A stretch of DNA of 62,724 bases, counting the filler, from Rhabdomonas costata (lineage: Eukaryota): the NCBI GenBank assembly GCA_019059605.1. It is 25 parts of 25 records of this genome, joined end to end, with 100 filler letters (N's around TTAATTAATTAA, not from the genome) between each part and the next. Parts side by side here need not be neighbours in the genome. Positions count along the whole stretch, not along the records: positions 60,316 to 62,724 come from JAHMHO010003559.1; 24 more parts are not named here. One strand, 5' to 3'. This document shows, piece by piece, positions 1 through 62,724 of this stretch; position 1 is the first letter of the stretch, and every line of letters begins with the position of its first letter. The position numbers and the translations under genes were made by a program. The notes beneath the pieces are model-generated. The model did not search any database and was not told the origin of the DNA. It was given only the letters and a program-made list of their open reading frames with translations.

Positions 1-322
1 GTGGTTTTTTAGGTTCCTATTTTAGGTTGTTTGTTCCTATTTCAGCGGTTCCTTTCATGGGTTCCATTGTCCACGCCGACCCGGGTGATACTTTGTATTT
101 CTCCAGTTCTCCTCGCTTTTTGTTTTCCTTCGGACAAGGACTCCTCTCTCCAGTTGAATTGCTTTTGCTCGTGGACGCATCTGCCTGTACAGTTTGGTTT
201 CCACAGTGATGCTTGAAAATTAGTGTGTTGAAATTCGTCTGATGCGTTGGAATTTATCGAGCATCTCTCACCCTGTGGTGAGTCCCATTGTTGTTTTCGG
301 TGTTCTTTTGGTGTTTTATCAG

Positions 323-1335
323 GAAGCTGCTCCTCTGCGGAGCTGTGGGAGCGCCACCAGGTACCGCTCTCTGTGCTGGAGAAGGGCTCCTCGATGGCGT
401 TTGACATTGTGTACCCTCACAGTCGCAGCTGCTGCTGCTTCACAAAGGTGCCCCCCCCGCTCCCCTGCCATCTCTGGCACCCCAATGTCGTCTTCCGCCT
501 TTTTTTCACGATCCTTTTGACATAGTTCAGGTGCCATGTGACGTGTACGTTCGACAGTTGTTTGAAGGGAAGCAAACGTCAACGGTCTCTAAAAGATGGT
601 ATTCGCTCTTTAGCTCTTTAAGGCTGGCATGGGTTTGAAGGGTCTTAAACATGATTAGATTCCTGGTTCTCAAATTGACGAGTTGAAGGTGTTTCCAAGT
701 TTAAGTGCCTGTTTAAATGCGCGATCATTCGAAAGTAGGATTGTGAAACTAAAGGGCATTCTCAAGTTACCCGGATGCGCCGATTTTGCGTTTGCGTGCG
801 CGGGTGTCTGCATGTATGCGGACGTGTTCTGGCAGTGGATTGCTGCGTCGCTGACACACAGATACGCACTCGCCCACCCTTTTGTTTCGGGGTGCAGGCT
901 TATGGCCGGTTTGCCCGAGGAACCGGCTCTGTGCTGCAGACTGCGCCAGCTGACACTGTCATTCCGGAAGGGCCTCACCACCTGCACCTTTTGAAGTTGC
1001 GTTACTTCAGCCCGATGGAGGTGAGTGCCTGGAAGGTTCTCGGTGGGTGAGCGCCGAAGTGGAAGATGTTGGGGCAGATTTTCGAGGGTAGGTTTGCAGA
1101 AGTCCGTCGTGAACTTTAGGGGTATGGGATGGGGTGTGGAGGGGAGGGGAGTTGGATTGGGTTTCCTTTGGTTCGCGTCCAGGTGGCAAGGCTTCACGGC
1201 TTCCGCCCGGACTACGAGTTTCCACCAGAGGTCACGGTTCGCCAGTGCTACGGCTTGCTGGGGAACTCTCTCAGCGTCACGGTGGCCACACAACTTTTGA
1301 AGTACCTCTTTGGCTGCTCTGAGCACCAATCATGA
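323..1335 (+). CDS. DNMT2: DNMT2/TRDMT1 tRNA (C38) cytosine-5 methyltransferase, 3' exons (partial)
   Basis: GT-AG exons 323-447, 898-1020 and 1183-1335 splice in frame: FDIVYPHSRSCCCFTK|AYGRFARGTGSVLQT...LRYFSPME|VARLHGFRPDYEFPPEVTVRQCYGLLGNSLSVTVATQLLKYLF. Contains the DNMT2-diagnostic CFTxxY...GTGS motif and motifs IX/X. Confidence 0.93.
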
Positions 1336-1670
1336 CAGCGAGCGCGAGCTCCAAGTGTTTTGAGCTTGGAAGGAGATGAAACCGTGGTCTTATGCATCAA
1401 TCACACCAAATGCTCCTTTTTGAAATTGGCTGCGGTGCCAATCCCGCAGCTCCGACCCCACACCGCGGCCCATGACTTACGCACGTTCCTATTTCTGAGA
1501 AGACATGTCCGCTGAACTTGGGTAGTACAATGCATCGGGCATCGGGGCACGACATCGGGATGCCATCCCATTTGCTCGGACGTGCCGTTGCACCTTAGAG
1601 AGTTCTTTTCCTTTTGCATGCCCTTTGATTTCATGTTCACCGGAACCCTGCGATGAGCTTGCCGGTGGGA

Positions 1671-2187
1671 ATGCAGCCGGACGGGGCCCTCCCCTTTCCC
1701 TGGATGGAGGGCCTCTTTCACGCCCGTTCCGTCGAACCCCTCTCGCTGGGCCTCCTCGTAGCAGAAACCGACGCGTTTCCCCGACCTCCCTCTCCAAAGA
1801 CCGTCCCAGCACCTACCATTCCGGCTCCTGCGATTCCTGTTTCTCTCCCCGCGCCTCGGGTTTCCTCCCGGGGGCTGCTGCAGGAGCTTGCCGCCCAGGA
1901 GCAAAATCTGGCTGAGCTTCGGCAGAAGGCCACCTCTGCGCTGCCTGCAGAGGCTATCCGCTCGAGCGGGGAAAACCACGGCCCCTCCGCCGGTGCCCTG
2001 CCGAAAGAGAGGGCCGGCAGTGGAGTGTGTTGCTGCTGCAGTGGTGGGTGTGTGGGAGGCACTGCTTCCCAGGAGGTGGCGGCTGCGGTGGATGGGGAGG
2101 GAAAATCCCCGAGGTCCAGCCTTACCGATATCGCCCGATCCCTGGTCATGGGGTACAACACCGCGGCAGTGGGATGTTTTCGCAGAG
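1671..2187 (+). CDS. Hypothetical protein, probable first exon (Pro-rich, short coiled coil, possible TPR start)
   Basis: Open GC-rich frame after a pyrimidine tract and AG. Contains LLQELAAQEQNLAELRQK and ends at donor AG|GTAGCC after YNTAAVGCFRR. Confidence 0.45.
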
Positions 2188-2413
2188 GTAGCCGAGCACC
2201 CTTCCCTTTCTTCTGTCCGGTTTGAATGCATTGACGGACACCTATTTGCGAACAGCCATGCCCTTGCAAATTGTTTGGATATGTACGCCTGCGCACGTCG
2301 CTGAACAGCCAATCATGCGTTGGCCAGTGGCTGCACAGTTCGCCACCCGCCAACAGCACGGATGCTTTCCGGCACTGCCTTTTGATTTCAGACCTCCTCC
2401 CCCCCCCCCTTAA

Positions 2414-2513
2414 NNNNNNNNNNNNNNNNNNNNNNNNNNNNNNNNNNNNNNNNNNNNTTAATTAATTAANNNNNNNNNNNNNNNNNNNNNNNNNNNNNNN
2501 NNNNNNNNNNNNN
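2414..2513. other. Artificial contig spacer (first of 24)
   Basis: 44 N + TTAATTAATTAA (stop in all six frames) + 44 N. Contigs: 1-2413, 2514-4926, 5027-7440, 7541-9953, 10054-12466, 12567-14979, 15080-17492, 17593-20005, 20106-22517, 22618-25028, 25129-27539, 27640-30051, 30152-32563, 32664-35107, 35208-37618, 37719-40130, 40231-42641, 42742-45152, 45253-47663, 47764-50174, 50275-52685, 52786-55195, 55296-57705, 57806-60215, 60316-62724. Confidence 0.99.
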
Positions 2514-3392
2514 TGTTTTTAGGGAGGATTCTCGTTTTTGTTTTTGGTCGCAGGCTCTCGACGAGAAGTACTATCCGGTTGCTACCCCAATTATCCTTTC
2601 CCCTGACGATTTGGAGGAGATGTCCAAGCGACTGTGCTACTCCAACCAGCAAGGATCGTCTTCACCAACCAGTTCTGCCACACACAGCTAGCCGCATTGG
2701 GATTGCCTTCCTGGCGAACATACTTCTTTCTCATTCTCCCCGTTTTGAATGTCACTGTTCACGTTGGGAGACAACTGGCACGTGTATGTTATTGCGCCTC
2801 ATTTCTGTTCAGCTTTTGTTGATCCGTTGTATGTATGCTGCGCTTCTATGGGATGGAAGGGAAGGGAACGTACCCTCAACCAGCCCCAAGCTCTAAACTG
2901 TGCCCCTGATTTCTACGAGTGATTTATCATCCCAAATCACTCACCTGCATTTCCATTCCAAATGCAGGAGATTCCCGGTTCAGCTCCAACCCGCGCAATT
3001 CCGTGCATTTTGAATTAAGCTGCGCCCCTTGGTGTGGCTTTTTATTGCTTCTGGTTCGGTTTGGTTGGGAGTTGGGCTCTCAGTTTTGCTCTCATGAATT
3101 CATAAGACAGGTTCTTGCTCTTGTTTGTGTTGGGGAAGTTATCTCCCTGGCAAGTAGGATGTCGCTATCAGGTTGGATTCGGGTCCTACAAGTTGGTTTT
3201 AAGTAGACTTTGACAAGTAGACTTTGCACAGTTGGACGTCATGAAGATGTGATAGTTGGGTTGGGTTTTGTTTGTAACCCCACCGCTGACCTCGCTGCCT
3301 GTATTTTTAGTCTGTCTTTTGCTGTTTTGATCCATTCCATCGCTTCATTTTTTATTCGACTGCCGGGTTGAGGAGCGCCGGATTGCACAGCG

Positions 3393-3551
3393 ATGTCCAA
3401 GCGCAAGCGCAGCCCCGGGGTTGAGCCCAAGGGGGGGCTGCAGCTGTGCGAGTCCGTGGGGGCGGCTCTGCAGCTGCACTCCGAGCAGCTCGATGCGGAG
3501 GTCAATGCATTGATCAACGAGGTTGTCCCCAAGCGAGTCGCAGAAGTTGAG
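3393..3551 (+). CDS. First exon, PA28/proteasome activator (PSME3-like) N-terminus
   Basis: MSKRKR (NLS-like)...SEQLDAEVNALINEVVPKRVAEVE resembles the first helix of PA28 (ITSEAEDLVANFFPKKLLEL). ATG is preceded by CAG-CG; donor GAG|GTCCGG. Confidence 0.4.
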
Positions 3552-4215
3552 GTCCGGACCTCGTACGCCTTTGAAAGGGCGGGGAGATGGGGACATCGCT
3601 TTGCTCTGTGCCATACACACTTCTGTTTCTCAAGCGCCAATGGTGATTCGATATTATGGTCGCAAAATGTATTGGTAGGTTCTCCTCATGCCCTTATTTT
3701 CAATGTTGGATGTTGCTTCAGGGGCGCAAACGAAGTATTCTGTGCAATGGGTACATCATAATTTCACTCTGGTATCTGCATACAGTGCTCACTTTGAATA
3801 CTTTATAGGTTGGTGTTGAAAAAATTTCTTTGTTTCGCTTTACATGATTGATTACATGATTGGTTCCATGATTGATAATTTTAGATGATTGACGACAGAA
3901 AGTGCACACTGCCCGCACAGACGGGATGTCAATAGTATTCAAACATCCTCATCACAAAACACCCTCATAGGGAAGGGAAGGAATGTACAATATGGCAAAG
4001 GAAAGTGGAGAGCTGGGAGAGGGGATTCTAGCACGCAGAGTGATTCGGCATGCGGGAAGGGACGCACGGACGCCCGTCACGTCGAGGGAAAACAAACAAG
4101 AGCGCAGCTGGCGTCCCCAGGGAGATAGCATAGAAACAAAGAAATGATAGAATTAACTAGGACAGCACCGGGCAAGACGGGGTGTCCTCCAAGGGTTAGA
4201 GGAGAGGACGTTGTG

Positions 4216-4362
4216 AGTGAACCAATGATTAGGAGCCCTCAAAAGGAAGGATTTGCCCGCCAAACGGAGGCCCCTCGTTCCGGGACTGCTGCGGTTGCGG
4301 CTGCTGCGCGGGGCTAGGCAACGGCGGTGGTGGGGTGCCCGTGCCCGCGGCTGCCTCCTTGG
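4216..4362 (-). repeat. Dispersed repeat, copy 1 (homologous to 45720-45903)
   Basis: Minus strand GCAGCAGTCCCGGAACGAGGGGCCTCCGTTTGGCGGGCAAATCCTTCCTTTTGAGGGCTCCTAA..ATTGGTTCACT aligns with the contig-19 copy. Confidence 0.85.
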
Positions 4363-6849
4363 CAGAGGCGCTCTCCGGACCAATGATCCAATAATTTTCT
4401 TCCCGAAAATGTCCGAGTTAATCCATCATCAATCCGATCCATCATTGATACCGTCACAACACTGCGGCACAAAGGTTCTTGCGGTAGCATGGGTCAGCAC
4501 TAAACAGCTTTTACAAGAAGAAACGCAAGGAAAACCAGTGTGGATGGCAAAAGGCTATCACACAAGGCAAGCACATCCCGAGAAAAAAGGAACTCGCAAA
4601 AGCGAGTCCCAAGACACACTCCCAAGACAGCGAGGCGCAACACACAACCTTTTGGCAAGTGAGCCCGTCCGTTGAGGACGAGCAACACGCAGCACAAGAA
4701 ACAATCCACAAAGAGAAGGGTATCAAAGTCAGAGGTCAAGAGCCTTGGGACGATGAGAGGGAATTCTCTACTGAACCTTAATCACTTCACTCACTGATCT
4801 GTGAAGCCCCGAACGAGCATTCGCGCCGTTCCTTGGGCCACCGCGCCCGAAAGGCGCTTTTTGGAGACGGGCTCCAAGGCTTCACCAAGGCGCATGCTCT
4901 GCTTGTGGGCCACACCAAACCAAAAANNNNNNNNNNNNNNNNNNNNNNNNNNNNNNNNNNNNNNNNNNNNTTAATTAATTAANNNNNNNNNNNNNNNNNN
5001 NNNNNNNNNNNNNNNNNNNNNNNNNNTGTGGGGGTGGGAAGGGGTTTGGTCCAGCAGAGACTCTTCTGAGGTCGCCGGAGTGAGGCTGAGGGACCTGGGG
5101 CGGTGCTGAGTGTAGGATCCCGAGTGCGTAGTCATACTGGGGGGACAAAACAAGACTTAGGGTCCAGAAAAGTGATCGGCCAGAGGTAGAAAGCACACAG
5201 AGTTGAGACTCACAACATGTTATAGAAGTTCAGGACACATTCCAAGCCTCATTTGGTCGGCATGAGATACAGTGGAGTCGTTCTGTGGGCCAGGACTAAC
5301 AGTAGAAAAATTTGGAGGAGAGAACAAACTACACTCTGAAGCGATCAGTGACGAAATGTAATGCTGAATCACAACGCTTCGGTAGAAGCTCTGCCCGCAC
5401 AAAGGGAGTGAGTCTAAAACCAAACCTAACCAATGCACCAGGTAATATAGGTCTAGCATCAATCGGACAACCAAGGCTGGTATAGAAAGGAAGGTATAGT
5501 AAGGAATAAGAAATACAGTTGCCTGTCACGCAAATGCACAAAAAAAATAGCATGGTTACTCCTTGTCACGAAAGCCCCCAAATAGCAGCACCAAGATGCT
5601 CTGGCTCTGTACCATATCATCGCTTTACGCCAATATCCCATGACTTCCACATTTCAGGGGCACTGTAAAAAGGACGGGAGAAAGGTTGCCCGACTGGAGG
5701 GCCCCATGGATTGAGAGACAGGTCCTTCCCATTTTCCCAATACGAAGGAAAACACAGATAGTGACAGACAGTGTCAAGCACGCTCAATCGTCAGAGCGAA
5801 ACTGCTTCACACAAGGGAAGACGCGCACGGGAACTTGTGCAGAGCAATGTACAACAACACAGCGCCCAACCGAGATGAAAGGGACTCAGTACAAAGGGGA
5901 AAACAAAGACCCTTACACGCGAGACGTAATCGATACGTCACTACGACAAAGGAAGACCCAAGACAAGCATTACCCCACCCCTCACACACACCCTCATCAC
6001 ACCAACACACCACAGCCCGAAAAACTACAACAGCCCTGCCAGCATGCAGAGAATGAACACACAACAAAAAGAGTGGGGGCGACAGCGCCGAAATGGTCAG
6101 ACCCAACAATTCGCGTGGTAGGGGCAGCGAAAAAGGGACTTTTAGAACCTCGAACTTACTGGAGCACCCTTCTCGGGCGGCGGTAACCTTCCTATGAAAA
6201 CTCTGCGTAAGTCTGCGGTCTGATTCACAAAACGCTCTCGGCAAATTAGAGTAACTCTGGTGGTCCCTCTGGTTACTGGTCACCCTGACGTACGAAGTGG
6301 GTCGTGACATTTTCCGGGGGAGGGTGGAATAAGTTTGGTGCGTGTCCTTCTGATTGCTCCTATTTTGCTGCCCGAAAGGACGACGACAGCTGCAACTGCA
6401 AAGGCTCCAGAATCAAGAGGACCGGAGCGGCATGTAGTCACCGTGGGTGTGACGGAACGCTATAGCACCCTCAGCGGCTGGCTACGAGGAATGGAGGGCA
6501 GAAATCCCTCACGGAAAGTGTCGTGCATCGCCCCGAGCTGTCAACCGAAAAATATGTACAACATTAAGGCTCCTTTCAATTCCAACAGAAGAGGGAAACA
6601 AACAATTAAGCGACACACATCCTCGGTTGGGCGCGTCACTCTGGAAGCTTAGAAGTCTACTGTCGTGGAACAGCCGATCCCTGAGATAACCGATAACCAC
6701 ACAAACCAGACAAAGAGAGCCCCCCCTCCCCCAATTTGCTCAGGATCAGATCATAAGAAATGCCAAATTAGGATTGTCGACAAGCTTTGTGGAGTGAATA
6801 GTACATAACAAGCACGCAAAACATTGCGGTAGACATGGAAGTGAAGCCA

Positions 6850-7161
6850 CTACGCAAATATGGTGGTGGTGGTGGGTGTTTCCTGCTCCTGCTCCTGCGC
6901 AAAAGAACAAACCACTGCCTTCGCAGTCTCCGCCACGCGAAGAATAATCCGCAGCCCCACGACAGCCACAAAGGCAGCCACCCACATGGGGCTCAGGGCC
7001 ATGCTGGGGATCGCTCTCGCCGGGCGGAAGCTGGACTCCACCCCGCGCTGCTGCTGCTGCTGCTCTTCGTGTTGCGGAGCCTCGGAATCTTTCTTCCCAA
7101 GGGGGGCGGGGAACTCGCCAACACCAACCGCGTCCTGCCGCTGCTGCGGGCTGGCGTCCAT
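6850..7161 (-). CDS. Hypothetical small protein (Gln-rich, one hydrophobic segment)
   Basis: 103-aa ORF MDASPQQRQD...QQQQQ...MWVAAFVAVVGLRIIL. No family recognised. Confidence 0.3.
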   Translation of the reverse strand: MDASPQQRQDAVGVGEFPAPLGKKDSEAPQHEEQQQQQRGVESSFRPARAIPSMALSPMWVAAFVAVVGLRIILRVAETAKAVVCSFAQEQEQETPTTTTIFA

Positions 7162-7609
7162 CCCTTTTGCTTTGCACAGGCGCAGGCATCAATATTCGGA
7201 GACAAGGCCGCTGCGATTGACAGAAATTGGGAGACATTTCGAAAATAAACGTGCAGCGATATCCCCAACGAATCCATGGTGGTATTAAGTCACGCGGCTA
7301 AGCGCACAACGAGGCACACCCGCACGCCAAGGTCAAGCTGACGGCGTTCAACATCCCGACCGGAGGCGCTAGGCGGGGAATCACCGCAAACATCAAAAAG
7401 TGAATGAACACAACAGAAAGAGTGGGGCCACCACCCCCACNNNNNNNNNNNNNNNNNNNNNNNNNNNNNNNNNNNNNNNNNNNNTTAATTAATTAANNNN
7501 NNNNNNNNNNNNNNNNNNNNNNNNNNNNNNNNNNNNNNNNGGTGTTTGGGTCAAGGCGAGCAAAGTGTCGGAGGAGGCGGTCGGAAGACCGGGGGGCGAG
7601 ACCACACAC

Positions 7610-9934
7610 CAACGGGCATGCACACGGGGGAGTTCCAGCTGCCGTTGGTGCACAGAAAGCTCGACGATGGCAGGTAGCCTGTGCACGTCCCACCGTCAGA
7701 AACGACGCAACGTGAACATCATAACGTGCGGGTGAATACATGGAGGACTGCCAATGATGCGAATGAAGATACAGTTTCGGATATGCATGTGGTGGGAAGC
7801 TCAAACCCGACTGTATAACTGATAGAGAGATGATACTACCATCAATATGGGGGGCCCCACGAAGTGTTTCTCGTTGTTTCGTTGGAAAATCCGAAAAAGA
7901 AAAATGGCGAAAACTACTTGTAACCTGGAGCTAGAAGTCGTCATAACTCGATAATATCCAAAAACGTGCCAAACCCAAAATGGAACAGGCGACAGAGCAC
8001 AGAAAACAGAATGCGGAGCAGTAAAAGCCCGCTGAAGGTGAGGTGACAACCGGAGCTGCAGGTCGCCGAGCAAGTGGAGCCCGAGGACGTCGGCAGAGAG
8101 CACGCCGCGGCGCTCAGCGGAACCGCCGCCGAGGGCATCGAAGTGCACGGGTTTGAATTTCTGTTGGTGTTCGCTGCAGGGAAAGTCCCAAAAGAGCAAA
8201 GTGGCGGCCGGGAGCCACACCTTAAAAGAACAACAAATGCAAGTGGCAAGGCACAACAGGTACGAGCTTCCCTGGCATCCGGGCATAGACGACCCATGAG
8301 GCATGCAGGCATCGCTTCCTCAATGACAAAGAAAATGATCCTTTCCACTATCACGAACATGATGGGCCCTGAGGTACGAAGGGACCATCATGAGAGTAGG
8401 ATAGAAGGTGAGCAAGCGTACCGCGCAGCGGGGAGCGAAGCGAACAAGTACACGTAGGGAGCATACGACACGCAGTGGAGTATGCGACCAGCAAATACAA
8501 AGAAGGGGCCCCACGAATTCGAGTATGCGAGAATGAGTGGGGTATCAGCACATCCAGGTACCCTTCGTTACCCCCCACTTTGATGGAGGCTGGTCCCACA
8601 ATCGGGAATTCTGATGGAAGGTGGTGCATCGCGACACCCCGACATAGGGTGCATGTTCGTGGGTATGGCACCGCAGGTAGGAATCGGCAGTTGGCATCGG
8701 GGTTGGGTCATCGGGTTCAGGCATCTGGGGGTGGGTTATGCGTAGGATTAGTGCTTCTTGTGTGGTGGTTGTAGTGGTGTTGGTAGTGCTGATGTTGTAG
8801 TGTAAGGGTTTGTGTGAATTCCTACCAGGTTCCTTCATGTTTTATGTTCTACCTGCCGGTGGCCCTTCATGTTCTTGTATCCTACTACGCTTCGCTTCGT
8901 GTTAGCATTCCTACCTGCGGTGCCTTTCGTGTGTTTCTATCGCTGATGCCTTTAGTGTATTCCTGATGCACTTACTTCTACGCACGGCTCCACTGCGTGA
9001 CCCGTGCTTCGAGACCTTCCATGTAAAGGGTAAGGGTATGTTATTGCTGTGGCTTCGCCAAGGACGGATCTCACGTAAGCGCCTTATGGCGGTGGAGTGA
9101 AAGGAGTGACAAGTGGGTATTGAGGGGTTAAAGATGATGCTTTGTCGGGATGTCCACGTGCGTGTCCATCCCTCCTATTCGCTACGCTCATGCCTTTACT
9201 TGTATTCCTACTCCGTGATGCCCCTCGCTACGCTCGTGACATCACTACGTACCCACGAAAGTGGTACCCTACATGCCACTATATTATGCTGATGCATTGT
9301 TGGGGCCCCTAGAGTGAAGAATAGCAGGTCGTATGCTGCGCATACCCCTAAATGTGATGGTTCATGCTACTCCCCGACTGACGTCGGTACGTAGCATTCA
9401 CAGGTCGCATGCTCGGTACCTGGCATGCTCTTATGGATTGCCATGTGGGGTCACTCATAAATACCAAACGAGAATGGAGGCACCAGCCTCCATCAAAGTG
9501 TAAGACCACATGATACGTCCTGATGTGAGACAAAGACTTTGGCTTCTTTTTCCCACCCACCCACCCCCCGCACTGTTGAGGAACTCCTCAACAGTGCGGG
9601 GGGTGGGTGGGTGGGAAAAAGAAGCCAAAGCAAGCTAAGGGCAAGTGACAGCTATGCCGACGCTTCCTCAAACTGACCGCGTCATCACGCTCCACGTCGT
9701 ATAAAGAAGCCTTGAGCTGGACCGGCTGCAATGCAACACGCGGACATCGACCCCACTTTCTACACCCACCACTTGAACCCAGCACTATATCTTAGGCGGG
9801 CCCTGAAAAAAGCCTCTTCGCGCAGGCACCAGTGCAGCAGTCGTCCAGGGCACAGGACGCTGAGGAGCAGACAACGCTTGCGGCCTTCGCGGTGTAGCCC
9901 CCGGGGCAGGCGAATGTGCCGCAGGCTGGGTTCG
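7610..9934 (-). CDS. Cys-rich surface protein with sushi/CCP-like module (partial, 3 exons)
   Basis: Phase-1 GT-AG exons 9934-9830, 8173-8051 and 7678-7610 splice in frame: NPACGTFACPGGYTAKAASVVCSSASCALDDCCT|ANTNRNSNPCTSMP...CSLPTSSGSTCSATCSSG|YLPSSSFLCTNGSWNSPVCMPV. Confidence 0.75.
9537..9630. repeat. Perfect 46-bp inverted repeat with 2-nt loop; one arm is a G-quadruplex motif
   Basis: 9537-9582 is the exact reverse complement of 9585-9630. The right arm contains GGGGGGTGGGTGGGTGGG. Intronic. Confidence 0.95.
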
Positions 9935-10750
9935 CTGTGCGCGCAACAAACCCNNNNNNNNNNNNNNNNNNNNNNNNNNNNNNNNNNNNNNNNNNNNTTA
10001 ATTAATTAANNNNNNNNNNNNNNNNNNNNNNNNNNNNNNNNNNNNNNNNNNNNTTGTTTTGTTGGTGGCGCATCCTCTGCAATTTTGGTAGACTTAGCAG
10101 ACGTGCACCAGGGAAAAGCTAGCCGCCGCAATGGAGAAGATCAAACACCGTGAGAACGGATCGATCTGAAAGGATGAGGGGTGGCCTAACCACTCGTCGC
10201 AAAGCCTCGCTCCCTTCTGCATTGGCTGGAAATGGAGAGCCTCAAACATCGTGAGAACTGGCGGGTTTTTTTTTGCTAGCGGTGGCCAGTAGTATGCCAG
10301 CACTCTTGAAATGACTGTAGTGTAAATGACTGTATTTTTGTGTAAGAGGGTTAGGCAAGCTTTGCCATTCCCTTGGATGATTGATTTTGCAGCTGAAAAC
10401 TGCTGCTGGCTGAGGACTCGCCAATGGCCGGGATATGGGCGGACGAGAAAGACAGCATTTGCCTATGGGCAAAGGCCAGCGGCGCAGTGACCGAAGAGGG
10501 CCGGCGGGAGGTTCTTTAACAACTTCTTATAACATGCTACCATAGTAAAAACCCCATGTCCATGAAAGCGGAGCTCAAGAAAGAGAAGGGCAGGCGAGAG
10601 AGAAGAGAGAAGCACCAGCGCAGCTCAGGGGGTAGAGAGACGTGTATGGTGCGCATAGCAGCTTCAACAAAGATAATGCTCGGCAGATAAAAACCAAAAC
10701 TGGATTTTGGAGACTGCCTTTTGAAACGGTTTTCCGTGGACCAATACTTA

Positions 10751-10930
10751 TGGCCCGCGTCACCTCAAAAGTAAGAGATGACCATAAAAGGTTAAAATCA
10801 ACTTGAAAGAATAAGCACAACCAATCTGCGATGGAGCCCAGTCTTTTCACCACCCGTTTTAGCTTCTAGTCCAAAAACGCCCGAGTGTGCACACTTTTGT
10901 AAGCTGTGCCTTTTGAGGTGACGCGGAAAA
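10751..10930. mobile_element. MITE (about 180 bp) with 17-bp inverted repeats and TA flanks, Tc1/mariner-type
   Basis: CCGCGTCACCTCAAAAG (10755-10771) / CTTTTGAGGTGACGCGG (10910-10926). TA at 10749-10750 and 10931-10932. Second copy at 39996-40130. Confidence 0.85.
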
Positions 10931-11012
10931 TATAATTTTTCATTGAACAACATATACAATGACGGCGTGCAGCACAGCGGATGAGCTGAAAAAGGGCACA
11001 AAGAACGAATAC

Positions 11013-11176
11013 TTGGATGATTCCCGAAGACGCAGTCAGCACGCGGGGCTCCCCGGAGGTGCACCAGTAGGTGGGCTCCGTGCAGCTCGGGCCTGCCCAG
11101 TCGGGCGCACACAGGCACTTCCCCGTGCTCAGGTCGGACAGCCCGTGCACGCAATCCACGCAAGCCGGCGGGGATG
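11013..11176 (-). CDS. EGF-like domain followed by start of a CUB-like domain (single internal exon)
   Basis: AG|..CVDCVHGLSDLSTGKCLCAPDWAGPSCTEPTYWCTSGEPRVLTASSGIIQ|GT. CxCxxxWxGxxC is the EGF end and LTASSGII a typical CUB start. Confidence 0.75.
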
Positions 11177-13377
11177 CTAAAAAGCCGAGAGAGATGCCCG
11201 TGGAGTCCAGCGAGCAGCAGAAACAATAGTGCTATATTAGTTGGGTGGACACTTAGCCCAAGCATTGCGCCGAATCTGTCCATGATCAACAAATTGTGGG
11301 TCCCACCACTATACCCACCTTGCCTTCAGAAGACCTGCATAATTCACTGCCACCCAAGCTACCCCCCCCCTACATACACACCGACGCTCCAAAAAACCCC
11401 CGTACCAACGCGTTTTCATTCTGGGGAAGCACTGAAGGGTGTTGATGGTAAGGGTTACTGAAACCAGTGCTCAAGGGGTTCCGGCCGGATATGGGTGAAA
11501 AAATAGATGCAAGGTTGCCAGCTCCATCATTGGACCGACAAACCCAAAATATACTCGGGGCCCCCTCAGCGGTGGGGAGGCAGCTCAGCCGGGGGGTTGT
11601 GTTAGACGACCTAGAATCCATCGTTGGACCGACGAAACCGAAAATAAACTCGATTGCCAAAAACGGTGTGGCTGCGAGAGCCCTCCTCTTCTCCTTTCCA
11701 TCGCCAAAGCTAAGATCCCAACAAAAGTTCCTTCTCTGAGAAGGATATACGTACAGCCAGAAGGGGAGGCTGCCCCAGGGTGCACAGAAAGACCTGCTGG
11801 CCGCATTGGACCGTGGGGAAGTTGACGGGCGTATGATGTTGCTGCTGATGACTTTGTGGGGGTATGTAGCTCTGCCACGTGTCGTGTCGAAGAAGCTGAG
11901 GTGCTTCTTCGCTGGGCTAAGTTTGTTGTGCTGGAAGCACGGTGTTAGAACTTTGGAGGACAGTGAGCAAAGCAGGAAACCAAACTACCTTTCTTTCAAT
12001 GTGACATTCCTGCTTTTTCCCTGCAGGTTTGGTACCCTGACGAAGCTTTGCTATTGTTCTGCTTTTCGTGGTGTCAAAGCCGATAAGAGAAAAATACCTG
12101 TCTCTCAATACTTACCGCCAGAAGCGGAGGTTGGCCACGTCCCCCACCCACCTCTTTCCCGGGCAAAAACCGTTGCAGCAGCTCGCGGCGGTACAGACTC
12201 CCGTGCCGCACAGCGGAGCGGGGTCCGCCGCAGAAGAGCCTGCGGGACACTGGTGGCCCAGGGCAAACCACGCGCTGCAGTTCACGCTCTCTGAGATGAA
12301 TCAAGAGTGCAGTCCGAAGACTAGCGGCTGGCGCCGAAAACAAAATGTCTGAGCGCCCCAACCCCGCGGGTCCGCATAATCATACGAAAGCTAAGCAACG
12401 CACGTCAAAAGTTTGAGTTCCGGTTTGAAGAGAAAAAACGATGGCTTACCATTGAGCCCCCAAAAANNNNNNNNNNNNNNNNNNNNNNNNNNNNNNNNNN
12501 NNNNNNNNNNTTAATTAATTAANNNNNNNNNNNNNNNNNNNNNNNNNNNNNNNNNNNNNNNNNNNNGGTTGTTGGTGTACTCCACACAGAACTTGCGCCA
12601 CGGTGCGGCAACGAGTTTTGTGTGGAGTACACCGCCAGAAAATGACCGAAGTGAATGCTGCAGGCCTCATCGGCGACGCCCGCGCTTGGGAGGAGGCTGA
12701 GGGAATCCACTTCGCAAGAACCGAAGCTCATGTTTCCTGTGCATACAGAGTATGAGGGGGTCATTGGCACTGGCACACAACACACCGCAGGTTGTCCAAA
12801 CGCGACGGAGTCGGCCTGGACGAAAGAGAAAGGAGGGGGGGCAATCCAGCATTGTGGCGGCCAAAGTTTAAGGCCCAACCAAGGATACAGAGAGAGGCAG
12901 AGAGTCATCTTCCACTCCCATGGACAGGAAGGAGACCCACAGCACACGGTACAAAAGGAAGGGGGGAGGGGCGGACACCGAGGGGAGAACACGCACCAAA
13001 CCCAGACCATTGACCCCCCCTTTTTTTTTAGAGGGAAGTGCTAAAGTGAGCGGAGCTGGGTGGGGTGAGATCCCTCAGAAGGAACGAGACCCTGTGCTTG
13101 TCGCAAAGAGTCATTCAAAGACATGGCAAAAAAAATACCTACCGCCATTCATGTCAACCGATTTCTCAAAACATACACACCCACACACACCACACTTGAA
13201 CAACAGTGCTTTACCCCCTGGTAGCAGCCTTTTTCCTTTTTTCGAACGCACCATGGCGAAACCCATGGGATTCATGTCCAACGGTTTGAGATGAAGAGAA
13301 AGAGAGACCTTAAATCATGATAAAGAACGTGAGAGACAATGCCGGGAAGGTGGGAGGTGACATGACGAGGGGTTCGG

Positions 13378-14303
13378 TTATGGTCGTCGGCTATTGTTGA
13401 ACGTGAATGTGAGGGTGGAGGAGGCCCATGAGGCCCCGATCTGGGTCATGCGGTTGTAGGCCTGAGCAAAGGCCCCGTTCCACCGCCCCAAGCTGCCGCC
13501 GAACTGCTGCGTGGCCGTCAGGAACTGCCCCATAAACGGGCACTGCGGCTTCGACGGGGCAGGAGCGCATTCCGTCTGTGACAGACAGGAATGTGTGTGG
13601 GGAATGTGTGCGTCCGTCTCTGTAACGAATGTGGTTGGCACCAAAAGCACGCAAACATGATATTTTTGTGCACACAAACGTCACGTACCCCCCTCCCTCT
13701 CAATGGCATACATTCAAGAGACTTGGAGAGTTGTACGCATCGCTGACAGTGTACTTCCACACTTTTCCCCCGCCGTTGTCCACGTCACCCCCTGAGAGCC
13801 GAACTTCGCCGTGGGGTCAGTAACGGTGATTCCACCGGACAGCTGATCAGAAAGAACAAATGCAGACTAGAACGAATCACAAAAACATGTGCACAGGCCG
13901 AGCGATCGAAAACGAGATAAGAAACTTCATGGCACCCATGCAAGGACGATTTAGGGTTCACTACGGACTTTCAGCTCCGCGTCTAGCCTGAAGAGGCTCT
14001 CCAGGAGCTGAACTCACTGGGTGGGTAGCGAATCTAACCAGAATGCCGAAAGTACTCACCATTTTGCCCCAATTGAGCGGTACCCGAAACGAATGGGACG
14101 CTTGTGCTGCACCCGGCACGGCACCACCCACCCGCACCCACCTGTGCGGTGTACATCTCCACTGACCAGTTCTGAGGATCCCCTCCGGAGGCAGCGATCA
14201 GGGAGTGCGAGCCCAGCAGGGCGGCGGCATCCACGATGGAGAGGCCCACGGAGGCCCAGTACTGTGCAAACTGGCGGTACGTCATTCCAGAGCTGGGCAA
14301 TAC
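13378..14303 (-). CDS. Non-animal heme peroxidase (APX/class I-III superfamily), 3' exons
   Basis: Exon 14303-14142 reads VLPSSGMTYRQFAQYWASVGLSIVDAAALLGSHSL (proximal His motif). Exon 13842 to 13712 or 13723. Exon 13575-13378 reads QQFGGSLGRWNGAFAQAYNRMTQIG...stop (C-terminal helix). Confidence 0.8.
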
Positions 14304-15416
14304 CTGTGGGCACACACAAGACGCACGCTGAAAGTAATCCTGGGCTCTACCATGGGCATATGGTAAACCATTGTGCAAGTGTGCAAGGCCGCAAAGCTCC
14401 AAAAATGTGCATCCCCAGTCCATTGGACATGCGGTCGAAAAATTGAGGAGGTCCCCTCGGCTGTCTGGGGTCACCTCTCGGCAACGGTGGCTATGAGTAG
14501 AGTTCATGTCGGTGCGGGCGTTTGGTCTCGGGGAGGTCGGCCGCCCTAGACTAGATTCTTGTCTCTGGGTTTTCTATCCTTGACTCACCCTTTGTGTGTA
14601 AGTTATTGTCCAATGTTTAAATGCTCACGATTTTCGCGATTTGCTTGCCCCTCACTTTTCCTCGGTTGGTCAGTGAACAATTGCTTGCTGCTCACCAGTG
14701 CAAATTATTGCATGCCCGTCCCACGGACCCTGATAGTAAGTCGAGAAAAGGATAATTTAGATCCAAAGTGGACCCAATAACCAGGGGTAGAGAAGCAGCC
14801 AGAGGTGGGAAGGTGGCCACAAAACTCAGCCCAGAAGCACTACAATACCATTAGTATGGCCCCAACCAGCCGGTCTTCGCCTAAGTAACGATGCCCGTTC
14901 CAGGTCCCCCTCCCCCAGTCCGGCACCATGTTGGACGTGAACCCAGCAAACAGGGCGAAGAAAGCGGTTCTACCCACCCNNNNNNNNNNNNNNNNNNNNN
15001 NNNNNNNNNNNNNNNNNNNNNNNTTAATTAATTAANNNNNNNNNNNNNNNNNNNNNNNNNNNNNNNNNNNNNNNNNNNNGGGTGTTGGGCGGTGCTATAC
15101 TACCTCGCATTGACGTACCCCCTCGCACCCGTGGTAGTATAGCACCGCGCAACGGCTTGGCTACAACTCGACACATCGCCGTGTGAGCTTGAGTGATCAA
15201 TTAATACTACCGTGGTATAATTAGCGTTATTATCTTTAACCACTCATACAGAGACATTCACTTTGCTATAGGAAACAACATGGAGCATATTCTTCTTGAG
15301 AAAAGTGCACCCACAGAAGTAACTGAGCTCCGCGGATGCTTCCGAATCATCCCTGTATTTCCAGAGCACATGTCCTTGCCATAGCAGCAAGCAGCTCTTA
15401 GGATCAAACTGATGCC

Positions 15417-17450
15417 ATGCATACCGAGAAAAGAACGCACGTTCATCTTTTTAAAATCTCTTCAGAAGAAAAACCAGAAGAAGTCTCAGAAACTCAAAGA
15501 CAGCGCATAAGTTGCTTGGAAGAAACTAAACTTCAATCCAAGAGATGCGAAAATGCAGTTGACATCAAAAACATAGATCACGAGGTCTGTGGACAACCAT
15601 GTCGCCAAGCAGGAGAGTTTGTTTACCTCTTTTCAGATAAACTACCGCCTGGTATCACAGGAAGACAGACCATATCATTGACCTAAGTGAATGTGCCAAT
15701 GTACAGTGCTTTAACCTTCTGTCACCACTCGAGTACAAAGAGTTGCTGCGTCAACTGAAGAAACTCCTTGATCTTAGTTTTATTGTACTGACCGTTTCAT
15801 TCTATGGGGCATGTATTCTCTTTAACCCAAAAGCTAACGGAAACGGCCTTTGGTTCGACTACCTGACACTCAACTCAACCGCAAATGTGGATACCTACTA
15901 CTGAAATTATAGATTATAGATTGTGGAATGCTCGTTAGCGTTACTTTACTAAGCTCGACATCCACTATGGATTTAATCAAATCCGAATTCACCATGCATA
16001 AAGCTTGCACACAGCTTTGAAAGGAGTCACACTCTCCAAGTCTCCACACCTTCTCCTTGAATTAATAGCTAAATGGAGAATTTCATCTCAGTGAGGGACA
16101 GGAGCCGAGCTAATTCAACTCCCATAATCAAAGGAGCTCAGTTTCCGACTGTTCCGTGACAAAGTCCCGCCTTGCGGCATCCAGTTCAAGCAAACCTCTT
16201 GCCTTGCTCTGTAATGGCAGACAACATCGAGCGCACTGCCTTTAAAACAAATACGTCACATTTCACTACCTAGTTATTGCGTTTGGATTTTTAAAGTCCC
16301 CTAAAACTGTTTTATCCGATATTCGTTAACTTGCAAGCCTACATTGGCAATGTTCTTATTTTCACCGACATCCTCGAACAACATCTGTACTCACTGCGTC
16401 ACGTCACAAACAACGACCTGTTTGCTAACCAGGAACCATTTTCCTTCTGCTAACCAGAAGTTGAGAACTGCGTGCTTATTGTTGTACACGAAAGTGTACG
16501 TCATATTATCGTATCTTGAAGAATTCTCGCAATTCCGCCGACCATTTCTGGGTTCATGTGGTTTCTACCAGCGATTAGTCTCTGACTAAGCAACTTCAGC
16601 TGTCAGCTGTTACCTAATTAATGAAACTCTCGCGAATGGTGCTGGGTACCAGCGAAAACCGCTGCCTTTGAAGAACTTAAGACGTGTCTACTGATACACA
16701 CCGTTCTTGTCGTCCGTGATTTTTTTAATGAAACTGACAATTCACACTGAAGCCTCGGAGGTGGGCGCGGTAGCAACACTATTGCAGTATGACGACAACA
16801 GCACCTCTTCAGATTAGCTGGCTCTGAAAACGTCAGGCATACACACTCAAAATTACCCACGTTACATATCGGATGAACTAAGCTGCCGATGCCCTATGTC
16901 GAGAACCAATGGAAAATGCTTCCATTATAAAAATGCTATTGGCACTGGCAGTGTGAAGTTCATTGCACTGTGTCGATATATACCTTACCACACAACAAAA
17001 TGTGCTGGTCTACATCAATACGTGTCACTTTTGTCAGGTCCTAAAAGCGGAGCATCATCTTGGGCAATGACTTTTAGAACCTCTGGAAACTCTCTTCAGC
17101 AGCGCATTGCTAACTTTGCCTCAACACCACATCACAGAGAACATCAGCAAATCAAAACGCTCATCAAATTTACAACTAACTCCGTCCGACATCTCAACAA
17201 AACTCGTACCATTCTGCATGCCATGATCCAGACAACAACTGCATTATTGAATACTCTCACCACTGCTACATCAATGACTTCGCCATCGGATTTGCTCTTT
17301 CCAAAGACTTTTGGTACAAAAATTCACCTATTCAACACATTTGCCGCTTCCACATCAACAACGACTTCTATCATGGCCACGACACCTACGGCTTCCACAT
17401 GTGTGTTAACATGGAAAACACCTTGCTCGTCTAGCACCACATGATACAGA
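15417..17450 (+). mobile_element. Decayed non-LTR retrotransposon ORF2 (APE endonuclease remnant)
   Basis: Fragmented frames give ISCLEETK (cf. IxCLQETK), DRFILWG (cf. IILGDFN), NGNGLWFDYLTLN..VDT (cf. NxNGxxLxxFxxxNxLxxxNT) and IIDY. AT-richer, intronless, many stops. Confidence 0.5.
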
Positions 17451-18387
17451 GATAGACTTGGCAACCACCCAAAACAAAATTCAAAAAAACCTNNNNNNNN
17501 NNNNNNNNNNNNNNNNNNNNNNNNNNNNNNNNNNNNTTAATTAATTAANNNNNNNNNNNNNNNNNNNNNNNNNNNNNNNNNNNNNNNNNNNNTGAAGCTC
17601 CATGGCCGTGCAAAACCCCGAGGTGCACAACGTGAGGCACAGGTCGTGATAAAACAGTAGACCAGACAGCACGGTCAGGGCCTCACCGAAAAACACCGTG
17701 GCGGAAGCCAAAAGTAGAAAACCAACACACCGAAAAACCGACATTGCCAGCAATACCAGCTGGGATGAGAGATATGCAATGTGTATGACGTGACCTGCGA
17801 ACAGGTCACGGGAACCATCGAATGGGAAGGCTACTAAATCCGAACTTTCTTAAAACACACGGAATCGGATGCCTTCCTCCGATTCCTTGCGACAAGAGCC
17901 TTACCCGGTGAGGTCTAGAGCTCGTCCATACATACATCCGACCGTCTGACATTCGACTCATTCGCGCGTACACACTTGCCGTTCGTCAAACCAAATGAGT
18001 GTCGTGAAATGCGAAGGATTGTGTTCAATCCAGGTCGTCATTAGAACGAAACGCTTCAAGCGGATTTCTGTCCGGTGAAACAACCGCTTATCTTCGGCGG
18101 TAAACGGCACTCCGACACGGGTACTCCCATGAAAAAGTAACTCTTAACATTCGTTTATAAAAGGTTTCAGACACGTTGAATGCAAGTAGTGAAGGGTTTC
18201 TAGAGTTTCTTCTATCTGCACGCAATGAGCAAAATATCCGATCGGAAACAAGCCTTTTCACATGGAGTACGTTGTCCAACAAAAGTCGCCTATAATGAGC
18301 TCTCCGTGAGCTCAGAATGAAAAGAGAACACAGCTAGTCCGACATCGCGGACACAAGTGCACAGCAACAAAACCTCACAAGCATGGA

Positions 18388-20005
18388 TTAACGACCGTAA
18401 ATCACTCCGTATACGCACGGCCTGCTGAATAAAAACCCATCAAGAACCAGATGGTCCACAAAACGTTCCGTCGTCCCTGGAATGCACATCAGCCGCAGAA
18501 CAGAGCGCACGTCTTCAGCCATGGGACGCATAATGTTCACGCTCTGAAGCACCGCAGGTACTCGACGAGGCAATTCAGACCTGAGAGTCTTCAAGACATC
18601 ATAAAGCCACGGGTTGTTCTCCTGCTCCACCGTTTGGACAACCGCTGCCCCGTTGCCGTACGTCTGCACTCCTTCCCGCAGACTTCGAACCAAAGGAAAG
18701 GCCTGCGCTGCCGTAGGTGACCAGATCCGCTGGGAGCTACGAAACACCCTCTGGCAGTCCTCGGGAATGCAGACAATCGTGGAGAGTTCCGGGTTAATCG
18801 AGTCAAACTGCCGTCTCACAGAGGCATCGATGAGCCCAAAAACCGTCCGCCGGCCCAAGGGATGCGGGCCCATGGCCTGCCTTCCCCACACAACCCCAAC
18901 AAGCTCTCCTTTCGCTAGAAACGAAGCCACCACAGCAGCCGCGGCATGGCTCGCGTTCCACGCTTGGGCTGCGCGAACAACCTTACCCGCCTCCAGAAGC
19001 GGCGGGCTTAAGAACAGGAGGGCCTCCGATGCTCCCTTGCCTTTGGGAACCTCAGTGAGCCAGGCTGCTCCCAGGGAAACCGATGCATCTCCAGGGCTAG
19101 GGACCACGTAAACAGGCTTTCGAAACACTCTCGCTAGCAACGCGTTGAGAAACACGTTGAAGCCAGCCCCTCCGCCAATCGCGATGCCATCTACACTGGA
19201 AATAGTTCCCAGCAGAGGCCTCAGGAAATCGAGCATGTAAATCTCCAGGGCGCGCTGCGCGCTGGCTAGAAATTTGAAAGCATTGTCCGGGTGAATGGTG
19301 CGGGCGAGTTTATCTATTTCGGCTTTGCCACCTGACCATGGCATTCTCATGATCCGAAGGATAATCTTCAGCATCGCACGGTCGGGAAGCCCGAACGAGC
19401 CTCTCGCCATGTTCAGCACAGCAGGTTCCGATGTCCGGGTCCGCAAAGCTGAGCACATCCATCACAGGCAGGATGCACAAATGAAATGGTGAGCACAAAA
19501 GGTGGAATTGTGTGAGAACCGCGGCATAGTGAACTCAGAACCACTAAAGTGTGCTGAAACTTAGTGGCAAATGGAAAACTCCCCGTTCGCAACATGCAAA
19601 TCCACGAGGATAAAAAGAAAAAGTCGCTGCCTGTGAACACGACCCCCGAATCTGGACCACCCACTACTGCAACGCCCCCCCCCTCCTGGCACGGTCCATT
19701 CATCTCACGTGCAAATTGGGTGATAGCAAGAGATAAAAAAGAAACAAACTTACAAATTGGAGCAGGATCAAAAATGTACACAGGGAGTGAGATGTATCTG
19801 TAACGACCCTTTACCTATCACACAGTACAGCCACGCTTCCACTGGATTCTGGCCCGCGGGTGCTTGCATCAGCAACCGGAGACCCTGTGTGCGGCTGCCG
19901 TGGTAGACAACAACAGCGACGCCATCCAGCGCCAAGGTCAGAGCACTTTCGAATGGCGAGCTGTAGAACGCCGCGGCGGCGTGGGAGAGATGGTGGCCAC
20001 ACACC
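18388..20005 (-). CDS. NodU/CmcH-family carbamoyltransferase (partial, divergent)
   Basis: Exon 20005-19815 reads HHLSHAAAAFYSSPFESALTLALDG. Phase-1 intron 19814-19449. Exon 19448-18388 contains GGGAGFNVFLN, PSPGDASVSLGAA and GELVGVVWGRQAMGPHPLGRR. Confidence 0.88.
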
Positions 20006-21308
20006 NNNNNNNNNNNNNNNNNNNNNNNNNNNNNNNNNNNNNNNNNNNNTTAATTAATTAANNNNNNNNNNNNNNNNNNNNNNNNNNNNNNNNNNNNNNN
20101 NNNNNTTTTCCCCAGAAAAAAGCTGCTTAACTGCCGCTGGGCGGGTGTGTGGGGTGTTTTTTACTATCACGATGTCATTGTGCTCTTATTCTTGTGGCTT
20201 GTGGTGGACCCAGTATCTGGAGGAATATCCGGGGAGATATTTGGGTTCTGTACTAGAACACAATTGGAGTACACGAGCCTGTTTCTTGGAACCCGTCGAC
20301 GCCCTGTGGAGTGGTGTGTGATATGTGGTGAGTGATGTTAACAGTAGTTATTCTGGACATCGTACAGTGGATAATTGGCATTACATTAGCACTCAAAGTT
20401 TTAGAACTTTGAGTTCGGTAAGTTTTTGGAGGTAATGCAGATGTATAGCAGAACAGCCGACGCTGCGTCAAACCGCCGGGCACTGGACATCTAAAACAAA
20501 GACCAAGCAGGAAGAGAGGCGACATGGCCCTATCGAAGCAGAGGAGGAGGGAGTGGGAGCGGTTACCATGGTAACTTTTACCGCTGGTAAGACAAAACTG
20601 CCTTTAGACTATTGCTTGATGAACCTGAAAACGTTGGGTAAAACAGAACACCCATTAACATCCAAGAAGACAATCGAAAATGAACACAGTAAACCCCTTC
20701 GTTTCGTTTCGTTTCGGGACCCCTTAGCGCTGCGCCCTTACTTGGTTTTGTTTAAGGGAGTCAGATTTTCACCCATGTTGTCTGTGAGTGCGCCTGTGAG
20801 TGTTTCTGATGAATTCGGGTGGGTGAGTTGGGTGTCGTTTATATACCAAACACCCCCGCTTCTAAGAACTGCCCGCATTTTGCTGACAGTGGTTGTTTTA
20901 AGGCAACTGAAGGAAATTATTCATTTTGATGTGCATCTTTCCTCGGAGTTCTGACAGTTTGACGTTTGTGTGGGAAGCTCTCACTTCTGAGATGAAACGG
21001 GGCATATTTTGCCAGTATTCCTTAGATGAGCGTTTTTGCGCTTAGCAGCCGAAAACTACTGGAATGTGATCTGGGGAGGGGGCTTTAATGACTTTTTTAA
21101 AATATGCTCCCACAGAATTGTTACCACTGGTGACCTTTTCCAATGGGTACCCCCCACCAAACAAACTTCCAGAGCACCGAGTTGGAGAAAACGGACGAGT
21201 AAGGGACGGTATGGATATAAAGGGACACCGCCTCTTTCACTTGTCCCTTTAACACTTAGATTTCTCTTTTTCTTTTCTTTTCTTTTTTGATTGTTCACCT
21301 TGTGAGCC

Positions 21309-21611
21309 ATGCCTCGCCTTCGCATCAAGAAATCCAAGGACACAGTGTCCATCCACGAGGGGATCATCGCCTCGGTGTGTGTTCACGGAATATATCGGGC
21401 AATCCCAATCCCGTTAACCCTTGTGGCTGCCTGGCTGCCTCCATCCCTGAATGGTACTGCGTTTTGTATTTGTTTTGAATTTGCAGATTCTGGAGCGCAA
21501 CCAGACGGTGTGCCCCACGTCGTACTTCTTGTCTCTGATGGCCCTTCTGGCGAACCCCGAGCGACAACTGGTGTCCCAGCTCCTCCAACTGATGGAGCAG
21601 ACGCTGCCTCG
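21309..21611 (+). CDS. RRP12-like ribosome biogenesis protein, first two exons
   Basis: Exons 21309-21374 and 21487-21611: MPRLRIKKSKDTVSIHEGIIAS|ILERNQTVCPTSYFLSLMALLANPERQLVSQLLQLMEQTLP. Resembles the RRP12 N-terminal TxYFxxLxxxL...LLxLVxxxVP helices. Confidence 0.5.
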
Positions 21612-22410
21612 GTGCTTTGTCCAGAACTCCCCTGAGATGAGGGGGGGGGTAATCATGCGTCCGTAGAGTGGCGTAACTGATGTGCAGATGCATTCAAACA
21701 TACCTTCATTCTACTGGATCATTCCACTGGAAAATAAGCCGTTGACTCTGAGGTTGAGCCCTCATCATTTGAACGACGATGAGGCAATCGATGCGTTCTT
21801 GAATGTATTTGCACTGTTCAATGTGAATATGAATGGAAATACGACATCTTTTCTTCTGGGGCTAGGTTTTCAATCTGGGAATCGCTCACTGCGTGCTTGG
21901 TTCGCGTGAAATTTCGAGCATTGGCACGGGAAGCCTTTTTCATGCGTAGAATGAACACGAACACTCTGAGGTTCCTGGAACTCAAGAAGGGTACCGTGAG
22001 CTCCACGTTGTTTTCCGTGCTGCGTGCGTTTTCCGATGACTTGCGAGCATCGCAAAAGGTTTGTCTCGGTTCTCCTCTCACTCCTCTCTCCTTTGCAGTC
22101 TCCTTCTTCACCTGCCCCTCGAACTGCTCGTGTGCTGTGCTCTCGGGTTCAGTGTGTCCACTTAGCACCAGCCTCTGGCCTCCTGAATCTGCAGATGATA
22201 GCTCGACGTGCGAAAAGCAAAGTAACGAGATGTCATTGAATTCATTGAATATTTGCCATTTGGGGCTCTCTTGGTGGTGGGTTCCTGCACCATAAATTGA
22301 TCGGCATGTGGCCTTATGGTGGAGTTTCATTCGCGCTGGTGCATTTATGACCCCCCCCCCCCTCCGTGGGTGATTCGGCTGTGAACTAGTGCCTTTATGG
22401 CCCCGGAGGG

Positions 22411-22502
22411 TGCATGGGGTTAGGAGGTGATGCACGGGTCCCCTGGGATTGCAATAGAAGCTTTTGCATGGGGTTAGGAGGCGATGCACGGGTCCCCTGG
22501 GA
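22411..22502. repeat. Tandem repeat, 54-bp period (1.7 copies, cut by contig end)
   Basis: TGCATGGGGTTAGGAGG(T/C)GATGCACGGGTCCCCTGGGA at 22411 and 22465. Confidence 0.9.
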
Positions 22503-22637
22503 CTCTTCCATCACCCCNNNNNNNNNNNNNNNNNNNNNNNNNNNNNNNNNNNNNNNNNNNNTTAATTAATTAANNNNNNNNNNNNNNNNNNNNNNNNNNN
22601 NNNNNNNNNNNNNNNNNTGTTTTTTTTATGTTTTCAG

Positions 22638-22831
22638 ATCGAGGCAGTTGCCTTCGTTGAGTTCCCTTCGCCTGCCTGCTGGCGCTGTGGTGTTTGTTGC
22701 CGGGGACAAAGTGGGCGCTGCAAGCGTCGCGCTGGCGAAGCTCTTCCCTTCGACCCAAATATTTACCTTTGAGCCCCTTCCTATCAACGCTGCGTACCTG
22801 ATTGACAACCTCTTGCGAAACAAAGTCACCA
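22638..22831 (+). CDS. FkbM-family methyltransferase-like exon
   Basis: VVFVAGDKVGAASVALAKLFPSTQIFTFEPLPINAAYLIDNLLRNKV matches the FkbM pattern (V.D.GAN.G..S...AK..P...V.AFEP.P.N...L..NL..N), bounded by CAG and GTATGA. Confidence 0.75.
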
Positions 22832-23156
22832 GTATGATACCTTTTTGCAACCTCTCTTCACAGCCCCCCCCCCCGTTCACTTCTTCCACTTCCGTCGGGT
22901 CGCACTTCACTGCATCGCTGCCCCTATTTTCAACTTGTAGCATTGATCGACCTAAGAAAACCGGTCAATATCGCCCTTAAGAGCCCGTATGAAAGTTAGC
23001 CCCTTTGACCATTTAATTGACATTTTCTTCGGCAATACAAAGTATCCCGGGCTCTAGCTTTGGGATGGCAAAGACCTCGAGACACCATGAACTAAAAAGT
23101 GGGCGTTTCCCACCTTTTCAAAACACGGCCTTCCGTGAGATACATATGAGTCCTAC

Positions 23157-24712
23157 TTTCACTGAACAAAACTTTTGTCTTGAATGAATCTGAATGCACA
23201 CTGAATTTTCGAGATCCTCACGGAATGCAGCTGAATGCACTCATTTCTGTAGTTTCTTGTTTGGATTCCCCTTAAAAGTGCTGCCTGGATTGCGGAGTTC
23301 TGAGCTCTGAGCTCTGAGTTTACGGTGTAACGTACCCCAGTACAATGACGTAGTAGTATAATGGTTATAATACCCGTTATATGGCAGCAATACATTCACC
23401 CACCAGGCAGGGCAGGGGTGATGGCCTGGCGGAAGTATAGCTCACTTCTGTGAACCCTCGGCACCCCGTTTGTGCGGGCATGCCCTTTGTTCGTGAATAC
23501 TTTGGAAAAAATGGCTTGCATTAATACAATCATAGTAGAGACTGAGTGGGGTTCCTGGACTCGAATTCCACCCCGGCCATTTGTAGGGCCAAATGGAGTG
23601 GGTCCCCCGTTGGAGGGAGGGCGCCTGTGTGAATGCGATCTGAGTTTTCATACTTCCCCAAACGGAGCGCTAAAAAAAATGGTTTCGCTCATTTCATACT
23701 TACGTTACATGGTAAATTCAGAACTCCGCTATCCGGTGGTTTTTCGCAGACTGTATGCGCTACAATCGCAAACATCTCCCCTGTGGCAAGGGCGGGCTGT
23801 GTCTGCCACGTGGTGTCTGGAATCATTCAATATAACTGATTTTCTGGAAGAAAAAAAGTATGGCGCCTGCGGCGCAAATGCATCGCTTACAAAGGCTTTT
23901 TTTTTTACAATTGTACACTAAAATGTCAGAGCGAGTCGCTGGACGTTACAATCGCCACACTGAGGAGGATAGCATTTATACACGGTCCGACGACTCCACG
24001 TGATTGCGTCACATACGTTCCTCTGAGTTTTGGGGTGTAACTATCCTTATCCACTTCTTTGTTCGGGGGTTTTCTTTGAACACACCAGCTCGCTTTGGGT
24101 CGTCGCACCCCCGGCCCTTGAAGTCATGCGGGTTTCTTTTCTTCTTCTTATATTCGCCATTTTTTTAACACCAATTCACTCATCGGAAATCGGAACAGGG
24201 CAGGCCCGCACAAACGGGGTGCCAATAGTACAGCGGGACGGCGTACCCCGCAAGCCTTAGAAACGAAAAAGATTTTTACATTTGTTTCTACACAAACAAA
24301 CACAATCCCAAGACCAAGATGTACAGAAAATACCCCACAACACTGTGTGCAAACTGGTAAGGGTGCTGCGTGCCGGCGCCAAGTTACACGTTCGAACACC
24401 GCGCAATCGCGAAACAGCGTTGGAAATCTGAGAAGGGGGCTGACATGCGAAAGCTAGAAAGAGGGGGCTGATGACGATAAAAAATTGGAGGGAGGCCGAC
24501 GAATGACAAAGAGTCATTATTATTGTTGCTATTATTATTCGCCATTATGCTGCATAATGGGGTATTATTCGCCGTAGAACTGTAATATCTTTGCACCTTA
24601 CACTGTAAACTCAGAACTCCGCCATCAATGCAGCATTTTTAAGGGGAATCCATACAAGAAATGAGTGAGTGCATTCAGTGGTAATCTCGAAGAAAGTTTT
24701 TTCGAGTGAAAA
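23157..24712. mobile_element. Foldback-like element with long degenerate inverted repeats
   Basis: 23157-23335 is an imperfect reverse complement of 24598-24712 (GGATTCCCCTTAAAA.TGCTGC...GCGGAGTTCTGAG..TTTAC.GTGTAA). A third partial copy lies at 23701-23734. Confidence 0.6.
23511..23580 (+). repeat. tRNA-like/SINE-like repeat, copy 1
   Basis: AGTAGAGACTGAGTG...CCTGGACTCGAATTCCA..CATT is shared with 45470-45518. Degenerate B-box; ends ATGGC...GCCAT can pair. Confidence 0.45.
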
Positions 24713-25128
24713 TGAGTGTTGGAAGCAAATTTCAGCTCGCCTATTTCCGTCTTTCTGTCTCTGGATTCTCGTTCTCAGATGTTGCTGCCTTCAATGTTGG
24801 CTTGGGTGACTCTACTCGCACCGAGACCTTGCACTTCTCACAACGTGACTCAAGCAGTTCTGGGTCCGGGTCCGGGTCCATAAGCACGAAGCATCCGCGG
24901 GCACCGGTGAGGGTACAAGTGGTCAGCGTGCGGTTCGTGTCCCCCCCCTCCTTTTCTAGGTTTCGCATAGTCCACAGGCTGCCAAGTGGGAAACAAACTC
25001 CAATGAATTACATTACTAAACAAAACACNNNNNNNNNNNNNNNNNNNNNNNNNNNNNNNNNNNNNNNNNNNNTTAATTAATTAANNNNNNNNNNNNNNNN
25101 NNNNNNNNNNNNNNNNNNNNNNNNNNNN

Positions 25129-26223
25129 GTGGGGGTGTTCGAGCTGGTTGGGGTGGTGTGCTCGGTGTGCTTCGAGGCCTTCGTGCTGAGGACGCCAAGG
25201 TGCGGGCTACGCCGCTCCCACTCACCCAAACAACTCTGCCGTGTAGCACCGCTGTCGCAGAGGGCTCACCTTGGCATCAGCAGCAGCTCATTCAATGGCA
25301 GTTATCACAGGAGTTCCTCGAGGCATGGCAGCCAATTAACCTCAAGCCAGGGACCCCCCATGCGAACACCCAATCTGCACGCGTCTTGACGCGGACACCT
25401 TTTGTTTTTTTTCCTTTTTTTCCCGTTGCCCATTCTCCTCATTCTCCCGTCTTTTTCTTCTGCGCACAAACATATACAGTATTCCGGTCACCCTAACCAA
25501 AGACAACTCCCGCCTTGGCACCACAGAGGGCATTCTGTCCCGTTTGGCAAGGTTCTCAAGTCAGCTCAGCTCAGCTCAGCAACAGCGGCAGCCCATACTT
25601 TGGCAGTGACCACAGAAGTTCCAGCAAATTAATTTCAAGTCAGAGGGACACCCCCGGGTTGGAGAGACTCTGGGGGTAAGCGCCCCTCATCACTGCCTGT
25701 AGACCCCGGCAACATACGCCCACACGGACTATTCTGAGAGTTGGATCCCAGAATTCAGATCCCCCAACTCTTCTGTTCATTTGCCAAGTTTCACTCCCAC
25801 AACCATTGGGTACTGTTCTGGTGACCTCTCACAACCATACATGCATCATCGCATACGAACAATGCAATGACCTTCAGAGTCAGCGCCCATTTATAGGGCT
25901 GACGGAACTTGGGCGAGAATGAGCGGTACAGGGCAACTGGATGTCCTCAAATTACAGTCGATCACTAGAAATACAAAGAGGTAGCTACAGAATTGGGACC
26001 AAGATATGGAGGGGGTGGAATAAAACGCGTGTGCGCGCAGCGTGCGTGCGTTAATGTGCATGTGTGTGTGCAGGTTACTGGCTTGCGGGCACACGTACTG
26101 CGAGTACTGCCTGCACCAGATCCGGCGGGCGCGGCAGGTGGCCTGCCCGCAGTGCACTCAGCTCACAATTCTGAACGACTCCGGGGTGTGGGGGCTTCCT
26201 GTCAACACCGACCTGGTGCCTGT
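25129..26223 (+). CDS. RING-HC finger protein (TRIM-type RING), partial
   Basis: Exons 25129-25199 and 26074-26223 splice in phase 2: CSVCFEAFVLRTPR|LLACGHTYCEYCLHQIRRARQVACPQCTQLTILNDSGVWGLPVN. Confidence 0.88.
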
Positions 26224-28007
26224 GTGAGTCTGTCTGCGTTGTGCGCGTCATTGTTGCATTCTCTGGTGGGTTTATCTGGTTTGCCACAGTGCGGAATGCA
26301 TCGGACCGTTTGTTGAGGAGAGGCCACGCTGTGAATGAGTTTGAAGACAAGTTCCTAGCATCACAGGCATGGATGGTGGCTGAGTCTGGACTTGACTGTG
26401 TATGCAGTGATCCGTGACGAACCCTACCGCAACTGAACTGTGTTTTGCAGAGAAACCCTCCTCGCAATTCCACCTTCCTCAACTTTAACTTTCTGCTGCT
26501 TCTCCTTTGGAGTCTTGTTTTCGTTCTTGGGAATGCCACTCATGGTGCTTGCTGATGGACCTTTCCTCGACGGCAGCTCCCGGCCATTCAACACTTGGAA
26601 GGTTGATCGAACAGATGCACACCAATGTCGCGGGGATGGCTCTGGAGGCTTGATATCCATATCCCTTCCCATACCCCATTGTGCCCCATGACAGATGTCT
26701 CTGATGTCATCATTTTTTTCGGTTTGATACGAAGCTGACGAAGCTTTGCTGCTGTTTAGCTTTTTCTTGGGTGAAAGCCGTAAGAAAAAGAAATCTGTCT
26801 CATTCGAGGGCAAAGCCGAAGCAGGCCTGGGTTTTCTTTGCGTATGCAGTGGGCCTCGCAAAACGCTGCGACCACCCTCAGGCCGGTACCTACCCGTGCC
26901 CCTTGGTGGCTCTTCTTTTTTATCTTGTGCCGCTTCTTTCGCCAGCGCAGCGGAGTATTTGTTGACGGCGCCCACTACGTATGTACCAAAACCCGCCAAA
27001 AGGCGGCCTGGTAAATCGCTCTCTGCCGCCCCACGGGGCAGGTTATATAGATTCCCGACGAAGTCACTGTGGTGAGTAGCTCGCATCCCCGAGGGCTCGG
27101 GAGGTGAGCACCCAATGGGCATGCGGTACACCACAGCCGACAGAATCCGGGCATATTCGCAGCTCACAAGTGCAGCAGACAATGGATCACCGAGCCATCA
27201 GCTGCACCCCAGCCAGCGCGCTATGCTCTCAACAGATGCTTGCCTCACGTGCGCCCTCTGCAGCCAAGGCAGACACGTCCAGTCATGGCACTTGACTACG
27301 AGCGAGCCAGGGACCCTGGGAATGACCCCGGAGACCGATAAAGACCGATAGAGACTCGGGTGTGAAGCCAGCACCGCCTGTTGCCCACCCAAATCACGGG
27401 GTTCATCCTGCTGTGCCTCGCGTCCTTGCCACCATTTGTCTCTCAAAGCTTTTTCTTCCTATTACTTTCTTCGACCTCCTCCATCAAGGTGTTTCGCTTC
27501 GCTCTTTCCTCTCGCTCCCTGGATCCCCCCCACCCCACCNNNNNNNNNNNNNNNNNNNNNNNNNNNNNNNNNNNNNNNNNNNNTTAATTAATTAANNNNN
27601 NNNNNNNNNNNNNNNNNNNNNNNNNNNNNNNNNNNNNNNTGTTGTTGGGGAGGAAGCAAAGTGAATCAGGCGGCAGGCTGAAAGGGAACCAGATAACGGG
27701 GGTGCACCCAAAGTTGGAAGGACGAAAAACCCGCTTCTCAAAATCCCCGTGGTTGCCAAGGGTGAGTTTCCAAAGGAGTGCTCTCTCCACATCGGGGGTT
27801 AGTCAAAGACTCTGCTCTGGCGCTGAGTTGTGAGTTCGACGATCTCGTATCTCGTTCGCCTTGCCCTCCCCTCCCCTCCCCCCTCATTATTTGTGCTCCT
27901 GGGGAACGCACCGCTGTGGTGTCCCTAGCACTTGTATTTGTTCTTGTATTGTTTTTGTTCATGTTTTCATGAAAATGGGGAGCGGGAGGTTGTCGGTGGG
28001 TTCACAG

Positions 28008-29606
28008 GTTTGTGATCATCACGGCGTATAGCGATGTTCCGGGGGTGACCGCGGAACTCACCTTGCGGGCCTCTCGGCTGCTGTCCGTATTGATGTGCGG
28101 GGGGTACATGCTGTACCTTTGGTTCCAGTTGTTCACTCACCGGGAGCTCTTCAACTCCGACCTGGAGGAGGAGGAGGAGCCCCTGTACTCGGCCTGGCTG
28201 GCCACGGCCTGCCTGGCGCTGACTACGGTGCTAATCGCGATGGAAAGCGAGTTCCTGGTGGACACCCTGCAGCCCGCGGCGGAGCAATGGGGGCTCAGCC
28301 AGGTACCACCCGCCGCCCCCTTCCGGTTTCCCCGCATCACAAGCGTTGGGCAGAAGAGTGATTTGATTTTGCTGTTGTGGACGTACACACATCAGACGTC
28401 GCCAAAGTTTGAGAATCGAGCTCCCCCCCCAAAAAAAAACTGAAAACCAGCTCCAACCTCTGTTCTTACCTTCAGTCCTGACGTGCGCATCAGTCACGAA
28501 ATACTTTCCCTCTTAACGACCTCAACTGGATGGTGTAAAAATCACTCAGGCCTTCCCTCCTGTCCCCTCCTATACCTGGACTGAGGTGTAAAGTGGACAC
28601 ATGTTTTACCCCACCTCCTCACCGTGGTGGGGTTGCCATATCCATGCTCCCTTTCTCTCAAGACCTCCAAGCTCTGATCGAAGGTAAGGTAGTTCCTTTG
28701 GGCTCTGTGCCGGGAAGGGATCCGCCATTCAACGTTCGCCATTCATCGTTGCTCACTGCAGGCCTTCATTAGTGTCATCCTTCTACCCATTGTCGGCAAC
28801 GCTGCGGAGCACGCCACGGCGATCGTGATGGCCTTCAAGGACAAGGTTGTTTCATTTGAAAGATTCAAGAGACTGCGGCCGTTCTCTTTTTTCGGTTCCT
28901 TCTCCTTCACTTTCACGGCCGTCCATACTCATTATATCCCAGATAAATTCCTCTGCGCATCCCAAAGTATTGAAAAGTGTCGCCACCACCACTACTAGCT
29001 GCTGTATGTGTCACTGTGTCACGGAGTCGTCCCCCTCCTCAACGAATAACAGCTTCTGTATGCGTGCTGTTTTGTATTGGCTGCGACACGTCATCAAAGT
29101 TTCAGACGTTGACACTATGTTCAGGCCTTTAGTGAAAAATACTCTGACGTGTTCCAAAAACAAGCAAAATGGCAAAAACGTTCAAAAAAAACGGAAAAAT
29201 ATCCATTAGCGAAAATTGTTGTTGTCTGGTTGTACTCCTGAGTGATTTGGCCCATGCTTCCGTTTCCCGCATTCTGCCCTCCCCCCGCCATCCCCGACAG
29301 ATGGACATCGCCATGGGGGTGGCCGTGGGCTCGTCGATCCAGATCTCCTTGTTTGTGATGCCTCTGATGGTGCTCGTCTCGTGGGCAATGGGCCTGGGGC
29401 TGGACCTGGAGTTCTCCGTGTTCGCCGTGGTGGTGCTGTTCAGCTCGGTGCTCATACTGGGCTCCATTGTGGTGCACGGGGTGTGCCACTGGCTGGCCGG
29501 GGCCCTGCTGCTGCTGGCCTACCTCATGGTGTGCGTGGTTTACTTATACACCCCGGACTCGGCCTCTACCGCGGCGGTACCCCCCCACAAGGGGGGCCGA
29601 GGCTGA
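28008..29606 (+). CDS. CAX: Ca2+/H+ antiporter (CAX family), 3' exons
   Basis: Exons 28008-28302, 28762-28845 and 29301-29606: YLWFQLFTH, acidic loop, [47 protein letters not shown] (alpha-2 repeat), then stop. Confidence 0.95.
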
Positions 29607-30208
29607 CCGTCCTGCTCGGCACCTCTCCCGTCCTTCTGCGTGGGCCGCCTTCCCCTGATCCTCCGTGAACTGTGCCCCGCTCTTTCTGACGGGGTTCTAC
29701 GAGGAGACAGGGCCGAGTTGACTTTTGCGTTCGTGAAAAAAAGCTTGTGAAAAAACCAAAAGGTAAACAAAAAAATCCAGGGGTGTCAGTATGTTGTCCC
29801 GCGCCATATTTTCTCTCATCGCGCCATGTGTCGACCGGTTTTGTATCGGTACGTGGTGTTGCTCCCGTTTTCATCGCACCGGGAGTGCGCTTTTCTGAGG
29901 CATGGCGTGGATTTCGTATGGCATTGGGTGGGGCCATACAAGGTGTGTCTTTGTATCAGCTGTTAATGTTGCATTGTGAGAAAGTCACGCTGTGGTGCTT
30001 CCCAGAATTCCTGGATATGTAATCAATGCAACATTAACAGCTGATACAAAANNNNNNNNNNNNNNNNNNNNNNNNNNNNNNNNNNNNNNNNNNNNTTAAT
30101 TAATTAANNNNNNNNNNNNNNNNNNNNNNNNNNNNNNNNNNNNNNNNNNNNGGATTGTTGGCGCCTCAAAAACATCACTTTCTGAGCCGCTGTCCACAAT
30201 GCGCTCAG

Positions 30209-31719
30209 CGAATTGCACGTCGGAGGGCTCTGTGGTGCTGCCGTGGGTGGAGGTGTGCCGCAACGACACGCTGTACGCCTGCAACGGCACGACGGGGGAG
30301 CTGTACCCCACCAACCAGACCTGCCCTGCGGAGGCCTCTCCGCCCACCCGTACGCCGCCGTTTGCCATTTGTGCTTTGTGCTTTGTGCTTTGGGGACGAG
30401 AGTGGGTGTCTGTGCGGTAGGGATTTCTCTCGAAGGCTGAAGCTTTTATTTCCCCAAGTCGATGACGCTACGTCTTTCTGAGTTTCGTCTTTTATGCGGA
30501 ATTGGGTTTTTGTTTGGAGGTACGCTGTCCCGAGCACCCGAGCGCGATGCAGTGGCTGTGAGTTCAGTGCTAGGAATGCGGGGACAATGTAGGTGTGCAT
30601 CATTTTGCAGTGGTATGCGAGTACCTCAACCACGGCTACGTCAACGGGGACTTCATCTGCGAGAAAGGGGCCAACCTGCGCTGCGTGAAGTCGGAATTCC
30701 GAGCCGTGGGGAGCTGCTGTACGCTGCGTCTTTCGCCTTCCGCCTTCTTTCCGCCTTTCGCCTTTGCTATGCCTTTCCTATGCTGCCGTTGTGCAGTTGC
30801 AGTGCTTCTTGTCTTGGCCTTTCACCCTTTGTCTTCTGGCTGAGGTTCAGCAGGCCAGGAGGAACGTTTTCTTTCGGATTGGGTTCATTTCTGGGAAATG
30901 AGAGAGCGAATATTTTTTGCAATGTGTGTCGGTGTGTTGTACAGCGGCGCCGCAGTGGGTGAACTGCAGCTATCTGAAGCAGCCCTGTGCCAACGCCTAC
31001 AGCTCCGAGCTGCAGACCTCGCTGGTGTACTGCGGGCCCAACGGGAACTTCAACAGCGCGAAGTCGCTGTGCTACCCGGACAGCGGGGAATACTAGTGCG
31101 TGACTTTTGCTTGCTTTTGATGGGGCGGTTGTTCAGGCAGGTAATGTGCTTTGTTTAGGTAGACATTTTTGTGTGCTTACCGGTAATGACATAGGCGATT
31201 GGAGATGCCGCTGAGCCAAGAAAGGAACGTTTGATTTGATTTGGGATGTTGTGGTGCCTTCTTATTTTGCTTTGCTTTGCTGTGGGCACCTCTGCGGTCA
31301 CAGCTGCAGCAACAACTACCTGGGGACGAAGCAGGACTGGATCATCCGGTGTGCCCCAGACTCACTCGCTCCGCTCGATCGATCTCTTCCCACCCCGGTC
31401 CTTCACGATGGGTTTGGGTCGAAGACATTGTGATCGCTGGATAGGCGTCGGTCGTGGACGCGATGTTTGGGAGCACAAAAAGAGGCAGAACGAGTCCCTC
31501 CCCCCTCGCGCATTGCAGTTGCCCTTTATTCCTCCTTTTGGGCTGTGCCGTGGGTGGAGGCGTGGGGCAAATGCCTCCCTCCTCCTCCCCTGTCTCTTTC
31601 TCTCTCTCTCTCTCCAATCCTTGCTCACTACAGGTCCCCTGGGGCGAGCCACTTCGGATTCCCCTGCCCCCGACGCTGAAGTCCACCAATGCGATGGATA
31701 CTGTCAATGCTGGTGGTAG
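30209..31719 (+). CDS. Cys-rich, probably secreted protein of unknown family (3' five exons)
   Basis: GT-AG exons 30209-30349, 30611-30718, 30945-31095, 31304-31350 and 31634-31719 are phase-consistent and end CPLGRATSDSPAPDAEVHQCDGYCQCWW*. Several NxT/S sequons. Confidence 0.65.
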
Positions 31720-32828
31720 TGGTGCTGGTGTTGGTGTTGTCCCAGTTCAAGAGAAGGAGCTTCTACCGCTGCGATTGGAATTTAAGATAAAGATGCTTTC
31801 TTCTACTTTATTTTTTTCGTTGGCTTTCGTGTTTGCATTGTGGTCTGGGCTTCGTGGTTGGCTACGCTTCCTGCTGAGTTGGTATATTAAGATGTATGCT
31901 CGGTCTTTTCTATTTGTAGCCATTCGTATCAGGGTTAAAGTGCGGCTTCGGTTTCATCAGCTGTGGTTTGTACCGAACCCCAGTCTCTCCCGCCGCTGCA
32001 GAGATGCCTGGCTGGATACCCCAAGTGCATAGGGGCGTTTCCCACTACCCTTGCGCCTATGTATGTTCGCCCCCGTGCCTGCAGTTCTAGTTTCGTTTCC
32101 CCTGTGGCATCCAAATCCCCCATCTAAGTGTTGCTTTTTTCGATGCCATTCCTGTGGTGTTTCGCTGCTCTCGGCCCCTCCCCCGGTGACTTGAGCTCTC
32201 TCTTGGAGAGAGTGAGAGGGTACGAGTGGATTGAGTAGATTGCGGCACACTGGAATGGTTTGTATCGTTTCCTATCGCGCCGAGATTATGGACTGGATGA
32301 TGGAACTGCGTTGTGGGTTGTTATTTTGACTGCCGGCTTGCGAGTGGCGGTACTGGTTTGGCAAAGGTTCGCCGCTGCACAAGGGGAACGAGCAGAAAAA
32401 GGTGCGGGGACAGATGACAGGCCGTCACCCCAGCTTGGTCACTGCCGGATGTGTTTCTCCTGGTGGTTGATTTGGTTGATATGCAGCTCTGTGGCGAAGG
32501 GCTGTGCTTGGGGTCTTAGGGCCTTACATCTGTGCAGCCCTTCGCCACAGAGCTGCATATCAANNNNNNNNNNNNNNNNNNNNNNNNNNNNNNNNNNNNN
32601 NNNNNNNTTAATTAATTAANNNNNNNNNNNNNNNNNNNNNNNNNNNNNNNNNNNNNNNNNNNNGGGTTGTGTGACTGGACCCTACTCTTTTCAGCTTGAC
32701 ACACACAAGCATTTTTTTCTGCTTGATTCTGGAAGAATGTTCCAGTCACATTGCTCCCATTGGGTTATTGCCTTCCGATAGAAGTTTCCTGTTACCATAG
32801 AACCAGGTTCTCTTTCCCATGTATGCAG

Positions 32829-34613
32829 CTTGACACCCAGCTCTCCACGGCTCGGATCGTCAGCAGCGTCATCCACGAGGTGGGCTACAATGCAAACCTC
32901 CAGACCATGATTCTCACCATGATGAAGTCCGTGAATGTGATGGGGATGATGATGGACAACCTGTTCGAGTACAACAACATCGACAAGGTCGCCCTGGTGG
33001 CCCAAGTACTGGGCGCGGTGACGCAGCAGCTGTATTCCCAAGGCCTAGGGGATGCGGTTCCTGGCGTCTTTACCGCGGTGAACTCCGCTGGGGCGCTTCC
33101 CGAGGGTCATGAGGTGATTCTGGGGCAAGCCGTGGACGGCACGGTCAGCCTTTTGAGCGGGTGCCAGTCCGCGAGCTGTGGAAGCTCGGTCACGGTTCAG
33201 GCTGCACTGCAGGCCTCAGCCCGGGACCGGGGCAGCGGAGGGCTTTTCGGGTCTTCAGTGTTCGCCGGGTATTCCGCGGTTACTTTGAGCCGCGGTGGTG
33301 TGGCAGGGCTAGGGCTTGTGTACACGGTCCCGCTGGAGTACTCGCAAAACCAGTTCGAGCAGCAGATGAACGTGTCGATAAACCAGGTGATTAGACTGGT
33401 TCCTTGTTTTGTTTTTCCACACTTCACCAGATTTCGTGAGGTTGGGCGAATGATTTTGGCATGAGTTCGCACGTGCGAGTGTTCTTTGGTTCCACCCGCA
33501 CTGCGCAGTCCCGTAGTCAAGTAAGGGGTCAGTGAGAATTCCGTTGGATAGCGAGCTTAACTCATGGACTTGTTGAGGATTTTAAACCATTGCTGGAAAT
33601 TCGTTCACCGCTCACCGCTTGCTCTAGGCTGAAATGCAGCACCACCACCGTTTCTACGAACAGGTTAGCGCAGATCCGCGCTCGGGGACCATGGGCATGA
33701 AACTGTTTACGATGCAGAAGCCCATCAACAAAGCCGCCCGGACCATCTCCACGGCGACACCGCTGACCTTCCTGGGCGCTCGCAACATCAGCCTGCTGTA
33801 CGAAATCGATGTCTCGGAGATGGTCACGGGGATCATGGCGTCGCTGAGCGCTGCGGTGGACGCGATCAACCTTGGGCTGAACAGCAGCCAGACCTTGCTA
33901 CTGGGAGTGAAGACGGCTTCCAGCGGCACCGCCTCCTCCATGGGATACAGGCATCTGAATGAGCCGAAGCATGGATGTGCAGGGGGTTGTGGGGTTGACC
34001 AGGCGATGGCATTGGCGGTCTCGAAGTGCGAGGACGGTGTTGGGGAGCTTGTGGACTACCGCGGGGTTTCCGTTATTGCGGGCTATGCCTGCCTCCCGGA
34101 CCTGGACGCTGGTATAGCATGTGGCCGCCTATCGTCTTGTTTTATCACTTCTTGTGATATTTTTCTTTGGTCCCTGTGGTTTCCTTTGCAGGTATGGTTC
34201 TTGAGATGGACACAGCAGTCATTGTCGAGGACAGCCTTGAGCAGGTCGTCGACTTCGCAAACGCCTACAATAGCAACACAAGCGGAAGCACCGAGCTGAT
34301 GCTGGGTATCCTGGACTGCCCCACCTCATCCACTTCGAGGCAGGACTGCCCCATCAAGCTTCTGACGACCTTCAAGTCCTCTGATGCGGGCTGTGGTTCT
34401 ACCGATTCTGGGTGCGAGGGCTGGGCGTCTGGGTTTAAACCCATGAGACGAGCGCTTTCCGGTGACACCGGGCTGACGGTCGCCTCGGACTACCACGGCG
34501 ATGAAGTGACGGCGGCCTACGCCTACTCCGAGGCCCTGGGCCTTGGGTTTGTGATGAAGATCAGCACGTGGGACTTCATTCGGCCCCTTGTGGTCCAGCT
34601 GGCAGTACTTGTG
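32829..34613 (+). CDS. Protein with tandem Cache/PAS-like sensory repeats (partial)
   Basis: Exons 32829-33386, 33628-34111 and 34192-34613. Repeated units end GELVDYRGVSVIAGYACLPDLDAGMVLEMD, ASDYHGDEVTAAYAYSEALGLGFVMKIS and GLFGSSVFAGYSAV..GLGLVYTVP. Confidence 0.7.
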
Positions 34614-34885
34614 GTGAGACGTTCTCCTTTTTCTATATCTCGCTGCTTCCGCTGTTTCGGTTGTCGCTTGTTGCAGTTCCAGTGCCTTCCTGTGTGCCCC
34701 AGACCGTTCGGTATCCCTGGGCATCTCTCTTTCCCACTGTTCTTCTTAATTATAGGTCCCTGCGCGGCTGACATGTCTTAAGGAAGTTTGAATGACAAAT
34801 GGCTCACAGTTATCCCTGTTACCGTAACGAAACGAGGTGCGAGTGTAGTGTAGGGTTTAGTGTTTAGAAATGTACGTGTGTGTGC

Positions 34886-34887
<2 letters not shown>

Positions 34888-34922
<35 letters not shown>
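34888..34922. repeat. (GT)n microsatellite, about 17 units
   Basis: Uninterrupted GT run. Confidence 0.95.
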
Positions 34923-34923
<1 letters not shown>

Positions 34924-36169
34924 CGATTTTAATGGAGCTTTTTTGTGCGCGAAGTAGTCAAAGCCTCGGTGACGTGTTTTGTCCCGCCTCCAGGTTAGTG
35001 GCGGGTAGTTATCCCTGTACTAGTTTTGAAGGTTAGAGCTGGTATGGGAATGCTAGGCAGGTTTTATTCGGGTTTTTTCACCCGTCGACGGGTGCAAAAA
35101 ACCCAACNNNNNNNNNNNNNNNNNNNNNNNNNNNNNNNNNNNNNNNNNNNNTTAATTAATTAANNNNNNNNNNNNNNNNNNNNNNNNNNNNNNNNNNNNN
35201 NNNNNNNTCCCTCGGCGTCTATCGCCTTGTCGCACCTATAGGTTGCTCCAGGTTGATCTAGTGCGCTGTATTTCCATCCAGGTCCATCTCTTTTACAGCA
35301 CTGTGAACTCTTCACCCGGATGCTACCAGAACCGCGAGGTTCGATACATGGCAGCGGACAACGAGAAGGCACAAGACCATGAACCGTGCCTGAATGGGAC
35401 TACAATTACGACCGTCTGGATGGCTGTCAGCCGCGATTAAAGAAGCTGACGAACCTCTCTCAGCTCTTTGGGCCTCGGAGCTGTTATAAAAACAACGAGC
35501 ACTATCTGGGGACGTCGAGATGAGCTAGCGCCATCGAGCACCTTATCGCAGCCAATATTTGATCTGTCTTTTCTGAGGCACTGTACGCAAGTTACCTTTA
35601 CTTTTGTTACCTGGAGGATGGAGTGTGACTTCGGGCGGGATTTTTTTATGGAAGCAATCCAATCAATGGAAAAATCCAAAGTTATCCCTTCGGAATTATC
35701 GGAAAGTATTCGGTTTGAAATGCGGTTGGAACAGTCGCTTTTGAAGGCTTTGTTTTCCACACCACATTCACTCCTTTGCCTTTTTCTTTTACAACTGCCA
35801 ACTGTCAGCATGGTTGCATACAGTCTAACAGTAAAAGCAGCACATAGTGCCACCAGTTTACAAGAGCCAAATGGTTTTCAATGCTGGATCTCTGTGTGGA
35901 CGCTCAACAACAGTGAGCACTTCTCCCACTACTTTGTTGGAATGAAAAAGAAGCGATGCAGGGATGAAAGATGCATGAAGGATTTGTGCTGATGCCTCAT
36001 GAGCGTTTTGTCGCAAGAGAAGGCCAGAACATTCCTACTTGCGCCTCTGTCACCTGCTGATCACATACTGCGAAAATGTGCGCAATATCCATGGTCGTCG
36101 ACAATATATAAGGGTCCAGGGTTCAAGCAAGCACACTTCCATGCGCGTAATCTTCGATCCACTTTACTC

Positions 36170-37600
36170 TAGGCCACTTGATTAAAAATAATCAGGTTGT
36201 GCGAGCTCGGCAGGTCCAGCTCTTCGGTGACGGAGCGGTCGTTGCAGCACCACCAGCCTGATTACTTGCGGAGCCAAGTGACCGGGTCGGTGCTGCACCG
36301 TGGCGATCACGTTGATATCCATGCGGGCGAAGTTGGAGTCCTTGATGACGATACGTCGTTCTGGCTTGGTAGTGTGAATGCTGAAGATCGCGTAGCGGCC
36401 AAGAACCGTCCACTCAGTGGACCGGAGGACAGGTTGCCCATTGTTGTCGACCTTCCCACACGTCGAGCAGATCACGTAGTTCACCATGTCGGCCATGGTG
36501 TTGTCCTTCAGTAACTCGGAAAAGCTATCTTTTTCGTTGTCGTGAAGAAACACCTGATGTTAGGAGATTTCACACTGGAAGAAGCCCAACATTGATGGGG
36601 ACATCGCGGGCTCTATCTGGGGAAACCCAGGGGATAAGGCCCTTTGCCCAGGAGATGCACTGGAGCACTGCGTTGGTGGATCAGGTGATGTTGTCGTCAT
36701 TTGACAAGCCCACTGGCTTGGCGGTTTGACCCTTCGCTCCTGCAGGTATTTGCGTGAAGGAACTGGGGGAGTCGAGGTCGTAGATCTTACACATGGTCCT
36801 GTCCATGTCGTCAGCTGGAAGATGGTCTGGGGCTTCAATCGGCCAGTTGGGGTCTCCAGCACGTCGAAAGTTGACAACGTGGATGGCCGGGCTCCCCAGA
36901 ACAGTGATACCCTCCAGCTTGTGAAAGCGCCCCCAAGCCACCAAGTCAAACAGGTTGCCCTTCATAAACTTGGTCTTTTCCCTGAGCTTGCGGTTTACAG
37001 CTGCTGTGTCAGGAATCTGAGTCCCTGGGCGAGTCCACGGGTTGTAACAAAATCTGAGTGCAGAGCGTCCCTTGAAGGTGAATCCGTGGACCTCACCAGA
37101 CTTGGTCTTCATGCGCAAGGTAAGCTCTATCAGCTCTTGGATTGACTTAACTGAAAATTGGATGATATCATGATAGTCATTGATGGTGGCAAGAAGCGTT
37201 GTAGTTGAGGTTTTGTCAGCGAAGATCAACATAAAACATACCCTCGGCAGTGTGGACAGGACTCTCTATTTGGAACGAACTCGTAGACCCCTTCACACGA
37301 AGGATTGCCGCAAGCCTTGTAGACGCGCATTGCAGGAGCAAGTAGCCCGACAACCTCGAAGTCCAGCAGAAACCCGCTGACCACTCGTGGAGTATCTGTT
37401 AGAAGGCCAACCTTCTCAGCCTGCTTGTAGTGCGTAAACGGGCTGTAGGACCCGTTGGTAAACTGTTGCAGGGTCACAGACATGTCCGTGCCGATCTCGG
37501 CAACCTCGAGAAGGGGGTCCCAGACAAGGTCCCACTTGAAATAAACTTCAGAACCAGCCCTAAAATGACATGCCAACTGAAAAAACAGTTTAACACAAAC
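36170..37600 (-). pseudogene. Decayed intronless ORF: RPA1-like OB/Zn-ribbon plus USP (peptidase C19) domain, probably transposon-borne
   Basis: YKACGNPSC...SCPHC / PRVCFMLIFADKT (RPA70 DBD-C-like); GLSNDDNIT*STNAVLQCI (USP Cys box); CSTC finger; VIATVQHRPGH and WWCCNDRSVTE (His box). Several frameshifts and stops. Confidence 0.7.
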
Positions 37601-37763
37601 AACCAAACACACCAACACNNNNNNNNNNNNNNNNNNNNNNNNNNNNNNNNNNNNNNNNNNNNTTAATTAATTAANNNNNNNNNNNNNNNNNNNNNNNNNN
37701 NNNNNNNNNNNNNNNNNNGGGTGGGGGTGGAGTAGTCGACAAAGATTTGGGTTGAGGTAGGCA

Positions 37764-37868
37764 ATGAGATGAGATGAGATGAGATGAGATGAGATGAGAT
37801 GAGATGAGATGAGATGAGATGAGATGAGATGAGATGAGATGAGATGAGATGAGATGAGATGAGATGAG
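37764..37868. repeat. (ATGAG)n pentanucleotide microsatellite, 21 units
   Basis: Perfect tandem run. Confidence 0.97.
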
Positions 37869-38002
37869 TCAGTTTTGGGATCCATTAAGAAATCCACGAA
37901 AGATGCCGCATAGTCGAAAGAAGCGCTTCTCACCGCGAATGCTGAACCACTGCTCTTTCGAACGCTCGAGGGATGGCGGGTAAAGGGAGAGATGAGCGGG
38001 AC

Positions 38003-39276
38003 CTTTGGGCTATCCAGAGGGGTGCCCAGGGGGAGCCTGCCGTGGGTGGCCCAGGCCAGAAGCAGCCCAGAGAGGCGGTCACGGCGCAGTGGGGGCAGCA
38101 GGGAGACCTGGGCGAACCTCAGAAAGTCCATCGTGGCGATGCACTTGCGCCCACTAGGGCTGGGCGTCGCGAAGGCCTGGAAGGTCTTAATGAATCCCTA
38201 CAACAGGTCAACAACCCACAACCACACCCAACCCCTCAAAAACAACGCTACATCCACACCTACACAAGTACAATGCCGCGCAGCGTTCCTCTGCTTCGCT
38301 CTTTGCTCTGCTTGCTGGACCAGAAGGAGGTCAGAAGGACGCAAGAGGCAAGCTGCTGAAAGAAGTTGGAAGGAAGGAAGGCAATATGGCATACGTTCGA
38401 ATTCTAATGCAGTTGCCATATATGTGTGTGGTTGTGTGAGGACAGAAGGACAATGTTTTGAACAGGATAGGGGTTTAACTCCAGTGGGTAGGTTACCAAT
38501 TTACCAATTACCAAAGAGATGCCAACATTGCCCAGATTACATCGTTAACGGTTAACGGAATCTGATTCCATGGGATGACATGTCTCATCGATCACGTTCA
38601 GCGCTCAGACTACAGTCGACGCCGCAAACTAAAGTTCGAATCAGAACTGATTTCTTAGGTGAATAATATCTGGCTCTCCCTCCTGGCACATCATATGGTA
38701 ATCTTCTTTTTGGGTAAGGAATGCGGAAATGAGTGGAGGCGTGGGAGGTCGAGTCCCGCAGGATCCAGATCCCTCATGATGATATTCTCTCAAAAAGTAG
38801 GTCCCCGCTTTTGATTCATCGGCTGACATGCAAAGCGGAGCCAGCGGCTCACAGCCTGGTAGCCTCCACAAGACACCGAGATGCAGTCGGTCCGTCCTGT
38901 GGGCGTCTTGCCTTCGTTACCTGTATCCAGGAGTGAGAATGGTGAAGGACACACTGAGGGCAGAGGGTGGCACTCCAGCCCAATCTTTCACCTTCAATCT
39001 TCACTCAGATGAAAGTGGTCAAAAGTGGTTCTGCTGCTTCATGCGGCGAATGGGCGGTGGGGGTCGATCGAAACCCTGCAGCTGTCACAGACCTGGGCAG
39101 AGCGGACCACGTCCAGGAGGTAGAAGTCCACCACGGAGAGGGACCAGCAGTGCACCTCCGTCCGCGCCCGCGCCGTGGAGTGGTGCGGGCGGTTGAACAG
39201 CAGGGGCTGCGCCCCGCACACGTGGCCCGGCCGCAGCGTGTGCACCACCCCTCCGCTGCGAACCAGCTCCACCTCC
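38003..39276 (-). CDS. Cyclic-nucleotide-binding domain protein followed by an aralar/MICU-like segment (partial)
   Basis: Exon 39276-39093 reads EVELVRSGGVVHTLRPGHVCGAQPLLFNRPHHSTARARTEVHCWSLSVVDF. Exon 38953-38921 reads CVLHHSHSWIQ. Exon 38176-38003 reads AFATPSPSGRKCIATMDFLRF... Phase-0 GT-AG joins. Confidence 0.75.
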
Positions 39277-39995
39277 CTTTGCGGGTTTTTTTTGGGGGGG
39301 GGGAGCACTCACCGCATCCACCTTCTTTGTTCCACCACTCTCACACATCACATAAATTCGTGTGTTTTTGTCCAATTGGTTCGTAAAATCTCGCAAGGTT
39401 CGTAAAATTGGAACCCTCTACGTTTTCAGATACCTATAACAGAAAAAAAATACTCGGGAAAATTCGTGGAGTGAGTCAGTGGGAACCCTGCATTCGTAGA
39501 CACTGGTAAATCAGCAGCGAACTGGAAAGCGTGTTTTTGGAGGTGTTGGAGGAGGGGAAGGCATTCACCCCTTGCAGCCTCCAGAATCTCATACTCACCC
39601 ATTCCCCCAAAAAAATCCCAGGATTCTCTTGAATCTTTCGCCCTCGAATCGGAATCCGGTCGCTCGTCAAACGTTTAAATTTTAACACCACAAGCCTCTT
39701 CATTAAGGAAGAATCCGCCAAGGGGGACGGGTGGGTGCCGCCCTGAGGTGCAAGGACCGACCCCGCAGCGTTTCAGGAGGCCCATTGTATATATGCAAAA
39801 GACACCGGGCCTGCTTCGGCTTCACCCTCTAAAAATACACACTATCATTCACCATGAATCCCAAGTGGCATTTATGCCCTAAAAATGGTTCGCAAAAGTG
39901 AGAAAAGTTTTTCGGAGTTTCCATGAGATCGAAAACCAAAATAAAAAACTCGAGTACGACTCATTGGGATCCCTACATTCACCCACTCAGATATA

Positions 39996-40130
39996 TGGCC
40001 CGTGTCACCTCAAAAGTAAGAGGTGACCGTAGAAAGTTAAAATCAGCTTGAAAGAATAAGCACAACCGAGATGCACTGGAGACCAGTTTTTTCACCACCC
40101 GTTTTAGCTTCTAAGTCCGAAAACGCCTGA
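39996..40130. mobile_element. MITE, second copy (truncated by contig end)
   Basis: TA|TGGCCCGTGTCACCTCAAAAGTAAGAG...TTGAAAGAATAAGCACAACC...TTTTCACCACCCGTTTTAGCTTCTA is colinear with 10751-10885. Confidence 0.85.
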
Positions 40131-41009
40131 NNNNNNNNNNNNNNNNNNNNNNNNNNNNNNNNNNNNNNNNNNNNTTAATTAATTAANNNNNNNNNNNNNN
40201 NNNNNNNNNNNNNNNNNNNNNNNNNNNNNNGAAGAGATGGCCAGGGAGACGCAGCTTCAACCTGCTGGTTGACATACTGAAGCGATCCCATTCCAGTAGT
40301 GGGGAATTCAGAACAGCGCAGGGAATCACAGCGACCACTGCTCACCACGTCAGCGAAGCGAGCACATCAAAAATATAAAACAGCAAAAAAGGATGAGTCA
40401 CTGAATTTGGAACGGGGCAAAATTAAACCAAAAAGCTAGTGGACCGTAACCTCACACGATGTTTCCAGTGCTATGCTTGTGTTGTACAAAGAAAACGCTG
40501 AAACGGAGCAGTGCACATAGCACAATCAAACCAATGCCAACTTGCCTGGGTGGTTAATGAGCCGTAGCAGAAGCAAAGCTTAACAATCCCCCTCATGCAC
40601 TGCTTGTCCAATTCTGTTCACTTCTGCATAAAACTGTGGCATGCAAAATAAGGCACCTTGCACACGCTCCCTTCCCCTCAGACGGTCAACGGCAGAAAAA
40701 TCTCTGCGATCATTTTCATATTTACCGGGTTTTTCCTCATTTTTGGCCTTTATTGAGATGGTGACTTTTCCGCGCAGTCCGTGGCCCGGATGCTACAGTG
40801 GACGGCTACGCACCCCTCCCCCCATATTACGATAATGTTGGTGCTGAAAGAGGTCGGTCATGGCCCAACATTGTCTTTTTATGGCAGTTAAGTGGGTCAA
40901 AGTATTTTTGCATAAATACTGGTGATCAGAGGTTTTGACACATCTTGGTGTTCCAAGAAAAGACACGCTGGAACCTGGAACAACCACCCGCGCACAGGCA
41001 GCAGCCTAC

Positions 41010-42172
41010 CAGCCTGAAGCAGCATCTCCGCGGCGGCGCAGATCCCGTCAAATGCCACAAACCAAAGCGCGGAGGAGCCTTCGTTGTCCAAGTCTTGGTT
41101 CACATTGACACCTGAGAAAGCACCGAAAAAGGCGAACCCACGGTGGGTGCCAATCGGCACTTAACACGAAAATATGAAACCACTTCTCAAGAGAAGAACT
41201 GAGAAAACCTGTTCAACTGCACGCTGTTCACGCCAAAATCAAAGCTAAACTTTTCCAGCGTCGCCTCCGATGCGACGCTGCAGCAGAAAGACAATGCTCA
41301 CCAAGTAAATGCATTGTGAGCAAGAATCCGAAACCGTCAGCAAGTTCTGGGTTTTGGGGCCAACAACTTTGAGAAACCTTTGCAAAAAGAGGCAAAGGCG
41401 CACTATTATCAATACCCCCAAATCTTCAACTCCCACTAATGGCCTTCATGTCAGGTGGGTTATCTCTCTATGTAGATTCTGCAATACACTGCACCCGTAA
41501 TTTCACTGGACAAGGGAACTAGGGAAGACTGTATAGTACTGGTTTAGATCCTCAAAATCGCCGAGCTGGCAAGAAAAACAAGAATCAGACATTGAGCGCG
41601 AGAAGGACCGAAATACGCGGGCTCTATTGCAGAATACAAAAAAATACTCCCCTCGTGTACAATGGTCCTGTACTAAAACTTTTAGACTCCTGCTTCAGAC
41701 CCCCTACCCCTTTACAAATCATTTCGAATCTTTTTTATGCAAGTGAGCTCCTTGTTACATTATTTTTACACAAAAATTTAGATTTAAATTTCAAAATTGT
41801 AAAATTGTCAAAAAAAAAAGTGAAATGAGCACCCAGCAAGGTGTGGAGAAGACTGGTGCAAATCATCCCTTCCTGCGATGTCCCCAGAGACTTTCCCTCT
41901 CTGCTCTCCTGGCCGGACCTAAGCGGATAAGTCTCTGCAGTTCAGCCAGCACCCCATCGTAGGCCGCACGAAACAGCTCGTCGTGCCACTGATCCTACGA
42001 AGGCGAGAGGAAAATCGGACAAGCACAATGCACACAGATATAGCAGCCAGATAACGGCAACGGTTGTGATAGCTGGGGAGAAAGACATCAACACTGCAAA
42101 CCCGCAAGGCAAAAAGCGCGGCACCTTTCGCTGGCGGTCGGAAGCCTCCTTAGGGAGCTCACTACACTGACG
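41010..42172 (-). CDS. Ankyrin-repeat protein (partial, 3 exons)
   Basis: Exons 42172-42125, 41994-41919 and 41111-41010: DELFRAAYDGVLAELQRLIRLG|VNVNQDLDNEGSSALWFVAFDGICAAAEMLLQAG. Confidence 0.8.
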
Positions 42173-43060
42173 CTGCAAAAGAGACCCGGATACAAATGCA
42201 GAACGCTCGTTAAATGGCGCGACATACAGAAAATGCCTCATTACTGTGGACTCGCGGTCTTCGGACAGTGACAGTCTTCGGACGGTGAAACAGCGACCGG
42301 AAAGGAGGGGGCTGTCCAAAGAAGGGAGAGGGAACCGTAAAATCTCAGAATAATCATTAACTCAAAAATAACCCACAGGACATCCCCTTTCATTTCAATT
42401 AGCTTACGCGTGACAGGAGTGGAACATTCGACGCCACCCCCCTCCCCCGGATTACGCAGACCCGTTCGAAGCGATCGCTATGTATGTTTCATGATGCGAA
42501 AAAACGGGCATTGTGATTCCAGGGGGGTTCATCGCCTCCAACCCTCTGGCGATCGTTACGCAACAAGTGAGTAACGTCGGTACGCAAAAGTTTACAGCGA
42601 GGGAATGTCTGATGTACTATAGCCAACCAACAACAAACACANNNNNNNNNNNNNNNNNNNNNNNNNNNNNNNNNNNNNNNNNNNNTTAATTAATTAANNN
42701 NNNNNNNNNNNNNNNNNNNNNNNNNNNNNNNNNNNNNNNNNTGTTGGTGTGTTTGGGGGTTTGGTGATGAGTGGGGAGTGCTTTCCTCATCAGTAAACAG
42801 AGTGGGTGTGTGTGTGTGCGCGCGCGCGTGCGCGTGGGTGTCGTTGGTAGCCAAAAGGGATGAAAGATGGGGTGCAAAAGCATATCAGGAATTCACGTCT
42901 CTGTATCACAAGCGACACGCAGCACGATGCTCCGGATGCCAGTGCTGAGCTCGCAATCACAACTTCGACAAAGCGGTAACCTGAAGATATGCATCCGGAT
43001 CCAAAGGGAGAGATGTGCAACTGGAGATGAGGTGGTTTGGGATGGGACACGGGGAATCAC

Positions 43061-44865
43061 CCTGCATCGGCAGGCTGGCAACGGTGCATCGCAGGGCATC
43101 CTGATTGCCCGAGGAGACGGGCAAAACAAACCCAAAGGGCTTCCCACTGAACGCGCCCAAAGTGACGTTGAGGGCCACCGGAGGGTCCCTCCGCCGCACA
43201 ACAAATCGCCCCTGCGCGACAAACCGCCAGAGGGTGGCAGAGACATGCCCTTCACAGGACAGTGCCTATTTCGATAAGGCCTGCCCAACAATAACCGACG
43301 TGATGTCAACTCAAAACAGAACGACGTTACTTACAAATACAAACCACACCTCTCTCCACCATACTCACAACAGACAGAAGCCACCTCCACCACACTCCAC
43401 CAGCGCACGAGGGCGACCTGAGCAACCGTTCCGTTGATGTCCACTCCACGATATGCAATCTCTCCACTGATGAACGCGGAATCGTTGCAGTAGAACACAA
43501 GCGTCGAGTCCGCCACAACAGTGTCCAGGAAGGCCACAGACGAACCATTCCAAACACTAAGCTCCCCACAGCTGGGAAGCGAGACCAGCATGAACTCAAA
43601 CGAGATCGGGATCCGCACTCGGCTCATGGGGATGTAACTGATCACAACGTAGGGGTTGTCCGTGTGGGGGATCGGCGCGGCCACCGCGCTGTGCGCCGCT
43701 CGGTCACTAGCCCCGCAGGCCACGTTGTTGATGTTGGCGATGTCCGCGAGGTTGAGGGTCAGGCCCTGGGCAGAGACCGCGGTGAGGCCATCCGCAGGGT
43801 CTGTTTCGTCGTCGAAATGCCACTGGGCAATCAGTCCTGTAGCATTCTCAGGAACCCTGAGCAAGAAAGAGGAGCAGCCGGATCGAGCTCACAGTGGAGA
43901 AGAAGAAGTACGGCCCCGGATGTATAATTTTTGTTCTTCGGTCCAGCCAAAAGGTATCGAATGGTGCGGTACTGCAAAGCTAAGGTAAAACGCGCGAAGC
44001 CTTCTTTGCGCCATCCATACCTTTACAACATTGCACAACGACAGCTCGTACGGCACTGGACCTGATGCTCATCTGGCCAACCAGCTGGTCGTCGGGAACA
44101 GCAATCGACCATATCCGGAGCTCATCCAAATATCTATAAAAATGGAATAAGAATGGGAGAAACCGCGATGAATAGCAAAACAGAACACGTCCTATGCTCG
44201 ACAACCACATCCATGCAATCCGCGCACGAGCGAGCGGGAACCACGGTGAGCAGGAACTGCTCAGTGCGGAGGCATCCATACCCACCTAATGACAGGGTTT
44301 GCGGAGGCTGCTGTCATGAGCTGTGAGCTGCGCTGTACTCAGCAAGGACAAACAATCCTGCGGTATGAAATAAGACAGAAATGGGGAAATCCAGACCCCT
44401 GCGGATTGCAGGAAACACGCCCGCAGAAGAGCGCTCAGAGCACGGGGAACGAAAAAATGCAGTTCAGGAGAATCACGCACTAGTGGCAGGGGCCAGTGGT
44501 TGCCCGTATTCAAACCCTCCACGTCCAGATAGAACAAGCTCCCCCAAGAACCCATAAATGTCAAGAACCCACACACGCCCAAAGCAAAGAATGCTGTAAA
44601 GAAGGGCGAAAAAGAAACCCGCGGAAGCTGATCGAGTCATCCACGGCGACCGAGTTGTCGTCAAACCCAGAGAGGTACTTCCCCACCACCAGCGCCACCG
44701 GGGTGCTCGGCATCGGGATGTTCTCTGAGGCATGCACCTGCACCACCCCGTCTACCTCGAAGTGCACCTCCGTGGGGTACACCGCGAGGCCAATGTGGTG
44801 CCACCCAGGCACCAGTGTGATATAGGAGGAGTTGTAGTTGTCGCCGAAGCCCCAGCCAGCGCTTT
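43061..44865 (-). CDS. LamG/concanavalin-like domain plus cadherin-like (Big_9-type) repeats, extracellular protein (partial)
   Basis: Exons 44865-44619 (GWHHIGL..FEVDG..LVVG..FRG), 44133-44062 (YLDELRIWS), 43856-43418 (GLIAQWHFDD...SLPSCG) and 43211-43061 (PPVA...DALRCTVASLPMQG). Confidence 0.8.
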
Positions 44866-45440
44866 CTGCATAGCACAGCAGATACCCAGTTGGAAATCAG
44901 CGATAGGTGACAGAGAATCGGTTCTCGAACAAAAGACCAACTTGACCAGACGGTCGGACGAGTAACCGTCCCGTTTCAGGGCGCAAAGTGCCAAAAGTTG
45001 CGCACAAAAAGTCGCAACGAGGAAAACGCAAGCGGGGCTCACGCCACCGAACAGCCCGCAATGGCGGCAATGGGGCAACCGTAACTGGGCCAGGTGTGGG
45101 AAGAGGGGGGGGGGGTCGGTTGAAGAGTAGATCGAACGAAAGCACCAACCATNNNNNNNNNNNNNNNNNNNNNNNNNNNNNNNNNNNNNNNNNNNNTTAA
45201 TTAATTAANNNNNNNNNNNNNNNNNNNNNNNNNNNNNNNNNNNNNNNNNNNNTTGTTTTTCTTAAAATATACTTTATTATCGAATCATCTCCATTATAAG
45301 CGGATGACCGTTTTTTTTCTGATTGACTCGCTCCAATTCAACCACAAAAAAAACGGTCATCCGCTTATAATGGAGATGATTCGATAATAAAGTATATTTT
45401 AAGAAAAACTACCAAACCGTCTTTTTTGCTGATTTTTTTT

Positions 45441-45518
45441 ACTGAGTGGTCTTTTACATTTACAGTCTCAGTAGAGACTGAGTGTACTCCCTGGTTTCGA
45501 ATCCCAACTTCGCTCATT
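45441..45518 (+). repeat. tRNA-like/SINE-like repeat, copy 2
   Basis: GAGTGGTC (A-box-like), CAGTCTC-AGTA-GAGACTG stem, GGTTTCGAATCCC (B-box-like). Shares its core with 23534-23581. Confidence 0.45.
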
Positions 45519-45719
45519 GTTGACTAAGCGTAAGGAATGTTCTCCTACAGTAGCAATTTCGTACATACAGTGGGTCCAAATGAGAAAGCTTATTTGGGTA
45601 ATTACGTTAAACAGTGGTTATGGTTAATAGTTCCAAAAGTAGCAAGTTTACTTCTAAGTCCTTTGTTTTGATTTGGAAGCGCTGTGTCCTTTGTTTTTGA
45701 GGTTCGTTTTTTTTGGCTT

Positions 45720-45903
45720 CCAAGGAGACTTCCGCGGGCACCACCACCGGCTACAGCGATGCTGCAGCCCCGTGGAGCCCCCGCCCGGGAGAATGAGCTT
45801 GTGCCGACGCAGGCGCCGCAGCAGCCCCGGTATGAGGGGCCTCCGTTTAGCGGTCTAGTTCTTCCTTTGGAGGGCTCCTGATTATTTACTATTGGTTCAC
45901 TTA
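45720..45903 (+). repeat. Dispersed repeat, copy 2 (homologous to 4216-4362)
   Basis: CAAGGAG..CCGCGGGCAC...GCAGCAGCCCCGGTATGAGGGGCCTCCGTTTAGCGGTCTAGTTCTTCCTTTGGAGGGCTCCTGA..ATTGGTTCACT. Confidence 0.85.
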
Positions 45904-46142
45904 GAACTGTGAGGGCATGTCCGAAGAAGGCAGCCTTCTTCTGTTTGTTGTATGAGAAATGTAAACATCTCTTTTCTTGACTAAGGCTTGCCACCGTCCC
46001 AGCTTTCCAGCGCCTGCGTTGGTGTGGGTAGCTATTTTTGTTGTTGTTTTCTGTTTTTGGATATATTTTTTCGTGGTTGTCCCTGGCAAGATAATCTGAT
46101 TTGTGTGTGCGCGGGGAGAGAGTGCTGCGGTCAGTGCCATAC

Positions 46143-47289
46143 GGCGCAGCTCGGCGGCCTCTTCCCGCTGCAGCCTGAGCAGCCTCTCCAGGTGGGCAGC
46201 TTTGGCCGAGGCCTCGCCAAGCTCTTCGAGGTGGAGCTCCAGCCCGCGGCACTGCCACCCCACCCCAACCAACGCAACACACCTATTCTTCACACACCCA
46301 TTCTTCCCGCAAACTTATCTAAAGTTTAGCGCCATCCCCTCCAAGAGGCGTAAATATAGGCCGATGAGTCCTTAATCCACATCGCAACGATTGCAACACG
46401 TTGGGGTTGCGGCCGATGATGACTTTTTTTTTTGCGGTATTCATGGTTGCATGTGGAAATCCGAATCACCGCCTTCTAACCCAATGCAGACTGGCACACG
46501 GATGCACGACACCGCCCACCACTGTTACACGACCCAACAAGGCAGGCAGGCAGGCAGGCAGAAAGCGCCAGTATGCCCTCCTCGAATTGTCTGGCGGGTT
46601 GGTGTCCCCCTCGGGACCTACGACCGATGGTATACGCGGTATACGCACACAAGCACATATACACACCTTGACAGCCAGAGCTTTCCGCTGCGCCTCAGAG
46701 TCCTCCAAGGAGCGCCGTAGTGTCTCCAGCTCGCGCCGCAAACCCACCCCCTCCGACTGCAGACAGATTCACGCCAGTAAATATGCATCCTTGCACCTCG
46801 AAGGAAAGAGCTCCGCGTTTAGCACTGGCTGTCCCAGCCATATGAAAGGGGAAAACTTAAGAGTTCACGAGGCTATGGGTGCGTTGTCAGGGGATCCATG
46901 TGGCCGAACTGCAGTATACACCGCTGCAATGCGTCCCATGCAGCACGGGGTTTTCATTCAGAAGGTTTCTAACTTCGTACTAGTCCACAAGGAGCTGGCA
47001 CCCGGTGACACTTTTTCACAAAAACACATCGCAGATACCTGTGCCTTCGAATGATTTCCACTCTCATTGGTATTGTCGTCTAAACCTGTTAAATCTCGTC
47101 CTATGCCAGAGTGTTTCTCCTGAGCTTGGGGGTTGAGGTTCGGTTGGGGGCTTCAGCGGATTGTGTGTGGCACACCCGTCGGAGCTCCGAGTGAGCCGCA
47201 ACGAGGGCATCCAACTCCCGGGACACTTCCCCACGGCCTCGCTCCCGACCCGCGGAGACCTGGCTGTCCAGCAGAGACAGCTCGTGCAC
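46143..47289 (-). CDS. Coiled-coil protein (partial, 3 exons)
   Basis: Exons 47289-47176, 46756-46667 and 46251-46143. E/R/L-rich heptads (LRRELETLRRSLEDSEAQRKAL; LERLLRLQREEAAELR). Confidence 0.7.
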
Positions 47290-47844
47290 CTGTGTGAGGA
47301 GATCGGGGAGGGAATGTAGGATGTAAAATGGGACCATCTGCACTTCATGCAAACGCAAAAGCTCTACTAAAACACAAACGTTGAAAATGTAACCCTGTCA
47401 CTGCCATCGATTTGTAGGCACGATATCAGCGGTGGCTCGGGCAGATGTGTCGGTTCTGTGGTGGTCTTTGCCTTCTGCGCTGTGCGGCGTGTGTGCCCCG
47501 GCGTCTGCTCCATCGCTAGTACCGCATGTATGTTCCCTAAGACTCACGGGGGCGCCCACCGGTATCCTCTGCGTCGAAGCTAACCACACCTGTGCCGGGT
47601 CCGTCCGTTCACACCTAACAAAGCTTCTTCAAAACTCAGCAAACCACTTCGCCACACAACACCNNNNNNNNNNNNNNNNNNNNNNNNNNNNNNNNNNNNN
47701 NNNNNNNTTAATTAATTAANNNNNNNNNNNNNNNNNNNNNNNNNNNNNNNNNNNNNNNNNNNNCAACCAACTTCACAGACCTCCCAAACCGAAAATAACC
47801 CCCAAATGTCCTCTTTTCCTCTTTCGCTTCCTCCCTCATAGTAC

Positions 47845-49367
47845 CCGAAAAAGCCCTGGCCTTTCTGGGCGAATTTCTGCAGACCCGCACTGAGGATGTT
47901 CTCCACACTGTCCACCCGCGTGCCGTGGAAGGTCAGCACGGCGTTCGACCGCCGACTGCGCGTCACAAACAGCTCCTTCAGTGCACCCACCACACGAAAC
48001 ATCTCGGCGTCCGCGTTCACCGCTTGCTCGGCCTCGCTGACCTCCCGCGCCTCACTCGACCGACGGTTCTCCAGCGTCTGCAGCCGTGCCTGCAGCGTTG
48101 TAGAGCTGCGGTGGACGATTTCAATCCGGTGCACTTGGAATCCTGCCACCGGCTTTCCAACCAGCCCGCTGCGATAGGAGCCGCGGCTGGCCGTGAGGTC
48201 ATCTACCAGCCTCTTCACAAGCAAAGGGCACTCCGGAGAATTTATTAGAAAGCTGAGCCGGAGGCCTCCAACTCCAGTGCCACTCGAGGGAAAGCGGGCC
48301 GAGTTCCAGGAATATGGGGCCTGGGGGTCAAAAAGGCTGGTCTGTAGCTCAGCAACCTGGGCCTGAAGCCGGGCGACTTCGGCGTTAGAGGAGGAAAGCT
48401 CGCCCTGAATGTAGAGGAATTTTCGGCGCAGTTCCGCAACATTGGGCACTGAAGGCTCAGAGGCAGTAAGAGGATCACTTGATGTATCGGGCGGTGGTTC
48501 AAACACCTCGCAACTGGAAAGTATTCCAAAGAATGTAGTCCCGCCCAGCACAAGAATTCGGCTTCCTTGGGTTGCAGCACATGCACCGGAGCGCTTGCTG
48601 CACATCGCTGCTTTGAGGTCTGTGAAAATGTTGGTTCGGGGATCAAATACCTCATTGGTTGAAAGGAACGACAGTAAACCAGAACGACCACCAAGAAGAA
48701 AAATTCGGTCACCGTGGGACACGCCACATGCAAAACTTCGTTGGCTGCCCATCTGTGTGGGGAGCATCTTGAACGTCATCGTGGATGGATCAAAGACTTC
48801 GCAGCTGGAGTGGGATATGCCCTCTTCAGATCCCCCAAAAACAAAAATGCTGTGATCATGGGCGATGACACAGGCACCAGAACGCAGGCGGCACATCGCC
48901 GCCGAGAGCATCTCGAATGTGTTGGTTAACGGATCAAAGACTTCGCAGCTAGAATGGTAAGTGCAGCCCGTCCATCCACGATCACACCCGCCAAGCAACA
49001 TAATTTTGTTACTATAGGCGACCGCACAGGCGCCACTGCGCTTGATCAGCATTCTAGTGGGGAGCATCGAGAAACTGTTCGTAATCGGGTCAAAGACTTC
49101 ACAACTCGAGAGGGACGACTTGCCGTCAGACCCCCCAAATACGAAAATCTTGCCACCATAGGCGACGGCACAGGCACCAGTGCGCTTGCTGCACATCGCT
49201 TTGGGAAGCATCGTGAAACTGTTGGCCGACGGCTCATAAACTTCACAACTGGAGAGAATCTCGTTGCCATCTGTTCCCCCAAATACGTAAATTCGGTCTC
49301 CTTGGGAAGCAGCACATGCACCACTTCGTCCCTTGCGCAGCTCCAGGCCAGAAGAAGAAAAACTCAT
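47845..49367 (-). CDS. Kelch-repeat (6 blades) + coiled coil + PARP-like ADP-ribosyltransferase domain, long first exon
   Basis: Six R(S/T)GAC..I(F/L)(V/L)(F/L)GG..SSCEVFDP repeats; ELSSSNAEVARLQAQVAELQ; AVLTFHGTRVDSVENILSAGLQKFAQKGQGFFG then donor GTACTA. ATG at 49367 follows a pyrimidine tract + AG-G. Confidence 0.88.
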
Positions 49368-49799
49368 CCTCGTTGGAATAAATACAGCAGAAAAGGTGGG
49401 AAAACGCGGAGAAACTACATAAAGAGAAGTCAACGAAGCGACAAAAACAAAATGGTAACTCTATGGGTCAACTTCGGGAACCGAATGCAGTAAAATCCTT
49501 AACGCAGCAGAAAGCTCCTCCCACTAAAGCAATACAGGAATGGGGTGAATGGGTGAATGTGGTGACGAATATGAGGGGGGGGGGGTGTCGCCACAGCCTG
49601 TTTGATTGTTCGATTGTGTCCAGGAGGGCTGAGAAGCCAAAACTCTCACGTTACTTTCCTCGCTCGCCCACACGAGCGACCCCTCACGCCCTCTGGTGTG
49701 ACAGGATCCCTCCGGCGCAAAGGACTTGGGTAAGAAAGCCAAACTGCGACCCCGGGTGACGAAGCGAATATTAGTGGAACCGGAAATCCCCGTGGGGGG

Positions 49800-50080
49800 T
49801 TCCGCCACTGGCGCCACTGGTGGTAGCCGTTGTCCTCGAGGCCACCATCCGCTCCAGGTGAAGAAGGAGACAGTGGCGCTGGGTCCTCCGACAAGGCGGT
49901 ACGACCCCGAGGCGAAGCTCTGCTCCCACGCCTTTCGTGGAGGCGACGGCCAGTCGTTCCACGGCTTGCTGCACAAGCACTCGACCCTCCCATTAGACGA
50001 ATCGCTCACACAGGTGGCACCTGAGGTCGGCGATGTTAGCCATCATTTCGGGTGAGGCTCCCCCGAAGGTTGACAACCCG
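49800..50080 (+). mobile_element. Possible tyrosine-recombinase remnant (DIRS/TATE-like)
   Basis: YDPEAKLCSHAFRGG...DVSHHFG*GS resembles the HxxRxG and H/W boxes of YR retroelements. Degenerate. Confidence 0.3.
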
Positions 50081-50277
50081 AAAACCCTAAAACCGATGTT
50101 GGCCTGGCAGCAGGGCACGTCGTACTGACTGTACTTGGACATCATCGCTCTGGTCAACCGGTCTTGGGACCCAGNNNNNNNNNNNNNNNNNNNNNNNNNN
50201 NNNNNNNNNNNNNNNNNNTTAATTAATTAANNNNNNNNNNNNNNNNNNNNNNNNNNNNNNNNNNNNNNNNNNNNTGT

Positions 50278-50433
50278 GTGGGTGACGTGCGGCTGAGCAA
50301 CGCCAGCTTCGCGGCGGTGGGGGGTCTGGGCGCCGCGGAGCTGCTTTCGCAGGAGGTGCTGTTCCTGTTCTACATCGGGTTTGAGCTGTACATCCCTGGA
50401 GTGGAGTGGGGGCGGTACCGCGAGAAGCTTCTG
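50278..50433 (+). CDS. Hypothetical protein exon
   Basis: GC3-rich frame VGDVRLSNASF...YIGFELYIPGVEWGRYREKLL ending at donor CTG|GTATCA. Confidence 0.5.
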
Positions 50434-52785
50434 GTATCAACGGCGTTTCGATCCCTTGTTTTATTGCTTTGATTTTGGGACGGTGGTGGACAAGAAGTGG
50501 TATTTGGTTTCTGTCTCTTGGTAACGAGGCGCGATCGCGGCGTCACTTTTGTTAGGGGCAGGAGGCATTCTCCACTTGCCGCCACTCCGCATTGAGCTTG
50601 GGGGAGTCCCCTAATTTTGTGCATGCATGAGGAGCAATGGAACGAATCATCCCGGCAAAGCGATGCATTGGAAGACTCACAGGTTTGCCTTTCATTGGTT
50701 TGTTGGCACATTGGGATTCGACTCCCCGAGGGCTCTCCAATGTGGACAGGCTGGTCTCCTTTTCTTTTCGCTGTCTGCGTTGCATTCCCCAGAACTTTGC
50801 GTCGATCCCTCGGCTGTTCCCCGGGTCCATCCTCAGCGGCAGCTGTAAGCAATGCAAGCCCTCCGCGGGCGCCGTGGAGGTGCGGAGGCCGTGCAGCGTG
50901 ACCGCCGCCTCACAGATGCCGCGCAGAGTGGCCCCGTAATGAGCAGTGTGGGCGGGGGAGCTTTGTCACCAGAGTACTGCAATTGGGCGTGTGCTTGGGG
51001 TTTTGGCGTGAACGTGTTTGTGGTTGTTTCTCAGCTTTACCCGTGTGCTGCTGGCACGAACTGTCCTTCTGCGTTTCCTGTCTCTTTTTATTTCCTCGTC
51101 TTTTTGCTTTTGCTTTTTCGTTTAGTTGAATATCTTCTCTCTACTCGTTACCTTTTAGCCTCTCTTCAAATCTCCGGTGTCAGATTGAGTTTGAGCAGTT
51201 CCCCCCAACCACTTTGGGAAAGCTTTGAGAACACTCCCCTGTCCCTGTTGTTCCTTCGGAGCTCTGAACCGAAGGTTCAGTTCTGTCCCTGCAACTTGCT
51301 TGCCTTGTATTTGTGTGTATTTGTTTAGTCTGCACTCCTGCTCCCTTTGCCTTTGACTTTGCATCTACTGGTTTTGGGCTCTGCTTCCGGAGGCACAGTC
51401 CAGTAATGGGTTTTTGCATCATGGCACCTCTTTAGAAATTTCTGTGCGTGGTGTGGAGATACCTCGGTCGTGCTTCATGGAACATGCAACCGCGTGGTGG
51501 CTGCCTGAGTCCCTCCGTATATCCCCCACCCAACCACCCACCTTGTCCCAAGTCATTCTCATTCTCGTGGTTAGTCTGTGGTTCTTTGTGCTCCAGGCTT
51601 GGAGTTGCTTGGTGCTAGGAAGGCAATGTGGCGCACTGCCGTTTCTCCGTATTTGCCTCCGTCCTCCTCTGCCGTGAAGTGGTGGTCAGTTTTTCAGTTT
51701 CTTTGCTGTGAGGGTGTGGGTGACGCGAATCCCCACCACTTCCTCAGAGGGCCGTGTCTGTTCAGATCTGCATTCCCCAAACTGACTTCAACCCCAGACT
51801 CCTCCTCACACAAAGAAAAAACTGAAAAGAATAATCTCTCAGGGCAATAATATGTTGTCATATTGTTCATTGAGATGGCATATGGTGAATATGGTGAAAT
51901 CACATCATGCATCCTTCGTGAAATCCAGTGCAGATCGTTTTCATTGTGAATGTCAGACTCGGTCTTTCTCACTTTCCCTTTTCTTTCCTTCCTTCCTCAC
52001 ACTTTACTTTGTATTCTTGCAGAAAAGCCGTCCTCGTGCCCTCCCTTTTGTTGGTACACATCAGACACCTCTCCTGCGTTTCTTTCTTTGCTTCCCAGAT
52101 TTCCTCGTTCGCGCGATGTGCTTGCAGCGGGGTCCGGGGCTGTGCAGTGGCTCTGAGTGGTTGTGATGGGTGGTCGGGTCTCACAGGCCCCCTCTCGGTG
52201 ACCAACACCCCACCAAAGGGAAGGATGGTGATGTGTTGGGGGAACTCTCTCCTCATCCCCTGCTTACTGAGACTTGGTGTGCGGTTTTTCCCGCCCACCA
52301 CCATTTCACAGGGCCGGTGGGCCGTTCTTTTCAGTTTAACTCTCAGTCCCCTCTCTCCTCCGGCCTTCTTTCGGACACCGCCTTTTTACGTTAGCTCTGG
52401 ACCTGTGTTCACCACTGAACTTTCGTCTCATCTTTTGCTTTGACCATACCGACTTTCAGTGAAGCGAAGGGACGGATTCATTTTCTCATTTTCTCATTCT
52501 CTCACTCAATCAGCCTGTCAATCCAGCGAGTAATCAGTCAGTCACCTCACACTGGTTGCTGCTGGCCTCTTTCTCGTCATAATTGAATTGTGTTGTCACT
52601 GGGTGTTTGTGGCGAAAATTTGCTGAGAGGGTTCGAAGGATGGGATAATCACTGCAGGCTTTTTCCTGTGCTTTTTTTTCTGCAGNNNNNNNNNNNNNNN
52701 NNNNNNNNNNNNNNNNNNNNNNNNNNNNNTTAATTAATTAANNNNNNNNNNNNNNNNNNNNNNNNNNNNNNNNNNNNNNNNNNNN

Positions 52786-55195
52786 GGTTTGTGGTAAAAT
52801 GTACTCATCTGTAACAGTGATCGCATTCAACGGTCTTCAATCCACGCACATCCGCAACTTACCGTTGGATTTTGTAACGAAAAGCACCAATAAGGCAAGG
52901 TTGCTGGATCTATAAAACCAAGCTCCTGGAGACTCTTCAGTTGCTTCCGCAATTCCTCATCTTCCTCCGGGGACATTCTGGGCTGGTACATTACTGTCCG
53001 GCTTCAAATCAATCCTGTGGTCCGTTTTCCTCAAATGTGGTAACCATCAGGGAACTGACGCTGGAAAGATGTGCGCAAATTCTTGGTTTAACTTCTCGAT
53101 ATCTGAAGGTGTTGGTAACACCACAAAGTGGGCCACAAGTGCTGTGGTCCACCTCCTTAATTAACTTCTCAATTTTCTTCCGGGGGCGAATCTCGCAACT
53201 TCCTTTTTACCTTCCACTATGTCTCGCTGGTCATGCTTAGTCGAAATGTGGAAATAAAACCTTTGAAATCCTCTCTGAACCTCTGAAATCAACTCTGGAA
53301 GAGATTCCGCACCCTGTGAACGGTCACTGCCATGGTCGCTATTTCTGCAACCAAACGACAACCAGCAGTGCTGACGCACTGTGTCATTTGTGGTGTCGCT
53401 CCACTCCTCCCCTTCTACTCTTGAACCAGGAGTACTTGAGAGATATGTGCAAGCTCTGAAAATACTTCCTCCGGCTCAGCTTTAATCGTACCTGTGGTTG
53501 GGCATGTAATTCTGAAAGAATCCACTGCTGGAAGCGCCTGAATGTCGTAAATCCTTCCGCCTCTCCAAATCGTGACACAACTACGCTTCCAATCAATCTT
53601 TGGCTGTAGCCTCGTCAAAAGCGGATAGCCCAGTACCACTGGAATTGTCGTCTGAATCACTCTCAACTTTCCGACAATTCTCACAAAATGGGTCACTGGA
53701 GTCCTTCTCCGTTAGCTACTATCACGGTGAGCATTTGCTGCAAACGGAATCTCTGTACCATTTTTTGACTTATAAACGAATCTGAAGATTCAGAATCTAA
53801 CAGCGCTCTTACCTGCGTATTACCAAACAAAAACGGAATGAACATGAATGGTTGAGATGTGGAGGGTCTGAAAGATCGGAAAGTAACCCACCCACTCCAT
53901 TACGTTCCTCTGGAATTGCATGAAGAACAACAAAACTGGTGAACTTCATGCCACTCTCCGAATACCGCTGACAGTTGTCTCTGCACACTCCTCTGGCATC
54001 TCCTCTGAAAGTTCTTCAGCCACCACACACCACTCACACAACTCTGTTGAAATTCCTGACCCAACACCGTCAATTGGTGGTTTTCGACCTCACTGGAAAC
54101 ATCTGAAAGTGGATGGTGGCTCACAACCGCTAACTCAGCATTAGTTCATCATTCGCCGAACAACATTTCTCGCAATTCTTGTCTGCTGTGGACCTATTCC
54201 GGCTCTTTCTTATTACTCTGAGATTTCTGAACCAGTCCGAACCGCTCCGCTCTGCATCGGACTTCAGCACCATTAATGAGACCGCTCGTGCACTTTCTGG
54301 CTTATTGAAACTTGAAACTCTGTCCCCTTCGTCAAACCCATCTTCTCAACATGTTCCACGCTTGCCTCTAAAGTTGCACTCTGAATCACCTGTGCGGATG
54401 CCTCATGTGTCACTCTGCGTGGGCTGTGGCTTCGGGGCTGCTCTATCTGAGCAACTCTGGTTGATCTGAGCACAGGCGCTGGTGGTCTCTGCAAAATTCT
54501 TAGCGGGACTGTGCCGGGAGCTCTCTTAACAACGCTTGAGCTGTCTGGCGTCATGACTGTGGACGAAGTGGGCCTCTTAGGTTGGGCGTGAGCGGCCCTG
54601 CCTCATGCTCCCACTATTTTGACTGATCTACACTCTTCTGAAATTATCCAACTGACCCCTTGGGCACTTCTCTGAAACAACTCCTTGTTAGCCAATTCAC
54701 AATCCCTATAAAATTGGCTTGTACTTCCACAATACATACACACTTTTGAAGGGATCTGCTGCCTGCTACCTGTGAAAGTCGGTGCGTGGATACATATCCT
54801 CTCATTTGAAACGATGGAATTCTGTGTCTTCCGTTTCTAGGCGGTGAAGGTGATCTGTAACATCGGCCTCATCTTCCAGTGTATCATCTACCTCTGAAAT
54901 AAAACATTCCTCTGGAAAGAGTCACTTCATCTCTGGAGAATGCGTAATCGTCGCATTAAATTGTGGCTGTTGAAAACTGTGGCTGCTAAAGTTGGCTGTG
55001 TCACCATTTCGAACAAATTTGCAATTATCTGCACCGCAATTACGTTAACCATACCTCTGAAAACTGTGGAAGTGGCACCGCTGACATTTATCTCTGTAGA
55101 AGTTAGAAAGTCCGTACTCCACGATAAAGGGGTGTACCAATAACCTATGGCATCTAAATCAATTGCCGCACCACCCGCCGCGATTTCTCTCTAAA
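52786..55195 (-). mobile_element. Decayed Ty3/gypsy LTR retrotransposon (gag-protease-RT region)
   Basis: Minus strand QVRALLDSESSDSFIS (aspartic protease, about 53765-53815), VLGYPLLTRLQPKIDWK, and VLFVTKSNGKLRMCVD*RPLNAITVTDEYILP (RT start, about 52790-52890). Many stops. Confidence 0.9.
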
Positions 55196-55299
55196 NNNNN
55201 NNNNNNNNNNNNNNNNNNNNNNNNNNNNNNNNNNNNNNNTTAATTAATTAANNNNNNNNNNNNNNNNNNNNNNNNNNNNNNNNNNNNNNNNNNNNCGCG

Positions 55300-57705
55300 A
55301 TGCACTTCCTCAACGAAGCGTTGCTCCGCTTGTGGCTTCTGGGGCACAACGGAGGCAACCAGGAAGGGAGGCCAAGTGCCATGAAGCGACGGGTGTACCG
55401 GGAGCTTCCCGAGGTGCAGCAGTACGAGGAGCTACTTCTCACTATGGTCATTGAGGTGGTGTCCCGCAATGTGGCGGTGCTTCGGCAGCCGTATCTCTGC
55501 CTGGAAACGCAGCTGGACCCCCGACTTCGTCTGATTGTTCATGTGAGCGAGGAGCGTGTCCAGTCAGGCTTGGGAGGAGGAATTCTTCCGTCTCCACACG
55601 CCTTTGATGAGTACGCTGCGACGCTTCGTTCCAGAGGCGCAGCTGAGGACGAGCTGCTGAATGTCTTTTGGGAGGACCGCCGGGTCGAAGTTCTCCGTCA
55701 CCTGGCGCCTGCCTCGACTTTTCAACGTGCTCTCTACGAGGCCTTGGCCTTCCGGTTATCCCAAGAAGAGGCCCTCTCTCTGACGGTGGTTGAGGCCCTG
55801 GAGCTGGTCAGAGCTGCAGATGGGGAAGCTGCTGAAGAGCTCTGCAACCTATTCACAGAACTCAAGGCCTCGTGGAGCTTGCTTCGAGACATGGTCGAGC
55901 AGCTAGATCCCTGCCCGGGGCTTCGTCGAGCACAGGAGCAGGGCCAACATATTGACTACGCTCTGTCTATTCTGAGCATTGATGACAGCACCAAGGTTGT
56001 GGACGTCTTGCCTGTTCTTGAGCAAGACGGTCTCTCACGCGCTCTGGAAGAACTGCTCCGTATTCAGCTGGAGCGCCTGGTCTCCACCGCCCGAAGCCTG
56101 GTTGTGATGCCACCCCTTGCTGCCACGTGTCTTCTCGGTGAGGTCGCCCCCTGCCCCGCTGCGTTGAGTGCCCTGCATCCTAATCTCTCCACTACCAGTG
56201 CCATGATTTTGCGAGTGAAGGGTCTGTGGTCCAGGTTGTGCAACATGGGCCGGGCTGCGGCAGTGCTGGTACACGGGGATTCAGGCATCGTGCTTCGGGA
56301 GTTCAGGCTGGACCGTGTGCGGAGGCAGGCGTTGCTGTGGATGGCCGAGAAGGCCGACGTGACGCAACCGGAACTTGGGATGCTTCCTCTGCGCCAGTGC
56401 ACCCAGCCCGACACTCAGGCCAAATCGGCCTTCGTCCCATCACAGGAAGAGCCAGAGGTTAGCCAGTCCTCAATTGTGAAAGCTTTGGAGAGGTCACTTT
56501 CAGCAATGCACCAGAACCCGACGCTTGAACATCGGTACTGCCGCGAACTGACTGCAGCGGAGCGAGGAATAATCACGGGGTCACTCCACTTGAACCAAAG
56601 AGGTGACCTAATTTCTGCATGCAGTTACTTGCTGGACCTCACGAAGGCTCTGTTGAGGCCAGACCCGGAGTCTGGGCAGCCTTTAGGCTCAGTCATCGCG
56701 GAAGGATTAACTTTGGAGGCTGCTGCCAGTGAGCTTCTTCCTTGCGGCCTTCTTCAAAACACTGTGCTTCCTGGGATGCTTCACCAGCTACGACGGCTGC
56801 CAGTTGGGGTTCTTGAGGGACTGTTCCATCTAGTCCGAGATTCCTCTCGAAATCTGAAGAGCTCCCTGTTCCTCAACCTGCCAGAAGCCTTGCAGCGGCC
56901 CTTGCCAGCGGATGTACATGAAAAGTTGAGAGCGGCCTCAAGTCTTCCGGTGTTACTGCCGGACCACAAGGCTGCTCTGCTTGAAGGCCTGACCGCCCTT
57001 CTTAAGTTCCTCAACGAGGTCCTAGTGATCAATGTTGCCTTCGGACAGCCTAATCTTCCCCTCAACAAGACATTAGCGAAACCCCTTCAAGCAAGGCATG
57101 CGATCCTTCCGGAGGCCCTCGTAAAGCGTGTTCTTCTGGATGGTGTTTTGGGATGCCATTTGGTAGCTTTGTTGCAACACATTTTTGAGTGGATTGCCCA
57201 TTTAAATACCTGTCACGAAGATGTGGAGGGGATAGCTATGCAAGCGGAGGACTTGGATGTGGACACTTCGCCTCAGAAGAAAGAGCCGGTTGCAGCGGAG
57301 GTCTATGCAGAGTGGGTACCCTCCTGCATCGCCGAGCTGCAGATTGCGCTGCCTGGAACCGAGGCGATCGGCCGTCCGGCCAAGCTGTCGAAGGTGGCAG
57401 GACCTGCGGACCTCGCGGTGCCGTCTTCCTCTCAGGAAAAGGTGGTGCAGGACAGCGAGTGCCCACTACCACCGCCTTCGAAGAAGCCAACAGTGAGCTT
57501 TGACACAGAAACTTGTTTTCTCACACCCGACTCTGCTCCCATTCTTCTGCCCGCTGGAATCCCAGGTAGCGATCAGGTGCAGCCCCTGGTGCTTCTCCTC
57601 TCCAGCACGGTTGTCGAGCTTGCTCAGATGGCAGACCTGCGCACCCGGAAGCACGACCTGGACACTGTGCGGGGTGCTGTGGCCCGCGCGGTTGCCAACA
57701 CCCCC
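55300..57705 (+). CDS. Large uninterrupted exon (about 800 aa), helical protein, RNF213-like C-terminal region
   Basis: Frame is open across the whole contig. ELKASWSLLRD...SIDDSTKVVDVLPVLEQDGLSRALEELLRIQ recalls the RNF213 C-terminal WNxLR...LLP...G...AL..L motif. Coding is certain; the family is tentative. Confidence 0.6.
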
Positions 57706-57806
57706 NNNNNNNNNNNNNNNNNNNNNNNNNNNNNNNNNNNNNNNNNNNNTTAATTAATTAANNNNNNNNNNNNNNNNNNNNNNNNNNNNNNNNNNNNNNN
57801 NNNNNT

Positions 57807-58445
57807 GTGGGTTGTGGACAATTCTCTCCTTTATGCATCTCTTGCTACGAGGACATGTTACGAAGAAGAAGAAAGCTGATTCAAGAGGCGCGGTGGGGCA
57901 GTTCAACCTCTCTCCCCCGCATCCGGATCACATATTCACCCAATGTGTTAACCACTTCGCCCGCCGCTTTGAAAAGAGCCGCTGATGAACCTAGTGCAAT
58001 TTGCTGTGTGGAACGCCCTGCCCTGAATTCCGCACTGGCGGGTGACCACACAGCAATTTTTGAACTTGCAAATTTGGAGAATTCTCCACAGGCTTTGCGC
58101 AATGCTTTCTTTGAAGGAGCCACGGCTGATAATCCATCACTCAGGGTTGAAACCGCGGTCTCTTCTGAGTCCTGTGCGGTATCTCGGCTTGCTCCTTTGC
58201 TTCCTTGTTGCGTTCTCCGAGCGGAAAGCGCTGGTAGGGCAGATCTGCACCAAGGGTGTCTGAGTGATGTGATCAGCTTTACTCCTTTGGTGGGTTTTCT
58301 TGCGACCAAGCCGAATGATCCTGCTGTGAGATTTGGCTACTTGAGCAGTAGACTTGTGCATGCCTCACTCCGATTCCTTGGATGTCTTACGTCTGGTGAT
58401 CAGCTTGTGGATTCGCATTGCTTTGCCCACAGCACCCGTTTTTGA
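57807..58445 (+). CDS. Uncharacterised open frame (212 aa)
   Basis: Long open frame only; no motif recognised. Its 3' end overlaps the intron/acceptor of the next exon. Confidence 0.25.
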   Translation: MGCGQFSPLCISCYEDMLRRRRKLIQEARWGSSTSLPRIRITYSPNVLTTSPAALKRAADEPSAICCVERPALNSALAGDHTAIFELANLENSPQALRNAFFEGATADNPSLRVETAVSSESCAVSRLAPLLPCCVLRAESAGRADLHQGCLSDVISFTPLVGFLATKPNDPAVRFGYLSSRLVHASLRFLGCLTSGDQLVDSHCFAHSTRF

Positions 58446-59428
58446 GGTGGGCCCCCCACTGCAGCGGCGCAGGGGGGCCAGCCCGGAACCCACGGCCAGC
58501 CCTCCGCGCAGTGTGCTGAGCGAGGAGTTTGTAGACCCAGACGACCTGCTTTCCCCTTCCGGCGCCGAAGGGTACTGGGGGGTGGGGGGTGCAGGCCAGT
58601 TTGTTGGTTAGGTTTTTATGGCTGGTTGTAGGTTGCCACTGCGTTGTATCGGTTGATGTGGAATCTTCACTTTTCGGTTACCCTCTCCCCTGCAGGTCAG
58701 GTTGGTGCAAATTTTGTGTTGTGATATGCAATGGCGAGAGAGAGAGAGGGGGAGGGGGAGTAGGGAGAGATGGGCGAGTCACCTCAAAACCTGACCACCA
58801 TCCACCACAAAAAGTTCGGGCCCCCCAGGCCCCTCGCTCCATTGTGCCCAGTCCCCTTGCTTCTGGCTATCCCCTTTGCTTTCCTTTGCTCCCGGTCTCC
58901 ATGTTGACTTCTTCAGTCTTCAGTAGGCCAGTCCCCTTGCCATTTTTTCATGCATTGATCTGTGCAGAGTGCATTTCCCTTCCAATCTCCACTGTTCTTC
59001 GGTGCCGTGCTGGGCATTGTTCGCTGAACACAGACAATTGTCGCACTTGTGACTGAGGAGCGTTCACGCATCGAAGTTCCAACAAACAATTGTATGTATA
59101 CTGAGGCGTGTGTGGAGGGGGGGGGGGCATAGTATTATGGGGATCTCCGTGCGAGCTCCCAGCCTTGTATGAACGGGCATGTTTTATTTTTGTCCCATCT
59201 ACATTTTTCAGCTACGACGGTGGGGTGCTGTCTCTGAACACCCTGAAGACCCCGCTCAGCCAACGGAGTGTCGGCTCCTCTGGAGGGGAGGGTGGAAGAG
59301 GGCCCATGGGCGGCTCGCAGGTCTCTGGTGGAGGGCGTCACCGGGACCTCCACGCGGGGTTCCTACACAGCCCCAGGCACCCCTCGGGGGCCACCACGCT
59401 GGAGCTCCGCGCCCGCCGAGGTGTGTGA
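58433..59428 (+). CDS. Low-complexity Ser/Pro/Gly-rich protein exons
   Basis: Exons 58433-58571 and 59212 to about 59428 join in phase 2 across GT-AG (LLSPSGAEG|YDGGVLSLNTLKTPLSQ). Confidence 0.5.
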
Positions 59429-60490
59429 AGTGGGTAAGTGTTAGTGAACTTTCTCAGCGCTCATCTCAAGTTCCGCGACTCTGGTCAGACATCAGGCGAC
59501 CGATGTCCCCAATCTCGTCACGGGCACTGGGTCCCTATGTTTCACAGGGGAAGTCCTGGTTGGGGGCCGTCTTCACCATCTCGTCGTAAATATAGAATTG
59601 AGCCGATTTCGGTGCTGGGCAGTCCTCATATCAACAGTTACCCTTTGCATGCAACTCAACGTTTGTGCTCCTTCCGTGGTTTTTGTGTGTTTTTCAATGG
59701 TCCCAAGGCCAGAAAGGTGCCAAGACCAAAGAAAGAAAGAAAGAAAGAAAAACCCGCTACGAAAACCGGAAGGCCTTGTGCGCGTCTGGGTGTTTTTGAT
59801 CACTCTTTGCCAAAGTGTGCGTGTGTCTGTATGTGAGAAGCAGGGTGTTCGCAGAAGAGCAGTGGAGGCGGGCGAGAGATGATAATACCTTATATAGCTG
59901 CCGAGAAAGCTCCTAATAAGGGGGACGTGTGGGTTCGGGCGATGATGACGCAATGACTTCCTGGAGCGGTAGAAAGTGGTTGCGTGTAGAAAGAGAAGGT
60001 TCTGCGCGTCCTTCCACTCGCATATAGGATGAGCAATGCCTCTGGTTTCACCATAAGCGCTTCGCTTCCACTTCTGTTGCATGTCTCGGCTGCGCTCTCC
60101 CATTGCAGCTACCCGGAGCTCCCAGAATGCCATCAGCAGAACAGCGTTCTGGAAGGATTCTCACCCCCTGGAGGGCACTGTCGGAGGTTGGCCTGTGTGA
60201 AGACCACCACCAAAANNNNNNNNNNNNNNNNNNNNNNNNNNNNNNNNNNNNNNNNNNNNTTAATTAATTAANNNNNNNNNNNNNNNNNNNNNNNNNNNNN
60301 NNNNNNNNNNNNNNNGTTTTGGAACAGTGACTGCAGCATCATTAGACCCCTGAAGCATCGAAGAAAAAGAATAGAAGAAAGCACGCATCATTACAGCCCT
60401 AACTTTCAGGTTGTCTTCGCGAAAGGCAACCTGAAAGTTAGGGCTGTAATGATGCGTGCTTTCTTCTATTCTTTTTCTTCGATGCTTCAG

Positions 60491-62724
60491 GGGTCTAATG
60501 ATGCTGCAGTCACTGTTCGAGAACCCCTTCAACCACAAGGCCTTCGGGTTTCCGCAGGAAACGTATCGAAAGCACCTGTGGGATATGACTAACCTCATGT
60601 TGGAGCAGTCGAACCAGCTTCCCCATCAGACGCCTCTGGGCGAGGCCGTAACCGGGTCCGTGGACGACCTCCAGCACGTCATTTCCAAACTACCGCCATC
60701 TCTTCCGGTCACCAAGAGCTTCATTTCTAGCCTAGAGATCCAAGTGGAGCCTGTGAGGATCCTCCGCTATGATTCCAGCCGTGCTAACCTGCTCTCCGTG
60801 TTGCTGTTCTATCCCTGGACCCCATGGTTCAAGGGCACCTTTCTGGGAACTCCCCACCTCTGGGTTTTGATGATCTTCTGGGCTGTTGTGCTTTCTTGGC
60901 TGGGGTTCTCGGAAGACCCAGTGGCACGCACCTTTCGTATGCCTGACCCTACCGACGCCAGTGTGCCTGTGAGCATACAGCAAGTGTACAAGGATGCCGC
61001 AACGACACTGAGCAACAACTTTGTCAAGGTGCAGAAGCTGGCCATCTTCATCCTCGGTCTGTACGTCAGCCTTACCCTGGCCCGGTGGTGGAGCATGCGA
61101 GACGTCTACCAAGGGGTGTGCAACCGGACCAAGGACTTGGCGGTTATGGTTGGGGCCTATCTGCATGCCCCGGACCACGAGGGAGGGGAGGACACGAAGC
61201 CGGTGCAGCACCTGCGAATGAAGATTGTGCGATATATGAACCTGGCACACGCCCTTGTGCTGAGCGAGGCATCTCGTGAGGAGGAAGAGCCCTGGGACTC
61301 GCTGCGTCGTCGGGGATTCATCACGGAGGACGAGGTGAAGCTTCTCGATCCCATTGAAAAGAACCGCTATGCCGTTGTGTACCTTTGGGTGCGGGACTTG
61401 TTGAGGCACTGCGACGAGAACCAGCTTCTTCCGAATACGTACATCTTGGCTCGGCTTCAGAAGGCTGTCACCCGAGTGAACGACTATGCCGACCAAATTG
61501 TGAACATGTTCCTCGACACTCAGCTGCCCTACACGTACATCCAGGTGGTCAGCTCTATTATTCAGGTGCTGCACTGGAAGGCAGTGTGAACACATGCCGA
61601 CCTACAACTGCGGCAGGGCCAACACAAGGGTTTTTCTTTCGCTTTGAACTTGAGTGCTTCTTGTGTTCCATAGCGCGTCGTCGTCCTTCCCATCTCATCA
61701 GTGTATGAGTCTGACGTATGAAGAAACCTCTTATTTCTGATGTTGACTGCTGATGTCATTGTGCAGGTTTTCATGTTTGTCAACGTCTGCCAGCAGGCCT
61801 TCTATCTCAACAACTTTTGGGATGACACTGGAGTGAAGCAGCTTGCGGAGATCTTCTGGCCGTACTTCCAGACTATCACGAGCGTGGTTGCCTTCGAGAG
61901 CTTCTTGATCCTTCACGTCTTCCTCACCAACCCTTTTGGTACGGAGGACTTTATTTCTTTTTTTCTTCTTTGTGGCATTTTTCTCCATGCCCCCCCCCCG
62001 GCATGTGTTGGCCTCTGGGGCCTGTTGCTAAGAAAGGCTAGTATTGGTACTATGGTGGAACCCGTATTACTGCAGTTGGCGTGAGTCGCAAATACATCAT
62101 TGATTTCTCGGGTTTGGTTGCTTTTGTTGGGTTTCTGTTGGTCTGTTGGTGAGAGGGGTGTGGCCCCCCAAAGGACATATGACATTTTCATTTGGAACTC
62201 ATGTGCAGCTGTAGCTGCGCTGATTAGATTGCATCACATCGTAGGTTTCTTCCACCTCTGCACTGATCCTGGATGCCCAGCCGCTGGTGACGTATTTTGT
62301 TTTGGAGGGGGCAAATGGGCCGGGGAGGTGGGGGTGGGATATGCAGGCAAGGACGCCCTGCACTTTCCTACTGAGCGCTTTCTGGACCAGCTGTGGCACC
62401 ACACCCTGCGCCTTATTCAGCAGCCAGCCACGGTTCCCTCCGCGGCCGCTCCCTCCTCGATCACCCCAAATGACGACGAAGAAGAGGAGAACAGCACATA
62501 CTCTGGACTCTGCAGCGAATGGACCCGGTGGGTAGGGACCCTGATGCACCGCGGGCCACTGAAGGTGTACAAGTACGTCCCGTGGAAGGCCCACCTGCTG
62601 AGCATCCTCCCTGTCATCCCGATCACGCCATGGTGGAAGGGGACCATCCTGGAAAGCCGCACCTTCATCTTTCAGATGGTGTTTTGGTGCGGCTGGCTGG
62701 CCTGGGTTGGATTTACCAACACCC
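60491..62724 (+). CDS. Multi-unit bestrophin (end of unit A, full unit B, start of unit C), partial at both ends
   Basis: Exons 60491-61565, 61767-61938 and 62347 to contig end. Motifs WFKGT, FILGLYVSLTLARWW, IVRYMNLAHALVL, GFITEDE, QLPYTYIQVV, LTNPFG. The NPF motif and the W.KGT N-terminal motif each occur twice in one frame. Confidence 0.92.

Follow-up and report, generated by a model that had tools for sequence, protein, structure and literature searches.

A candidate concatenated bestrophin of diverged units in the euglenid Rhabdomonas costata

The bestrophin locus and its gene structure

The bestrophin locus lies on a single short contig and encodes one complete unit and parts of two others in one open frame. 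The window, the whole 62,724-nt stretch of Rhabdomonas costata DNA that was analyzed (GCA_019059605.1), consists of 25 contigs of about 2.4 kb each, joined by spacers of the form N44-TTAATTAATTAA-N44. The locus is the last contig (2,409 bp, 60316-62724). One frame is open over 60453-61589 (378 codons), and another is open over 62085-62723, as far as the contig end. When the contig exons are spliced by removal of two GT..AG introns, the product is a stop-free sequence of 541 amino acids, which reads in order the end of unit 1, a linker, a complete unit 2 with four helices, a second linker, and the start of unit 3 (Table 1). A first, sequence-only reading of this DNA had described at least three bestrophin units in one polypeptide. 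The stop-free spliced frame bears this out, and the RNA-derived proteins RCo002043 and RCo002048 agree with it. The linkers of that reading are also present, but their lengths are 46 and 43 amino acids by the boundaries set here, compared to about 53 and about 50 in the original description.

The exon borders are consistent with the related proteins. The start position given in the sequence-only reading, 60491, is exactly the start of an exon following the AG at 60489-60490. In RCo002043 a Trp immediately precedes the first residue encoded from 60491, as expected if an intron-split codon receives its final base from the G at that position. Both unit junctions are found inside exons (60491-61565 and 62347-62724), as had been claimed. 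Searches of the window by tblastn with RCo002048, RCo032468, and RCo002038 gave matches solely within 60465-62723 and none on the other contigs. An antisense open reading frame of 289 amino acids at 60735-61601 matches no Pfam family and is read as a shadow frame.

The 5' end of the contig does not belong to the gene. Because 60316-60417 is a fold-back copy of 60423-60524 with 97% complementarity, it is not genuine upstream sequence. It most likely arose as a chimera when the contig end was amplified or assembled, and it lies outside the gene. Terminal fold-backs are found on other contigs of the window, namely an exact one of 61 nt at 45253 and two more of 23-24 nt.

Table 1. Features of the bestrophin contig, in window positions
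Feature	Position	Strand	Evidence or description
Fold-back arm	60316..60417	.	Reverse complement of 60423-60524; inverted repeat I1, 102-nt arms, 97% complementary, 5-nt gap
Intron 3' end preceding first exon seen	60423..60490	+	Pyrimidine-rich tract; AG 60489-60490
Exon a	60491..61565	+	Open frame; PF01062 match; identity to RCo002043
Exon a, unit 1 end	60492-60608	+	39 aa
Exon a, linker 1	60609-60746	+	46 aa
Exon a, unit 2, first 273 aa	60747-61565	+	Hydrophobic helices 1 and 2 (hydropathy)
Intron GT..AG, 201 nt	61566..61766	+	Spliced product aligned to RCo002048 is gap-free across the junction; tblastn pieces meet these borders
Exon b, unit 2	61767..61938	+	Helices 3 and 4, up to the conserved Asn-Pro-Phe; 82.5% identity to RCo002048 residues 668-730
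Intron GT..AG, 408 nt, phase 1	61939..62346	+	Alignment to RCo002048 ungapped across the junction
Exon c, open at contig end	62347..62724	+	Open frame; matches RCo002048 residues 728-864
Exon c, unit 2 end	to 62423	+	Exon start 62347
Exon c, linker 2	62424-62552	+	43 aa
Exon c, unit 3, first 57 aa	62553-62724	+	77% identity to RCo002048 unit 3

Family membership and divergence of the units

Profile searches and hydropathy place the units in the bestrophin family. Exon a matches Pfam Bestrophin (PF01062) with an E value of 7.2e-16 (58.6 bits, cut-off 24.2), in agreement with the family assignment of the sequence-only reading, while the short exons 2 and 3 taken singly match no Pfam family. The same profile matches RCo002048 in three stretches (E 4.7e-55) and RCo002043 with an E value of 2.9e-21. 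By hydropathy there are four hydrophobic helices in each unit, unit 2 of the window included, and none in the linkers. Since the number of helices is even, the two ends of a unit lie on the same side of the membrane.

Residues of the pore are largely kept. Arg-Trp-Trp, a Gly, and the Phe that aligns with the pore-neck Phe of human BEST1 are found in units 1-4, according to HMMER and the alignment of the units. At the second neck position, units 1-4 have Leu, Leu, Met, and Leu. The residue before the neck Phe is Ser, Lys, Asn, and Asn if the alignment is ungapped, while HMMER places the gap differently. In animal bestrophins an acidic run after Asn-Pro-Phe-Gly forms the Ca2+ clasp. The residues following Asn-Pro-Phe in the unit alignment appear mixed and non-acidic. 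Because the acidic clasp run is not visible in the units, Ca2+ gating of the chained units appears doubtful.

Structure prediction gives unit 1 the bestrophin fold. RCo002043 was modeled with AlphaFold2 as a near-identical stand-in for the window protein, whose unit 2 is split by introns, and the mean pLDDT of the model is 75.7. In unit 1 (approximately residues 50-350) the 10-residue blocks have pLDDT values mostly of 87-98, with two blocks at 67-72. Residues from about 350 to 460, comprising linker 1 and the start of unit 2, have values of 32-64 and model as disordered. All 34 of the chains listed by Foldseek with this model are bestrophins, including human BEST1 (8d1i_A, E 8.2e-08) and KpBest chains with target TM-scores up to 0.83.

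The units are homologous to each other but strongly diverged. In Smith-Waterman alignments within the contig, the ends of units 1 and 2 align without gaps (score 66, z 8.4), as do the starts of units 2 and 3 (score 121, z 14.1), and neither score is reached by any of 2000 shuffles. The gap-free alignments reported earlier are thus reproduced. Self-BLASTP of the spliced 541-aa product reported the self-match alone. Units within a chain are 29-42% identical, while orthologous units of the paralogues are 76-87% identical. This difference, together with the presence of the junctions in both DNA and RNA-derived proteins, upholds the earlier view that the units arose by old duplication and not by misassembly. 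In a tree, units 1-3 group in a single clade with RCo032468 and a metagenome protein (SH-aLRT 94, obtained with a quick tree method and under the star threshold). Their grouping in one clade indicates that the duplication of the units probably happened within the lineage.

The linkers are much less conserved than the units. They are hydrophilic and 43-55 amino acids in length. In the alignment of the window product to RCo002048, blocks within units are mostly 70-97% identical, with a dip to 57-63% within unit 2, while the blocks of linker 1 are 57% and 37% identical and the most divergent block of linker 2 is 13% identical. The gaps of this alignment fall in linker 2. For each of eight pairs of non-orthologous linkers, 65-919 of 1000 shuffles reach the alignment score, so no pair is more alike than shuffled sequences are, and no word of four or five residues is common to any of these pairs. 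Orthologous copies of linker 1 share 19 of 44 residues, a similarity reached by none of 1000 shuffles. These sequence comparisons show that each unit is under constraint and that the linkers are not.

Transcript-derived proteins and the number of units

RNA-derived proteins extend the chain to at least four units. Two such proteins, named as R. costata by EukProt, are RCo002043 (P0002) and RCo002048 (P0001), and they were compared with the window together with the R. costata proteins RCo032468 (P0005) and RCo002038 (P0114). RCo002043 begins with Met, contains a full unit 1, and breaks off inside unit 2. It is 100% identical to the window product across the unit 1 end, linker 1, and the unit 2 start (first 120 aa), and 96.2% identical over 261 aa. 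The residues that differ (10 of 261) are clustered, so that RCo002043 could represent an allele, a paralogue of recent origin, or a transcript assembly that is chimeric in part. RCo002048 is 78% identical to RCo002043. It has 1,315 amino acids, is cut at its C-terminal end, and contains three full units and the start of a fourth. Its four profile matches are at residues 17-365, 394-768, 804-1160, and 1187-1314, the last of which covers just profile positions 6-119, where the protein is cut. The minimum number of units in the chain is therefore three for the contig and four for the paralogue RCo002048. RNA coverage of the junction between units 2 and 3 comes from this paralogue only and not from the gene in the window.

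Recovery of the transcript, which had been proposed as a way to count the units, has reached the start of the fourth unit but has given no full-length product. Among 8,000 candidates of near length that were scored for an extension of RCo002048, the only match was to itself, and a comparison of its residues 1100-1315 with shorter proteins found nothing among 421 candidates. Nor did either of two metagenome scans (A2, and P0021 alone) turn up a relative. Two other proteins bear on the total. RCo032468 is a stand-alone, single-unit paralogue of 360 amino acids with a Met start, and it groups with unit 1 in the tree (SH-aLRT 85). RCo002038 is a fragment with 27-37% identity to units 1-3 and 26% to RCo032468 (29-40% by local alignment). 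It has no overlap with the known part of unit 4, and it could be the rest of that unit or a fifth unit type.

An artifact is a highly improbable explanation of the chain. A chimeric assembly or gene model could join adjacent single-unit bestrophin genes, the contig is short and has a fold-back chimera at its 5' end, and transcriptome assemblers can fuse paralogues. However, the fold-back reaches no further than 60524, and the two junctions are deeper in the contig, within continuous open exons. The same architecture is found in the DNA and in two RNA-derived proteins that share 78% identity, the linkers contain no stop codon, and the orthologous linker 1 is recognizably conserved.

More than one bestrophin unit was found in none of 151 other proteins, all of which are matches of the exon a product or members of their clusters. 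The sequence-only reading had considered a tandem bestrophin to be undescribed. This agrees with the literature searched, in which no description was found, but a lead in the ESM Atlas points toward green algal bestrophins that belong to a different subfamily and have five units. The match of RCo002048 to PF25539 (E 9.9e-17) is far weaker than its match to PF01062. Because PF01062 fits far better and the 151 other proteins all have at most one unit, the sequences suggest an independent origin for the euglenid chain.

Possible assembly of the chain and its significance

To our knowledge, five separate chains make up the ring of every bestrophin described, from those of bacteria to the product of BEST1, a gene of human retinal disease. 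The canonical members (animal BEST1-4, 8d1i, 4rdq; KpBest, 4wd7, 6ivn) are pentamers with one domain per subunit. The euglenid units resemble them in matching PF01062, in their four hydrophobic helices, in Arg-Trp-Trp and the neck Phe, and in the modeled fold of unit 1. In contrast to the canonical proteins, the euglenid chain has several diverged units instead of one. We favor, with slightly more confidence than doubt, a genuine nuclear gene of R. costata or a very close relative that encodes a concatenated bestrophin, with the chain uncut and the units in one ring. Diverged four-helix units are joined head to tail by hydrophilic, flexible linkers of 43-55 amino acids, and by homology the linkers and both ends of every unit are on the cytoplasmic side. 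The chain would stay uncut, and the units would pack side by side like normal bestrophin protomers, enclosing a single anion (Cl-/HCO3-) pore at the center. With a particular unit assigned to each position of the ring, and no two of them the same, the pore would be pseudo-symmetric and asymmetric. A fifth unit of the same chain would most likely close the ring, and if there is none, the stand-alone RCo032468 could do so.

Complex prediction lends weak support to side-by-side contact of neighboring units. For units 1 and 2 of RCo002048 the score is 0.50, while the best of three controls is 0.00. The mark that this score passes is reached by 51 of 78 solved complexes and by 2 of 108 mismatched pairs, and scores of 0.60 or under include 5 of the 78 solved complexes and all four of the passing mismatches (of 180). 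At least 86% of the contacts agree between runs, and the pLDDT of the partner is at least 74. Since bestrophin pentamers have already been solved, the pass may reflect the model's memory of them.

Cleavage of the chain is an unlikely alternative to the uncut ring. A protease could cut the linkers and release different single subunits in fixed 1:1 amounts, which would form a non-covalent hetero-pentamer. The linkers are long, hydrophilic, and modeled as disordered, so that a protease could reach them, and cleavage would equally explain why each unit retains its identity. Euglenids do make polyproteins, and PMC4938576 describes RBCS with eight units, LHC proteins (LHCPII), and PGK. The units of these polyproteins are nearly identical, the linker is a conserved decapeptide, a presequence targets the protein to the plastid, and cleavage takes place there. 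The bestrophin chain comes from the same group of organisms and likewise strings homologous units together in a single open reading frame. However, near-identical units, the decapeptide linker, and the presequence of that description are all absent from it. Identity between units of a chain is 29-42%, and the linkers have no common motif, the eight non-orthologous pairs being no better than shuffles. RCo002048 and RCo002043 begin straight with unit 1 (within 16-17 residues, the Met codons being assumed to be the true starts), and the first hydrophobic stretch of RCo002048 is helix 1 of unit 1 (57-75), so there is no targeting presequence. In addition, R. costata presumably has no plastid. The abstract of PMC8219788 calls the organism a primary osmotroph. 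The cleaved polyprotein, which the sequence-only reading had offered as its alternative, is weakened by the divergence of the units and by the absence of a linker motif and a presequence.

The units could also be linked without forming a closed single-chain ring, which we regard as quite improbable. Four linked units might combine with a single-unit bestrophin such as RCo032468, or chains might mix into cross-linked rings. Only four units are documented, RCo032468 exists as a stand-alone protein and groups with unit 1, and the linkers are long enough for non-neighbor arrangements. Against this, RCo002048 is cut inside unit 4, so that further units may follow, and RCo002038 could be the rest of unit 4 or a fifth unit type.

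Other unusual bestrophins and multi-repeat channels provide points of comparison for an uncut chain. Bestrhodopsins are described in a passage of PMC11453091 (citing Rozenberg et al. 2022) as giant pentameric channels built from fusions of rhodopsin and bestrophin in unicellular algae. The euglenid chain is similarly an unusual multi-domain bestrophin from a protist, but its bestrophin domains are fused to one another. Each bestrhodopsin chain reportedly carries a single bestrophin domain together with one rhodopsin or two, and five such chains are still needed to assemble the channel. Single-chain channels with several repeats include the four-repeat Nav and Cav channels and the two-repeat TPC and K2P channels, which have diverged repeats, cytoplasmic linkers, and a pseudo-symmetric pore. 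The euglenid protein follows the principle of Nav and Cav in that homologous pore-forming units are arranged head to tail and are diverged and position-specific. Unlike Nav and Cav, it has an unrelated fold, and their rings are four-fold while the parent assembly of bestrophins is five-fold; here there are at least four units.

A channel that is usually made of five separate chains may be built largely or wholly from one in this organism. Among five-fold channels, a natural chain made of diverged units would correspond to the step from which the four-repeat sodium and calcium channels arose. It would show that fusion into a single chain is possible for a five-fold ring, and each wall of the pore could then be tuned by evolution on its own. 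Concatenated bestrophin constructs, which serve to count the mutant subunits needed to disable a channel, would also have a natural protein as their template. The locus flags a candidate channel in a colorless, freshwater, osmotrophic flagellate. A more specific version, which we put forward tentatively and hold to be somewhat less probable than otherwise, is that there are exactly five diverged units, making a natural single-chain pentameric anion channel of independent euglenid origin whose pore has five different walls. If this five-unit pore is correct, the neck could carry a single Lys, contributed by unit 2, an arrangement that is impossible in a homopentamer.

Bestrophin units encoded in one spliced frame

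The last contig of the window (60316-62724) encodes a polypeptide in which at least three bestrophin units, here called units 1 to 3, follow one another, joined by linkers 1 and 2. Splicing of the three exons gives a 541-amino acid product without a stop codon. The first exon matches the Pfam Bestrophin family PF01062 (E 7.2e-16, 58.6 bits, cut-off 24.2), and the two short exons have no Pfam match when searched singly. The internal repeat is far above chance: gapless alignment scores 66 for the ends of units 1 and 2 (z 8.4) and 121 for the starts of units 2 and 3 (z 14.1), and in neither comparison did any of 2000 shuffles score as high. Exons enclose both unit junctions. The sequence-only reading had described at least three units in one stop-free frame, with gapless ends and starts and with junctions inside exons, and had proposed a comparison with PF01062. 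All of these points were borne out, and together the frame, the family match, the repeat scores and the positions of the junctions confirm the tandem observation. The feature is real.

Coordinates of features in the window
Feature	Position	Strand	Description
open frame	60453-61589	+	378 codons
exon	60491-61565	+	start preceded by AG at 60489-60490
intron	61566-61766	+	conventional GT..AG
exon	61767-61938	+	between the two GT..AG introns
intron	61939-62346	+	conventional GT..AG
open frame	62085-62723	+	continues off contig end
exon	62347-62724	+	open at contig end
spacer	e.g. 60216-60315		N44-TTAATTAATTAA-N44, between every contig pair; stop codons in all six frames
terminal fold-back	contig starting 45253		61 nt, exact
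terminal fold-backs	3' ends of contigs 27640-30051 and 30152-32563		23-24 nt

The 62,724-base window is artificial and is not one locus. It is made up of 25 unrelated contigs of 2,409-2,444 bp each, and features must not be read across its spacers. The bestrophin proteins have tblastn matches on the last contig only, with none on the other contigs of the window. The left end of the last contig is a fold-back chimera, since 60316-60417 is a reverse-complement copy of 60423-60524 (97%, 102-nt arms). The fold-back stops ahead of both unit junctions, so the tandem finding is unaffected. Such palindromes at contig ends probably arose as chimeras during DNA amplification or assembly. Whole-genome amplification yields fold-backs of this kind. 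One draft genome of R. costata has been published, and its description gives whole-genome-amplified DNA as the source (PMC8219788). The minus strand carries a 289-codon open frame antisense to unit 2 (60732-61601); no Pfam family matches it, and it is best read as a shadow frame cast by the GC-rich coding strand. In the preceding contig, non-coding sequence contains a short (AAAG)n microsatellite (59729-59752).

Transcript-derived proteins and the number of units

Two R. costata proteins carry more of the chain. The word-indexed search for longer proteins had a single match, P0001 (1,315 aa, 73% identity, 100% query coverage), which EukProt labels Rhabdomonas costata RCo002048. When 1.84 billion representatives were searched in full with HMMER, 284 proteins reached E <= 0.001 and two reached E <= 1e-30; the top match was P0002 (568 aa), labelled R. 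costata RCo002043. P0002 and the window are 100% identical over the first 120 aa compared, which cover the end of unit 1, the whole of linker 1 and the start of unit 2, and 96.2% identical overall (251/261). Judged by sequence, P0002 and the window gene are one and the same gene, alleles or very recent paralogues, and P0001 is a paralogue of the window gene. The proteins of R. costata are described as predicted from a Trinity transcriptome (PMC8219788), so that P0001 and P0002 provide RNA-level evidence independent of the DNA contig. The P0001 alignment spans both splice junctions without gaps, confirming the intron model. An assembly artefact is a very improbable source of the chain.

Units were counted with a profile built from R. 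costata units. The profile matches P0001 at residues 17-365, 394-768, 804-1160 and 1187-1314, the last match covering profile positions 6-119 only, since P0001 is truncated at that point. The protein thus holds three whole units and the beginning of a fourth, and its match to PF01062 (E 4.7e-55, three stretches) agrees with this count. P0002, whose first residue is Met, contains the whole of unit 1 and a portion of unit 2; the units that the sequence-only reading called A, B and C are therefore the first, second and third of the protein. Among 153 proteins checked for unit number (151 matches listed by the longer-protein search and the HMMER scan, plus two cluster members), P0001 and P0002 are the two with more than one unit. 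Protein and metagenome searches for an extension recovered none of the remainder of the chain. A 117-aa R. costata fragment, P0114 (RCo002038), has 27-37% identity to units 1-3, or 31-40% by local alignment. It has no overlap with the known part of unit 4, and may represent either the remainder of that unit or a fifth type of unit.

Units, linkers and predicted assembly

The strong position-specific conservation of the units and the free drift of the linkers form the pattern expected of tethered subunits in a pseudo-symmetric assembly. Between the two paralogues, orthologous units share 76-87% identity. Different units of one chain share 29-42%, and each is about as distant from the single-unit paralogue (27-37%). 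In units 2 and 4 the loop that connects helices 1 and 2 carries an insertion of about 20 aa, which is absent from units 1 and 3. When the window is aligned with P0001, identity in most unit blocks is 70-97%, falling to 57-63% inside unit 2; linker-1 blocks are 57% and 37% identical, the most divergent linker-2 block is 13% identical, and the gaps of the alignment lie in linker 2. The linkers are 43-55 aa long, and Pro, Ser, Thr, Gly, Gln, Asn, Glu, Asp and Lys make up 51-61% of them. Orthologous copies of linker 1 share 19 of 44 residues, with 0/1000 shuffles reaching their score, and for linker 2 the figure is 7/1000. None of eight non-orthologous linker pairs scored above shuffles or shared a word of 4 or 5 residues; likeness between linkers is limited to orthologous ones. 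Ahead of most units is a weak N-terminal motif, a Trp-rich stretch, Gly, and Pro-Leu-Arg/Lys about six residues on. In unit 1 it stands right behind the start Met, and the motif thus belongs to the unit and not to the linker.

Four hydrophobic segments occur in unit 2 of the window and none in the linkers. By homology to solved bestrophins, each unit has both termini in the cytoplasm, an arrangement that makes head-to-tail fusion topologically sound. The intron positions seen in unit 1 differ from those in unit 2, which fits an old duplication. The feasibility of fusion and the age of the duplication, both proposed from the contig, are thus supported by this topology and by the intron positions and unit identities, respectively.

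The fold is that of bestrophins. A phmmer search of PDB sequences returned bestrophins only (13 distinct sequences), with best E-values of 7.5e-09 for P0001 and 4.5e-06 for the window exon. The AlphaFold2 model of P0002 (60-row alignment) has a mean pLDDT of 75.7 and a pTM of 0.64. Means of 10-residue blocks are mostly 87-98, with two at 67-72, over about residues 50-350 (unit 1), and 32-64 over about residues 350-460 (linker 1 and the first part of unit 2). Foldseek lists 34 chains for this model, every one a bestrophin, the best figures being E 8.2e-08 for 8d1i_A and a target TM-score of up to 0.83 for chains of the bacterial bestrophin KpBest. HMMER alignments to human BEST1 show that the pore helix Phe, Gly and Arg-Trp-Trp are kept in the units. 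At the neck position that follows, units 1-4 have Leu, Leu, Met and Leu. The position one turn before would be Ser, Lys, Asn and Asn given an ungapped alignment; HMMER's placement of a one-residue gap varies between alignments, so a neck chemistry that differs by unit is a lead and not a result. Animal bestrophins have an acidic Ca2+-clasp run. The unit alignment has no apparent run of this type past the Asn-Pro-Phe motif.

We lean towards a chain that stays uncut, in which the tethered units would pack side by side around a single anion pore in the manner of bestrophin protomers, every ring position being occupied by a fixed, different unit. A complex prediction for units 1 and 2 of P0001 scored 0.50, and the best of three controls scored 0.00. 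Of 78 solved complexes, 51 reach the pass mark, as do 2 of 108 mismatches; passes scoring 0.60 or under came from 5 of the 78 solved complexes and from all four passing mismatches (of 180). Contact agreement between the runs is 86% or more, with a partner pLDDT of 74 or higher. The pass may reflect model memory, since bestrophin pentamers are solved, and it gives weak support to the side-by-side packing. The chain could instead be a precursor cleaved into separate units, which we consider unlikely. Euglenids make polyproteins; in those described the units are near-identical, the linker is a conserved decapeptide and a plastid-targeting presequence is present (PMC4938576), but all three hallmarks are absent from the R. 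costata chain. Slightly less probable again is a 4+1 or inter-chain assembly of the units. R. costata has a stand-alone single-unit bestrophin, P0005 (RCo032468, 360 aa), which may serve as a free fifth subunit or just form a channel of its own.

Origin and spread of the chained design

A quick maximum-likelihood tree favours duplication within the lineage as the origin of the units. It has 116 rows, five from units and 111 from the 151 single-unit relatives (those with at least 240 profile positions); 40 too-short relatives, the unit 4 fragment, the partial units of the window, P0114, P0021 and P0054 were left out. Units 1-3, P0005 and a metagenome protein, P0003, form one clade with SH-aLRT 94, below the star threshold. 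This clade pairs P0005 with unit 1 (85) and units 2 and 3 with each other (85).

Full-text searches, covering titles, abstract openings and selected passages, found no paper on several bestrophin domains in one chain, in agreement with the sequence-only reading, which knew of no described tandem bestrophin. In the R. costata genome paper, the main text does not contain the word "bestrophin" (PMC8219788), and the nearest published oddity found is a rhodopsin-bestrophin fusion (PMC11453091).

In the ESM Atlas, the first neighbour listed for P0001 is a cluster of 66 members, mostly Chlorophyta, every one of which carries PF25539, the KpBest-like bestrophin subfamily. Its representative has 2,002 aa, a length consistent with five units of about 400 aa. 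PF01062 gives the R. costata units far better scores than PF25539 does, and none of their 151 listed relatives is a multi-unit protein, which points to a likely origin of the chain independent of the PF25539 type.

The chained design is probably present in at least one further organism, beyond one species. P0021 is a 291-aa environmental protein from a JGI metagenome, on a contig listed at 1,055 bp. It ends with a unit, about 45 residues, and a stretch matching the motif that precedes unit 4 in P0001 (score 44, 0/1000 shuffles, the best of eight comparisons). This order of unit, spacer and next-unit motif suggests the same design.
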